A stretch of 64,000 nt of DNA. Source: Schizochytrium sp. TIO01. Taxonomy: Eukaryota; Protista; Bigyra: Labyrinthulomycetes. Positions 1 to 64,000 of this stretch are shown piece by piece (position 1 is the first letter of the stretch; every line of letters begins with the position of its first letter). The stretch spans positions 2,914,001 through 2,978,000 of the forward strand of contig SMSO01000034.1 of the NCBI GenBank assembly GCA_004764695.1, given 5' to 3'. The position numbers and the translations under genes were made by a program. The notes under the pieces were generated by a model, which saw nothing but the letters and a program-made list of their open reading frames with translations, had not been told where the DNA came from and made no database searches.

Positions 1-497
1 TGGATGAGAGACGAGGAGAGTAAAGGTCGGCGCCGATTGAGTCTTTCCGGAATTCCGAAAGCGAGGCTCTCGGAGCGGAGGGTTCCTGAAGTGGAGATCG
101 TAGCTGATGAAGGACTTCTCGCTCGAAGCGGGCTCTTTTGGCCTCCTCGGATCTCGTTTGCGACCTTGAAGAACGTCGAAGAAGGAGAATTTGTCCACGG
201 GTTCTCTGCCCTTCTTTGATGATGATGATGTAGTGCACTGCGTTTACATGGGCGAATGAATGAAGAAATGTGCTATAGGATGAATATGTGGAATGTAATA
301 TACATACATGCATACATACATACATACATACATACATACATACATACATACATACATACATACATACATACATACATACATACATACATACATCCAAAGT
401 CCAGAACAGCGGCCAACTTCGACGAGCAAATCCGAAACTGGTCTGTGCGTGCGCGAGGAGAACTTTCCTTTCCAATAAGTTCCACGAAGCTAGGCAT
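1..497 (-). CDS. Possible 5' end of a spliced minus-strand gene running off the left edge (exon 1 about 497-392, intron containing the microsatellite, exon 2 from 237)
   Basis: ATG at 497 opens MPSFVELIG...AAVLDFG, followed by GTATGT donor-like sites. AAACGCAG acceptor ends at 238. 237-1 has no stop on the minus strand. Frame and product unresolved; weak resemblance to a metallo-beta-lactamase/IntS9-like N-terminus (VLDFG ... LLVSHP). Confidence 0.3.
301..393. repeat. (TACA)n tetranucleotide microsatellite, about 23 units with one interruption
   Basis: Directly visible; explains the spurious YIHT/MYVC ORFs. Confidence 0.98.
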
Positions 498-540
498 AGA
501 AAGCGGAGTCTAGTTTGAAGTCTCTTATTGTTCAGACAGC

Positions 541-1110
541 ATGTTGGCAGCAGCTCGGCGATTGGCAACACAAGGCCGCATGGGTGGCGCCATCTTGGCA
601 GTGTCTGGCCTCGGTCTCGCAACTGTCGCAGTCTCTGGACCCAACACCGCAAGCAGTGCAGCTGCCCCTGGCCCGGACTGCGCAGAGCCCGTGTGCGACG
701 ATAAGAAGGACATGTTCAACGCCATGATGGGCGGCAAGAACCAGAACGCGCACAAGAACCGTGAGTGCCCCTTGACGCGGAGTCAACTTGGACGCTCTAC
801 ATGGGAATTCTTGCATACAACTGCCGCCTACTATCCTGAAAAGCCTACTGAGGAGCAGCAGAAGGCAGCTCGTGACCTGGTAGACTCTATGAGTGTGTTG
901 TATGCTTGCTCGCACTGTCGTGAGCACTTTCGCAACCATGTGGAGGAGCACCCCGTGGATGTCTCCAGCCGGAAAGCATTTGCCACATGGCTCTGTGAGA
1001 CACACAATGTCGTCAATGAGGTCCTTGGCAAACCGCAATTTGATTGTGCTAAGCTTGAAGAGAGATGGCGCACTGGATGTCGCGAGACTGCAAAGGCCAA
1101 GGCCAAGTGA
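541..1110 (+). CDS. ERV1: FAD-linked sulfhydryl oxidase, Erv1/ALR family (mitochondrial intermembrane space)
   Basis: LGRSTWEFLHTTAAYYP, active-site CSHC (CxxC), WLCETHNVVNEVLGKPQFDC (CX16C) and ERWR all match the Erv1/ALR core. The N-terminus is Arg/Ala-rich followed by a hydrophobic stretch. Confidence 0.95.
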   Translation: MLAAARRLATQGRMGGAILAVSGLGLATVAVSGPNTASSAAAPGPDCAEPVCDDKKDMFNAMMGGKNQNAHKNRECPLTRSQLGRSTWEFLHTTAAYYPEKPTEEQQKAARDLVDSMSVLYACSHCREHFRNHVEEHPVDVSSRKAFATWLCETHNVVNEVLGKPQFDCAKLEERWRTGCRETAKAKAK

Positions 1111-1480
1111 AAACCTTGAGTCCGAATGAGGGAGCGCAAACATATTGATTTGACATTACGGGGAAAAGAAAATAGCATTATTATGGTGTCACTACCGAGG
1201 CTTTTTCTTTCATGTGTGCGAGAGCATCGCCTCTGTGGCTTGGAACTTGTCACCGATCGTGAGCCAATCTCATTTTGTGGGCATTGTCTGCCAGGTCGTG
1301 GATCATATTATGAATTATGAAATTTCCTGCTGCAATATAACTCAGATCTCAGTCGAATGATGAGAACCAAAGATAAGTCCTCACCTAATAGTCTCGTCAA
1401 TTTAAAACGCTGCTCTCCCGATAGCAAACAAACTATATCTAGTCTCAGTTAGCCGCCAACAATCTTCACGGTTCTCTAAA

Positions 1481-1716
1481 TGAATTTTGAAGATTAATCA
1501 CCTTGCTTCTGGTGAGCCCTTCATTTTCGAACAATGAATTAATTAACTTTATGTAACCATCAGTTTAGTCACTTTAGTTTGGCAATCCTTGTTTTGTTGT
1601 AGTGAATTTAGAAGATCGATCACCTTCCTTTCGGTGAGCTCTTCTTTTTTAAACAATGAATTGATTAACTTTATGTAACCATCAGTTTTGTCACTTTAGC
1701 TTGGCAATCCTTGTTT
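1481..1716. repeat. Imperfect tandem duplication, about 122-bp period, two copies
   Basis: TGAATTT.GAAGAT..ATCACCTT...AACAATGAATT.ATTAACTTTATGTAACCATCAGTTT.GTCACTTTAG.TTGGCAATCCTTGTTT occurs at about 1481 and about 1603. Confidence 0.92.
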
Positions 1717-2586
1717 CGATTCTTGAAGTGGGCCAAACTCCACGATAGAGCTTGCAAAGTTTTATAACTTCCATTCTCTAAATCATGCTACAACTAATTA
1801 ACGTAAGAGAATAGTAAATGAAATCATACTTACATTGCTATTATTTAAAGGAGTTCGTATTCCACGCGAACATCCAATAAAGCCGAAGCCGCAACAATGT
1901 GAACTTCCCCACCACACAATAATTCTCTTGCAAAACTCGTTTTCTATGCCCAATATCGGCCCGGGTCCAGACGGTCCGCAAAGCTTTCACTTTCCATCCA
2001 GTTTAACGTGATCTCCCACCTTTTCAAGAGTATCATGTCCAGTATCTAGCTAGTAACAGTTCTACCTGAAGGAGGTCGCGCACCCCACTAAATTTGAATG
2101 TAATCAGTCGCTCCTGCAAACTTTCAAGTTAGTCACTGATGTCAACGATGTCGAACTCATCAAACAAAATGCGTTTGGTCTGCTAAACAATGGCAATCAC
2201 TTCTGGTAATGAATGAGAGCTTTACGTCCGGGGGTGGGTGGATGCACACGCAGTACCTACCAGGTAGTATCTGTTGCTTGCACCATCGCCAATGTTCTCC
2301 CATAGTATCCCTTTGATAGAGGTAATTAGTCAGAAAAGAAAAGAAACAAAAATTCTCAATTCTTTGCTGATTCCCTCTTCTTAACTACGCCTAGTTAGCA
2401 ATAGGTATTATTGCAGATTGGTTTATCGTCGTCATCATTATCAGCAGTTCATTACATTTTATCAAAGCTACGACGAAAAACCAAGTCGCTCGCTCGTGGA
2501 GAGATCTTGCAAACCTGATCTGATCGGTCGGTGTAGAAGGTCGTCTCAGCTGCTTCGTGGAGGGAACTTCGGATCGAGAGTTCGCT

Positions 2587-5301
2587 ATGGTGGCTGCAAG
2601 CAAGCTGACCCGCCGCCGTGGGCTTGCGCTTGTGCTGCTTGCTATTGTGGCGGTGCTTGTGCGCAAGGTCCGCAAGAATGCTTTTTTGAGCCGCGCTGCG
2701 GTGGCTTTCATGCAGGTCCTATGGGAAAAGCTCACCCTCGGATACTTTGCTAGATCAGACGGATTCGTACTCTCTGGCAAAGATGTTACTCGTGAATGGC
2801 TTGAGACCGAGCTGCAGAGACGCTATGGCATTACACGCGTGGCTGTGACCAGCCTTGAAGCCACGCCCATGGGTGCTGAAACTGGCAATGTAAGCACAAT
2901 GTTTAGGCTCAAGGTGAAGTACTCCACCAATACACCCGGTCTTCCCGAGACTATGGTGCTTAAATCCCCTCGTAATGAATTTGCACATCGCATTCCGTTC
3001 ATGGTGACATACATGAACGAAATGGAGCCCCGTTTTTACCAAATCCTCGAGCCTGAGCTTACAAGGCTCAACGAGGTCAACCCAGAGGGTTTGGGCGTTC
3101 ATTTCCCTGAAACCATTGCTGTGCGCCACAACAAGGCGGGGAACTTTTATGTGCTCATGGAGGATGTCACACTCAAGGGTGCTCGCATGCTTACTGAGGA
3201 TGATGAAATCACTTCAGTGGAGGAAGCAAGTTATGCCATGCGCAGTATTGCTTCCTTTCATGGCCCGTTTTGGGACCTCCCGCCAAACAAGTGTACGCTC
3301 ATTGTCAATCAAAATGATCCAGTTCTTGGCCTTACGAGCGAATTTATGAAGGCTGGTTGGGATCAAGCCGTTGCCAAAATGGGTTCGCGCATGCCTAAAG
3401 ATCTCTCTCAACGCGGCAAACTGCTTATTCAAATCTCCCAACGCCTTCACGACTATATGTCTGGAGGCTTTGGCGGGGCGCCGTGCACCATCGTGCACGG
3501 TGATTGCCATCTCAGCAATTCCTTCAAGATCCCTGTGGATCCTAACGACGAATCCAAGTATGAGCTTGGTCTTTACGATTTCCAGATGCTGCGCCGCGGC
3601 AATCCAATGCTTGACCTCGCATCGTTCTTAGCAGGCTCTACAGATGCCAATTTCTTGGCAAACCACCTTGATGAACTCCTTCAAGTTTATCTTGACCGTG
3701 TTGCTGAATTTGATGACAGTGCCCGGACTCAGTTGACTGTAGAGGACCTCGGACGTGATTTTCGCTTGGCACTGGCTGTCCATTTCAGCTGGAACATTGC
3801 TGCGTCGCTTGCCATTCCTTTCGACACCCCGGCTGCTGAGCAATATAAGGTCTACTTCACGCGCATGTGTGCCGCTGTCGATCGTTTGGAAGTGATTGAC
3901 ACAGCTCTCAGCTACTTTGGTGGCCGGACCCTTGGGTGCGACTTGTATCGTGGCAAAGCCCCGAACTGGGAGATCCCGCCTGTGCAAAGATTCGTACCTA
4001 ATTCGGACGACCTTTTGCACAAAGATGAAGGTATCGTTACCTACCGTGCCAAGCTTGCTGAGCTTCAACCTGGTCTTTGGAATCGAATCAAATATGAGCT
4101 CAAGTACCGCTTGATGGAACGTGCGACACGCTCACGCAAGGGTTATCATGGTCAAAAGACCACTGACCTGAAGGGCTCCTACCTTGAGGGTGCCCACCCT
4201 GTAGAATGGGCACAAGGTACCCCTGTGGAGACATCTGCTTTTGATTCATACTATCTCTCCACCTTCGCACCCTTCGAGGAGGGTAAGCCTTCTTTGGCGC
4301 TGCGAATCTGCAAGCGCCCACAAGACGATGAGGGTGAAGTATGGCTGGTAATCAAGAATCCAGGTGATGCAATCTACACGTGGGTTCAGCATCGCGCAAC
4401 AACTGCACGCGTGGTTTATGAAAACTCGAGCACCGTCATGGCGACTTCTGAAGATAAGCAATCTGTGATGCGCTTCATTTGTGACGAACCCATGGAGCGC
4501 TGGCGTGCGACTTTCTCGGGCAAGATTAAAAACAACACTACTGGTGAAATTGTCGATGCCTCATTTGACCTCTCCTGGACAAAGAACATGGACATGTTTT
4601 CCTTTGGTACTAACGTCTCCCCTTCCCTTACGGCACGTGCATTGGCCCTTGAGACCTTTTCCAAGGAATGGGGTGAAGAACTTAAGGCGGCGCATCAGGA
4701 GCACTACGAACTATTTGGCACCACAAAGGGCAACCTGATGCTTGATGGCAAGAAACTTAAGGTACATGGACGTGGAATGCGTGACCGCGCTTTTGGTATT
4801 CGTGACTGGGGCTACATGCAGCGTTACGTAGCGCACTATTTTTGGACAGGAAGCCTCGAAAAGAGCTCATTCTTTAACCTTACAATGCCAAGCCTTCCGG
4901 TTCTCTCAAACGCCAAATTTGGTTTTGTGTGCCCCTCTGGCGGCTCTAAGGCTTCCACTGTAAATGCAATGAGCGGTAACCTTGGAGAAATTGGCGCGGA
5001 CGGCACTCCTGCCAAAGAGTTCTGGCAATCTGTAGAGTGCAACAACATCACTTATACTATGAAGGCATTTGTTGAAAAGGGCGACACAGCTCTGCTTGAC
5101 ATGGGACCAGGCCGCATGCTTGTTAATATCCGCTTCACCAAGTTTGAGGTGACTTGGGTCAATCCTGAAAATGGCCATCTCGAGCGTGAAATCGGCTATG
5201 GTGGCTCGGAATATGCTTACCGCTTCAATGACTATATTCCTCCCAAGCCATGTCTTGCAGACTTGAAACACCTCCCTGTTACCGGCGAAAATCAACACTG
5301 A
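2587..5301 (+). CDS. N-terminally anchored EcKL/choline-kinase/APH-like phosphotransferase fused to a C-terminal HYE...RDxxxGxRDW beta-barrel domain (DUF7064/tocopherol-cyclase-like)
   Basis: First ATG at 2587. TM segment GLALVLLAIVAVLV. Kinase motifs MVLK, EPRFY, VLMED, HGDCHLSN (Brenner motif) and YDFQ. C-terminal AHQEHYELFG...GMRDRAFGIRDWGYMQRY. Confidence 0.85.
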   Translation: MVAASKLTRRRGLALVLLAIVAVLVRKVRKNAFLSRAAVAFMQVLWEKLTLGYFARSDGFVLSGKDVTREWLETELQRRYGITRVAVTSLEATPMGAETGNVSTMFRLKVKYSTNTPGLPETMVLKSPRNEFAHRIPFMVTYMNEMEPRFYQILEPELTRLNEVNPEGLGVHFPETIAVRHNKAGNFYVLMEDVTLKGARMLTEDDEITSVEEASYAMRSIASFHGPFWDLPPNKCTLIVNQNDPVLGLTSEFMKAGWDQAVAKMGSRMPKDLSQRGKLLIQISQRLHDYMSGGFGGAPCTIVHGDCHLSNSFKIPVDPNDESKYELGLYDFQMLRRGNPMLDLASFLAGSTDANFLANHLDELLQVYLDRVAEFDDSARTQLTVEDLGRDFRLALAVHFSWNIAASLAIPFDTPAAEQYKVYFTRMCAAVDRLEVIDTALSYFGGRTLGCDLYRGKAPNWEIPPVQRFVPNSDDLLHKDEGIVTYRAKLAELQPGLWNRIKYELKYRLMERATRSRKGYHGQKTTDLKGSYLEGAHPVEWAQGTPVETSAFDSYYLSTFAPFEEGKPSLALRICKRPQDDEGEVWLVIKNPGDAIYTWVQHRATTARVVYENSSTVMATSEDKQSVMRFICDEPMERWRATFSGKIKNNTTGEIVDASFDLSWTKNMDMFSFGTNVSPSLTARALALETFSKEWGEELKAAHQEHYELFGTTKGNLMLDGKKLKVHGRGMRDRAFGIRDWGYMQRYVAHYFWTGSLEKSSFFNLTMPSLPVLSNAKFGFVCPSGGSKASTVNAMSGNLGEIGADGTPAKEFWQSVECNNITYTMKAFVEKGDTALLDMGPGRMLVNIRFTKFEVTWVNPENGHLEREIGYGGSEYAYRFNDYIPPKPCLADLKHLPVTGENQH

Positions 5302-7329
5302 TTTGGTTTCTGTTTAGCAATAATTTTTTAATAAGGATTCTATTTGATCATTTGGAGTGTCGTTCCCTTGCCTTGCATACTGAAAGTTGATATTTATCAA
5401 CTGGAGTTGACTATGATAATATACTTAATAGGTACTGAATAAAGTGATAGATGAAGCTAAGGAGTTTTGACTTATGAGTTTGACCTTGGTAAGCATTAAA
5501 CTACTCCAGGTCATCTGATCAATGCAGATTGAGAATACAATCATATGTACAAAGCATCACGGTGTTTACTCATGTCTCATGGACATCATTTGAGGATAGT
5601 TTTTCAACAGATTTTCAATTGTCGGTTTTGGTGTCGCTTATCTGCAATCGAGAGAATCCTTGATCTTGAGGAGGATTCATAGTTTTGATTTGTTGGTTTA
5701 GGAACAATCGAGCCCAATATCAGCTAAGAGTGCTATAGCCAGCCCGCTAGAACTCTGGCAGTGTCAGATGTACTTGCCCTCCCCATTGTGGCTCTCAGTA
5801 TTGCATATAAATTTACCTTTTTTGGAGGGATTGAAAGGTGTATAATCAGAACATGTCGAGATACTTTGTATGCTGTATCAGTAATAGGAACCAAGCTTGA
5901 TGTTTGTCTATTGCACTTTTTGTATTTGGACTGGTTTGAGTCTTCATGAGGATATGAAAACCTATAATCATAGCATTGGGGTAGACACTGTTCCTATTCC
6001 GGTTGAGATAATGTTGAGAATCCTAAAGCTCTCGATTAGCCTTCAAATAATCATTTCATATGTGCTCTCAATCGTAAAGAATATAAGAATTTAAGCTTTC
6101 TGTCATCTGCAAATGTTCTTTACTACTGACATATTCGCATCGAAGAAAAGCTGAGATATTTTGGCAAGGAGTTGTCCGTGGGCCACGAAAATGCAGAATT
6201 TAAGTTCAAAAAATTTAAATAGAAAGTAGAGTATCAAAAACTCATTTGGCATATTAAAGATACAGTTTCAACCTGTGCATAAACAAGTATATACCAAATA
6301 AATCACATACCAAATAAACCAATCCTCTGCGTCATCGATAAGAATAATACTATTTCAGGCTTGATCTAGAACTAGATTTGATAGTATGGCGCATGCACAT
6401 GGGGAATAGCTTGTGCGCCCCTAGCATAACTAGTGAAACAAGAGAATAAATAATACTGGTGATTGTATCAAGGTTCTCTTCTGCCTGAACAGGTCTCTGT
6501 AAAGCCGATGGACAGAAACTCTTCCTCTCGGTGTCGTAAGAGATATATGCATCGCGCCACTTTGCACGTGTCTTACTCTGAAAATCACGCAAACCTCCAT
6601 CTGTATGTATGAAATGTATGAGACGGAGGTCTATATAGTGCTTTAGCCTTCCACATTTCACGTGCATCTTTCTACAGCATCCAGCAGTTATATATTCTCT
6701 GCCATTTTCAAGTATTTAGCCGTCCTGTTCTAATCTCAAGTCATTCTTGCATGGGAAACTCCATCCGGTTTCAACAACGATGATCAACAGTCCCCTGACA
6801 ATACTAGGTGCGCCTTTTGGCATACACTGTCTCGCTCCTCTCTGACGACCGGTTTTATTGATTAATTGATTGAATGGTCAATTCACTCTCGCTTTCTTAA
6901 TTTGAGCTATTACCGTGTAGGCTGACTGAACATCATAGCACATTTCCCCACGATCCTTCCTCGCAACTTCTTCTTTCATGGAGTGCCTTATTTACTGCGA
7001 GCGAGTATGATGTCCTTTGACTCCTATGCGTCGGACCATATTAAATCTCCTGGGACTTGGGCGGGTCTTTAGGGACCACCATTTTGTCCCACCTACTTAG
7101 TCTAGGACCACCTTGCCGCTCTGCTCGAGATAAAAGCAGCTCGCAGTCCATCAGTGACCTAATTGCTCAAGGTCGAGCAGCCAAGTACATTGCGCTCGCG
7201 TGTGGCGCCTTGCGCTACCGATCGCTGCTGCCTTTGTGGACGGCTTCAGCGGAGGAGAACATAGTTTGGTCCTTACTTTATTTTATTTTTTGCGATCGTG
7301 GTTCTCAAGTTTTTCGTTGAAGTGAAACG

Positions 7330-9836
7330 ATGACTTGCGAAGTAGCTTTGCCGGAGGAAGCAAAACATGAAGATAAAAGCTCGTGCGAGCGCGAGAACAT
7401 AGCTGCTACTGGAGAAGACCCAGCGCAGAGTGGAGGTGAGGATTCAGAGGTAGTTCGTACACAAACATTTCAGAATGGCACCGTAGTCTCGATGTTGCGA
7501 GATGGCACTCGCATCCAGACGACAAAGGAAGGAGTTAAACTGGTGCAGTACCCTACGGGTCGAATGTCGCAGACTAATGTAGACGGTACGTCAATTAAAA
7601 AATGCGATAGTAACGCTATGATTATGCGGATCATGATGCTGATCATGATGCTGGTGATTTTGAGGAGGAGGAGATTGAGGCATACTAATACAATTTTATT
7701 ACTGGCTTCTTGCTTTCTTCATGAGGTTTGAACAGGTACGCGCATTGAGCGACTTGAGGATGGAACAAAACTTCAAGTTAACCAAGACGGCTCCACAATC
7801 AGCTTGGCCCCAGATGTAAGTCAATGAATTGTTCTTTGTATAACTCTTATCTATATCAAGGTTGTAGCTCTTCACAGAAGCTAGAAGAAATACGGAATAC
7901 CTCCTTCTGCCATAATTTGATACTCTCACGAAAGGAGCGTTAGACTATCGTTGTTTTTTAGAGTTAGCATCTTCTATTACTGCATTCAAGCAATGAATAC
8001 TAACCGTGTATTAACCGCACATTGTACCCTTAGGGAAAACGGACGCAAATCAGCAAATCGGGTATCCGTATAGTTATGCATACTGATGGCAGCGTAGTTC
8101 AAACAAATCTAGACGGTACAGAAATCCGCTTGAATCCCGATGTAAGTTGTATAAACCTTCCTTGCGATCAAAACACCAGTGTAAAACGTCGTTTGTTTCC
8201 GCAAATGTTGACCGTACGGCACGAAACTAACTGTCGATTAGTTTCATGGGAACATTGTTTTGTTCGGTTACAATCAACCTTTCTTACATATACTATGTGA
8301 TTGAATGGACTTTCAAATCCGATCCCATACTAAAATTCACAAATCTCCACTGATAAATCTTGTACTCAATTGATTCCAAAATCACGTTTCTTTTTATAAC
8401 TATCTTAGGGAACTAAGGTTCAATCAAACCCCGACAAATCGATGGTTCGATATATGCAGAGTCAGCGAGGTAGTGTCCGGGTCTCAGACCCAAGCGACTC
8501 AAGCGAAGACGCTCAAGATCCAACTAATGCATCAACTATGCCTGGAGATCTCATTCAAAATCTCCGCATATTCAAAACAGGCGCGAAAGTGCAGGTCAAT
8601 GAATTGGGTGCTTGGAATATTCAAGTCGAAGAGCCCGATGGAACAATACTGCAAAAGGGTCGTGACGGGACCATGCTTATAAATTGCGATGGCCAATGTA
8701 CCTTGTATAGGAATGGTCGACGATTTACCCGCTGCCTAGAAGATGGCAGCGAGACTATTGGTATTGCAGATCCCGAAGGTGAAGCTTCACTACGTAAACG
8801 CTTCCGTCGCTATGAAGCTCTTGTTCAAGATAAGTCTCAGGATTATCAACAAAAGTTATTAAATGCTGAACGTGCACTTGTGAGTTCAACTCAAGAATAC
8901 GAGCGTCAATGTCATTCGTTGAAGGAGCGCTTGAATTCTGAAATGCGCAGAGCAGACCGCATGGCACTTAAGCTTGAGCAATGGAGAGAGAAGAAACAGT
9001 CTCTTGTAACAAGCAAATCTTCCTCTTTTTCAAATGTAAATCAAGGGCAGGACGCTGACCAAGGCACTTCAGCCCCGGCATTGCCTCCATTACCACATAT
9101 GTCCTCAGGTAAATCAAATTTAGTGACAACATCCTCCAGCACGTCTTCAACAGCTGTTGGGGACGCCAACACAGCCAACAATGCACAAGAAAGTAAACCA
9201 GTCATGGTTGATGAGGGAACGCAATGGAAACTTATGGACGCCCAAAGTCAATTTTTTGGAACGACTGGGTTTATCGAAGAATCTGAAAGTGTTTATAAAG
9301 ACCCTATGCTTGCACGCACTTTGGTTGAGGAGTTACAGCAACGAATTTCTATTCTTGAAATTGAGAAGCAAGAAGTTGAAGATCGTTTGATTGATCTTCG
9401 TTTCTCACTTAATGAAACCAAAGAGAAGAAGCGACCAGGGTGGGCACGCGTCTTCCCATTTCTCTTTGCAAGAAAGGCCGCAAAGGAGAACAAGCGGAAC
9501 AAGGAAAAGGGTGCATTCTCACGGCATGAAAGCCTTCTTGCGGCCGTAGAAAATCTCAAGCAAAGAGAAGAACGTGCTTCTCATGAGCTCACAGCTTTGA
9601 AACGCGAGTCTCAAGGACATATTGATGAAAAATCGAACCTCCGTCGACAAATCGAGACTCTCATTCGCGAGCGAGATGAAGTCCGTGATCGTTGCAACGA
9701 CTTACAGGCACATATCGATGAATATCTTCTTACGGAGGAGGATTTGAGTGCTAGACGGAGTATGGAGATCATGCCTTGCATTGATGAGGAGCTGCATATG
9801 CCAATCAGTTTAACAGAAGTCAGTCCAATGATTTGA
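7330..9836 (+). CDS. Four-exon protein with N-terminal beta-hairpin (xxPDGT, TCP10/CPAP G-box-like) repeats and C-terminal coiled coils; join(7330..7585,7736..7815,8034..8141,8409..9836)
   Basis: Donors GTACGT (7586) and GTAAGT (7816, 8142). Acceptors AACAG (7735) and CTTAG (8033, 8408). TACTAAC branch point near 7998. Splicing gives an uninterrupted frame with repeats QNGT, RDGT, VDGT, EDGT, QDGS, PDGK, TDGS, LDGT, PDGT that joins the 8442 ORF. Confidence 0.85.
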
Positions 9837-10423
9837 TGTTGTAGTGTAATTCATAAAGGTTTGTTCAGTTTTCGTTTTAAAATATTTTTTTATTCTTTTT
9901 TAGATCCTTCGCAGCTTATCTGAATTCCAAAATATTCAAGTACAACATTTAACATCACTATTGGTTTCAATTAAATAACAATCAAGCTCTTTATAAATTG
10001 CATCAATCCATACTATAGTTACAAGGTCAAATGAGGACACGCGAAAACCACCAAGAGTATCTCTTTACAAATTGACAGAAGAAACCAACTAGTTTTGATT
10101 GAAATTTAGTGAGTAACAATTAATTTTTCGAAGCTTAGAATAGAATCGTTCATGCATTCCAACTATATATAGGATGCAGCTAAGGACTCAGTATTATAAA
10201 CAGGAATCAACAAAGTACTTGTCTTATTAATACCTACAGAGGTAACTAGCTGCAGGAGTCAAGTGCTGTTCATATACCAAGAGTAGTCATGTGCTTGATA
10301 AGCCCATAATCGCTTGCAAAACTTGAAAAGAAAAAACAACAACAATAGCAGCAGGCAACAATACTGGCCGTGTTATACACAAATGACCTTTTCATTATTA
10401 CTGATCACGTTCTATATGTTTCT

Positions 10424-12232
10424 TTATGTAACTGAGAGTTCGAGCTCAGGACGCGGTGTATTGCGCTCGTTGTGATGGTCCGAAGAATCCTGCATCGTAA
10501 GTTCATCCTCAGACTCCGACCCAGCAAGACGAACGTGATCACCACCTCGAGCCATTGAATAGAAAGCGTATAGCATATAGATGAAAGCAATAACAACAAC
10601 GAAGACAGCAACCTGAGCTAGGCCTTGTGAGCTGAGCTGCGCAAAGAGGAACCAGTTGATCTGCACTGCGAGGCACGGAATAAGAGGTACCATGGGTACA
10701 CGAAAAGTATCAACTTTATCCTCCTCGAGGCGACGCACACGAGCCCACAATGCTCCAAAGGTGACCAATGTAAGTATTGCGAAGAAAATTGTTACTCCAG
10801 AACCCCAAGATTTGACATAACCAAGCCCCAAAAACGCAGAAGCAAAGCTGAATATAGTGATAAGAACCCCAGCTTGGCGCTCGTGACGTACACGAATAAA
10901 CATGAGAGCAACATTCGTAAGGATGAAGCTAAGTAAGATCCCTCCACTAATGAGATCGTTTAGATTGTGAAAGGGGACAAAGAGCGAAGTCAATGTCATC
11001 ATGATGCCCGAGGCAATTACACCATAGACAAAGTTGCCGTTCGCAGCTTTATGAGAAAACACCTTCGGGAGCATACCATCCAAAGCTACAGTCGCCTGCA
11101 AGCGGGATTGCGGCAAGAAGCTCACAAGAACAACAGCAGGTAAGACCACAAGAATTTGGCCCACCATTACAACATGCACGGCCCAGGTAGCACCAACATA
11201 CTTAAAGGCGGAACCAAAGCCCTCATTATCATTAATTTCACTTGCAGGAACCATACCAACTAAAACCAGCGATGCGAGGATGTACAAGATTGTAATGATA
11301 ATAATTGTAGCCACAATTGCCACAGGAACATCACGATGCGGGCGTGTGGCTTCCATGACGAGACAGGTGACCTCATCAAAGCCAATGTATCCAAAAAATG
11401 CAATCGTCGAGCCAAGGAAGATACCATGAGCTCCTCCCGTCATATCTTCCGCAGGTTCTGGGATGAACGGGACAAGGTTTGCAGAGTCAAAATACATGCC
11501 ACCTACGAAGATGACAAAAATGACCAGCGAAACCTTGAACACCACCAAGATGTTAAGTGCGATGCGTCCCATTTCAACACCGCCCAGCAGGATAGAGACC
11601 ATGAGCATGCACAGAAAAGCAGCTCCAAGATTGACGCTAGAACCGTTCAATGAATTGATCCAGCAGTGCTGGACATCGTTCTGGTCATTTGAGCATCCTA
11701 AGGCGCCAAGTTCGCTGGCATAAAATGCAACTTTATCGCCCCACGACCGTGCGACCGCAGATCCTGCAATACCGTATTCGAGAGTAAGGAAGAAAGCTCC
11801 GTACACGCCGAAAATCTCGCCAATACCATGAATTCCGAAGCTGTAGGTGGACCCCGCAGACGGAATTCTGCACGCGAGCTCTGCATACGCAAGAGCCGTC
11901 ACAAAACATGCAAGTCCTGCAGCGAGCCATGAAAGGCAGGTGGCGGGACCGGCGAATTGGTGGGCGATGGTGCCAGCCAGTACAAAGATACCAGATCCAA
12001 TGGTTCCACCAACGCCGACGGCCAGCAAAGACACAAGGTCATAGACCCTGAGCGTATCCGGCGCAGCTTCTTCAGCCTGGCGCCGGATGAGCCAGAGCGG
12101 CTTTCTGCGCAGCATCCGTAGCCCCATGGCGCCCTCCGCTGCTCGCAAGGTGCCACCGCGGCCTCCTGTTCCTCCCTCGCCACGCGAACGCGGACCTCCC
12201 TCGCGACCCACGCCGCCCCGGGCGCGGAGCAT
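10424..12232 (-). CDS. Cationic amino acid transporter (APC superfamily, SLC7/CAT type)
   Basis: GVGGTIGSGIFVL, YAELACRIPSAGSTY, FFGYIGFD, C-terminal FRVPMVPLIP and multiple TM segments. First ATG at 12232 (alternative 12127). Confidence 0.93.
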   Translation of the reverse strand: MLRARGGVGREGGPRSRGEGGTGGRGGTLRAAEGAMGLRMLRRKPLWLIRRQAEEAAPDTLRVYDLVSLLAVGVGGTIGSGIFVLAGTIAHQFAGPATCLSWLAAGLACFVTALAYAELACRIPSAGSTYSFGIHGIGEIFGVYGAFFLTLEYGIAGSAVARSWGDKVAFYASELGALGCSNDQNDVQHCWINSLNGSSVNLGAAFLCMLMVSILLGGVEMGRIALNILVVFKVSLVIFVIFVGGMYFDSANLVPFIPEPAEDMTGGAHGIFLGSTIAFFGYIGFDEVTCLVMEATRPHRDVPVAIVATIIIITILYILASLVLVGMVPASEINDNEGFGSAFKYVGATWAVHVVMVGQILVVLPAVVLVSFLPQSRLQATVALDGMLPKVFSHKAANGNFVYGVIASGIMMTLTSLFVPFHNLNDLISGGILLSFILTNVALMFIRVRHERQAGVLITIFSFASAFLGLGYVKSWGSGVTIFFAILTLVTFGALWARVRRLEEDKVDTFRVPMVPLIPCLAVQINWFLFAQLSSQGLAQVAVFVVVIAFIYMLYAFYSMARGGDHVRLAGSESEDELTMQDSSDHHNERNTPRPELELSVT

Positions 12233-14283
12233 TCGTTCTACGACCGAAAAGATCTTCGAAAGCGCCAAACGACAAAGTTCGAAACGAACGAAGAAAACGA
12301 ATCAAAGTCGAGCCCCGAACAGAATCAATCAACAAAGCAACCAGGCCAAAGAGCCAATCCGGAGCAGAATGCAAGCGTTAGGCCACGCTTGCGGGTCTGC
12401 TTGGCTGTAGTTCACTACACCAAAGCCACGTTGACATTATTGGTAGCCATGTTCCCTGTTGTACTAGCCAGATCCTCATTCATTCATTTATTCATATTAT
12501 TTGTCTTCACCTTTTGCAATTTTCTTTTCTCTTTCCTTTCTGTCACTTAGTACAACCTCCTCAGTCTAAACTATAGCAGTAGCCAAGCCCAAGATCGGAT
12601 CCGGGACAGCTACCTTCTGTCTCGTTCTGTTCCTTCGGTGTTCCAATAAGATAGTGATACCTCTTAATAGGTCGTTTTTTTTTTTTTTTCTTGTTTAAAA
12701 AATAGAAAGCAAATCGCCTGAGAATGAGACAACTTGCGGAACCAAGCTGATGTTAGACATTTCGGTATACTTGCAGAAAGCCACAGTTGCAAGCGACTGT
12801 TTATGCTAAGAGACATTTACGACGCTAGCTAACAAGATCTCTCACAGGGTATCCGGGTATACTGTTGAAGCAGCGTGCCTTACTTACATTTGAAAGTAAG
12901 TCTATGCAATCAACCTGCCTAAAGATGAAGGATTGTCTTTTAAGCAGTTACTTTATATTTTGCGATACAATGCATCTACAGGGAACGAGTCCTGGCCTTA
13001 AAAAGGTATCGATTCGCATTATGAGTTATTTTAATCTGTAGTACACCGCTTAAGATGGTGTGATTAGTAGAAGTATGGCCCATGGTTCGAAAATCTTGCT
13101 GACCATTTGCATTCAATTTCATGCCCTATCAAGAAATAATAACAGCACTTCATATTTTATTAACACCTGTTAAAGAAAACATTTCATGAAACAAAGAAAC
13201 TCCAGATCTAAAATCCTTACAATCCTTAAATGCTTCATCCAATTTTTGCATTTTAGCTGAGATTGACAACAAGATCGGTAAACCCAATCTCGAGTTTCAT
13301 ATTTCTGAGAACCACAACATGTGTCACTGACGTTGTACTAATCGAAATTCAAGGGGACGAGAGGTTGCATTTTGTAAACAGAATAATGGCTTAGATAAAG
13401 ATTTCCAATTATTTGTCCGATTCTTCAAATAAAAACATATGTAAACACACCCCTAAAAATATATCAACGGTGAATTATGCACGAATTCATTAGACATGGG
13501 CGTATGACAGCATCTAAGAACCCTCAACACTTTATTCGCTACGAATTCTGGCACAGTAAATAGTTTATTCATCTGAGCTAAACTTAGCCAGCAACATGAG
13601 CCTCTGTGTTAATAAAGGCATCGCATGTTTGGCAAATCAGTCAAGGAATTAATCACCCATTTTTGAATTGAAACTACATCACAAATATAACAATATTCCC
13701 TCCTAGGGCTTCAAAACAGATCCACTATAGAGGAAAAAGTACAATGCAGCAGGTGTTCTTCAAGATTTGGGGGTCGCGCACCAATCGCCATCTTATATAG
13801 CTAAAACAATAGCACTTGTGTGTACCCGTTTTAAGACACGGCGCGACCTAGGGTCTTAATGAATTGCATGAGTGGTCCTATCCAATGTATTATAGTACGG
13901 CGTCCTAAAATGGCTTCCGTTGAATAAAGTACGCGTCCTAAATTGCGGCATCGGTCCTAAAACAGGGACTCTTGCGAAGGCCGTGAAAGCAGCAAAAGAA
14001 GAGACGGTAAATTCAAATTCGAAGTCAAAATCAAATTCAGTCCTCAAACCATGCGAATTCGAAGCTAAGACCAAAGAAAACTTCAGGTTTGGATTTAGCT
14101 TGAAGTTCAAGGTTGAACGCGGGAGCGCGGGAGGGGACTGGAACGACCAGGCTTGGAAAAAAGGAAAGGATCTAATCTCAACCACTCTAATCCAGAGGAG
14201 TAGCTTTTGCTGTACTCCAAAACCAGATCAGATTGACCTTCGCTGGAGCGGGTGGCTTGAGCTTGGTCTTGGCGAGGAAGAAT

Positions 14284-17109
14284 ATGCTTCGCGTACGGGT
14301 CCCGTCGGCGCTGCGGCGCGGCGGTGGCGCGGGCCCGAAGGCCGTGGCGGAGATGGTTTCTCGCACGGTGCTTGTGTACAGCGGACGCAGCGCTGGTGTA
14401 GGTTTGCGCGAGTACTTGGAGTTCTGGTCGCAGCTGACGGTGGAGCAGATCACAGAGCTTGTCTCAGAAATCGTTGCCAAGATTGTGGACCTCGAGAGAC
14501 CCGAAAGGTCCAAGCTACGAGGTGCTACAGCCACAGCGGTCCGCAAGGAAGCGCCGTACAGAGCACTTGTGCAGACGCTCGACTACATTCACCTCTTCCT
14601 TAGGGTCGACTATGCTTCACCGAGGTTCGACCGCGCTGCATCCCTGTGGGAGTCTGCACAGGTGTCTATGTCCTCCCCGGCTGCAATGCGACGCGTCAAG
14701 GAGATCATGAGGGGTATGTTGCACAGAAGATCTAACCCAGGCGACCACCTTGTCACGTATGCGCTTGTGGACGCATGCTCGAGCGGTGTCGATATTGAAA
14801 CCTCTATAGACGCCATGAATAGCCCATTCATGTTTGCTTATGTGAGAAATTATTTGCACCAATCTGATCTTCAGGTTGGCCTTGTAGTTTATACTGAGCT
14901 GGCAAAGTACCTCTCTGGAGTCTTTAATGCGTGCAGGCAAACCCCAGTGGTCTTCAAGGGAACAATGCTAAATCTACTGTTCATGGTTAAGGAGGTATTG
15001 GTTTTGTGGCCTCCACAAAAGTCGGTGGTGGCACTGCTTGAGAATATGGCCAAGATGCTCCACGCATCAGTGCTTATGTGGCCGAAGCCGTACTGCACGT
15101 TTGCCCAGAACGTGCTTGAACGTATACAGATAGAAATTAAAAACCCTGGTTATCACTTGCGAATGAGGCTGTTGCAGGAGCAGCCAGATCTTGGAGTTCA
15201 TCTTCCTTCAGCGGCAAGTGCTCGCATAAGACCGGATGTCACGGTCATTGTCGATGATATGACTCTCTATGGAAACTTTCTCCTTCGTGCTTGCCGGTCC
15301 CTGACAAAATCCAAGGATCGGCCTCGCCTCGACACATTTGATCTAACACAGCGTGACCTTCTCGACAACCTTTTCCATTTGTCGTATATGTATGATCTAG
15401 GGTTCACTGCTACGTCGCTTGGGTCTCAGATAGCGCAGCTCTCGGATGAACAGGTCTCTGAATCACTCAAAATGCTTATGGAGCCCGAGTTACAGTTTCC
15501 TGGTTCTACTAGCATGTCCACAACATCTTCATCGTCATCTTCAACATCTACAAATCCTTCAGTGGGAGCACAGAGCTCTGCATCGACAAGACAAGGTCTA
15601 GCAAATTGGTTGAGCCGTCTCCCGGAAATACGCCATCAGGCACTCGGGGCAAACTTTATCTTGCAGTCTCTACAAACACACGCGGCGCGAAATTGGGACG
15701 AGGAAAATAGCGCAGGAAACGAAAGAAACTTTGCTCACTGGCTTGAGGTCCCGGAGTGCTCCTTTGATTTGCATAGCTATGATGCGATGTTGGAACACCA
15801 AGCTGCACCATTATGGAATACGACTAATCGCCTTCTTTGCTTAGGCACAAATCAATGCGTGCAACATAGTCTGTACTCATTTCGAGCGTCCTTGGCAGCG
15901 TCAGAAGCTAGTTCTCCCGAGGCAATCTACCTAGCACCAGGCCTTTGCCATAATGACTTGTGCGCTTTCCTTGCCTCCAGGGATGTGTGGTACTACAAAC
16001 ATGTGTACGCCCCCTTCTGCGCAAGCCTAAGCCTGTGTCCAGGTGTGGATGAGACACCTTCTATTTCTCGCCGGCGTCGATCTGCTAGTAGTGATGCAGC
16101 AGATATGGATATAGATGGAACTGTTTCTCCTTTGCAGCGTATCGTAGGTCTTCTTTCAGACTACGTACAAAGCGCCGAAGAAACATGCAATGTGCAGATT
16201 TTTGAGGTTCACTGTTTCTCAGATATTAAAAACTCAAAACCTGCTGAAATCATCCCGTTCCTGTGCCGTGTCGAGATTGGACTCGGCGCAGCTGCGCAGA
16301 TTCATAGCAATGCAACTACCGGCCGAGAGCGCGACCGTGTTCGCTCCGTGAGTACAAGCTCGGTTTCTTCAGCTGCGTCCTCGGTTTCCTCTACAGGATT
16401 TCTTTCTCCAACGCAACAAAGTGGCACAATGTCATTCTCGGGCCTCCCTACTGTCGCTACAGCCTCGAGCGCCAACATCGCTGCTACGACGCTCACTCCA
16501 ACACCTCCCGGAGTTTCAAGCCCGGGCATTGGATCGTCTGCAGCAATTAATTTTTCAGCACGCGAGCCGTGTGCATGGGATGAGGCAATGCTAGATCGCC
16601 GATTTCTCCGTAGTGGCGTGGGACCTGGCGCAACTCCTACGATTCAGGTATCAATGGAGGGTGTGAAATTAGATGGTACGGTTCTCTCCAAGGCTCTCAT
16701 GCTGCCTCCTGCTGAGTATCTTTCGCTGGTTCTTTCAAATTGCCCAGCTTATGCAAGCTCTACCTCTGATGGTGCAACATTAACTCCGCTGCCCTACCTT
16801 AGCCACACAGCACAAGTTAGTCCATTGCAGCCTTGGATGCAAGTAAGCTGGATCAAACAGGGCAACGTACAATATCTGACTGATCTCATGCGGAAGCGAG
16901 ATAAGAAGCCCAAAGAGTTAGATGGTCTGGCAGACGCTATTTCACGCGCGCATGAAGAGTTTGATGCTCGGTCAGTAGAGATCACGTCGGAAGGCGAGTC
17001 GTTCCAAATTTGCGTAGATGGTAATATCTTTGGACCTTTTCAGCGAATTAAAGTTGTGCCAGCACAAGATACTTTGCCTGTGCAAACGTTCTTGCCGGTT
17101 GTCTCCTAG
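14284..17109 (+). CDS. PI3K class IB adaptor p101/p84 (PIK3R5/6)-like protein
   Basis: Collinear motifs WPKPYC...IEIKNPG...EQ, RLLCLGT, NDLCAFLASRDVWY, VQIFEV...VEIG..AA, FQICVD and terminal LPVQTF correspond to p101 motifs recalled from memory. First ATG at 14284. Confidence 0.75.
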   Translation: MLRVRVPSALRRGGGAGPKAVAEMVSRTVLVYSGRSAGVGLREYLEFWSQLTVEQITELVSEIVAKIVDLERPERSKLRGATATAVRKEAPYRALVQTLDYIHLFLRVDYASPRFDRAASLWESAQVSMSSPAAMRRVKEIMRGMLHRRSNPGDHLVTYALVDACSSGVDIETSIDAMNSPFMFAYVRNYLHQSDLQVGLVVYTELAKYLSGVFNACRQTPVVFKGTMLNLLFMVKEVLVLWPPQKSVVALLENMAKMLHASVLMWPKPYCTFAQNVLERIQIEIKNPGYHLRMRLLQEQPDLGVHLPSAASARIRPDVTVIVDDMTLYGNFLLRACRSLTKSKDRPRLDTFDLTQRDLLDNLFHLSYMYDLGFTATSLGSQIAQLSDEQVSESLKMLMEPELQFPGSTSMSTTSSSSSSTSTNPSVGAQSSASTRQGLANWLSRLPEIRHQALGANFILQSLQTHAARNWDEENSAGNERNFAHWLEVPECSFDLHSYDAMLEHQAAPLWNTTNRLLCLGTNQCVQHSLYSFRASLAASEASSPEAIYLAPGLCHNDLCAFLASRDVWYYKHVYAPFCASLSLCPGVDETPSISRRRRSASSDAADMDIDGTVSPLQRIVGLLSDYVQSAEETCNVQIFEVHCFSDIKNSKPAEIIPFLCRVEIGLGAAAQIHSNATTGRERDRVRSVSTSSVSSAASSVSSTGFLSPTQQSGTMSFSGLPTVATASSANIAATTLTPTPPGVSSPGIGSSAAINFSAREPCAWDEAMLDRRFLRSGVGPGATPTIQVSMEGVKLDGTVLSKALMLPPAEYLSLVLSNCPAYASSTSDGATLTPLPYLSHTAQVSPLQPWMQVSWIKQGNVQYLTDLMRKRDKKPKELDGLADAISRAHEEFDARSVEITSEGESFQICVDGNIFGPFQRIKVVPAQDTLPVQTFLPVVS

Positions 17110-17801
17110 TTTTCGTATCTTTCCCTTACAACGTTAATCATTGTGTGCCTTCCTATGTGTGCGCAGTATAAAAGAGGGAAAACAATAAATCTTTATTGTT
17201 GGTTCAGTCGCACATACACAATAGTACTATAGTAGACTGAGTTATTATCCCTATAGCCTTGTAAATTGTAATGCAGTATATTTCTATTTTTTAAATAAGA
17301 TTGAGTCTTTAGGCTCTTTTTTTAACAATGGTCTTGATGTTTTAAGGTCGTAGCTATTCACTCTTTTCTATTATTTTGTTTTTAACACACACCGTATAGT
17401 TTCCATGCTTGATACTGAATCCTTGCAAACCGTACTAGCTATGATGTTGGATTGACCTATCAACATTTGTTTTTTGGATCACGGCTAAGATCCAGGTGAA
17501 AGTTTATTTAGTTTGTTTCGTATCCATTTCTCCACTATTTTCGTCTCCTCAGAATGACTCTTTTGATCAATTGTCAAGGGACACATCTAGAAAGTCCCAC
17601 CAAATTCTACCGTTGAAAAAGAGCCCAGAAAAAGCTTAGTATATACTAAAAGACAGCTTTCTATGTTGTGACGCAAAGAGCTCCCGGCAATCAGAAAGGT
17701 TTTCTGAAAAGCTCCTTACTTGAGTGTTGGAGGTCTGTCAAGCGCTTGCTTGTTTCTTTCGATTCGCTCGTGTTACAGCTGTTCGGGGCAAACACCTAAA
17801 G

Positions 17802-18782
17802 ATGGCGAGAGGTGCTGCATCCGCTTCATGCCGTTGGGCCTTTTTAGTTGTGGCGGCTACCTTGGCAACGAGTTCGCTTGCGCAGGTATCGAGTCAGGTC
17901 AGTGGAAGTGATGAATGCGTTGACTTGGGCTCTGATATGAGCTTAATGGCTTCTGGGTGCCTCTATGAGCTGACAGAGGATAACTTTGAGCAATTCCTTG
18001 ACCAATCTTTGGTGTCGTGCGTACTTTTCTATGAAAATGACAACGCAGCCTTTAAAGTTGCTGAGGCTGAGTTCAAGGATGCTGCCTCTCGCTTGGCTAC
18101 CCACGGGAACCTTTCAGTAGCCACCATGCATATTAGCTCAAACCCCAGAGTTGCTCGTTCCACAGCGGCGACTGGACCTGTATCAGTCAAGTTGTTCGAC
18201 AAACGTCTTCGGTCACAGAACTTTTATGATTTGTATGCTCTACATCTGAACGGCCCTCGTTTTGAAATAACTGGTGAGACCCTCTTCAATCTCATGCAGG
18301 ACTACTATCAAAATAGCACAGGGCACGAAGCATTGGACGAAATCGCTCAAGACTTTGCGCATTCTGTTATGCAGAGGGACGACGAATACGCAGAAAAAGC
18401 ACTTGCTCAAGCCCGTGAGGTAGCCAAGGACCTAAGTAATGGTATGGTATACCTTTCTGCGATGGAGTCTGTCAAGAATAAGGGCCTTTATGTTATTGCA
18501 AAGGCGTTTAATGATGTTTCGTTGGAGTTAGGCAGTGCTTCTCAACCTCAAGTGTCTGAATCTAGGCTTCCATTGGAGCAACGGGCACGTGCACTCTTAT
18601 TCATGCATATATCTGGTGAGCTCAGCAAGCCTTTGCTCAGCAAGGGCAAGGTTCCCACTTACACGCGGAAGTTCACGACTCCAGCGGAAGATGCTCCCAA
18701 AGACAGTGAAAAAACAGCGGAAGCAGCACGCGCAGCTGCCGCTCGTGCTGCGGCGCAGGCAGCAGGTACGTCTCTTGAGTGA
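17802..18782 (+). CDS. Secretory-pathway protein with redox-inactive thioredoxin fold and ERp29-like C-terminal helical domain
   Basis: Signal peptide (WAFLVVAATLATSSLA). Thioredoxin start ELTEDNFEQFL..VLFY lacks CxxC. ALDEIAQDF...VYLSAMESVKNKG resembles the ERp29 C-terminal domain. No KDEL. Confidence 0.65.
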   Translation: MARGAASASCRWAFLVVAATLATSSLAQVSSQVSGSDECVDLGSDMSLMASGCLYELTEDNFEQFLDQSLVSCVLFYENDNAAFKVAEAEFKDAASRLATHGNLSVATMHISSNPRVARSTAATGPVSVKLFDKRLRSQNFYDLYALHLNGPRFEITGETLFNLMQDYYQNSTGHEALDEIAQDFAHSVMQRDDEYAEKALAQAREVAKDLSNGMVYLSAMESVKNKGLYVIAKAFNDVSLELGSASQPQVSESRLPLEQRARALLFMHISGELSKPLLSKGKVPTYTRKFTTPAEDAPKDSEKTAEAARAAAARAAAQAAGTSLE

Positions 18783-19038
18783 TTGCAGGGAGCTTTTTAT
18801 CTATCTATGTTCATTGCCAGCTGCTATCATAACTTGGTTCTTCCCGCGAGAGAGAAAGGAAATGACATGAAATATATGGGGAGGCAGAGTATTCACCTTT
18901 TTCTTTTCATGCCGACGTACTTTGAAAGACAAGTAGGTCCCCGTACTTTAAACAATAATAACATCTTTAATTGGGATATATTAATAACAGAATAACACCA
19001 AACGCAAAATAGTGTCGGAATCAGTATCCATACTATGT

Positions 19039-20253
19039 TCAAAGGTTTTGCAGTTCTTTATAAAGCTGTGCTCGTTGAACCCTACGCACACCAGCATTAC
19101 ACCACTGGTTCGCTAACTTCTCTGCAGTTAGGCGAATAATTAAGGGGATATTTTTGTGTAAAGTTGCTTCTATACGTTTATATGCAAGATCCCTGTTAAA
19201 GACTTGCTGCTCAGCTTTCTTTTTATCACAGTGCGCTTGGTATGCCTCCTCTTCTGCGGCTTTTACTCGTGCTTCTAAAGTGCGAAGACGCAATGCTCTT
19301 GGAGTAGAGGTGCGTTTATTCAATGCAAGATTTTGCTTTTTTCGTACTGCCTGAACAGATGTCTGGATTAGTTTGTCCATGTGAGCATTCTCAGAAGTGA
19401 TCTCGCGCAGTGACCGCTCAGCTTGATTAACCTGATCTCGTAAACCCTGCATTTCAAAAGTTGCATCACCCAAGTCATGCTCGGCACGACGTCGCCGCGC
19501 ATTTGCCTCTTGAACTAGAGTTTCAAGGTCAGCAACCCGCTCTTGTTCAAGCCTAAGAGCAGTATGCAAGTATTCTACTTCGCTATTTCGTTCGAGTAAC
19601 TTAGTTTCCAGCTTTGAGATGCGTTCGTGAAGCTCTCCGCGTCTCTCTTCGTCGCTCTCTACCAATTTTTGGCACCGAACAAGATCTACTCCTGTTATGT
19701 TTGTGTCAAATATGGATTTGGCTAGTGCTTGACGCAACTCTTGCTTTTCGGCTTCAGAGCGGAGATGCTGTTCGTAGAGTGATTGGAGAGTTTCAGCGAA
19801 ATGTTTCTTTTGTGCAAAGTCGTATGGCGTAGCTCCCTGTGATGTCTGTGTGTAAAGACTGGCGCCTCGTTGTATCAAATACAAAGAAAGAAGTTCGTGC
19901 TTCTCGTATGCGGCCTCATGCAAGGCAGTTGTGCCACCATGTGCTTGAGCATGAATGTCTGCACCCATGTCAAGGAGAAGACTAACCACAGAAAAATGTC
20001 CCTTTTGAGAGGCAATGTGCAAAGCTGTGTAATCATGGTATGCGGAGTTCACCCATCGTAAAGCTTCTGCAGCATCCGAGGTCTCAGCAAGAATTCCACG
20101 CACGAGATCTTCTTCGCCTGCACGTGCCGCTTTCCATAGAGCCGCGCATGCATCTCCAGACCCCATCACCTCCACATATCGCTGCACGTTCTCAACATCG
20201 TAACCTCCTAGCTTCGGTGGACTCACCAGCGGGGAAAGGCGAGCTTGTTTCAT
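19039..20253 (-). CDS. Ankyrin-repeat protein with C-terminal coiled coil
   Basis: TALHIASQKGH..LLLDMGAD, TALHEAA..LIQRGA, GATPYD; heptad-rich E/R/L/Q C-terminal half. Confidence 0.9.
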   Translation of the reverse strand: MKQARLSPLVSPPKLGGYDVENVQRYVEVMGSGDACAALWKAARAGEEDLVRGILAETSDAAEALRWVNSAYHDYTALHIASQKGHFSVVSLLLDMGADIHAQAHGGTTALHEAAYEKHELLSLYLIQRGASLYTQTSQGATPYDFAQKKHFAETLQSLYEQHLRSEAEKQELRQALAKSIFDTNITGVDLVRCQKLVESDEERRGELHERISKLETKLLERNSEVEYLHTALRLEQERVADLETLVQEANARRRRAEHDLGDATFEMQGLRDQVNQAERSLREITSENAHMDKLIQTSVQAVRKKQNLALNKRTSTPRALRLRTLEARVKAAEEEAYQAHCDKKKAEQQVFNRDLAYKRIEATLHKNIPLIIRLTAEKLANQWCNAGVRRVQRAQLYKELQNL

Positions 20254-21149
20254 GATGATGTTGGCACACTATGCGGTACGCTTCTGATGGCAAGGAAGAT
20301 GGAGAAGAAGAGTTCATCATGACCTTTTGATCCGTTACAAGGTTTGTCTGCTGCTTTAAAAAAAACTTTATTTATTTATACTACTACCAAAATATAATGT
20401 CATACTTTAAACATTCCTTGAATAAAAGACAATGAGCAGGGAATGGAGATTGTACATGCGTTCCATGAAGAAAATAATGGTGAAGAGGGGTAGTTGGAAA
20501 AAAAGGGAAGAAAATAACAGAAACAGAAGGAACCCAAGCAGACATTAGATAGTTTTCGTGGATGATATATGTCTACAAAGCTAACTCGAGACAGAGAAAG
20601 AGTTCAAATAAATTCATCAAATGTGGATCAAGCAAAGAAAATTGAAGAACCAAACTCTTTATCTTTGTAAGGTCGAAAATCGTAGAGAAAGATTTCAACT
20701 ACGTTCATCAAATGTAGATCAATCAAGAATCAAACTTTTCATCTTTTTCTAAAGGCGGTACGATTTTATACATAGGAATATTGATATGTCATGGAAATTA
20801 TCACTAACAGTAAGGTACGTGCATTTGGGGATACCAAAGCATCTGAGTAGGTTCCCTTAAAATTTAGAGTGAAAAAGACAACTCTACAATAACCATGTAA
20901 ACAGAGAGAACTAATTCATGTATGATTTAGAATCCTAAGGAAAGTGTGAGAAGCAATTGGGTTTGAGATCAGAAGTAAAATTCTACTAGGAGAGGATGCA
21001 GATAGAAATGTTGAGAGCACGAATGGTAGATTCGTGACAGCGAAAGCTATCTGGAATCATGCTAAGTTTTAGTCTCGGGATCAGAGGCTACCTACATGAA
21101 TGCAACATGTGTGAAGGCAGAATCATTCACTAACTTTCAGACACAAAGT

Positions 21150-22554
21150 TTACTTGTACAACTCGAAGACGATGCACTTGCGCGGCTCGTCGCCAGTGTC
21201 CTCTTCGTCAGCGGGGCGGAAGCCGTTCGGGTTGTTGCTCTGCCAGCGCCAGGAGTCTGCAACAGCCTCTTCAATACCAATGGTGGCCTCCCAACCGAGC
21301 TCCTCGCGAGCCTTAGAAGGGTCACCGTAGCAGGTGCCAATGTCACCAGCACGGCGAGGCGCAATCTTGTACGGCACCTCGTGACCGCAGGCCTTCTCCA
21401 TGTGCTTGACCATCTCGAGCACCGAGGTACCGCTGCCAGTACCAAGGTTGTAGGCCACAGCACCCATACCCTGGTTGTCCATAACCTTCTTGATGGCAGC
21501 AACATGGCCCTTGGCAAGATCCACAACGTGAATGTAGTCACGGACACCGGTACCGTCAGGGGTATCCCAGTCGTCACCAAAGACGCCGAGCTCCTTGAGC
21601 TTGCCAACAGCAACCTGAGAAATGTAAGGAAGCAAGTTGTTGGGAATGCCCTTGGGATCCTCGCCGATCAAGCCACTGGGGTGGGCGCCGACCGGGTTGA
21701 AGTAGCGAAGGAGAGCGACACTCCATACATTCTGTTGTATTAATTCGCAAAGCAAAGTCCAAAGTGTTTTACAACATCGGAGGACGGATAATTTCGTTAG
21801 TCATTTCATGCACATCAGAATGGCCATCCTATGCAGCAAGATATACAAAGCTTTGCGCTCGCCGATCATGCAGGGGATCAAGAGAGGAGCTATCTCCATC
21901 CCCATACATTGAGCCAAAACGCTCGGATTTTACTGCAGGAGCGCACAATGCTCGAATAATCAAACTTACCGGCTCGCTAACATCGACATCGCGGAAGATC
22001 TCCTCGATGAAGAGCTTGGTCTTTCCGTACGGGTTGGTGGAGCGAAGAGGGTGGGTCTCAGGGATAGGGACCTCCTCAGGGTCACCGTAGACGGTGGCAC
22101 TGCTGGAGAAGGCGACGGCGTGGCAGTCGTGCTTCTTAAGCAAATGAATGAGGTTGATGGTGCTGTTGAGGTTGTTGGCATGGTAGAGAAGAGGCAGCTT
22201 GACGCTCTCACCGACGGCCTTGAGGCCGGCAAAGTGAATGCATGCCTGGAAGGGAGCGAACTTGTTGAAGACCTCAGTGGCACGGGGAAGGTCCACGAGG
22301 TCGCACTCGGCAACAAGGATGTCCTCTTCAGCACAGCCAGTGATCTGGCGCACACGCTTGAGGGACTCAATGTTGGAGTTGTCGAAGTTATCCACGACGA
22401 CCACACGGTAGCCGGCATCGAGGAGCTCGATCACAGTGTGAGAGCCAATGTAGCCGGCACCGCCGGTAACAAGGACGCAGTCCTTGCCTGATCCGCGAGC
22501 ACGTTCAATCAGCTCAGGGGGGCTGGTGAGGCCCGAGGTCGCATTGTTGCCCAT
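21150..22554 (-). CDS. GALE: UDP-glucose 4-epimerase; two exons, join(22554..21970,21731..21150)
   Basis: [38 protein letters not shown] (YxxxK), [10 protein letters not shown] and GVRDYIHV. Intron 21969-21732 (GTAAGT...CAACAG) restores SEP-NVWS. An upstream in-frame ATG exists at 22617. Confidence 0.96.
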
Positions 22555-23759
22555 CCTTTGTCTGCGTTGAGATCCACGTTTCCACCGTCTCGTGAGAGTG
22601 TCCTGTACCCAAGTCATTATGCCAGCCCAAGGTCAGTGCTCAATCTCCAAATCTCCCAAACCGAGGAAGCTCCTTCTTAGAACAGGCCAGATCTCCTCTA
22701 CTCTTCGCTTCAAAGATACGCGAAGATCTTTAATCAGGACGCCGCCAAGGCTACAAATGCCCGTCGGATTCCCGCTAATAACCCTACGCCCGCGGTGGTC
22801 TTCTCGAGTCCGGTTGCTCTTAGGAATCAACCGATCAGTCGATCAGCTCGAGGCCAAGGGCACCGCTCTTGGTCTGCGGTCGAGGCCTTTGGGGGTTTGC
22901 TGGCGAAGGGGCCTCATTGTAGCCTCACACTGCACTTACCTTGCTTGGTTGAGGTCGCGTGCGTCGACGATCGCGTGCTCGCGAGGTCTTCTGTTTCTGT
23001 TTCTGTTTCTGTTTGTGATTCTTCTGCGAAGTGACCGCTTTTTTTCGCTTTCACTTTTTCTCTTTGTTTCTCTTCCTTTTATTTATACCTACTCATACTA
23101 TTTCCTACTATATAACTTGAGCGTTCTTTTCAAAATCTAAGAATGTTTTTAATTTGCCTCAGCTTATCAGGGAAGAAAAGCCAAAAGACGTTGACCGAAA
23201 TCGTTTGCACGGGCACTATTCTCCTGGAGGATATCCCGTGATTGCAATCATCTCCATACATACCTCGCCATGTGGACCTTTTCTGTCAAGCTGAGCAAAA
23301 CGCTTCTTTTCTTTCATCGTCTTGTTTCATAGCTCATCGTCGCCAAAAAAGCAAAGTAGTCACTAAAATGAAAAGAGATGCAGAGAAAAAAAAATGAAAA
23401 TGGAAAAAGAAACACTTACAGGTTGGCACTTGGCCGAACAGGACACCGTGTATAACATAAAGTTAATATGGTGAGTGGTGCCGCGTTCTGTGCATCTTGC
23501 TGATTTTAGCATTGGCTCTTGCGAAGTAAGTGCTCTGCTACTTTTGATAGGGTTACCGAAACTTGCGTATCGAAAGGCCATGAAGGATGGAAACTCTACT
23601 AGGTTGCTGATGGCTAAGGAATCTGGGCAGCTTACCATTTGCTTCCTGTTCACTCATCACGTGCAGACCTGAGGTTTCAAGGAAATCTCGATGAGCGATT
23701 TTTTTTATTATTGTTCTTGCTTGACCAAGAGGCGCTTGAAGAATTTATAAACCTCAATC

Positions 23760-26700
23760 ATCATGAAACCTACCTCTGATGAAGACTTCAAGTTGTGATT
23801 TACTGTGATTGCTTTCGAATGGAGACTTTGAAGGCTAGGCTTATGAGGGCCCTTCGAGGCAGACTCTGAAGGCTCGAATATGAAATGGAGGTGGTAAGCA
23901 ATGCTCCTTGATCAGCTTGGAGAGCACTCAAACTTGTTAAATGATGCTGGCACTTTCCGGAGCTGGAATTCGCTGGAGTTTTCACACGACGCGCGGAAAA
24001 CTGCTGAAAACTGCTGTATAGCTGGTGCTGACCATGGTATACCATTTACAATGATAGTCGTTCATCATGGTAGTAGTGCTGCTTAGTTGCTGGACAGTGT
24101 GTGCTTTCTTGTGAGCATTCCAACTTTGACTCTAACAGGTAGTAGTTTGCCGGAGCATACCATTCTGAGAGCGTAAACGACGGACGGGACCTCGAACCTT
24201 GTCGTGGCCAGCGAAGCATGCAAGTAGAAGCAAGCAATTAGCAAACGAAAACTAAAAACACACAATCCCTTCAAGTGTTGTCCTTACATGCGCTTGGAGA
24301 ATATTGCAGTAAGATTACATTACATAACAAGCAGGAGCTGCACGTGCTCAGCGACAGCAACAACAATGGCAAAAATAACTTGGTGGCCATCAGCGGTGAA
24401 CACGACAACAATAACCGCAAGAACAAAAACTTGCAAGAATTCAGCGAGCCGAGCAGTCCCTATGAGCGTAAGTAAATCGCTGTGTCTCAGCAGCTGTGCT
24501 CTTCTATTAACACGCTTCTGGAAACAACAAAAACCTCAAGCTTCTCGCTCAAGAGGTTTTCAGAAAATGAAGCGGCCTCCTCGTGCTACATTATTTATCA
24601 CGACGTTGTCCAACTTGATGAAAGCCTGCTGGAATCATGGTATGACAAACTTAAGCCTCGAGAACACCATCGCGGTTGCTCAGCTCTCCATAATGGCATG
24701 CACTCTTCGTGTGCGCACTGTAGTGCAAATCATCAATGAAATCGATGAATACCAGCCAAATTGCCGTGAACCGCACTTATCCCAGCACTATGAAACCGCA
24801 GGTGGACCAGGCCAGCCCCTCGTGGCCAGAACCCTCATCACGTGCAGCGAGCGAGCAAGTCAGCGTCAGAGTAGCAAGCGTCACGTCTCACGTGCGGCGC
24901 GAACTTGTTCGGTCTTGAGGTCTAAGCTCTCGTGCGTCGAGCGGAACTTGGGCCCAGCCAGCGCGTGCGGATCTCCACCAGACTCAGGTCGCTGTCGGCT
25001 TCCTGATAGGAGTTCTGGTAGGAGTTGATAAGAGAAACTGGGCTCGCCAGAGGTCACTTTTCATGGTCCACATGAGCATCATCAGAAGAAATGTGGAGAA
25101 GCGTGGTCATTTGACGTTGTGGAGAAGAGGTGGCGCTCCGCCATCAACATGGCTGAATGCCAGAGGCCGGCGAAAGATGGTATGGAAGGCCTTTTTGATA
25201 AAACGGGACTGCTGCGCGTACCTAACGTATTTAGAGCTAGAGTTGTAGGAGGCGCAAAGTGCGACACTCTTGCTTCATGCACTACAGAATGTAGGAATCA
25301 TACGAATTTGAGAGAACAGTGGCACAAGTTTTTGTCAATATGCTATGATTCGCATTGATGAAAGTGACAATTCTGTGAATTGAATTGGGACTTACGTTCA
25401 AAGTAAGCGAGGATTTTGTGGACGAAATTATGGACAATAGAATCGATCCCATCGCTTGTTTAGCGAATATGTAAATGGTACACATGTAGGCACTCGGAAT
25501 TGTCTCGACTTACGCAGCTACAATGCATACCTCGAGCGCGTCGTTCAACTCCTGCGCGTGATTCTCCTATTTTCGGTGTTCATTTTTCATGTACATGTCG
25601 AGGCAGTTCCGAACACAATCTGTATATAACTACTATTGTCACTATGCACGACAGGAATTCTTTAAGTGAGAACTGCTTCGAAAATGTTGCGATACGAGTA
25701 TTATGAGAAGAATCTAAAGGCTAATCAGGGATATGTTAATAATAAAACCAATCTAAGATGCCTTGCAAGTGTTGTCCTTCGCAGAGATCTGTTGAGGCTG
25801 ATTTATGCACATCACAGTACAGGAAGCTTTCAAGGCATAACTTCGAGCGAGGAACTCCCTCGCTCATGTTTCATAATAGGTTGAATGTGATAAGACATCC
25901 TTCGTCGTCGTTACTTTCTAGTACGCACTACACTAGAACAAATAGCTCGTTCTTTAACTTTTCTGGATTATGTATTCCTGTGGAAGATCAATGCTTACTA
26001 ACTTAGATATTAACAAATGTTGTTCGCTTTCTTCACCGGGAGAATCTAGGCGTACATAAGTTGACATGTCTAGGCGAGTAATTGGTCGTTTTCAAAAATA
26101 ATCATATAAGAAGTGTTCACGCGGTTTCATGATGCTACTCACAATGATAATCTTGACTTTCAGTGCTCACGTAGTTAGAGATACATTTCAATTCAACAGT
26201 CTATGTAAGATGTGTATTCCTATATAGGTAAGACATGGGTAAACATGAAGATGCTAATTTACAGACTCAGCTTCATAACGTTTCGTTGTTCCTGCATGTG
26301 CGGTCACCCGTTACGCATATCGACTGTCGTCGAACTAGCAATGAATGCAATCGTTGCCCTATGAAGCCTTGTTGTCAAAATTTCGACCAGAACAGTATCG
26401 ATCGGCGCTATCTTATAAGATGTTAAAACTACGTTTCTTGCCTTTTTCCAATTAAAGATGGGGTATGTCTGAAATTAAACTTTGCGATCAGATAAGTTTA
26501 CTGCGATGCCATGAACGTTTGCATTAGAAAGTGTAGCGCTGTTTAACCCAAGGTTATGCATGTTTTCAATCACTATATTCACTGTATCTGGCGCCCAAGC
26601 AAGGCATGCTCATCTATCCACTACGAAGTCACTCGAGGAAGGCGCCCTAGGCACGTGCTGCTGGCATGACAGAGTTGGCGCTATTGGTATTTTAGAGGCC

Positions 26701-28870
26701 GTTTGCTGCTTTGGGCTCTTGGCTGTTTTATCTTCATGCCAGCTTTATCTCCATATTGTTACCAGTGCAGGCGTTAATCTGACAAGTCCGCCGACGTGGC
26801 CTATCATAAACTCAAGCCAGCGATTATATACAACCACGGCGACACGTGACTGACAGGCTGACAATTGCGACAGTGGCCACAAGTGCTGTTATTGTCAGCG
26901 CCGTGGCCATCCGTAGGTATGGTATCTAGCTATGGCGCGGGGCGGAACACACTCCCCTGAATACCCAAACATGGGATAAAACCCACAACAACTTAAGTTG
27001 AGCATGCTGATGGCGCTCAATGCGCTGTGAGTCTGCTTGGCCCTGCCATGCAAGAGCCAAGTGCTGAGTTCGGGATGCTCTGAGGGAGATAGGCCATATA
27101 GAGAGAGGCAGGTGGCTATTACATGACCTGAACAGAGAGAGCTCAAGAGTCGCTTTCAAGAATTGAAGACTAAAATGTGCGCCGAAGTAATTCTTTCTGT
27201 AGCTATGAAGCAAAGGATGCTCAACAGGCAACGAGTGCATGTTGAGTTGAGACTCCTGAGGTCGTTGGTCGGGTCCTTCGCAGCCGAAGCGTAGACCTGC
27301 CCTGGCCCGATTGAAAGCGACGGTGCTTGAGCCATCGGAGTTGATCCCAGTTCGACTGACTTCGTCCGTCTGCTGGAAAGGACGAAGACCCGATGCAGAT
27401 GTAATTCCGCCTGCCAACTCATGAGTTCCAAGTTCGCAGGCGATGGGATAAATATACCTTCTACTGCATTCATTTTCCGAGTCCCGATCCTGATCTATGA
27501 TCTGTGGTGCCTCGCAGGCAAGAACTCGAAGGCGTCGAGGTGCTGCACAACCAGTCAGAATGACGATGGGCTCCGGGCTCTTGAGACGCCATGGCTGCTT
27601 CAGTCCGAGGCATCTTGGGTCTAGTTCGTTCATGAGCAGCGGCACTTCTCTTTGGGGGTTCTGCGGATTAAAACTCGCGCTGGCTGGCTGGCACGAGTGA
27701 GGCGTGTGGCATGATAAAGTCAGAATCTTGGAACAACCGATATTGATGACAACCTCAGTCCCACTGACGTTTCTTGAAGATCTCAAGTCGCCAAGGCGTG
27801 AAGACATGCCGGAGTGTCCAGATGCGTTGGCCGTCAAGATGTCTTCGGCGCTTGCGAAATGAAACCTTCGAGGCCCACGCAATGCTTAGCTTAGTGGCTG
27901 GGCCGTTGCCTTTGGCAGCCACCGCCGCCGCCGGCGTGGCCATACGTTTTAGATATTGCGAGCCACAAATGTAATCGTGGCACCTTTGGCGAGAGATCGA
28001 TCGACTCGTGATTCTGGACGCCATGAATGGCTACGACCAAGCTATTGGCGATGCTGAAGATCGCAGTGCTACCGACCCGAACCTTTGCCAAACGAGCGGC
28101 ACTTTTTCACGTGCTTGGAGTTCTTGGTTGTGAGAATTAGGCATCTTCAGCCAGTAAATTAATAAATACCTTCGACTTTGGGCCCACTTGGTTATTGTCA
28201 TTCGACTTGTAAAGCTCAGCTCCACCCAATCGAAGGCGAGCGTGCGTAGAAGAGAACCAAGGAGGGAAGCTCATGAACCGTGAAGGCAACTTGGCACCCT
28301 GCTCCGATTCACATTTTGACTTCGAATGCCACTCAAAAGGCCTCGTAAAGGCCTTCACAAGCTGCCCGAATACATCCGTATTATGCACCCTTGTACGAAC
28401 GCATAAATGCGTGGTTTGCGGGTCTCTGAGACACCAACGCCAGCGAGTTGCGAATGATCCGAATCTCATTTCCTGAAAGATCCACCGCACGGCGACCAAA
28501 AACTTCAACTTGAGAAAGGGTTGAACGAAGAGATGCCCAAATTGGAGGGCAAGAAATTCATCTCTTTCTCACAGTCTCGGCGTAATCTGGGTGGTTCGGG
28601 GAAACCGGAGCTATCCTCATTTGCACGCGCTCGGAGAAACCCGCCTGCGCTGACACTACTACGGTGCCCTGAGCGCGTGCTTTTTGCACTTCAATTGCCA
28701 TCGCTCCCGCTTCGAAAGTGGAGCCTTCTCCGGGACTCTAAGGAGGAGAGGCTTTGCTGCTCAGGAAATCTCCGCAGCGGCTCCCAATTATCGCTGGTCG
28801 ATATCCCGACGGATGATGCGAATATGCTGTTACGCGCGTGCTCGATATTTTGCATATTGGTACTTTACTA
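23760..28870 (+). pseudogene. Decayed coding-like region (multiple stop/frameshift-interrupted fragments), origin unresolved
   Basis: Coding-like composition with protein-like fragments continuing in frame across single stops (e.g. 24275-24739, 27774-28130). No intact ORF or recognisable domain. Confidence 0.35.
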
Positions 28871-29560
28871 ACAATGATGATGTGATATATATATACATAT
28901 ATGTAATGTATAATTTTGATAGAATTAATTAAAGTTAATTTCCATTTAATTAAAAAAAAGAAAAGAAAAAGAGGACCTCGTCGAAGTTTCACTAAGCAAT
29001 TGAATCCCTCGTTTCAGTAATTCGCGCTTTTCCAGGCGGTCTTCGGAGCCCGCATTCTTGCAGGGATCTAGCCAAGGCTGGCTGTGGCAGGCAGGCTAAT
29101 GGGAATAACGACATACAGAAAAGCGCCAATTGAAATAAGCAACTTACACCGAGATACTGATTTTCTGGAGGACTTGAAAGAAAGAAAACCTTGTTGGAGG
29201 TCCGCAGTTTTTGTGCAGGTAGAAAACCACTTCGATTCGGAGATATAATTTATGATAAAAATAATTTTATAGTACACCCCAGGAGATGGTGGGTAAGCAA
29301 GTAAGGCATGGGAAAATAGAGTACACTCCAGGTCTAATTGGGAGTTATATTGGTGTCCCCGTAAACACTTTTGCCGAGGAGCGGGGACCCTGGCGAGATG
29401 GCGGCTCTTGCCACGCGACCAAACTCAACAAAACCACATTTGGTTTTGCTTACGATAAGCCAGTTAAGGAATTGTCTCTTCTGAAGAGCTTGCACGGCTG
29501 CGTGTCTTGACGTGGTTGGTCGTGCTGGCGCCGTCGAGACGCCTAAGGCTTTAGAAGACT

Positions 29561-30007
29561 ATGATGCGTCGACTGAGCGTGAGGAAGTCCCTCCGTAGCA
29601 AGGCCAAGTCGCCAGCTCAGAGGGACTCAAAGGACGACGAAACCCACGAACAATGTAAAAGCCGCTTATCTGGGGATGATGACTTCGACAACGATGATTG
29701 CTTCTTCGACGAGGTCGATGGATCCGAGTTTGACGTGGAGTCGAAACGAGTTTCCGAGAGAAGAGTATCTTCGCTTGTGCTTAAATTTATTGAGTCCAAG
29801 TACGCAAGAATGGGCCGCGAGGCGGATGCTAAAGAAAAGTGTCATGAGGATGGCACTCCATTTGCGGACGACAGCGAAAGCGAAAGTCAAAACCGTTCAA
29901 CATCGATACACAGCTCAGGATTCAGTCATATCGATGAAGTCCGAGAGCAGCAGAAACGTCTTCATAGCAATCCCGAAGTGCACCGCGTCTCCATCTGGAA
30001 AACCTGA
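29561..30007 (+). CDS. Short orphan protein (basic N-terminus, acidic middle)
   Basis: ATG-started 148-codon ORF with coding-like composition in AT-richer flanks; no recognised domain. Confidence 0.5.
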   Translation: MMRRLSVRKSLRSKAKSPAQRDSKDDETHEQCKSRLSGDDDFDNDDCFFDEVDGSEFDVESKRVSERRVSSLVLKFIESKYARMGREADAKEKCHEDGTPFADDSESESQNRSTSIHSSGFSHIDEVREQQKRLHSNPEVHRVSIWKT

Positions 30008-30991
30008 GCTGTTATCTTTTCTTTTCCCATCTCAGTTGAGATTCATTTTCTTAAGTCGAACATTTGCGTCTGGAGCCTGGTCATCTGAACTCCTGAAAGA
30101 TATTGAGCAATGCGATACAACCTCGCATTTTGGAGTTCATTATAACGAAGCCTCGGTCCCCAGGTTCCAAGATTAACAAACTTACGCAACGCAAAAGCAG
30201 CAGTTGCGTGCATAGATAATTAAGTTTGCCCAATGCAAACAAACTTTATCTTTGCTTGTCGCTCCTGTCACCTACTGGCAACTTTCTTCATTTGTTATAT
30301 AAATAAGTAACTGTACAATGCATCTACAAAATCGATTCTATACATTGGTTCACTGCAAGGTCAATTTGTTGTTCCCAAAGAAAAGGAAACGAGCATAACC
30401 TAACTTAGGAAGCACAAAGTAGAGTGCTAAGAACAATCTAAGCGTCTCTGTATATGTAGACAACACAGTCTTCACAATTTACTAAAGTGATTAGGACAGT
30501 ATCTCTAGAGTAAGGATCGTTACCATGAGGTAGACTGTAAAGGACTTAATGTATTTGTCGGGGGGGGAATGTTCCTATTGATCCAAACGACAATGGATAT
30601 CTTCAGAGGACTAGATTATTTTACAAACTTTTAAGACTGACATAATAACCGATTGTTTATAGAACTGGTTATCAATCTAAAATTGCTCCTCTGCTCCCTT
30701 GATATATTTCAAATGTAATGGATTTTAATTTTATAATCTCTGGCTCGGTCACGCAAGAGGATTTACGCTATTGCATCGAGAAGTGTTCCTCTCCATCTCA
30801 AATATTATAGTTTCGGGCCCTGCATGAAAAAATGTTTTAATTGAATACCTAGGTAGTAGAACTCAAAGGAGCGCTTACAAAATAAAAAAACGTCAAATAA
30901 AAGGAACACAGAAAATAGTTCCACAATATTGGCTACAATGCATCAGAGACAGAACTAGAAAAGCTAGTTACTGCTGCTTCAGACTCTTGCC

Positions 30992-31816
30992 ATGACGGTT
31001 CTACTGCACTCACCGGTGGTGAGCGGGCGAGTTCTTGAGTTTCTAGATGTACGCTGTGCTGGTCGCCTCGCGTGCTGCTCAACAGATCTGCTCAGAGCGG
31101 TCGATGAAAACGACGCGTTCTGGGCCTTTCAGGCAGCAAAGGCGGAAGGCAATACAGCGCCGGCACCCAAGCGAGCGAGGCGGTCAACGCGGCATCAGAC
31201 AAGCGCCAAAGACACTTGCAGAAGGAGTTTCATGACTCGTGTAGGTAGAGCTGAAATTTTTGTTTTGCGGCTCTCAGGATTGTTGTCTTCCGGACGGCTC
31301 TCGGTACCGAATGTTCGAACACTCATGAAAGAGCTTGAGCCATTGGACATCGGACATTATTTCAATACGTTGGAGTCTTCAGCGCTCCTGGAGGTTGTCA
31401 AGGCCCGTAAGGTCCGCGAGCAGAAGATTGTTGCTGTAGTGAAGATGTTTTTAAACACAGCTGCGCCCGGTAAATTTCCTGTTGATCAATGCGCTCAGGA
31501 CGGTATGACTGCGCTTTGCCTTGCCTCTGCTCGAGGACTTCCAAACGTGGCGAAAACTCTCATTGAGGCAGGCGCTTCTCAAGACATTGAAGGGCAAGGT
31601 TGTTTCATGTCACCTTCACAAAAACGCATTAATGGAAGCTTCACGCCAATAGGCTGGGTCCAACACATGATTGCCATAGTCTCTGCTCATGAAAACAAAC
31701 AAGAAGAACACAACGAACTGTTACGAAACTATCGAAAATGTGAAAAAATATTCAATGCAAAGACTCATGTTGCTGCATCTATCGTTGCGTCAACTTCTCC
31801 CCGCAATTCTACTTAA
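30992..31816 (+). CDS. F-box-like plus ankyrin-repeat protein
   Basis: N-terminal VSGRVLEFLDVRCAGRLACCS...FW is an F-box-like pattern. Ankyrin repeat DGMTALCLASARG..VAKTLIEAGA. PKRARR is NLS-like. Confidence 0.7.
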   Translation: MTVLLHSPVVSGRVLEFLDVRCAGRLACCSTDLLRAVDENDAFWAFQAAKAEGNTAPAPKRARRSTRHQTSAKDTCRRSFMTRVGRAEIFVLRLSGLLSSGRLSVPNVRTLMKELEPLDIGHYFNTLESSALLEVVKARKVREQKIVAVVKMFLNTAAPGKFPVDQCAQDGMTALCLASARGLPNVAKTLIEAGASQDIEGQGCFMSPSQKRINGSFTPIGWVQHMIAIVSAHENKQEEHNELLRNYRKCEKIFNAKTHVAASIVASTSPRNST

Positions 31817-31951
31817 CTCAAATTTCTGTTTGGCTACTACAGTAAGTTTGTCAAAGTCGACAAGTTACTTCATTGACATTGTAGTGAGGGTTGCCGCAGG
31901 TGCAAACACTGAAAGATAGGATATTGCTGCAAGTGTGGGCCGTGGATCATT

Positions 31952-34900
31952 TTAAAGTGATGGATAGGCAGACGGGAACTTGTGCAAAGTCAGAATGGCC
32001 TGCTCCTTAGCAAGATACGTCCAGCCAAGCTCGTTGTACAACTGCATTCTTGTTTCCTCAAGCTCCTTACTGGTCAACGGCAATGGCAAAGTGTCGAGGC
32101 TAGCACCAGGCTCCGCAAGCTTCTTATCCAAAACTTGCAAAGCAGTTGCAGGGCGCCCTTGTGCTCGGTGGCGGTCCATTCGGAGCTGTTGAAGGCTAAG
32201 ATCTTTGCTCTCCCCGATACGGGTCAAGAGGTCCTGAACCTCGTCACTAGGCTCAAAGGAAGCAGCATAAGACTTAACAACCAATGCCTCAACGAGTACA
32301 GAACGACGGTCCTGGACCTTTTTGGTTGCATCCTTTTGCTTTTCGGTTTGACCTACATCATCCAAGTCTCCAGCAGACTTGAATTTGGGAAGTGCAGCAA
32401 GAAGACTCTCCGTATCCACAAGACGGATTACCTCGTCACAAGCTGCTGTCAGCCGTGCACGCACAGTACCATCGTCCTCTTCTTTAGATCCACCACCCTT
32501 GGCCTCGTCTTCAGCAGAGGGGCTCTTCGAGTTAATAACGCGCAAAGTCTTCTTGTGCTTTGCAACCAAGCGCAACATGTCAGCCTTTGCAATTTGAAGA
32601 GCATAGCTAGCAATCTCTTCAGCCTCTTCTTCACAATCGGTATACTTTTCCTTCGCAGACTGGATCGCCTCACGTGCCTTGCCCATAACATCAGAGAAGA
32701 AGCTGTCCATCTCCTCTGAAGTCTTCTTTCGCAATTCCTCAATGGCCTTAGCTCGGGCCTTGATTATAGGCAGAATATCATGCTTGTAAATAGCACGTTT
32801 CAACTCCTTTTCCTTATCCGCGGGGGTCTCAGCCACCTTCTTCTCTTCCTTGATGTCCTCTTCCGTCTCGTTTCCGTCCATAGTTGCATTATCATCACAT
32901 GTCTCGCTCACATCATCACCCAAGGTTGGACCTTCAGGTCCACTCCCGGGCGAGGAAATAACAGCTACTTCAATAGGATAACCATCAGGGTGGCGATCAG
33001 TTCCAATCGTTTGCGTGTTACGACTGTTGCGGCGCCCGTAGGTGACTGTTCCGCTCAAAACATCGCCTGGGGCAATTCCCTTGGGCAAGTTCTTCGACAT
33101 ATCCTTGTATAACGGGAGTGCAAAGAACACCACGCAAGTCTCGCCTTGCGAAAGTACCTTGGCTGAAAAGCTTTGGGTACCTGTCGTGGCTCCACCTCGG
33201 GTCTTGTATGCTGAGAGGCTAATGTCGGAACTCAGTGACCGTTCCACGACAATGGGCATTTCTCGAAGACGTTCTAGGAGCGAAACCTTCTCATGGCGCA
33301 CAAACACGCGAGCAGTTACGCTGCCTTTGGGCACTTCAACTGCTTTGGGCCACGCATCTTGGTGTTTAATAAGACGTTTGTTGCCGTCTAAAAGCGTGCA
33401 CATCTGCGAGTCAAACGGGGAGTCATATAAAAGTTGGTCAAGTTGCGGCAGCTTGACGGTGAGTTTACCTGTCTCAGCCTGCTTAAAGCTGTACTCAAGC
33501 AGCAGGCCGTACTCCGGGCGTGTTACGCTGGCAAGAAGGTTATCGCGAGGACCTGGCGTTAGAACCTGTAAGCTTGTCTTGGATGCATTCGGGCGCACCG
33601 CATGGCTCCAGGTCTTAAGTTTGGCTGTCGGGTGAACACGCACGCTGCCAAGATCTGCGCGAAGCTCAACTTTAGCAATACCGGCAGAGTTCGCAGGCAT
33701 AGTAAGCTTGCTCGGAATCGGGGTAACACCGGCGAATCGAACCTCGATATCAATCGGTCCTGTACCCAAGCTACTCCAGTACTGTGCAACACAGACCTCA
33801 ACAGTGCCGCCTTCCTTGACGGCCATCGCTCGAGAACCAGCAGCAGTGGGCTCTTGACGAAGCGACATAGCTGTGGAAAGCTCGTCGTCACGGTAGTTGC
33901 CTTGTTGACGCATTTGTAGGCAATGCACGTAAAATGTACGCGAAGCACCATCGGTCACGGTATGGGGCTGCCCAGCAGTTGGGCGAAGGATAATATCCAT
34001 CCAGGTTGCGCCTGAAGGGACTGCGATGAAATGACGAACGATGTCACCTGGAGTGAACTGTACATTCTGGTACCTTTTTACGGGCTCGTAGCGGAGCCGT
34101 GCAACAGAGGCAGCAGGTGCTACAGGGGCATCGCGAGCGAGGGCACATGTCTCTGGGCGTACTACAGTTACAGGAATTGTGAAAAGTGGCATGTCCTTAA
34201 ATTCCGGATCAAAGGCTTGCACCTGCGCGAAATGAACCTGGTTGCGTCCATCCGAGGAATCTGGCAGTGCTTGGGTCTCTACAGCGACCTTGACTGAGAC
34301 AACACCAGCATGCAACATAACAAACGGCGTGGCTTGTACCCAAGGTGCTGTTGTGCGAATGTGCAGACGCGCTTCGAGCTTGTTACGGTCGCGTTGCTCG
34401 TGCATAATGAGGGACTCAAGGTGCGCACGACGTTGTACGCTCATATCCTCGCTTGGGCGTGGTGCCTCCTCAGCATCTTCAGTTGGAAACTCAGGTTCGA
34501 CCTGCACGACAAATTCTCGCGTTTCATGAGTTTCCCAAGGTTCGCGCAAGTAAATTCCACAAGCAGGTCCTCCGTTCACGCGCGCTTCTTCTTGAGAAAC
34601 GTGGATACGGTACGGCGTTTCGAAATGCAGACCACCAGAACCACGTCTGAGAAGGTCAAAGGTCTTGGCTACCTGGATCAGGCCACTTCCTTGTGCATGA
34701 ACTTCTGTGCCGGGCACAGGGACTGCAGCAGCTTCGAGTGCCCGTTTGATCATGCACGGAGTGTACTTGATACCCTCGGCTCGGAGACCAGAAAGGACCA
34801 GAGCGATGCCACCAGCAGCATTTGGGGACGCCATCGAGGTGCCGTTCATGAGTCGCTTCTGACGCAAGGTCCATTCAGGCACAGCAGCGATTGCGGCTCC

Positions 34901-36236
34901 AGGAGCTGTGATTGTAACACCTATACCACCGTCGTAGCGAGGTCCACGCGACGACCATGTATAACTCTTGGGAGGAGGGCCTTCGCCGGGCTTCATGCTG
35001 TAATCTGCAAGCATCATGGCTTTTTCTACGTAGGCTCCAACGCCGATGAGCGCATCTGATGTGGATCCCGGTGCACCAACCGTGCTTAAGGCAGGGCCTG
35101 CATTTCCGGCACTGGAAACAAAAATGACACCATGTTTTTCCACAAGGTCACGAGCAAGCTCAGCTGTACGACCTTGGTCAGGCACGCTGGTTGGCTCGCC
35201 AAAGCTCATATTTATAACGTCCACGCCAAGCTCCACGCATGCATTGAACGCACGAATAATCGCAGCACTAGTCTCCATACCACCAATGCGTCCATCGCCG
35301 ATCTTCATAGAGACGACCTGTGCGCCGGGTGCGACGCCATTAAGATCACTCTGCTCGGGGTGGCACCCTGCAGTGATAGACGCCACATGCGTGCCATGAG
35401 CACCTGAGTCCACTACAATGCTCAGCAAGTTACCATTTTCGTAGATGTTGACGCCGAAATTGAGTTGCGATGACTCGTCCCACTTGTCGAACTCAAAGTC
35501 GTCTTTGGCGGCATCTTCATAAATAGCAAATGGGCGAAGAGCACGCACGTGGGTGAGGTCTCCCGAACCGGAGCGGTCCACAAGGGCACGAAAGATTCCC
35601 GTCAGTTCCTTTAAACACAACGCAATCACACCACTCGCCAAGGTTTTCGCGAGACTTTTCAAGACCTTCAAGCAAATCTACTCTGGCCTTGAGCTCGTTT
35701 CGCAAGAGGAGATCTCCACGGGAGAGCGTGCTCTTCTTGGCACTAGGATCAACTTTATGTTCGGCATCGAAAGAGATGAGTGCTTGCCTCGCCTCGCGGA
35801 GAGCGAGTCCATTTTCACGGTCAAATTTTCTAGAGGTTTCCTTTTTGCTGCGATCAGCAAGAAGTGTTGGAAAAAGCTCAAAGCATGACTTGAGACCAAT
35901 GTGCCACTCGCCACTAGGATTTTCATGCGACTTGGGAATTCTCAATCGCCGTCCACTGAGGCCTTTGATAACCCAGGCATCACCATCCTCTTTAACAGAG
36001 CTACCTTTGACAATCTTCGAGGTATCTACATCGCCGCCTCCTGAGGTGTCAAGAAGTCCGACCATTTTTTTTTTGCCATCGCTTGTATATTGCAGGCCCA
36101 CAGCTCCAGGGTCAACGCCAGTGTCGAGGATAGCTACAAGGATCCCACGCCCATCATAAGTTGGATTCTGCTCCAAGAAGGCGCCGGACTCGGTGGACCG
36201 TTTAGGCAGAAGCCCATCAACGGGATATTCGTCCAT
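31952..36236 (-). CDS. TPP2: Tripeptidyl-peptidase II (subtilisin S8), reading frame broken by one extra base near 35596-35600
   Basis: YPVDGLLPK...YDGRGILVAILDTGVDPGA (catalytic Asp) in ORF 35517..36254. HGTHVA (His) and NGTSMASP (Ser) plus the TPPII C-terminal region in ORF 31952..35671. Confidence 0.93.
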
Positions 36237-37336
36237 GTTCTCTGCAAATCGCACTCGACAACCTTCGCTTTCGCAGTGTTAAATCAGAGAAAAACCTTAC
36301 CGTAGGTCACGAGGAGGTCTGGGCAAGTTTCAAATAGTGTCAGGGATGGTTTTTGCAGTAGAAGCCGTCGTTGGAGCGCTTTCGAGCAGCTATCAAATAG
36401 ATCGCTGTTTCGATTCAAGTTTGCTATTGCTGTTCTTCTTGAGACCACCATAATGTTAGTTGACTACTACTACTAACTATAGAGTAAGACTTCTTCTTCT
36501 AACTGTTTTCTTTTAGTGTGAACAACCCATTTTCATATTCTTCCTTCGGGTTCTCCTCCTCCACTCCAACTGTTCAACACACTCAGGTGCAACTTTATTG
36601 GAATTCCAAATTAAGAACCTGAAGTCCGATTTGTAGAGACTACAGACTTTATTCGTGGTTGTTTAGGAAATACTGGTTTTGTTCACGATGGCAGCAAAGA
36701 GTGGAATATACAGCTTAATGCTAATAATTACTATTCATTTTTCGTAGACATCAAAAAGACGTTCTAACACTCAGGGATCATAGACAAAAGGGCACATCAG
36801 GCTTACTTTGTGCTCAGGAAAGTTGGTGACGTAAAGTCAAACATGGTGAGGTCGAAAGTAGCCAACCTTTCCCTGGGATTGACACAAAAATAATCATCTG
36901 CGGCAACGGGAATCTCTAGATTCGCAGAACTCACCAAAAAAGCATTCGCAGCCCCACACGCAAATTCGCAGCTCCACACGCAAAAAAGCGGGAGCTAAAG
37001 CTCAAGAAAAGAGGGATAAAGGGATTGGCTATCTAGATTGTGGCGAGCACGGCCACGATCTGCTGTTAAACAAAAGTCACAATTTGGGAACAGGCCATTC
37101 CTATAAAGGGTAATACGCCACAAGGGATAGTAGCAATAGGATGACTGAGTAGTGCTTGATGATATGATACACCTTGCCCAATATGTGTGAATGTTGAGGT
37201 ACATGTACGAGCATGTGCGCAAACTTTATTTTGGGGTCTTTGAAGGGTTGCTTGTTTCAACGTCGATATGCAATTTCAATGTGCGGATCTTGGTGGGCTG
37301 TGGAGAGAGAAAAGTTTACAAGAAGCAAAACCATCT

Positions 37337-38146
37337 CTAGATATCTTCGTCATCGAGACTACCGAGGTCTGCACGGAATTCATCGCCTCGGCTGACGCGG
37401 ATTGGGCCTCGAAAAGAGTACGGATCGACAATTTGACCACGCTGACGAACCTGTACAATGCCGCGAGCAGCAAGCCGTCGTACCGCCTGCCTTGCGGCTT
37501 CCATTTCGTCTCGCCAATTCTCTAGGCCAAGTCTGCGTGGGACCTCACTGGGGCATATTGTGGAAGCTACTGCTCGTGTCTCCAACAAGCGAAGGATTTC
37601 TGCTTCCATCTGTCGATCGAGCGGACGGAGTTTGGTTGATCTGCATTTCTTGCTACAGAACTTGACTTCTTCCCAGTTGTCTTTCCACTTCTTGCGCATT
37701 TCCATCGTTCTACCACATTTTGCACAGAGCTTGACACGGTCGTCATTAGAGGTTCCCATATTTCCAGTCACTCTCTTTGCAGAGGAGGCCGCAGCTCTTG
37801 CTAAACCCCGCTTCATCTTCAAGCTGTTGTCGTCCTCGCTGGTGTCGTTCTCGTCAAATTTGTTGTTCTCGTCCGAATTTTTCTTGAGCCCTTCGCTGTC
37901 CTCAACGTCCTCAACGTCCTCGTTGTTGTTGTTCTTGCGATGCTTGCTTGTACTCTTCTCGTCGAGCTTTTGGGGATCGGTCTTTTTTGTCTTTTTATCA
38001 GCGCGGCGTTTTTTGCGAGCTGGACGCGGTCCTGCAGTTCGCGCAAGTCGTTGAGGCGCTTGGGAATCACCTGACTCTAGCTCAACACTGTCGCCATCCG
38101 GATCTCTGACGCTGCCCTGGGTGGACTTCGAGCACGAAGCGGCCAT
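37337..38146 (-). CDS. DUF2256 (Zn-finger-like) plus DUF3253 (winged-helix-like) fusion with a low-complexity N-terminus
   Basis: KLCAKCGRTMEMRKKWKDNWEEVKFCSKKCR (DUF2256) and TICPSEVPR...WRDEM...RGPIRV (DUF3253). Confidence 0.85.
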   Translation of the reverse strand: MAASCSKSTQGSVRDPDGDSVELESGDSQAPQRLARTAGPRPARKKRRADKKTKKTDPQKLDEKSTSKHRKNNNNEDVEDVEDSEGLKKNSDENNKFDENDTSEDDNSLKMKRGLARAAASSAKRVTGNMGTSNDDRVKLCAKCGRTMEMRKKWKDNWEEVKFCSKKCRSTKLRPLDRQMEAEILRLLETRAVASTICPSEVPRRLGLENWRDEMEAARQAVRRLAARGIVQVRQRGQIVDPYSFRGPIRVSRGDEFRADLGSLDDEDI

Positions 38147-39141
38147 TGGAGTTGAAGTTTTGCGACCTCAGGCATTGGCTGGGTTCTGTAAGCTCTTTGA
38201 TCACAGTAGGCTCTGTTGTTATTATATTCATAGATTTCGGTCAGAGATTTGCAATTAGAGTGACCAGGAAAATGAATGAAACTCAATATGTTCATTAGAA
38301 TGAACAAAGTCCTTTGAAAACAGCGAGCGACTGACCTAGAGATCAAAGCATAGATGAGCCTCAGTCAGATAACGCTGACCAGTTTGACGTCCATACGGAG
38401 CTTTCTCGAATGTTGTCAGCTTTGGCTTTGAGGCTGGAGAGGGTTGAGACACTCCACAACAGTCTAAAGTTGAAGTTCTTTTCACGAACGAGAAAAAGGA
38501 AAAGTGGAATTGAGAAGTTTCCAGTAGATAGTACATAGAGCCTCCTAAGTCCGTATTAGTTGCCGACCTGCCTAGTAGAGTTCAAAAGAATATTCATGTC
38601 AAAAATAATAAATGGGATCGGGATCGAGGCTGCGCTACTTGAAGCGCCAAGTTGACAATAAAGTGCGTCATAAAATGTAGAAAGCAGGTAGTCCGAATTC
38701 ATTTGCTGGCATGCATTTAGGAAAAAATTTAACTACTCATGTAGGTAGACGGCAAAATAAAATTCATTAAAACGTTTTGAAGTACAATGGTGCTACCACC
38801 AATGCCGTGGCAAGTCAGCTTTATTTGAAGAACCAAAAATATTTTGGTAAAAAAATATCTTCTCCGTGAACCCATGTTGTTTGTAAACCATGGCGGAGTT
38901 TCTTGTCCAGGAGGAATCGACAAGCTAAATTGCAGGCTTTGCACTAACCAAGGTGTAGTTTATTGTTTACTCAGAGAGTGCCACTGTATCAAACCATAGT
39001 AGACTTAAGCCAGAAGTACCAAGTTATATCAATTGAACGTTTTACAGCAGGAATGGGACCCTAGCAGAAAACGTTGAAAGGCAAAGTAGCAACAAAAATA
39101 CAGACTTACTTGCAGGATTCGTACATGTCAGGGAAAGCTAC

Positions 39142-40776
39142 CTACTTGTGGTTTTTGTTGTTTGATTTTTCACGATTCCCTCTATTTGAGCTTGTTGCGA
39201 CTTTTTTCGAGAGAGCACGCTGTGAAACATCATGGTTGTTTGGGAAATCCTCTTCATCTCCTGGAAAAGGAAGATCTACTCCATGGATTGGAAAGGGTTC
39301 AACTCGGTCTCCACCATGTTCGGCCATGAGCATACTAGGATCTATCAGATCGCGCATTTGCTCATTCTTACGAACAAAAACAATTCGGTTTTTCAGATCA
39401 CGGCTGATGATGAAGCGAATGGCATTCCAGGCAATTGTTGTGATCGATGGGGGGTTCAAGAGATAAATGTTACGCAGTAAACCAGGGTATGAAGCTTGCA
39501 AGATCTGAACAAGCATTTTGAGCACGTCCATAGCTGCTCGACATGCCTGATTCTGGTAAGAGAATCGCCCTGCATCCACAATCATGATGTTTTCATATAT
39601 TCCAGGTGGCATGTCCCTGATGCTACGCTCAAAAACATACGCACAAAGTTTTACAAAGAGACGAATATCCTCGCCGGCGAACATTCTTGGAACCAACATA
39701 CCAAGGTCTACATAGAGAACAGGACATCCATCCTTCGCGTGGTAGGCACGACGCACAAGACCAGTAGCAAGGGCTTCCTTAACGTCATGAGACCTTAAAT
39801 TTGCTGGCATATAGTCGTCCCGCCATTCAAGGTGGCTATCAAGCATATCAACAGCCCTTTTTACAACAAAGTCTTTCGACTTGAGAAACTTGAGATAAGT
39901 GGCGTCATTTAGACGGAAAGTTCCGAGATTCTGATTAATTTCTCGGCAGCTCTTGTGTGCAAAAGTCTCTCGCATAAAAGCAAGAGCAATAACTTGTTTC
40001 GAGGAGAGGCTAGGAGTGTTGTCGGCCAGATATGCTTTGTCTGCGTCACTCATTGTTTCGTGCACTTCGTGGCCGTGAGACTGACGTCGACTAAGGCGTC
40101 GAAAAAAGGGCTGTTCTTCGGCGCCATGTCTTGATGCTCGGCGTGAAAGACGCAAGGTTATCCTGCGGCGCATGAATTTCTTCATCAATGACCTTCTTTT
40201 ATGCGATGAGCTTTGTTGCACAGTTCTATCTGCCGAATCCTCATCTCCGCTTGCATGAAGATCCGCACTGCTACTCTGCGTTGTCAGCAGCCCCTGAAAC
40301 TCAGCATCTCTGCCATTGTAATAGTAGTCCTCGTCCTCTTCGTTAGAATCGTCCTCAGTATCCTCCTCGTTTGTAAAAGGATTATGGCTTTTCCAGCGCC
40401 TGTGTTTGCCTTTTCCGGTGGTCATGCCAAATTTTCTTCGTGCCTGCGACATGGTGCGTTCTAGTTTTGCAGCCTCATTCTTTTTTCCCTTACCTCCCGG
40501 GTTCTGATTATTTGGGTCTTCATGGCCATCACGAGTTTCATTTCTACTGCGCTCGCTGTGCGCGCATGCGTCAGCTGTATTTTTACTATCATCATGCTCT
40601 TCACGATCTTGCTGAGTGGTCCGTTTCTCACCTTCATCGTCATCCTCGTCCTCGGCGTTTCCAGATCCATAAAACAGAGTTGTCATCATTGTACCTAGGT
40701 CTACCTGGCTGTAGTCAAGCCCATATTCCTTCGCTAAAGTCGTGGCCTGAGCCCATAGTGCTGCCAAGGTCGTCAT
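39142..40776 (-). CDS. Sec14/CRAL-TRIO lipid-binding protein with a long disordered N-terminus
   Basis: YLKFLKSKDFVVKRAVDML..HLEWR (CRAL-TRIO_N), AKDGCPVLY, YPGLLRNIYLLNPP and EHGG. Confidence 0.9.
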   Translation of the reverse strand: MTTLAALWAQATTLAKEYGLDYSQVDLGTMMTTLFYGSGNAEDEDDDEGEKRTTQQDREEHDDSKNTADACAHSERSRNETRDGHEDPNNQNPGGKGKKNEAAKLERTMSQARRKFGMTTGKGKHRRWKSHNPFTNEEDTEDDSNEEDEDYYYNGRDAEFQGLLTTQSSSADLHASGDEDSADRTVQQSSSHKRRSLMKKFMRRRITLRLSRRASRHGAEEQPFFRRLSRRQSHGHEVHETMSDADKAYLADNTPSLSSKQVIALAFMRETFAHKSCREINQNLGTFRLNDATYLKFLKSKDFVVKRAVDMLDSHLEWRDDYMPANLRSHDVKEALATGLVRRAYHAKDGCPVLYVDLGMLVPRMFAGEDIRLFVKLCAYVFERSIRDMPPGIYENIMIVDAGRFSYQNQACRAAMDVLKMLVQILQASYPGLLRNIYLLNPPSITTIAWNAIRFIISRDLKNRIVFVRKNEQMRDLIDPSMLMAEHGGDRVEPFPIHGVDLPFPGDEEDFPNNHDVSQRALSKKVATSSNRGNREKSNNKNHK

Positions 40777-41206
40777 CCTTCTCCCAGCCTAGCTCAGATA
40801 GGCTTAGCAGCAAAGGCAACAAAGCCAAAGACTATTTTCGATTCTAAAATACTAGTTCTCTAGCTTTGCCACTCAGAATCAAGGTTACGCAGCCAAACTT
40901 GGTCCTCTGCTCTCTAGAGCTGCCCTCTGGAGCAGCCCAGGACGTCGTCCTCACGACCTTTGCCTTCCCTCGAGGTTTTGATTTGCAGCAGCTTGCCAAA
41001 AACAGCTGTTGAAGACGTTGTTATGGATGTGCTCAATCTCTCTCAGAAATTGAAAGCTCTAGAGGGTGACAGTCACGCCTCCCCGAGCGCACCCTCGTTC
41101 GTCAGGAAGGCCTCCCACCAGCGGGAGACCCTCAGGAGATGGTGCTCTCCTCCGTCTGTCCCAAAGTCCCTCTCGCCAAGGCCAGCCTCGCAAGGTTTCA
41201 GGTCTG

Positions 41207-41282
41207 CCTTAGGCGAGCAATCCCTTAGGCGAGCAATCCCTTAGGCGAGCAATCCCTTAGGCGAGCAATCCCTTACGAGCAA
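41207..41282. repeat. 16-bp minisatellite (CCTTAGGCGAGCAATC) x about 4.5
   Basis: TTAGGC recurs at 41209, 41225, 41241 and 41257, with a degenerate copy at 41273. Confidence 0.95.
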
Positions 41283-44200
41283 ACGTGGTAGTCAAGCAAA
41301 CAAAGCAACAAGTAGGTGAGCAAGCGCGCACAGTTCTTGCCTTCTTCTCAATGTTATTTGCACGTGCTTCCTGTGCAGCGCGTTTTTGCATTTTTTTTAT
41401 TTTTTTCCCTTTTTGGTCGTTTATTTATTTTTAAATACTCAAACCTTTCAAGAAATTAAATTCAAGGACCCGTTCGATCAGCAGCATGCTCCCAACAAGC
41501 GAACACTATTTACAACTGCTTTTTCGAGAGCTCCTTTCTCTGAGTGTCAGTCGCGGCGCTTTGCTTTCGCCTTCTCAGATCCTTTCCCCATTAAAGTTGT
41601 GTTGTCTATGTGAAAAGCACGAAGTCCGCAAAGTTTCTTTTGGCGTGGGTAATGCTAACAAAATTCGGCAGCTCAGCTGAAGCACAATTTCTTATTCTTC
41701 GCGTTATCAGGCTGAAATATTTCTTCTGGAGTGCTCATCGCGTCGGATATAGATAGTTAGTTTCCTGTTGCAGTCTTCTTCCCTGGCTCCATCGAACCTC
41801 AGGTGGGCATCGCCAAGTTTAGAGGTCAAATGGCAATCCATTGGTAAGCTGGCAGGCGAATCCTAAGTGTAACTTCGTTCGATGATCAGATTGCACAATC
41901 ATCGCTCGAGCAGTTGAATACTACTTGACTGCTTGTTTCGAACAACCTCGGTATTCGTGGCTTTTAGCTTTCTCCGGTCAGTTGCTCACTCGCTCGCGCT
42001 GGCAGATTTTGATGAAGGAGTGAATTGAGCTGGGTACCTAGTCCTGGTTGTGCCTCGTCGTTTTCTGATCCGAATTCCGTTGTAGCTTCTGCCGTGGTTC
42101 GACATTGCGTGGGAAGAGATGAACGAGTTCGGGCAGAGGATAAATGTAGTAGTGCAATTCGTGGAGGCGAAATGAGCGAGTCCTGAAGAACCTCGAACTC
42201 ATTTCAACGTTTTACCCGCTGCCGTGTGGAAGCTAGCTGCATAGGTCATTCGTTGAGCAAGCAATCTGCAAGCAGCTGTTTGTCCTCTCCTCCAATATCC
42301 CACATGCTTGGCCTCAAGCGACACCAAACAGGTATGTGTGTTGGCTTCTTCTAGGCAGTGGCTTTTCTTTTTACCATGTTCTGCCTAAGAGTCTCTCAGC
42401 TCTTGCAATGCTTGGGGCTAGCTACATCATCTTTTACACACTTTTGTACTGCAGTACGACCTGTTATATCAAGTAGTAGGAGAGGGTGCCGGTGCCTACA
42501 AATGAGAGTTAAATGGAAGAAGATCTTCAAGGTTGGAGCTGTCACCCGGAGTGCAGACGAAGTCGGAGTAGCGGAGCCAAGAGAGCGAAGGTCTTTGCTG
42601 TTTTGCTTGAGGGAACATAATTTATTTTATTATTTTTGTTTTCTTGAAGAAAAAGAAAAGGGGATAGTAGGGACGAAGAGTGAATAAATTGAAAGTCATT
42701 TTAAGACAGAAGATACCAAAGGAAATAACTGAAAATTCAAGTTTTTCTGGTAAAGCCTCCTCGTGCAATAACTCCCGCGCTTTCTACTGGTGTTTCGGCT
42801 TACTTTGCCTCCTGAAAAGCAAAGGCACGATCAATATCCAGATTTTACTATAACATATCATTATTCGAATGCTTACGAGCGGCAGAATAACGAGGGAACC
42901 GGAGAAAAGGATAAGGTCTTCGCAAATATCTTTCGTTCAGACGTAAAAGTTGGAAACGACACATGATCAATATTAATCGCAAATAACATGCCAAGGAAAT
43001 TCATGTTGTTTCAAGCTTAGTTGTGATGGGTCTTCAGTATCGCACCTAATTTGATAATTGCTGCTAAACCCCAACTTGAGTCTCTCAGTAACTGCCCATT
43101 TGCAGATAGATTTCATAGGTAACCACAATTACTGCTTGGTTTAGAATATGGTGAAGTGCATTCTTTTGTTAATACCAAAATTTGACATTCCGAGGGCTAT
43201 TAGATTAAGCAATTGGAGACAGAGATCACCACAAGGTCACCAAGGTTGATGAAGTTTTTCTTTTCTCAGGATTATTATGCTATTGATATTAGAAAACTAT
43301 TATATCAGTAGGGAAATCAAGTTGACCTCGCGATGGTAGCGAGTAAGTTATTGCCAACAACATCTACGGATTTGTCGTTTTCTCAATGTAAGATTTTAAA
43401 TGCGTTTCGTGGAGATGCAGTTGTCATAGTCTTTATTTTTCGCCTCGATTGATTGACAACGGGCGATGTGTTCTTTTCTGAGTTGCAGTGCATGTGCTAT
43501 AACGATTTCTTGATGTTGTGCGACGGCATTTGAAAATGGTACTGAAGTTAGTCGTATAGATTGGAAACAAATGAATTCTACAATTATCAGGCTCTGGCTT
43601 AGTCTTAATGATCATGTCTTTGATGCGGCAGCTTTACACCACTGTGGATACGATTTCCAGGCCTATTGAGGACAATGAAGGTCTGCTAAGACGAGAGAAC
43701 AAATCGATTTATGGCTCTCGTGAGTACAACAACTGACAAGAAAGAGAAAGAGATAGAAAAATAAAACAAATCCTATGGAAAAGAGATGGAAAGTTGTAGA
43801 TGAGCCGAGAAAATGCTAGGACAAGTTACTAACAAGGAAGGAACACGTTCTTGTAGTCTTTACATGCAATCCAGGACGTCTTATCGCCTTGGAGTCACTA
43901 CGTGGATTAGAAAAGATCTATACCATGTTATCTAAAAGCGCAAGGATATCCAGCGGGCACGCATTCCAACTATATTTTGAGCTGAAGAAAAACATTATAT
44001 CACTTTTAGCGGTAACCCTTTAGGTATAAACTCAAGTCAATAATGGGTTGTTAGTGTTAAAACTCGAATAAGTACGTCCATTCCCCACACTTCCGGTAAA
44101 CTACTTGGGTAGGGTGCACACCATCACCATTTAAATTAAAATAAAAAAAATCCCCTACGGAATGCGTTTTCCATGCATAGCTCTTAACCTTCTTACGCCT

Positions 44201-44926
44201 GATACATCATTGAGAGCTCCCCAGCAGGGATTTGTACATAGTCAATTTCAATAAGGGTGTTGCCAAAGACAAAACTTGATAAGCTTTTATGTAGGAATTA
44301 AAGGTGTCTTGGTTTGAATTTCAAGTTTTGTATCTATCACAAACAAAACGCGTTGCAATGTGTGAAAAGAACAGGACGAATACCGGGGAATGGAATCGAG
44401 CACTCTGCTTATGTCTTTTCACACAGAGAACGATATAAGAGCTTGAGACATAGACTATAGTATGAAATCTATTGTAAGCTATGCAATATACTACATGTGC
44501 TAAGAAGTAGTGTGGGTTGCAGGACTGGGAATCACACTACCATTAATTTATTCAAGGCATCGCAATTAATTGAAGATATTAACTCAATGCCCCAAAAGTT
44601 TAGCTGAAGACATTGACGCCCGATACTAATTCACGTTTGCATACAACCATTGGTCCTAAATGAAGCTCTCCGTACGGTCTTTAAGATTATCTTGAGGGTT
44701 CCTGATTCTCACCCGCTCTCTTATTTCCATTTTGATCTATGAGTTGCTAGTATTCGCTTCTGTTATGCGCGTCAGTAAAGTTAGGAAATAAATAGAACGA
44801 AGCTATCACCCAGATTGATGGGATTCATGAAGGAGTAAAAGCGGGTAACATTATGAGTTCGGACAGTGTTTTGTTGCTATCCGTCCGCATACATCATACA
44901 GCACAATGGTTTAGGTTTACTTTCAA

Positions 44927-45038
44927 TCTAGGATTTTCTTATTTTATAATTTTAGTATTAATTATTTATTTATTTATAACTAAATAAATAAATATATATA
45001 TGAAGAAAATGAAAAAGAAATACAGCAAAAATCCTAGA
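44927..45038. repeat. AT-rich nested inverted repeat (fold-back)
   Basis: Outer TCTAGGATTTT (44927) / AAAATCCTAGA (45028). Inner 14-bp stem TATTTATTTATTTA-TAAC-TAAATAAATAAATA (44963-44994). Confidence 0.6.
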
Positions 45039-46756
45039 CTCCTTCTTACCTGAAGACAACTTATTTGGGAGTGGCAAACCTAGCCTCGAATGAATCACTA
45101 GGAGTACTGCAAAAATAGAATATCATATGGAGTCAGCCTACCGACAATGATATCCTTAAGGGCAAGTTTCACTCCGACGTATTTTTCGAAGTAATGGTTC
45201 CTGGCGCGTGGAATGACGCAAGTCTTAATACCTGCACATCGGATTCGACCCTTCCCACTGGTACTGTCGTGCATGTACATCTTTTGGAGATTAGAGTTAA
45301 CGCTTCGCAACACTACACTACTACTTTAGGTCAACATAAACCATAGAAGTTGTTATTTTACCCTCCAAGGCCAATTTGATTGATACGCAGAAATGTGGAG
45401 GAGCGGATTGGGAGCGGAAGAAACGAGTTTTGAAATCTTCCACGGATATGAATTCAAATTGAAGGTTTATAATTTGCGTCTTTTAGTATTATCGTTTTTG
45501 TGTACTGTTTGGCTAACCATTATTTTAACACAACACGACGCGACGCGACGTCCACGCAGTAGTGTGGAAAACGCGAATTTGTTTGATTGGAAACTGAGTT
45601 CAGTCGAGTAGGTATGGTAAAAGCTTCTGATTCCGTAGCGTGCAAAATATCTGTTCATCTATACAACCATCCACTTTCATCTAATACATTTTGACCAAGG
45701 CTAAGGCCTAAAGAGCTCCTAGGGTCATTTCAAATGAAACATTAAAGCCTCAACCAAAACGTTGCTATTTAATGCTTCACGTCGTATCGGGCTAGCTAGT
45801 GAATGGAACTCATTCTAGATTATTTTGTTATTTTATAAAACACGCTGTCCCTTGGAGCCCCCAAGCTCACAAATAATTGTTAATCGTTAAAGCTCATGCT
45901 TTGGATTACAGTTAGGGCGATTCTACACGAGCATCACTATAAGGCTTTAAAACTTGATTACGTATCTTTACTTTGCCGCTCCCACAATGTTTGTCTACTC
46001 ATGACTAGCTAATAGCATATTTGATCCAGTCACGACAAAAACCTGCTAATGCTCCATGCCAGATATATACCAATAGAGATATCAGAAAAGTATCATCAGA
46101 TCGCTCATGATGGCCTAGAAAGGTATAGTATGGAAGAATTTAAGTCTTAGATTCGTCGATTGCTTGTAAGTATGTATGCTTGTTTACGGAAGCTTTGAAC
46201 CAGGCTGAGTAGACATTTGGATTTAACATTTGCTATGCATGTGTTCTAAAGCAACCTACTACGTCGAAAAATGAAAGGAAATCGACAACAAACCACGTCA
46301 TAATTAACTGATTGTAGTTTTCTGACCAAAGTTTTAGACTGGCACATAAATTAAAAGTTTACTTTCCTTCATACTGAAATGAGATGATTAGAGTTCGATA
46401 GAAATCAAGATACTGCTCACTTGGACTAGTTGGAGCTAGTTTGATCATTTTTCTGTTACTGGGCCAACGTTTAGATACTTTTTTGATCTAACATTCACTA
46501 TTTCTAGAGCTTATTTTACGTATAGCTCAAACGAGGACTTCCACATGTGATCGCCCACCGCTATGTACTTTAATAAGTTGGACGTTTAAAATATCGAATG
46601 CACCATTCTAATATTTGAACTGTTTAATAGGAAGTACGGCAAGCTGAAGTCGAAATTCCAAGCAAACGATAGCAGAATCCAAATCCAAAACTGAAACATC
46701 AATTTGCCCAAACATTAAAGAATATATTCAACCTCAAAAGAAGCGAGAGGCTTAAG

Positions 46757-48115
46757 ATGGTGAAGTTACTTACTATATTAGCCTTGCTTCTTGGCACACT
46801 TCAAGGGATCAAGGCAGATAATGGAGATTATCTACTTACTTACCGTATAGTTCAATATTCGAACTCTCCACAATGTTCAAGATTTTGGGGGGAGCTTCAC
46901 TACGTAGGCTACACGAACACTGGCGATCGTACTGAATGTTTCGCTTTATGTAACCAACTTTCTGATTGTAATGGCCTCTCAACTATCGACGACACAGATC
47001 CAAGTGCTGTAGGACAATGCTACTTGTACTTTACACCCGGCTTAATTCCCCAGTCACTTCCAGATCTGTATGGTGCTCCACCTTCTGTCACTTCGGACAG
47101 TGGTCACTACACTTTCCCATATTTTTATGAATATGACGCCTATGATTACGACCATCCAACATATACTTATGCATGTTTCTGGAGACTTGCGACGACTGCA
47201 AGCCCGACTGTAAGCCCCGCTGTAAGCCCGACTGCAAGCCCGACTGCAAGCCCGACTGCAAGCCCGACTGCAAGCCCGACTGCAAGCCCGACTGCAAGCC
47301 CGACTGTAAGCCCGACTGCAAGCCCGACTGCAAGCCCGACTGCAAGCCCGACTGCAAGCCCGACTGCAAGCCCGACTGCAAGTCCGACTGCAAGCCCGAC
47401 TGCAAGCCCAACTGCAAGCCCAACTGCAAGCCCGACTGTAAGTCCTACTGCAAGCCCGACTGTAAGTCCTACTGCAAGCCCGACTGCAAGTCCTACTGCA
47501 AGCCCGACTGTAAGCCCGACTGCAAGCCCAACTGCAAGCCCAACTGTAAGCCCTACCTCATGCTCGGCTCGCATAATGGTAGCATTTGACTCTACATTTA
47601 AAAGACGAAAAAATGGGGGTATGAAGGAGACAGTGAAGATCCTGATTGAGTTTGTCAATGCTCTCCCAATAGGAAGTGGAGTTTCAATGGGGCTTTTACA
47701 GGTCGGCAGCTCCTCAGCACTTGAGCAAGTTGATATTGATTCCGCCAATGGTCACGACGCATCGCACATTTTAAATATGATTTCAACTTTGAGATCGAAG
47801 CGAAGTAAGCGCACTAAATTGGCCCCTCTATTCGGGACATACGCAACAAAAGTTAGTAGCCCAACTGTTTCAAGCTACATTCTATTTGTTAGTGATGGCA
47901 ATGCTAATTCTGATGCTAAACGCAAAATTGAGCTGGCAAGACAGATGAAGCTTCGTTTAGGAGCCGACGCTCCGAAAGTGCTGTGCTTTCAAACATTGTA
48001 TTGGAGGAGAACTTTTTTCCTGAAGAACCTATGCGACGTGGTGTATTTCCAAGGCAATAAGGGGGTTTCTCACGCTACGATAGCTAGCCGAATTGTTGAT
48101 AAGATCTGCAATTGA
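46757..48115 (+). CDS. Secreted protein: signal peptide, PAN/apple-like Cys domain, (TASP)30 mucin-like stalk, VWA-like domain
   Basis: [13 protein letters not shown] signal peptide. C..CFALC....DC...CYLY is a PAN pattern. RIMVAFDS...MGLLQ...ILFVSDG are VWA strands. Confidence 0.85.
47195..47554 (+). repeat. Coding 12-bp tandem repeat (ACTGCAAGCCCG) x30 encoding T-A/V-S-P
   Basis: Directly visible; open in several frames because the unit length is a multiple of 3. Confidence 0.97.
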
Positions 48116-48928
48116 AGATGCTGAAGCAGTAGCAAAGTTGAAATTTTGCTGTGCAGTTTTCTTATAAATAAAGAATCACGTTTACAAAATTTTATCAATC
48201 AAATTATGAATATAAGGGTTCTATTATTATTCATTCGGTAGGGTTTAACCCAGGGTTATTAGAAGTGTACTATACTAAGCTTTTTACTTTAATCAAAATG
48301 CAGCTATGTCTTATAATTAGCTGAGAAGTCAAAGCAACCTGAAGATCGATTTCAGTAGTCCGTGGAGTAGAGTAGTCTGGAACTGCGTGACAGTAGGTTA
48401 AACTTATTGCGATTTGCCGAATTATGAGACTAGACCATTGCAAGATACCTACTAGAAAAGCATCATTTATAAAGAAGAAAAGTATTCCAAGTCCTGGCTA
48501 GAAAAAAAAATAAGCATCTCTCTTTTGCACTTACTTGTCTCAAACTTCATCGAAGGAGTAAATTACGAAACAAAACTTCATTCGCACCCAAAAAGTCAGC
48601 TCTAGTTGAAACGAAGACGTGCGAATATGAGTTTAGGCCTGGTCTGATTGCTTAGTTCATTTTGTCAAGATGCTCAAATGCAACGCGTGCTAAGAGGCAT
48701 ACCTTATTGTGAAATTAGTTACTTTCAAAGGGGATAAAATCGTCCGTGTTTGCAAATTCTTAGCTTTCGTTGATGTATAATATATTCATGCTCTTAGTTG
48801 TGAGCAACACATAAAAAATATTCCTTTCAAATTTAAATGAATGTTAAGGTGTTTCGAGGTATAAAAGGCTTTGAAGGACTCTCCTTAAATCAAAAATTAT
48901 AGATGCCTCAGATTTTGCTAGGAAGCTT

Positions 48929-51481
48929 TTATTTGCGTTTAGGAATTTGCAACTGTTTGCACGGAGTAGATCTGGGTTCATGAAGAAGTGTGTTCGCAGT
49001 ATCGGTGTTGTTAATAGTGTTGCTCTCGCCGAGACCGTAGCTACCTCCAACACTTGCACCATCACCATGACTAGACGAAGGCGTAGAGTACCTCTGCGTT
49101 GAGGATGGCTTGCCTAATTCATTAGTTGCACTTCTTTTAGTTGGAAGTGGAGTTGACAATGTCTGGCCTACTCGCGCAGTAGAGAAATGTGAAGAGTTGA
49201 CAGAGCCGTGCAATGCCAGCGGCTTTACATGAACTGGTACGCGTGATGAACCAGAGTTTGCCGTGGGCATAGCTTGGCGCGGCCGCCGTCGGAGAGACGT
49301 GTATGATGGCGTAAGGGTTTTTTCAGCCCGAGTCTGGAAGACGATTTGGTCCTGTACATTGGACGTAGACAATCCTGACTGTGAGGTAGAGGAAGTTTGG
49401 CGGCCAAAATAATTCCCAGATCCTGCGACTTTTGTAGCTCCTTCCAGGTGATCTAGAAAAGATGATGTAATTTCTAGGGCCTCTGTTTTGGATGGTTGTT
49501 TTAAAGACGTTTGGGATGGGGAGTCTCTCACAGCAGAGTATGTTTGGCCCTGGGTCATGGGCCTGGCTGATGTGGAGGACGAGGTTTGCTGTTGGAAGCC
49601 GGGCGTCTGTATCGTTCTTGATGTTGAAGATGACAATGTTCCTGATTGACTTTTATAATCTGAAGATGCCGAAGCTTGAGGTTGGCGGTCATATTGTGCA
49701 CGAGAACGTGTTGGCTCAGAGTTCTCAAGCAAACCTCCGAGACGCTGCATAGCACCTGCTTTTAGACCAAACGGTGTTGCAGAGTCTTCTTGGGATTGGA
49801 CAAGCCATTGGCGCACCTTCAGGCGATCCTGGTCTTTTGTAGAGCTAGTGTTGCCAGTTGCATTGCGTTCTATGTCTTCGTTGTGCGTGTCGCGCGCTTG
49901 CTGTGACTGATTATGCATGATATGTAATGCTACGAGCATGTCGTATGCAACACGCGTTTCTGCAGAGTCAGTGCTCCTGGTTTTTGACTCAAGCACACTT
50001 TGTACTGCTTCAAGTTCCTCATGAAGAAATGGTGTTTTCAGAAAGATCTCGGAGAGTAGCATTCTGTCTTCCTGGGCCTCCTTCCACATGCGCGTGAGAA
50101 CCTTGGTGAGAGCGTTCTCGAGGGCAGGTGGCTGCCGCACGAGGACGAGGAGCTTCATCCACTGTTGCCGCCAGAGTTCATCGCGGTCTCCAAGCTGAAT
50201 ATCGTCCATTAAAATGTCTAGTACCACGCCCCGTGCTGGGTGGAGGCTTGGCCATAGCTCTTCACTGGCTGAATTCAACATATGCAAAGCCGGTCCGATC
50301 AGACTGCGTTCCCTTAACGCTTTTACCACGAAATACCCATCCGGAGCAAACTCGTAAAATGGATTCAGCGCTGCCCATAATTCCCGTAGTCGCAGCGGTG
50401 CTAAGATCTTTACGACCTGGGCTGCGGCCTTTTCCACGTCCTCAGCTACCACCATCACTGTTGCGTCATCCTCGTCAGAGCCACTCCCTGCTAGACCTGA
50501 TGATCTTTTGCTCATTGCGTAGTCCATTGGCTCTAGGTCCCCACTCTCACTTCCATCATCACTCTTGCTTGAATTTTTGGCTCCGTCGTCTTCACTGCAA
50601 GGAATCATCTGGAGCAGTGCGAGGCCGGCCACAGCCCGCGCCAGCTCTTGTTGCAGTCCTGCTGTCATCGCGAAGCGGGCCGCGGCCTCCACAAATTGTT
50701 GTCCCATTTGCGCAAGACTCCACTGTGCGTCCCTCTGCATTGCTTGTAGCGTGCAAAATAGCACGCAGCATCCTAGTGCTTCCACAGCCTGCTTACTGTT
50801 TGCACTGCGTATGGAGTCAGCGTCGGCTACGCTCACTGTCCTTGACCTTGGCGCGCCATCCTCATCGGCACCAAATGTCATCGCTAGAATTCTCGAGTAT
50901 GCCCCAAGACGACTGGCGGGGTTTGTCTCCTCGGCACCGAGACCGTTTCTGCTGATCTCATGGCCCTGGGTTTGGCTCCGCAGGTGTTTGCGGTTGAGCA
51001 ACGAGCGCTCAGCGCTGCTAAGATCTGTGTTTGGCGCCAGCGTTGCACGCGCCTGGGCAATGCGGAGCTTGCAGCGAAGAAGCTCAAGGGCGTCAATAAC
51101 ACCAGTCTGCGTCTGCTGCAATCCCTTCTCGAGAGCTGCTACGCGGCCAGAGTCGCGTTGCACATCCATGCGCTCCGCATCAAGCTCAGCGCGCTGCAGG
51201 CCAATCATGAGCCCAGCCACCTCGCTGCGTACGCGAACGGACCACGCAAGGTCGCGCCACAATTCATTCCCAGAGTTTGAGGCGTCAGAGTTGCGACGCC
51301 CGCGTTGGTGAGGCGCGACGGCGGCAGCGACTTGGCCGTCGAGTGCCTCGACTTCATCGGAAAGCCATGAGAGCACACGGCGTTCCGCCCAAGGCCGACC
51401 GCCGCAGGAGGGGGCAACCTCAGCGAGTAGTAGGGCCTCAGCGCGCTCCCATGCGCCCTCAGAGCTGCTATACGCCGCCAT
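48929..51481 (-). CDS. ELYS/AHCTF1-like helical-domain protein with a Ser/Thr-rich disordered tail (putative nucleoporin)
   Basis: Long intact ORF, first ATG at 51481. FAMTAGL...VAGLALL, VVKALRE...ALHML and FLKTPFLHEE...DMLVALHI resemble ELYS-domain segments recalled from memory. Confidence 0.5.
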   Translation of the reverse strand: MAAYSSSEGAWERAEALLLAEVAPSCGGRPWAERRVLSWLSDEVEALDGQVAAAVAPHQRGRRNSDASNSGNELWRDLAWSVRVRSEVAGLMIGLQRAELDAERMDVQRDSGRVAALEKGLQQTQTGVIDALELLRCKLRIAQARATLAPNTDLSSAERSLLNRKHLRSQTQGHEISRNGLGAEETNPASRLGAYSRILAMTFGADEDGAPRSRTVSVADADSIRSANSKQAVEALGCCVLFCTLQAMQRDAQWSLAQMGQQFVEAAARFAMTAGLQQELARAVAGLALLQMIPCSEDDGAKNSSKSDDGSESGDLEPMDYAMSKRSSGLAGSGSDEDDATVMVVAEDVEKAAAQVVKILAPLRLRELWAALNPFYEFAPDGYFVVKALRERSLIGPALHMLNSASEELWPSLHPARGVVLDILMDDIQLGDRDELWRQQWMKLLVLVRQPPALENALTKVLTRMWKEAQEDRMLLSEIFLKTPFLHEELEAVQSVLESKTRSTDSAETRVAYDMLVALHIMHNQSQQARDTHNEDIERNATGNTSSTKDQDRLKVRQWLVQSQEDSATPFGLKAGAMQRLGGLLENSEPTRSRAQYDRQPQASASSDYKSQSGTLSSSTSRTIQTPGFQQQTSSSTSARPMTQGQTYSAVRDSPSQTSLKQPSKTEALEITSSFLDHLEGATKVAGSGNYFGRQTSSTSQSGLSTSNVQDQIVFQTRAEKTLTPSYTSLRRRPRQAMPTANSGSSRVPVHVKPLALHGSVNSSHFSTARVGQTLSTPLPTKRSATNELGKPSSTQRYSTPSSSHGDGASVGGSYGLGESNTINNTDTANTLLHEPRSTPCKQLQIPKRK

Positions 51482-53060
51482 CGGAGCCGACCAGAACACC
51501 TCGCCAGATGGAGCCCGCTTCAAATCAGTTTGGCGACGACCTTTGGAGAAAGAAGGCACTCTAAAATCCTTTGGTCTCCTCCACGCAAGAGAAGATTAGG
51601 CACTATAGTCTACTGTGCAAAAACATTGTTCACTGTAGGTTTCCAATTACTCACTGTAGAGTTCTCGCCTACTATAGACTATTCCTCCTCTCTTCAGGTA
51701 GTGGTCGAACGAAGGTAGTTAGTTAGGTCGATACCTACAGCGCTTTATGCCATCATAAAATGAGCAAGAACTTCTCTCAAACTACTTCGCATCGTGTCAT
51801 TGGCAAGAGGCAGAAGTGCCATGAAATGAGAAGGGTTCCCATCACTCTCACTCAAGAGTGCATTGCTTCGACGTTGAGGTTTTGCCTGAGTGAAAGGGAT
51901 GCTGGTGCCACCCTTCAGATGGTGAGCGAGGTGCGAGAGCAGCAATCCCTTCAAAGGAGTTTCAACCCGTTGGCAGTCAATATGCACGCAAAATCTACCA
52001 ACCCACTGGTATCTGGGAACCATGGTACGAGCCAACGTAGGTTGAGAGTGGATGTGATCTTCGGGTTGTTATAAAACATCGTGGTCACAGGTAGACACTC
52101 CTTCTGCTGTTCGAAATGCTTGAGTGGAAATGCCGATTGAGCGTATAGACACGTTGAAAACTTTAATTGATTGGTTGAACAACTTGGCAATGGGACATGT
52201 GACAGAGATAGCGCACTAAAAGGTATTGGCATAGCGTGGCTATTGGCTAGTGCAAAGGAAGATTTTGGGATGAGTTATTGAGGTGTAGGAATGTGAGACA
52301 AAATGGACGGACTAGTCATAACAAGCTGATTGCTTTAATGTGTTTCAAAGGGCCCAAGAGCTCCAAAAGGAAACTAGACTGGCCCTAGGAAAAACCTTTG
52401 CATCAGCAGAAGCTGTTTTTATCAAAGGAAATAAATCCGTGAATATTTTTATACCGGACTCCGGTTTGAAATATTCACTTAAACTCTTATTGAAAATATA
52501 TCAACTTTCGCAAGCACGATTGGTAAAGCAAATTATGAATGACTGCTGAAGCCACTATTGACTATCTTTGGCACTACCTACACCTGACAATGGAGGTTTT
52601 GTATGGTGCCCGTTTCAAGATCAGAACCTCATTCTAGGACGTGTTGGCTCCTACAGTACTGCGAGCGTGATATAGAAAGCATCCACCCCCCCTCGGACAC
52701 CGTAGATATGTCCCATGTATTGCCATGTTCGCAGTAACCAAAAATTGTTTTGCAGGAAGGCTAGAAGATATTGAGAATGTCCCGGTCGTTTCGCAATACT
52801 GTGGCATCATGATTTTCTCACCCTCTGTAAAACTTGCAATTCACAAGAATATCTGCTATCGTTGCTATTGAAATCGCTCTTGTCAGACAAGTGAAATGTA
52901 GAAACCTGCTAATAACCCCTCGTTGGATTATTTGAAGAAAAGTTCAAATCCAACATAGAGAGAATAGCGGCAGCGGTCTAACAATAAATGTGAAGTTTTA
53001 CTTCAGGTATGACTGGGCCCCAGAATGCACATTATATATTTAGCATAAACAATGTTATAT

Positions 53061-53138
53061 GAAGGTAAATATTTCTTAAGAGATTAATTGGAGTTACTGG
53101 AAGGTAAATCTTTCTTAAAAGATTAATTGGAGTTACTG
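53061..53138. repeat. 39-bp tandem duplication (2 copies, 2 mismatches)
   Basis: GAAGGTAAAT.TTTCTTAA.AGATTAATTGGAGTTACTG at 53061 and 53100. Confidence 0.95.
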
Positions 53139-54823
53139 GGATATCTAGACTTTCACGAGATAAAATGATGTTCTTCAATTCGAACAGTTGTTGAATAGTG
53201 CCATTACGCTAGTTCATGGTACACTGCAAATGCTGAACAGAGATCACCAGTCCAAGTATTGTTTGCACGATCTCTAGAAAAGATAACTTAATAAGCTGAA
53301 AGGTCTAGTCAACCTAAAGTGGATGAAACTTGGATGAAACTGAAGGTACACCGTAGCAAGTAACATGCAATCAATTGTCTTTTAATCCTTAAAACCTGAG
53401 ATTGTGATGGGGGGGTGGGGAGGTACCCTAAACTTACGATCTTTTCGTTATGCAAATCACATCCGTATGAACCAAGTTGATGCGATGTAAATTAGCCAAC
53501 CTTAATATTAACCCTAGAGGTCAGCAGATTGTTAAGCCTGAAAGCGTACGTTTATCTTCACTTTTGAAAGCTTCAAACTTTATCGCATACGGTGATCTAT
53601 TTGTTTGTGTTTGAAGCTCTAGCTCTTCAGTACGCTAAATGTAATAATAAGCTCAGGGAAGCATGCAACAGACCCCATCAATTGTCTGAAGCATCCATAC
53701 CTTAGGCATATCTCTACCTGATTTTCTGTTTATTACTTCAATCTATTTGTTGATTTTGGACAATTAAGCCTTTACGTTCATATCATTTACAAGTCTCAGT
53801 TTATTGATCAAAATACCACCTCATTATCTACAGGTAGCGCATTAACAGCATATTATAAAAGCTAGTTGCTGCTTTGACTTAAGTCTCTTACAAGGTTACG
53901 TTCTGATAGATGTAGCCACTCATCAGCGATAGTGCATGAAAGTCAAAGTCCAGTCTTCTGTCCACAATTCAGTCTTTTGTCTTGTAACTAGACAATTCAC
54001 TGCTGCTTAGCCGCAGAGATAGATTATAAAGGCGATATCCTTCAACAACAAAAAATTGCGGCAGTTTATAGCAGCTATGCGGCCAAAAGCAAAATATCTC
54101 AGCATGCTATAACTCCCCGATTCTTCAAGGTCCTCCGGCTTCTTCTCCACTCTTCTTCACTGGCAGGAAATCCATACGTCTGCTATAGTACTGGATGACT
54201 GTGCTAGCGATTCGTAATGAGCAGTGGACCCTGATTGCTGAACAGACTACCTCTTCAAGGTGTGCAAGTCTGGCTAGATTTTTTTCGCTTTTTACTGCTT
54301 TTCAAAGCGGCTAATGGATTTTTCCTTACATATTACTCAATACGAAATACAAGGTTGTTGGTTCAGGCAATTTCAAATTGTGATACGAACAGTTTTCACG
54401 CTGGTGTTGGATGCTCGGTGGGAGCATCATAGTAGTAGTATAACTCTTCATCATGCCAGTGTAGTCCTCAATTCAGCAGTCCACTGCTAAACTTTTGAGT
54501 CTTGTACTAATCACACATGATTGTAGTATGTGGTAAATATTAACCGAATTAGTATATACATTTCTTTTATTCAGCGCAAGGGGAAATAGTTGCATAGGAT
54601 AGTTAGTACCAAGTACTTAAACGCAAGTAGCAATTCTAGGTAGGTACTGGTAAGGGTATTCACGGTTGACGCCTAGTTTGTGAGGAAGGCAATGCTTCTT
54701 CATTGACACCAGCTTCTAATTATAGCGCATTCGAGATGGAGCTAAAGATGGGATGCAAACTTGCAACTCATTTCAGAACTTCTTAAGCATTGTCAAAATC
54801 CCATAGTAGATTAGAAAGTTAAG

Positions 54824-56860
54824 ATGATCCCTCAAAATAGCAACTCAGGTATCTTGAACTCTGACGGCATAGCATTTACAGTTCCCAATGAAAGCTCTGC
54901 AGATACAACAAAAGACAACGGTCTTGATCCTAGCGACGAGGGAAATGTTGGCATTCTTATGTCGCCCGAAGTAGGGCAAACGCCTGGAAGACGATCTATG
55001 GCAGGCTCCTGGCAAGTGAAGCCGGAACCTGGTGCAGAGCTTCCAAACAATATCAAGTATGTTGAGCAACTGTCAGAGGTCCCCCAGACTTACCTCTCTG
55101 ATGATCCTAGACGTCCATTGCTGAGCAACGATGCTCACGGCGATTCGTACACATACGTACTGAGGCCCCTGTATTACTGCGTTGTGCTGATTTTATTGAT
55201 GGAACTTCTTGAACGTCTATCGTACTATGGCATCAATTTCACGCAGACGGCCTATCTTACAGGCGCCTATGGGCCTTGGAGTCCAAATCTTTCTTCAACA
55301 CAAGCAAGTTCATGGGTGTTGACGTCTACAGCTATTGCATATTCAATTCCTTTTCTGGGCGCAATTATATCTGATGGGTTTCTTGGGAACTATTATACAA
55401 TCCTGATATTCTCTGCGCTCATTTACATACCAGGTCTTCTTATTATTGCGCTCAGTACCAATGAGAGCATCTTTGGTGGCTCTTCTTATCCAACATCTCT
55501 TTTGGCTGCTGGTCTTCTTGGGCTTTACCCCATTGGAGCTGGCGGAATCAAAGCGTGTGTTAATGTGATGGGAGCCCAGCAGTACCATCCCTTGCTACAG
55601 AAGAGTATGATTTCTAGATACTACGTCGCTTTCTACATGTTCATAAACATTGGCGCACTAGTTGGAGGCATCACAATCCCAATCATTATTCAATACAACG
55701 TTTTCGCAGCCTACATGATTCCGGTCGTTGGCCTGAGTCTTGGCGTTATTGTGTTTTATCTTGGCACCCCACGCTACGTGCGAATGAAGCCTCAAGGGTC
55801 TGACATATTGGAAAGCTTGAAGGCAGTCGCTGCAAGCCTGAAGAATTGTCCTCCAAGCATGGAACGCATCAAGTCGAGCAACGGAGGTTCATATGAGGAC
55901 GCTTTCATTGAGAAGGTGAAAATTATTGCTCGCCTTGTACCGATTATGCTACTCGTTGTGCCATTCAATATGGCCTACAGCCAAATGTCGAATGTGTTCG
56001 TCATACAAGGAAACGTCATGCGCTCAGTAGGGTTCATTGATGCCTCTTGGATGCAAAATTTCGATGCTTTTTCTGTTCTACTTTCTGGAGCAGTGACGAG
56101 TATATTTTTATTCCCGCGCTTGGAGCAGGCAGGTATGATGCCGCATATGCTCACCAAATTTGCCATCGGATCTGGTTTTGGTGCCCTCGCGCTTTTGGCA
56201 GATATTGTGATTGATTACGAAATTCATGCCGTATATGATTCAAGTGGAGAGCAGATTTCTGTTCTCTGGCAGATTTTTCCTTTCTTTTTCATCGGCATGG
56301 GGGAAATCTTTGCGATTTCTTCTGCTTACGATGCCGCCTTTCAAATTAGTCCTGATGGAATGAAGTCATTTGGTTCCGCATTGAACCTCTTTATGGTGGG
56401 GGCTTTACCAAACTTCATTTCCGAGGCTATCCTCAACGCATGTGCGGTGTGGTTTCAAGCGGCAAATGGGAGCTCAAACCTCAACACACTCGAAAATTAT
56501 GCTCAAGCCCATGTCTATAACTACTTATGGGTTCTCTTTGGAATTGCCTCACTTGGGGTCATAATCAATTTGCTCCCTCCTTTGAAGGTATTCTATACGT
56601 GCACAGAAGAAAAATCAAACGCACTTGTTTCAGCAAGTCTCCGTAAAGAAGGCGCGAAAAATGCTCTGGAGCCTGCGTTGCCAGACGCTGGAATTAAGGT
56701 AGCCGAAACACCGACTTTCAATATTCACGAGAAAGCCTTACCGGTCGAAGCTCCTGAGGCAGTAGCTGTTGCAATCGACGTTCACAATGTCGAACCCAGC
56801 TCGCTGGGTAACCCAGAAACTCTAGTTCAAACTCAAAATGATGCTCCAAATCACGCCTGA
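54824..56860 (+). CDS. Proton-dependent oligopeptide transporter (POT/PTR2 family, MFS)
   Basis: ELLERLSYYG (ExxERxxYY), GAIISDGFLGNY, GAGGIKAC, FYMFINIGAL and GMGEIF; about 12 TM segments. Confidence 0.95.
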   Translation: MIPQNSNSGILNSDGIAFTVPNESSADTTKDNGLDPSDEGNVGILMSPEVGQTPGRRSMAGSWQVKPEPGAELPNNIKYVEQLSEVPQTYLSDDPRRPLLSNDAHGDSYTYVLRPLYYCVVLILLMELLERLSYYGINFTQTAYLTGAYGPWSPNLSSTQASSWVLTSTAIAYSIPFLGAIISDGFLGNYYTILIFSALIYIPGLLIIALSTNESIFGGSSYPTSLLAAGLLGLYPIGAGGIKACVNVMGAQQYHPLLQKSMISRYYVAFYMFINIGALVGGITIPIIIQYNVFAAYMIPVVGLSLGVIVFYLGTPRYVRMKPQGSDILESLKAVAASLKNCPPSMERIKSSNGGSYEDAFIEKVKIIARLVPIMLLVVPFNMAYSQMSNVFVIQGNVMRSVGFIDASWMQNFDAFSVLLSGAVTSIFLFPRLEQAGMMPHMLTKFAIGSGFGALALLADIVIDYEIHAVYDSSGEQISVLWQIFPFFFIGMGEIFAISSAYDAAFQISPDGMKSFGSALNLFMVGALPNFISEAILNACAVWFQAANGSSNLNTLENYAQAHVYNYLWVLFGIASLGVIINLLPPLKVFYTCTEEKSNALVSASLRKEGAKNALEPALPDAGIKVAETPTFNIHEKALPVEAPEAVAVAIDVHNVEPSSLGNPETLVQTQNDAPNHA

Positions 56861-59800
56861 ATTCATAAAACGCTGAAGCCGTAAAATTATCTTTAATTCT
56901 TCACATGATCCATTTTCTCATTAGGTAAAACTAAATTATGCAAATTCAGAAGTAAGTTCACTATCTTAAAAAAATCTTCGATTGCAAATAAATAAACAAC
57001 ATATAAACTAGAATAATGTGTTGGATATTAACAGCAAAATTATATAGACGACCGAAAAATCGACGGACATTTAAACAATAGTTTAATTTAAAGTTGAAAC
57101 TATTTAAAGCGTACTGGAAAAATAAGTATGGAAATTTCTGGATCCAGATCACTAATTTCACTTTTAAAAAAATCGAAGAGCTGGCTTTCATCATTTTGTA
57201 CTGGAGAAGAGTAAAAAATATCTGAGCGATTCTAAAATTCTAACCCCAAAAATTGTAATCTCAACATGACGCACTAACTCTCCCCATTTTGAATGCATGC
57301 ATTTATATCATGAGATTGGATTTGCGAAGAAATATAGAGTAAATTGCCTTTAAAAGATCATCAGATGAAGAATTATTTTTTGAAACAAGTAGATACTTGC
57401 TTTATGAACTCCAATAGTTCATGTTGCGCGTTCCATTTCAATTTTATGGCAACGCTCTAATGTAGATTTCAGTTGTCAAATAAAAATTGCAAATGTATAA
57501 ATTGTTGTTCCTACATTAGATTTAATCAATAGAAACTGGTAAGCTTAAACAAGAATCCAAATTAAATCCAGATTGTTGAGGTGGGTTGCGCACGAGCACA
57601 AAAGTGCAAATCCTTTAATTCTTGTATGTTCGAGTACAACTTTTTGCAATTTCAAAAATCATACTTTAATCACTCATCATTCAGTATAATATACTAAGAC
57701 ACATTTTGTAGGAATATCATTTTAGAATTCGGTAGACTGGTACTGGCCTCGTAACACAGCTATTTGTGTGTAGAGCTCGTGTGCCATCCATCATTAGCAA
57801 GGACACTCAATTAATTTTCGGAAGGACGTTTTTTCCCAGCTCAAGTCATGCCTTATTGGGTGCAATCGATCAGAATCGGTGTCAATTTAAAAAATAGGTC
57901 CAGTACCAAAGTTTATTTCATCTGAGAGCAACTTCCGTCAGCACGGCCTGCACCTTTCGATATAAAAGTTTGTATCCCAAAATTTATATTCAGAAGCGCT
58001 GTAACGAATACCTTCCCCATTTACGTAGTGTATTGTAGGTACGGCGTAACATCTCTCAAGTAGCAAGCGGAAGAAGGGACCTGCAAGATGTTTGGTTGCC
58101 TCCGCGATTCTGCAACACCACCACGCGCAAGCACGATCACAAGGCCACACTAGCTCACGTCCCTACACCGCGAAGCTTGGACACTAAATTTCTGCTTTAG
58201 CGTAGTGCGCACCATATACCCTCGCTCGCCTCGAAAATGATTTGCACGCGCAAGGCTCAGCCTACAGCTACACTTCAAGTTGCTCCTATTGCATCCAACC
58301 ACTCGGATCCGCTCCAGAATAGTCAGCCAACAAGTAGTATCATTCGTATGCTACACTTGCTGCGCACATTCTGTCACATCCCTCGCGTCAGATTTGGCTG
58401 CCAATCAATCGATCATCTCCAAGCTGAGTATTTTTAGTGCATCTCTTCCTCTAAGAAGGTCCTTTGCTGCCAACAACGTTCGCCTTGGTGACAGAATTTG
58501 GTTGGCCTCCGAGTTCTCCGTCCCTGTCATAGCACACCAGGTATCATGGGACTCGAGACTTCCTTCACATTTCATACTTCATACATATTATGTGCTTCAG
58601 GTTATCACCGCTTGTTGACAGTTAGTTACCCTGGCTGCCGCCAGCAAGCCTCTCGAGATTGCCAACCAAGAAAATCGCGAGCTGAGAAAAAAATAAAACT
58701 TACAAACTTTAGACCGACACATAAACCAAATTATGGACTCAAACTATCTAATAGCTTAAGTTCATTATTATTATTATTAAAGTTAAAAAATAAATAAAAC
58801 GAAATATTATATACTACTACCTCTCTATTATTTGCTTTTCGAAGTATCTAACTTTAAAGAAAAGCAAGTCAATTGTTGATCCTTTCCTTTGCTATTTTGC
58901 GTGGACATCACCGCAACTCAAGGGTGGCGGCTCAAGCTGTCAACCAACAAAGAGGCAGAGGCACAGCAACATGGTCCTTCTGGAGAACTTAATTAATGGC
59001 TCCGCTGCAAAGTTTTAGTGAATAATCTTTTATTCTTGCAGAAAAATAAAGGCTTGAAAAAACTGTAGTACGCTTAAGGATACCTGACTTGATCCAGTTG
59101 AATCTGCTAGCTAGCTAGCTATGCAGAAGAGCCATCGCCACATTTTTGTGACTCAAGGCCGTACCAGGACATCGTTAGACCATCAAACTTTGTCTGGATT
59201 TGTGCGACTGCTCCTACCTGGCTGCTTTGCTTCTATTAGACTCTTCCCAAACAATTACGTTACCGAGCATGTTAGTTGTTGAGTTCTATTTAGAAAAGAT
59301 ACCCTGCAAGTAATACAATAAATAAATAGTTTTTGTTTTCTAATTTTAATAATAAAAATAACTATTTTGTATCACAGTAGTAACATGATAAAAATAAATA
59401 AATAAACGAGAACAACTCCACGCGCAATGTTCAGCGCGGTTTTCGTAGTGCAGACCATTTGCATACTCTTCCTGTTAAGAGACTCATCTTACAATTCGAC
59501 GAAAACAATTGATAATGTCAAAGATGAGGCCGGGAAAGTGTAGCTAAGTACATTACTGGGTGCAATAATAGGTGTAGCTTTCTCGTTAGAGAATTTATCA
59601 TCACATGAGGTTTATTCTAAAGGGCTCCTCACCAAGCCAAGGTTACCAGGGGGTCAATTTTATGAACTTTGCATGAATATGGATTTACTTACAGAAAGGA
59701 AACATGGAAAAAGATGTACAAGGACAACATGCTTTTTCGCTTGTCTGAATTTCCCAATGACTAAACAGATATCATCTAGCTATCGATGCCCCTTCATGCG

Positions 59801-62800
59801 TCGATTACCACTTTAAAGAGGGGTCTTGTTGACTTTTACGCACTGTATTTTATTTGGCGAGGAGAGTCGCATTCTGTATATAATCCACTTCACAACTAAT
59901 TGGAATCATCGCTCAAGGTATCTCACTATATATTTTCAACATTAGAAAGTTAAATCATATTATCGCAGTTATTGTCTCCTCGTGTTGCTGTTTGTTCGGT
60001 GCATTTTAACATGCGGTGCTCTTCAAAGATCAGCAGGCAGGTTTCTTGCTCTGTCTTTTTCAATAGATGAGGCGCTCTCGATTCTTAGGAGAGGCCTTAA
60101 TGCTCTTTGCGTGAAAACTAAGAAGAGGAGTTGTCTTGTACTAATGCTTCTACGCATGAAGATAGATAGTAGTAATCTTCGAATAGTAGAAAAGAACTCA
60201 GGCTGAAGATAAAGTTTCAACTTCTTCATTCCAAGATGAAATATTAGTATCATTCCAAGTTAAGGGCCTAGCACTTTGTTGGAAAAGCATCACTGCCGGG
60301 GGTTCTTTAATAAGCCTATTCAAATTGGAGCAATGCGCTATGCATATCAAAACCAAACAAAGAACCAAGGAGAATGAGAGAAACATTGGGCTCCGGACAA
60401 GAATTTAACTACCATATAAACTACTTGCTATGGTATTGGATTAAAAAGAAATAGTAGTTTCTACTGTGTTATATCCCGTCCTCATTAAGAAAATGTAATT
60501 AATTGTTCGTAGAAGAGGGAAGAATGAAGAACCCGTAGTTCCAATAGTTGCACCCTATGTATTTCCATTTATGTCCTTTCTTCAAGTGGTAAGCGTTCAT
60601 GCTTATAATAGATAGTAAGATGCATTTTAAAATCTTTATCTTTAGAAAACCAAAATAAAGAAACAAGGTACTACGCATCGGATTGACTGGGAGCAGGAAA
60701 GGGACGTCTTGACAATTGAATTGATGATGACTATATTAGAGACATATACGTCTTGTTTGCCAGATAGCCGATTCCTAGACGTTTGTTCACCCACCGAATA
60801 AAAAAAGCGAAGAACACAATTTTGTGACACCTTTATTGGGAACATACATTATATGAAATTATATATGCTAAAATAAATACATACCACACAATAGGCGCTA
60901 TTAAGAAAAAGAAAAAACTTAAAAGCTTTAAAAAGTCTTTAAAAGAGTTGAATAAAAAACTTAAATAAAAAAACTGGTATCATAAATTATTTTTTAAAAC
61001 GAAGTGAAAAAAAAAGAGAGAGAATGGAAAGGAGGTTAGCAGTATGGAAACAGTCCCACATAATTATAGTTAAATTTCCATTTTTCGAATGCAAAAGATC
61101 ACTCCTGTACCTAGGAAGAATACAGCACTGTGGATTATTAGATGAATGTGAATCAACCCCATTCATTTTGCCAATTGCAAACTTCGATTTAAAACATAAT
61201 CTCCTATCCATTTTCACAATTTTATACTGAGCTTAGCAACCCAAATGCGATGTATACAGTGTCATTTTAAAGAAATTGGCAAGGTCTTATCCTGGACACC
61301 AGTAATTACTAAGTAAGTAAGTAAATTTGAACATGTGAATTTCATTTTATCGCTCATTTCGTTGTTATCTAAATCAGATAGCATTGAAAGTATAGATATA
61401 CCAACCCATTATGTCTTTGCGCTGGCCCATATTCTTGCTTTCTATATATTATATGTGTTAAAACATTGATATTGAATGAATATTGCACAATGCTATTAGG
61501 TTCGCACAGTAGCTATCTCAAATTTATGTTAATTCGTCGCGTTGAATGCAAGTTGTGCAAAACCTTCTCATATATATATGGAGAGAGAGATTTCACAAAT
61601 TTGGGCCTGACATTCTTATTAATTGCAAACTCACACTCAATGACATATAGCATTTTAGACGATAAGGAATTAATTGGAGTCTGTCATTCTAAAACTCCCG
61701 AGAGAGCCCTTTACACATCGATCTCTTCGTGTTCTCTTGAGGTTTTCGGAATGTAGCAAAACCTAAGCCAAGTCATCTAGAAATTCCAGATCTGTTGAGT
61801 GGGCACTGGGGCCAGCACCAATGATGATAGCCACGCGGCGCACCGAACGAAAGCTGAACTCATTCGTAGACTAAGAGATAAACAAAATACGGTTTTGCAC
61901 CTGAACATTAGTAGCAGTGCAAAAAATTATTGTCAAGTTAAAATAACAAAAACTGTAAGTGCAATTATGAATTTTTAAAAAAAGAAAAGAAAAAAAGAAA
62001 AAAAGAGAAGGGATATAACACAAAATAATAATATATCCAAACGAAGTCTCAATTTTGATGGATGCGGAATGACGTACATTCTGAACTACTTACAAAGGGA
62101 GTGTTAGGTCTTGCATGGTATAAAGCGTGAAGCTTTGGCTCCCATCCTCAAAGAGAATTGGAGTTGGAATAATGCAATTTGTTCAAAAGATGAGAGCATT
62201 AAATGACATGTATTGCCTTACCATATATCCATTTAATAATGTGCTGTCTTGTGCTATTAGGCGTTAGGCTTGCTCCTTCAATCAGTCATGCTTTTCGATG
62301 CCTAACTTTTATCATAGTAGTTCTTTCACTGGGATATATGATCATTCCAAAGTTTTCTAATTTCTGAGCACACAGACAAAGATTAAGTAGATGTCCAGTC
62401 TTTGCTCATCTGCTCAAACAGCACATCCAAGTCTCAAGGCGCGACGTCTTTCTATTAAGATTAGGTTTTGCTGAGTTTCGCAACTAAAATTTGTTCACTT
62501 TCACAACTCCAGCTAAGAAATTATCCAGCATTCCATGAAAGTTTAGTAGGAGAATTTAAGCGAGAGTTGCCAGAAATTTTGTGAATCTTCGGACTTGAAG
62601 CGTCTCTATGTAGCGAGCATATTCCCTTGGAAATGTCTGGTGTCAGAGTGCTCGTCGTGACGGAACTGACCTCCAGCGAAGAGGTCCTAAGAGAGTATCT
62701 TGACAGGCTTTCTATTTTGGTGACAATTTTCTACAAGTCTTGACTTCTCCAATTTGTTCGGCACGACTAAATCATTTCTGAAGAGCTGTTCAGCAGTTCA

Positions 62801-64000
62801 GTATGTAAGAAGGGTTTTGTCAAGCGAGACGGTTGCCCATAGATTAATGATAACACATGCCATCTACTAGATACCTACCCTTATATTATATAGCTATGTT
62901 TTAACATTATAATATTCCTTTTTTTTTCTACTTTTTTATACCTGGTTAACTAATACTGCCTCTGTGATGCAATAGATGTTGTTTATGTATCACAGGCCTG
63001 CACTAAAATGTATGAACAGGATATATCTTACCAGCGAGGGAGTGTGTTATGTATCAATATATTTAATCTATCTCTATTGCACTTCTGCGAAAGGTTAATT
63101 AAAAACGCCCGACTTGGTCCGAAAAGAGAACCTGCTGAGAAGGTCGGGTTGGTCGCGCTGGAGGTATGTCTCCAACTCTTGAGAGCTGATCGACCAGGAA
63201 CGTGTTCAATCTCAAGGGTAGAAACGTTGTTCTGCCAGCATTCCTGCGGCTTCTTATAGCCTATCGTAAAGTTACTCTGGCCACAAAAATTATTCACCAG
63301 CTTTAGTTTCTAGGTCTGCTTGTAAATAGCGCTGATAAAAAGGAAAGTAGGAGAGAGCAACAGGAATATATCGTCAGTTACGTCAATGAAAAGAGACATC
63401 TGCGCAACCCACACAGAGGCGCCATCCAGGAGCCTCCGTAGTTGCTGTGAAGAGAACACTTTATGATCGTTGCTGCCAGTGTATAAGACTTATTTCTGTG
63501 CCTTCTTCTTCTCATTTCTTTAGAAATTTTCTCTAAAACTGATCTGATTGAACATAATGATGTCTTCCTCAACTTGTTTAACTCTCAACTCGTGTGAAGA
63601 AGATTAATCGTGTTCTGACTTGTCGGCGACTCTTTGTCTGATGGTGTGGCCGAGCAAAAGTTTTAATGTACTGGCGAAATGTGATGCGAGGCAACCACTT
63701 GCACGCATGCTGTATTTTTTTTTTTGTGATATTTGCCAGCTTGCTTTATTATGCTGGTCTTGAATTACCATGTTTTAAAACAAAACTCTGGCTAACTCTA
63801 ATCAAATTTGCCAAAATAGGAATGCTGCGCATTGTAGAGTGCTCTACCTAAGATATGGTCTATTAGGCCGAGTGCTAATGGCTGGCGGAGGATATTCATG
63901 TGTTAAATGCCTTGTTACGTCAAAGGTTTCGATTTTCGCAAGAATGGTGAACAAGAGGAATAAACAATCATTTCATACAGTCATTAGAATAAGGAGAAGG

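Follow-up and report, generated by a model that had tools for sequence, protein, structure and literature searches.

The window examined here, a stretch of 64,000 nucleotides from the Schizochytrium sp. TIO01 contig SMSO01000034.1, contains on its forward strand a single uninterrupted open reading frame (positions 14233-17109), which encodes a protein of 941 residues from its first ATG at 14284 (Table 1). The source organism is a thraustochytrid stramenopile, a marine protist and, in line with the preliminary description of the locus, which had supposed a non-animal genome, not an animal: the closest relatives of both this protein and the PI3K of the same genome come from the thraustochytrid Hondaea fermentalgiana, and a near-identical MMETSP transcript of 3190 nt contains the complete reading frame. 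The gene is present in one copy in the genome, and seven of the eight coding differences between strains are synonymous. Transcript-like contigs from three runs belonging to three studies, each aligned end to end, cover positions 13963-17276, 14031-17277 and 14026-17292; because they are colinear with the genome and show no joints, the gene has no intron. Unlike these bounded contigs of ~3.3 kb, a 7.2-kb contig from a genome-sized run reads through the locus. The RNA nature of the three runs is only a guess made by software, and transcription of the gene in the thraustochytrid is likely rather than established. The neighboring genes in the window code for an amino-acid permease, an ankyrin protein, an epimerase fragment and products of unknown nature, none of which is informative on adaptor function.

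Table 1. Features of the p101/p84-like gene and its product (positions are those of the window)
Feature	Residues	Positions	Strand	Remarks
Bounded transcript-like contig span		13963..17292	+	contigs of ~3.25-3.3 kb, colinear with the genome
CDS of the p101/p84-like protein		14284..17109	+	941 aa plus stop; intronless
N-terminal helical extension	1-150	14284..14733	+	absent from p101 and p84; adds solenoid helices (18-150)
Helical solenoid (homology to p101/p84 N-terminal helices)	151-305	14734..15198 (motif at 15073 within)	+	profile and structural alignment
LMWPKPYC turn joining two helices, followed by EIKNPG	264-289	15073..15150	+	best-conserved family motif
Alpha/beta part with DAGK/YegS/SphK-like fold	306-632	15199..16179	+	low-confidence loops at 408-484 and 595-600
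Degenerate GGDG remnant, CLGTNQ	519-524	15838..15855	+	position of the DAGK nucleotide-binding motif
Conserved core motif, PGLCHNDLCAFLASRDVWYYKHVYAPF	552-578	15937..16017	+	aligns to p101 NDISHYLGMLDPWYERNV (family profile)
C-terminal beta-sandwich, counterpart of the p101 G-beta-gamma-binding domain (GBD)	633-926	16180..17061	+	limits by analogy with p101 (PMC8397274)
EIGLGAAA and two short helices including the Arg-rich RERDRVR	664-687	16273..16344	+	helices 667-678 and 681-687
Ser/Thr-rich disordered insertion	688-760	16345..16563	+	pLDDT 31-41; inside the loop following the EIG motif
C-terminal tail, LPVQTFLP	931-938	17074..17097	+	aligns to p101 LPIMTF; returns to the alpha/beta part

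The AF2 model of the protein (pTM 0.85) shows a helical solenoid, an alpha/beta barrel and a C-terminal beta-sandwich, in the same order as in the p101/p84 family. Structural alignment begins at model residue 148 for p84 (its residue 3) and at model residue 155 for p101 (its residue 11). Hence, the claim of about 200 additional N-terminal helical residues held only in part, the extension being closer to 150. As its columns are occupied in 47-88% (mostly 63-88%) of the 75 family members aligned, this extension is a trait of the family. Columns of the disordered insertion are occupied in only 3-23% of the members, and the insertion is also seen in Hondaea; it is a lineage-specific element. Strong conservation across the 75 members is also observed in the core motif of the alpha/beta part (P552 100%, D567 99%, W569 95%, Y570 96%) and in the C-terminal tail (P932 80%, F936 83%, P938 87%).

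With the single protein, a match to the PI3K_1B_p101 model (PF10486) is recovered in Pfam with 26 bits (cut-off 23; E 2.5e-6), spanning only the 70 residues 230-300 against profile positions 78-144 of 861, and a PF10486 scan of the whole genome gives 27.3 bits at the same locus and no second site. A phmmer search of the PDB with this sequence (E 0.019) aligns motif 1 (WPKPYC ... EIKNPG ... RLLQEQ), which coincides with the PF10486 match, to p101 residues ~100-156. A profile of 75 family members, with the 941-residue protein as its first row, was run against the PDB and recovers p101 with an E-value of 5.7e-32, over chain positions 29-566 and 600-876 of 881, and p84 with an E-value of 3.7e-18; the similarity is thus far beyond chance. 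This profile also places motifs 2-6 (RLLCLGT, NDLCAFLASRDVWYYKHV, LSDYV...VEIG.GAA, VEITSEGESFQICVD and LPVQTF) in the same columns as the p101 strings with which the preliminary description had paired them. In Foldseek searches p84 (E 4.8e-16) and p101 (E 1.3e-12) head the list of matches to the model, with sequence identity to either of only 12-16%, and the language-model neighbors of one family member are PIK3R6 clusters (0.91), with PACS at 0.85. Taken together, the family profile and the predicted fold make it almost certain that the protein is homologous to p101/p84 across its full length. The preliminary description, made from the sequence alone, had claimed six motifs in p101 order and a full-length p101/p84-like protein; both claims held, all six motifs aligning in the same order, and two of the checks it proposed came out in its favor, with PF10486 above its cut-off and p84 and p101 leading the Foldseek list.

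The family to which the protein belongs includes at least 190 eukaryotic proteins, 750-1300 residues long, which supports the earlier suggestion that it may be ancient. The members whose source is named represent several protist lineages (labyrinthulomycetes, Triparma and a euglenid) and, in a single record, the chytrid Batrachochytrium salamandrivorans; this range rests on few names, as only six organisms are named in three cluster listings. None of the members scanned appears to be a genuine vertebrate p101 or p84. Apart from the protein itself, a homologue search with the family alignment gave a single hit, and a search with the single protein returned only the MMETSP copy and Hondaea. In a Pfam scan of a 56-member subset, 39 matched PF10486 and 11 matched the PACS-1 model (PF10254), two of the latter above its 25-bit cut-off (P0014, 35.3 bits; P0043, 26.5 bits); the 941-residue protein itself falls below it (13.8 bits, E 0.031). 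A few protist members retain GGDGT and DGE motifs, GGDGT being present in P0051, P0094 and P0095. Because some members match all three models, the PACS-1, p101 and DAGK groups are tied together at the sequence level. Eight long members (1144-1322 residues) contained no informative extra domains.

Candidate partners were sought in the same genome. One of its PI3Ks combines RBD, C2, helical and kinase domains, and its best PDB matches are the class I p110 isoforms (E ~1e-120). This 2222-residue protein, encoded on contig C30, additionally contains three SH3 and four cNMP-binding domains; its linkers are long and disordered and its N-terminus differs from that of p110-gamma, in which the ABD orders the linker bound by p101 (PMC8397274), and this counts against the reading of the protist protein as a PI3K adaptor. 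Other C2-bearing PI3Ks of the genome are encoded on C24 and, by a Vps34-like gene, on C4. Hondaea possesses orthologues of both the p101/p84-like protein and the C30-type PI3K. The genome further codes for at least 13 G-alpha and 3 G-gamma proteins and up to five PTEN-like proteins. The genome search suggested in the preliminary description thus found an RBD/C2 PI3K, G-alpha and G-gamma genes, and with regard to its proposal of a class-IB-like PI3K/G-protein module, or of a scaffold with another partner, candidate parts are encoded but no binding has been shown.

Fourteen columns reach at least 90% conservation among the 75 members, and five of these (W266 93%, P267 91%, P269 99%, E284 99%, G289 96%) sit in one helix-turn-helix, which aligns to p101 residues ~117-140 and in the model includes the loop that joins helices 246-262 and 270-286. 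The chief p110-gamma interface of p101/p84 is their alpha5-alpha6 turn, and residues 25-175 are enough for p110-gamma binding (PMC8397274, PMC10068899). Furthermore, the C-terminal proline of p101 contacts the C2 domain (PMC8397274). We infer that the WPxPY turn is equivalent to the alpha5-alpha6 turn; this mapping was made by counting helices, without inspection of coordinates, and is not backed by binding data. A complex prediction with adaptor residues 1-470 and residues 1315-1760 of the C30 PI3K (linker, C2, linker) gave a score of 0.00, which is no answer and is evidence neither way, as it was run without supplied family alignments and the fold of the partner PI3K is itself uncertain.

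A comparable inference can be drawn for the beta-sandwich. The G-beta-gamma sensitivity that the C-terminal domain confers is characteristic of p101 and weak in p84. In the family profile the region of the EIG motif aligns to ELGHSAAT... of p101, whose beta8-beta9 loop (residues 699-727) contains a short helix (709-713), and the helices that follow EIG occupy the matching position. The post-EIG helical loop may therefore correspond to the G-beta-gamma-binding loop of p101; this is inferred from position only, is good to a few residues, and is without binding data. The ~73-residue disordered insertion splits this loop and counts against the reading of the protein as a PI3K adaptor.

Among characterized proteins, p101 (PIK3R5; class IB PI3K-gamma; PDB 7MEZ chain B, 8SO9-8SOE) offers the closest parallels: the parts follow in the same order, the C-terminal strand likewise comes back to the alpha/beta part, both proteins have a degenerate kinase motif, and the motifs WPxPYC...E.K.PG, G(S/T)(D/N), ND...L..D.WY.(R/K).V, E(L/I)G..AA and LP(I/V).TF are held in common. 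Helices in the loop after ELG/EIG are present in p101 and the protist protein but not in p84. The protist protein differs from p101 in its stramenopile rather than vertebrate source, low identity (13-16%), ~150 extra N-terminal helical residues, disordered inserts elsewhere, the Ser-rich insert of ~73 residues that interrupts the equivalent of the G-beta-gamma loop, and the Arg-rich RERDRVR in place of the SKRL hot-spot helix. In p84/p87 (PIK3R6; PDB 8AJ8 chain B; 12-15% identity) a Leu replaces the near-invariant Trp of the WPxPY turn, and the helical beta8-beta9 extension is lacking. The alpha/beta core weakly resembles the C-terminal region of PACS-1/PACS-2 in sequence, and in the members scanned these matches leave out the N-terminal solenoid, where the WPxPY turn lies. 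Relative to DAGK, YegS and sphingosine kinase 1 (PF00781), the protist protein has lost the nucleotide-binding/catalytic motif and gained a helical solenoid of 300 residues.

These comparisons raise the possibility, which we consider as probable as not, that the protein is a p101/p84-type scaffold without catalytic activity that serves as the regulatory subunit of the organism's own class I-like PI3K, the binding itself being inferred. In such a scaffold, a helical solenoid at the N-terminus would be followed by a DAGK-like alpha/beta part whose nucleotide motif is dead and by a beta-sandwich at the C-terminus; its best partner candidate would be the C30 PI3K of the same cell. Its conserved WPxPY...E..PG turn and its TF(L/F)P tail would dock on the PI3K at the C2 domain and the flanking linkers, as p101/p84 do on p110-gamma, and the beta-sandwich would help to position the complex at the membrane. 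More speculatively, the post-EIG helical loop might bind G-beta-gamma, thereby coupling the many G proteins of this organism to PIP3 synthesis.

A first alternative, which we consider less likely than not, is that the protein is a true homologue of p101/p84 with a different partner, namely a general DAGK-fold scaffold such as a PACS-like sorting or membrane adaptor or the regulator of some other lipid enzyme, the coupling to PI3K-gamma being a later, animal-specific use of the fold. In its favor are the weak PACS-1 matches on the alpha/beta core, including that of the 941-residue protein, structural neighbors in the ESM Atlas that comprise PACS1/2 and YegS, and the lack of any demonstrated PI3K binding. 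Moreover, fungi are reported to lack class I/II PI3Ks in a published survey (PMC4617754); the chytrid member thus implies either that the partner can differ or that the record is a contaminant. Against it, the most conserved part of the family, common to p101/p84, aligns to the described p110-gamma-binding surface of p101 (subject to the helix-count mapping); the PACS-1 matches are confined to the alpha/beta core and never extend to the N-terminal solenoid in the members scanned, though no direct comparison with PACS was made; PF10486 matches exceed PACS-1 matches (39 vs 11); the language-model neighbors favor PIK3R6; and no PACS gene was found in the Schizochytrium genome searched.

A second alternative, in which the protein would be no adaptor but a catalytically active DAGK/sphingosine-kinase-type lipid kinase to which a regulatory solenoid has been added, is very unlikely. 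It has LGTNQ (residues 520-524) where some members have GGDGT, and VDGN where those have DGE; as CLGTNQ contains no Asp, a pseudo-kinase is predicted, and no DAGK_cat match was obtained in Pfam for the 941-residue protein. An intact motif is likewise lacking from p101 (GSDR, DQDE) and, in the same columns, p84 has GDDR. Finally, the notion that the resemblance reflects chance or composition, or that the contig is an animal contaminant, could draw only on the thinness of the single-sequence evidence (the 70-residue Pfam match and the phmmer hit) and is all but excluded by the family profile against the PDB, the Foldseek matches and the structural alignment to p84 and p101.

The relationship to p101/p84, which in human immune cells link G-protein signals to a lipid kinase, bears on the age of these adaptors irrespective of the partner. 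The view, stated in the preliminary description, that p101/p84 are vertebrate innovations agrees with the published PI3K survey, which used BLASTP with a cut-off of E<=1e-30 and places the origin of the class IB regulatory subunits in the ancestor of vertebrates (PMC4617754). Reviews describe the class I PI3Ks of Dictyostelium and Entamoeba as lacking a regulatory subunit (PMC6563779), and no description of non-vertebrate homologues of p101/p84 was found in the literature searched. A full-length relative in a protist, set against the vertebrate dating, therefore suggests that the adaptor family is much older. Automated Pfam annotation already tags the 941-residue protein, and its adaptor function is inferred.

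Extending the PI3K-adaptor reading, it is possible that the ancestral class I/II PI3K already had adaptors of the p101/p84 type as its regulatory subunit, and that these arose before stramenopiles, euglenozoans and opisthokonts diverged. Under this bolder proposal they would have descended from an active DAGK-like lipid kinase, with PACS as a further offshoot, and in protists like this thraustochytrid would connect heterotrimeric G proteins with PIP3 synthesis by unusual PI3Ks that contain cNMP-binding and SH3 domains. The divergent sequences of the family are useful for finding the essential features of p101/p84, and thraustochytrids of the Aurantiochytrium group are already used in strain-engineering studies. 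The existence of a widespread protist family, homologous to p101/p84 from end to end and best conserved where p101 has been described as gripping p110-gamma, renders the puzzle of the vertebrate dating directly testable.

The 941-aa protein is very likely a homologue of p101 (PIK3R5) and p84 (PIK3R6), the adaptors of the PI3K-gamma catalytic subunit p110-gamma. The single-sequence evidence for this is modest: the Pfam model PF10486 (PI3K_1B_p101), against which the preliminary description proposed a check, scores above its cut-off (26 versus 23 bits) at aa 230-300 only, and a phmmer search of the PDB recovers p101 at E 0.019 through the same stretch, pairing WPKPYC...EIKNPG with WPVPYC...ELKAPG of p101. 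A profile of 75 full-length family members, with the subject protein as first row, was also searched against all PDB sequences. It recovers p101 (E 5.7e-32) and p84 (E 3.7e-18), with no other match below E 0.4, and of the 881-residue p101 chain it aligns sequence positions 29-566 and 600-876. All six motif pairs that the preliminary description had drawn with human p101 fall in the same profile columns, in the order claimed.

The AlphaFold2 model computed with this alignment (pTM 0.85, mean pLDDT 78.9) is of low confidence only at aa 1-15, 408-484 (patchy), 595-600 and 689-759. The Foldseek comparison with the PDB, likewise suggested beforehand, returns p84 first (8AJ8_B, E 4.8e-16, TM 0.67 by target) and p101 second (7MEZ_B, E 1.3e-12), followed by sphingosine kinase 1, DAGK and YegS. 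The first ~150 residues are helical and lack a counterpart in p101 or p84; such an extension had been noted, at ~200 residues. As the corresponding columns are occupied in most family members, the extension is a family trait. Overall, the initial observation is confirmed and its homology reading supported, while function as a PI3K adaptor is plausible and could equally prove right or wrong: it is untested, and the sole complex prediction gave no answer.

The gene is present in a single copy in the 64-Mb assembly. Transcript-like contigs from three public runs, belonging to three different studies (see table), align end to end with the genome without joints. These runs, with contigs of ~3.3 kb, are transcriptome-sized, although their RNA status is the tool's guess; by contrast, a genome-sized run yields a 7.2-kb contig that passes through the region. 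The bounded, joint-free contigs in three runs thus fit an intronless mRNA of ~3.3 kb whose 5' leader would span some 250-320 nt. An MMETSP transcript (3190 nt) encodes the same 941 aa except for I732V, which lies within a disordered loop and is the only non-synonymous change among the eight coding differences between runs. Two neighboring ORFs were also observed. The first, of 352 aa and without a Pfam match, has a hydrophobic signal-peptide-like stretch near the N-terminus and an Ala-rich C-terminus. In the second, of 262 aa, similarity is limited to the N-terminal half of NAD-dependent epimerase/GDP-mannose dehydratase models, and the rest of this gene probably lies beyond an intron or frame change.

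Coordinates of the gene, its neighbors, loop motifs and candidate partner genes (G000, subject organism's genome assembly; C8, C24 and C30, its contigs)
Feature	Location	Strand	Remarks
p101/p84-like ORF	window:14233-17109	+	uninterrupted; first ATG 14284
Transcript-like contig	window:13963-17276		
Transcript-like contig	window:14031-17277		
Transcript-like contig	window:14026-17292		
Basic-Ser motif SRRRRS.SSD	window:16054-16095		aa 591-604; conserved in Hondaea
Basic-Ser motif GR.RDRVRSVSTSSVSS.ASSVSS	window:16321-16392		aa 680-703; conserved in Hondaea
352-aa ORF	window:17724-18782	+	downstream of the gene
262-aa ORF	window:21832-22617	-	epimerase-like
RBD-bearing PI3K P0160	G000:C30, locus L026:3257-9949	-	2222 aa from first ATG
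Second PI3K	G000:C24, locus L027:2871-6965	+	1365 aa; WW, cNMP-binding, GAF, then C2-helical-kinase
G-alpha cluster	G000:C30:1577709-1603772		four genes within ~26 kb
G-alpha twin	G000:C8:834-1880		very start of contig

At 51% identity and 98% coverage, the nearest relative of the protein is a Hondaea fermentalgiana protein annotated as hypothetical; this species is a thraustochytrid (Labyrinthulomycetes, Stramenopiles). The second-nearest relative comes from Mucochytrium quahogii. The nearest named relative of the genome's Ras-binding-domain (RBD) PI3K is likewise from Hondaea. With such relatives, the contig is not animal, and the metazoan origin that would have refuted the initial claim is excluded. 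The basic-Ser motifs of the disordered loops are near-invariant between the subject protein and its Hondaea relative, against 51% identity overall. Such motifs fit RxRxxS/RRxS kinase consensus sites; that they are sites of phosphoregulation is a possibility inferred from sequence.

Across the 75 members, 14 columns are at least 90% conserved, and five of these (W266, P267, P269, E284 and G289) were placed within one helix-turn-helix (aa 246-286) that aligns to p101 residues ~117-140. In p101/p84 the main p110-gamma contact is made by the N-terminal-helix loops alpha3-alpha4 and alpha5-alpha6, residues 25-175 are enough for binding, and a C-terminal proline contacts the C2 domain (PMC8397274; PMC10068899). 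We equate the WPxPY turn with the alpha5-alpha6 turn by inference from helix counts and published domain limits, without inspection of coordinates. Conservation extends to the C-terminal TF(L/F)P tail, where P938 stands at 87%.

A genome search for class I PI3K and G-protein parts, as initially suggested, found exactly one RBD-bearing PI3K (P0160), at least 13 G-alpha genes, 3 G-gamma genes and up to five PTEN-like genes. P0160 carries 3 SH3 and 4 cNMP-binding domains, placed before its RBD, C2, helical and kinase domains, and the matches of its helical-kinase portion to the p110 isoforms beta, alpha, delta and gamma are of similar strength (E ~1e-120). Both the adaptor and this PI3K have an orthologue in Hondaea. 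The conserved turn and tail, the RBD-bearing PI3K, the Hondaea orthologues and the G-protein/PTEN genes are the grounds for our reading, in which the p101/p84-like protein would be the regulatory subunit of P0160; with no binding shown, we regard this as about evenly balanced. The Hondaea orthologue of P0160 (1514 aa) retains the cNMP and RBD-C2-helical-kinase parts; no precedent for a class I-like PI3K possibly regulated by cyclic nucleotides was found in the literature searched. The second PI3K, without a detectable RBD, is another cyclic-nucleotide-sensor/PI3K fusion. The clustered G-alpha genes on C30, one of which has an identical-score twin on C8, point to tandem expansion and perhaps to an assembly duplicate.

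The G-beta-gamma sensitivity of p101 stems from its beta8-beta9 loop, residues 699-727 (PMC10068899), within which a short helix (709-713) binds the G-beta hot spot (PMC10187307). In the profile alignment this loop starts at a shared E(L/I)G..AA motif, and its counterpart here, aa 664-785, has two predicted helices (667-678 and the Arg-rich 681-687) followed by a Ser-rich disordered insert (688-760) restricted to thraustochytrids. The loop is positioned more as in p101 than in p84, but its sequence differs from that of p101. G-beta-gamma binding, possible by position only and without binding data, remains speculation.

The only paper mentioning PF10486 in the literature searched, a survey using BLASTP at E<=1e-30, dated the class IB regulatory subunits to the vertebrate ancestor (PMC4617754), and Dictyostelium and Entamoeba are described as having class I catalytic subunits without regulatory ones (PMC6563779). 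No description of non-vertebrate p101/p84 homologues was found in the literature searched; automated annotation already carries the PF10486 tag for this protein. Exhaustive HMMER searches with two thraustochytrid sequences yielded 190 proteins at E<=1e-3 (64 at E<=1e-10), mostly of 750-1300 aa and matching in N-terminal, middle and C-terminal stretches; BLAST linkage at 1e-30 joins 138 of 151 in one component. Among 56 members scanned, none appears to be a true vertebrate p101 or p84; PF10486 was detected in 39 (best E only 1.4e-13), PACS-1 (PF10254) in 11 and DAGK_cat in 3. For one member, the language-model neighbors are led by PIK3R6 clusters from chordates (0.91), with PACS behind (0.85). 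Members of named origin belong to the labyrinthulomycetes Hondaea and Mucochytrium, the bolidophyte Triparma and the euglenid Ploeotia vitrea; one further record is filed under Batrachochytrium salamandrivorans, which is a caveat because fungi are reported to lack class I/II PI3Ks (PMC4617754). For the others looked up, the source is mostly a transcriptome or metagenome assembly without a name. The taxonomic breadth of the family is real, its limits being undetermined with so few named members.

At the DAGK GGDG and DGE columns the subject protein has LGTNQ and VDGN, and p101 has GSDR and DQDE; from these columns we infer that the protein is probably a pseudo-kinase rather than an enzyme. GGDG(T/L) is kept in 4 of the 75 members, 3 of which also keep DGE. 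A subgroup of the alignment (P0051, P0094, P0095, P0060 and P0043) was observed to retain GGDG(T/L), mostly with PLG and DGE. Judging from sequence, members retaining GGDG(T/L) may be active kinases. P0051 exceeds the PF10486 cut-off (40 bits) as well as that of DAGK_cat (27.2 versus 23.6), and P0043 those of PF10486 (41.8 bits) and PACS-1 (26.5 versus 25), with DAGK_cat sub-threshold (19.7 versus 23.6). These and like members join p101/p84, PACS and the DAGK-like kinases at the sequence level.
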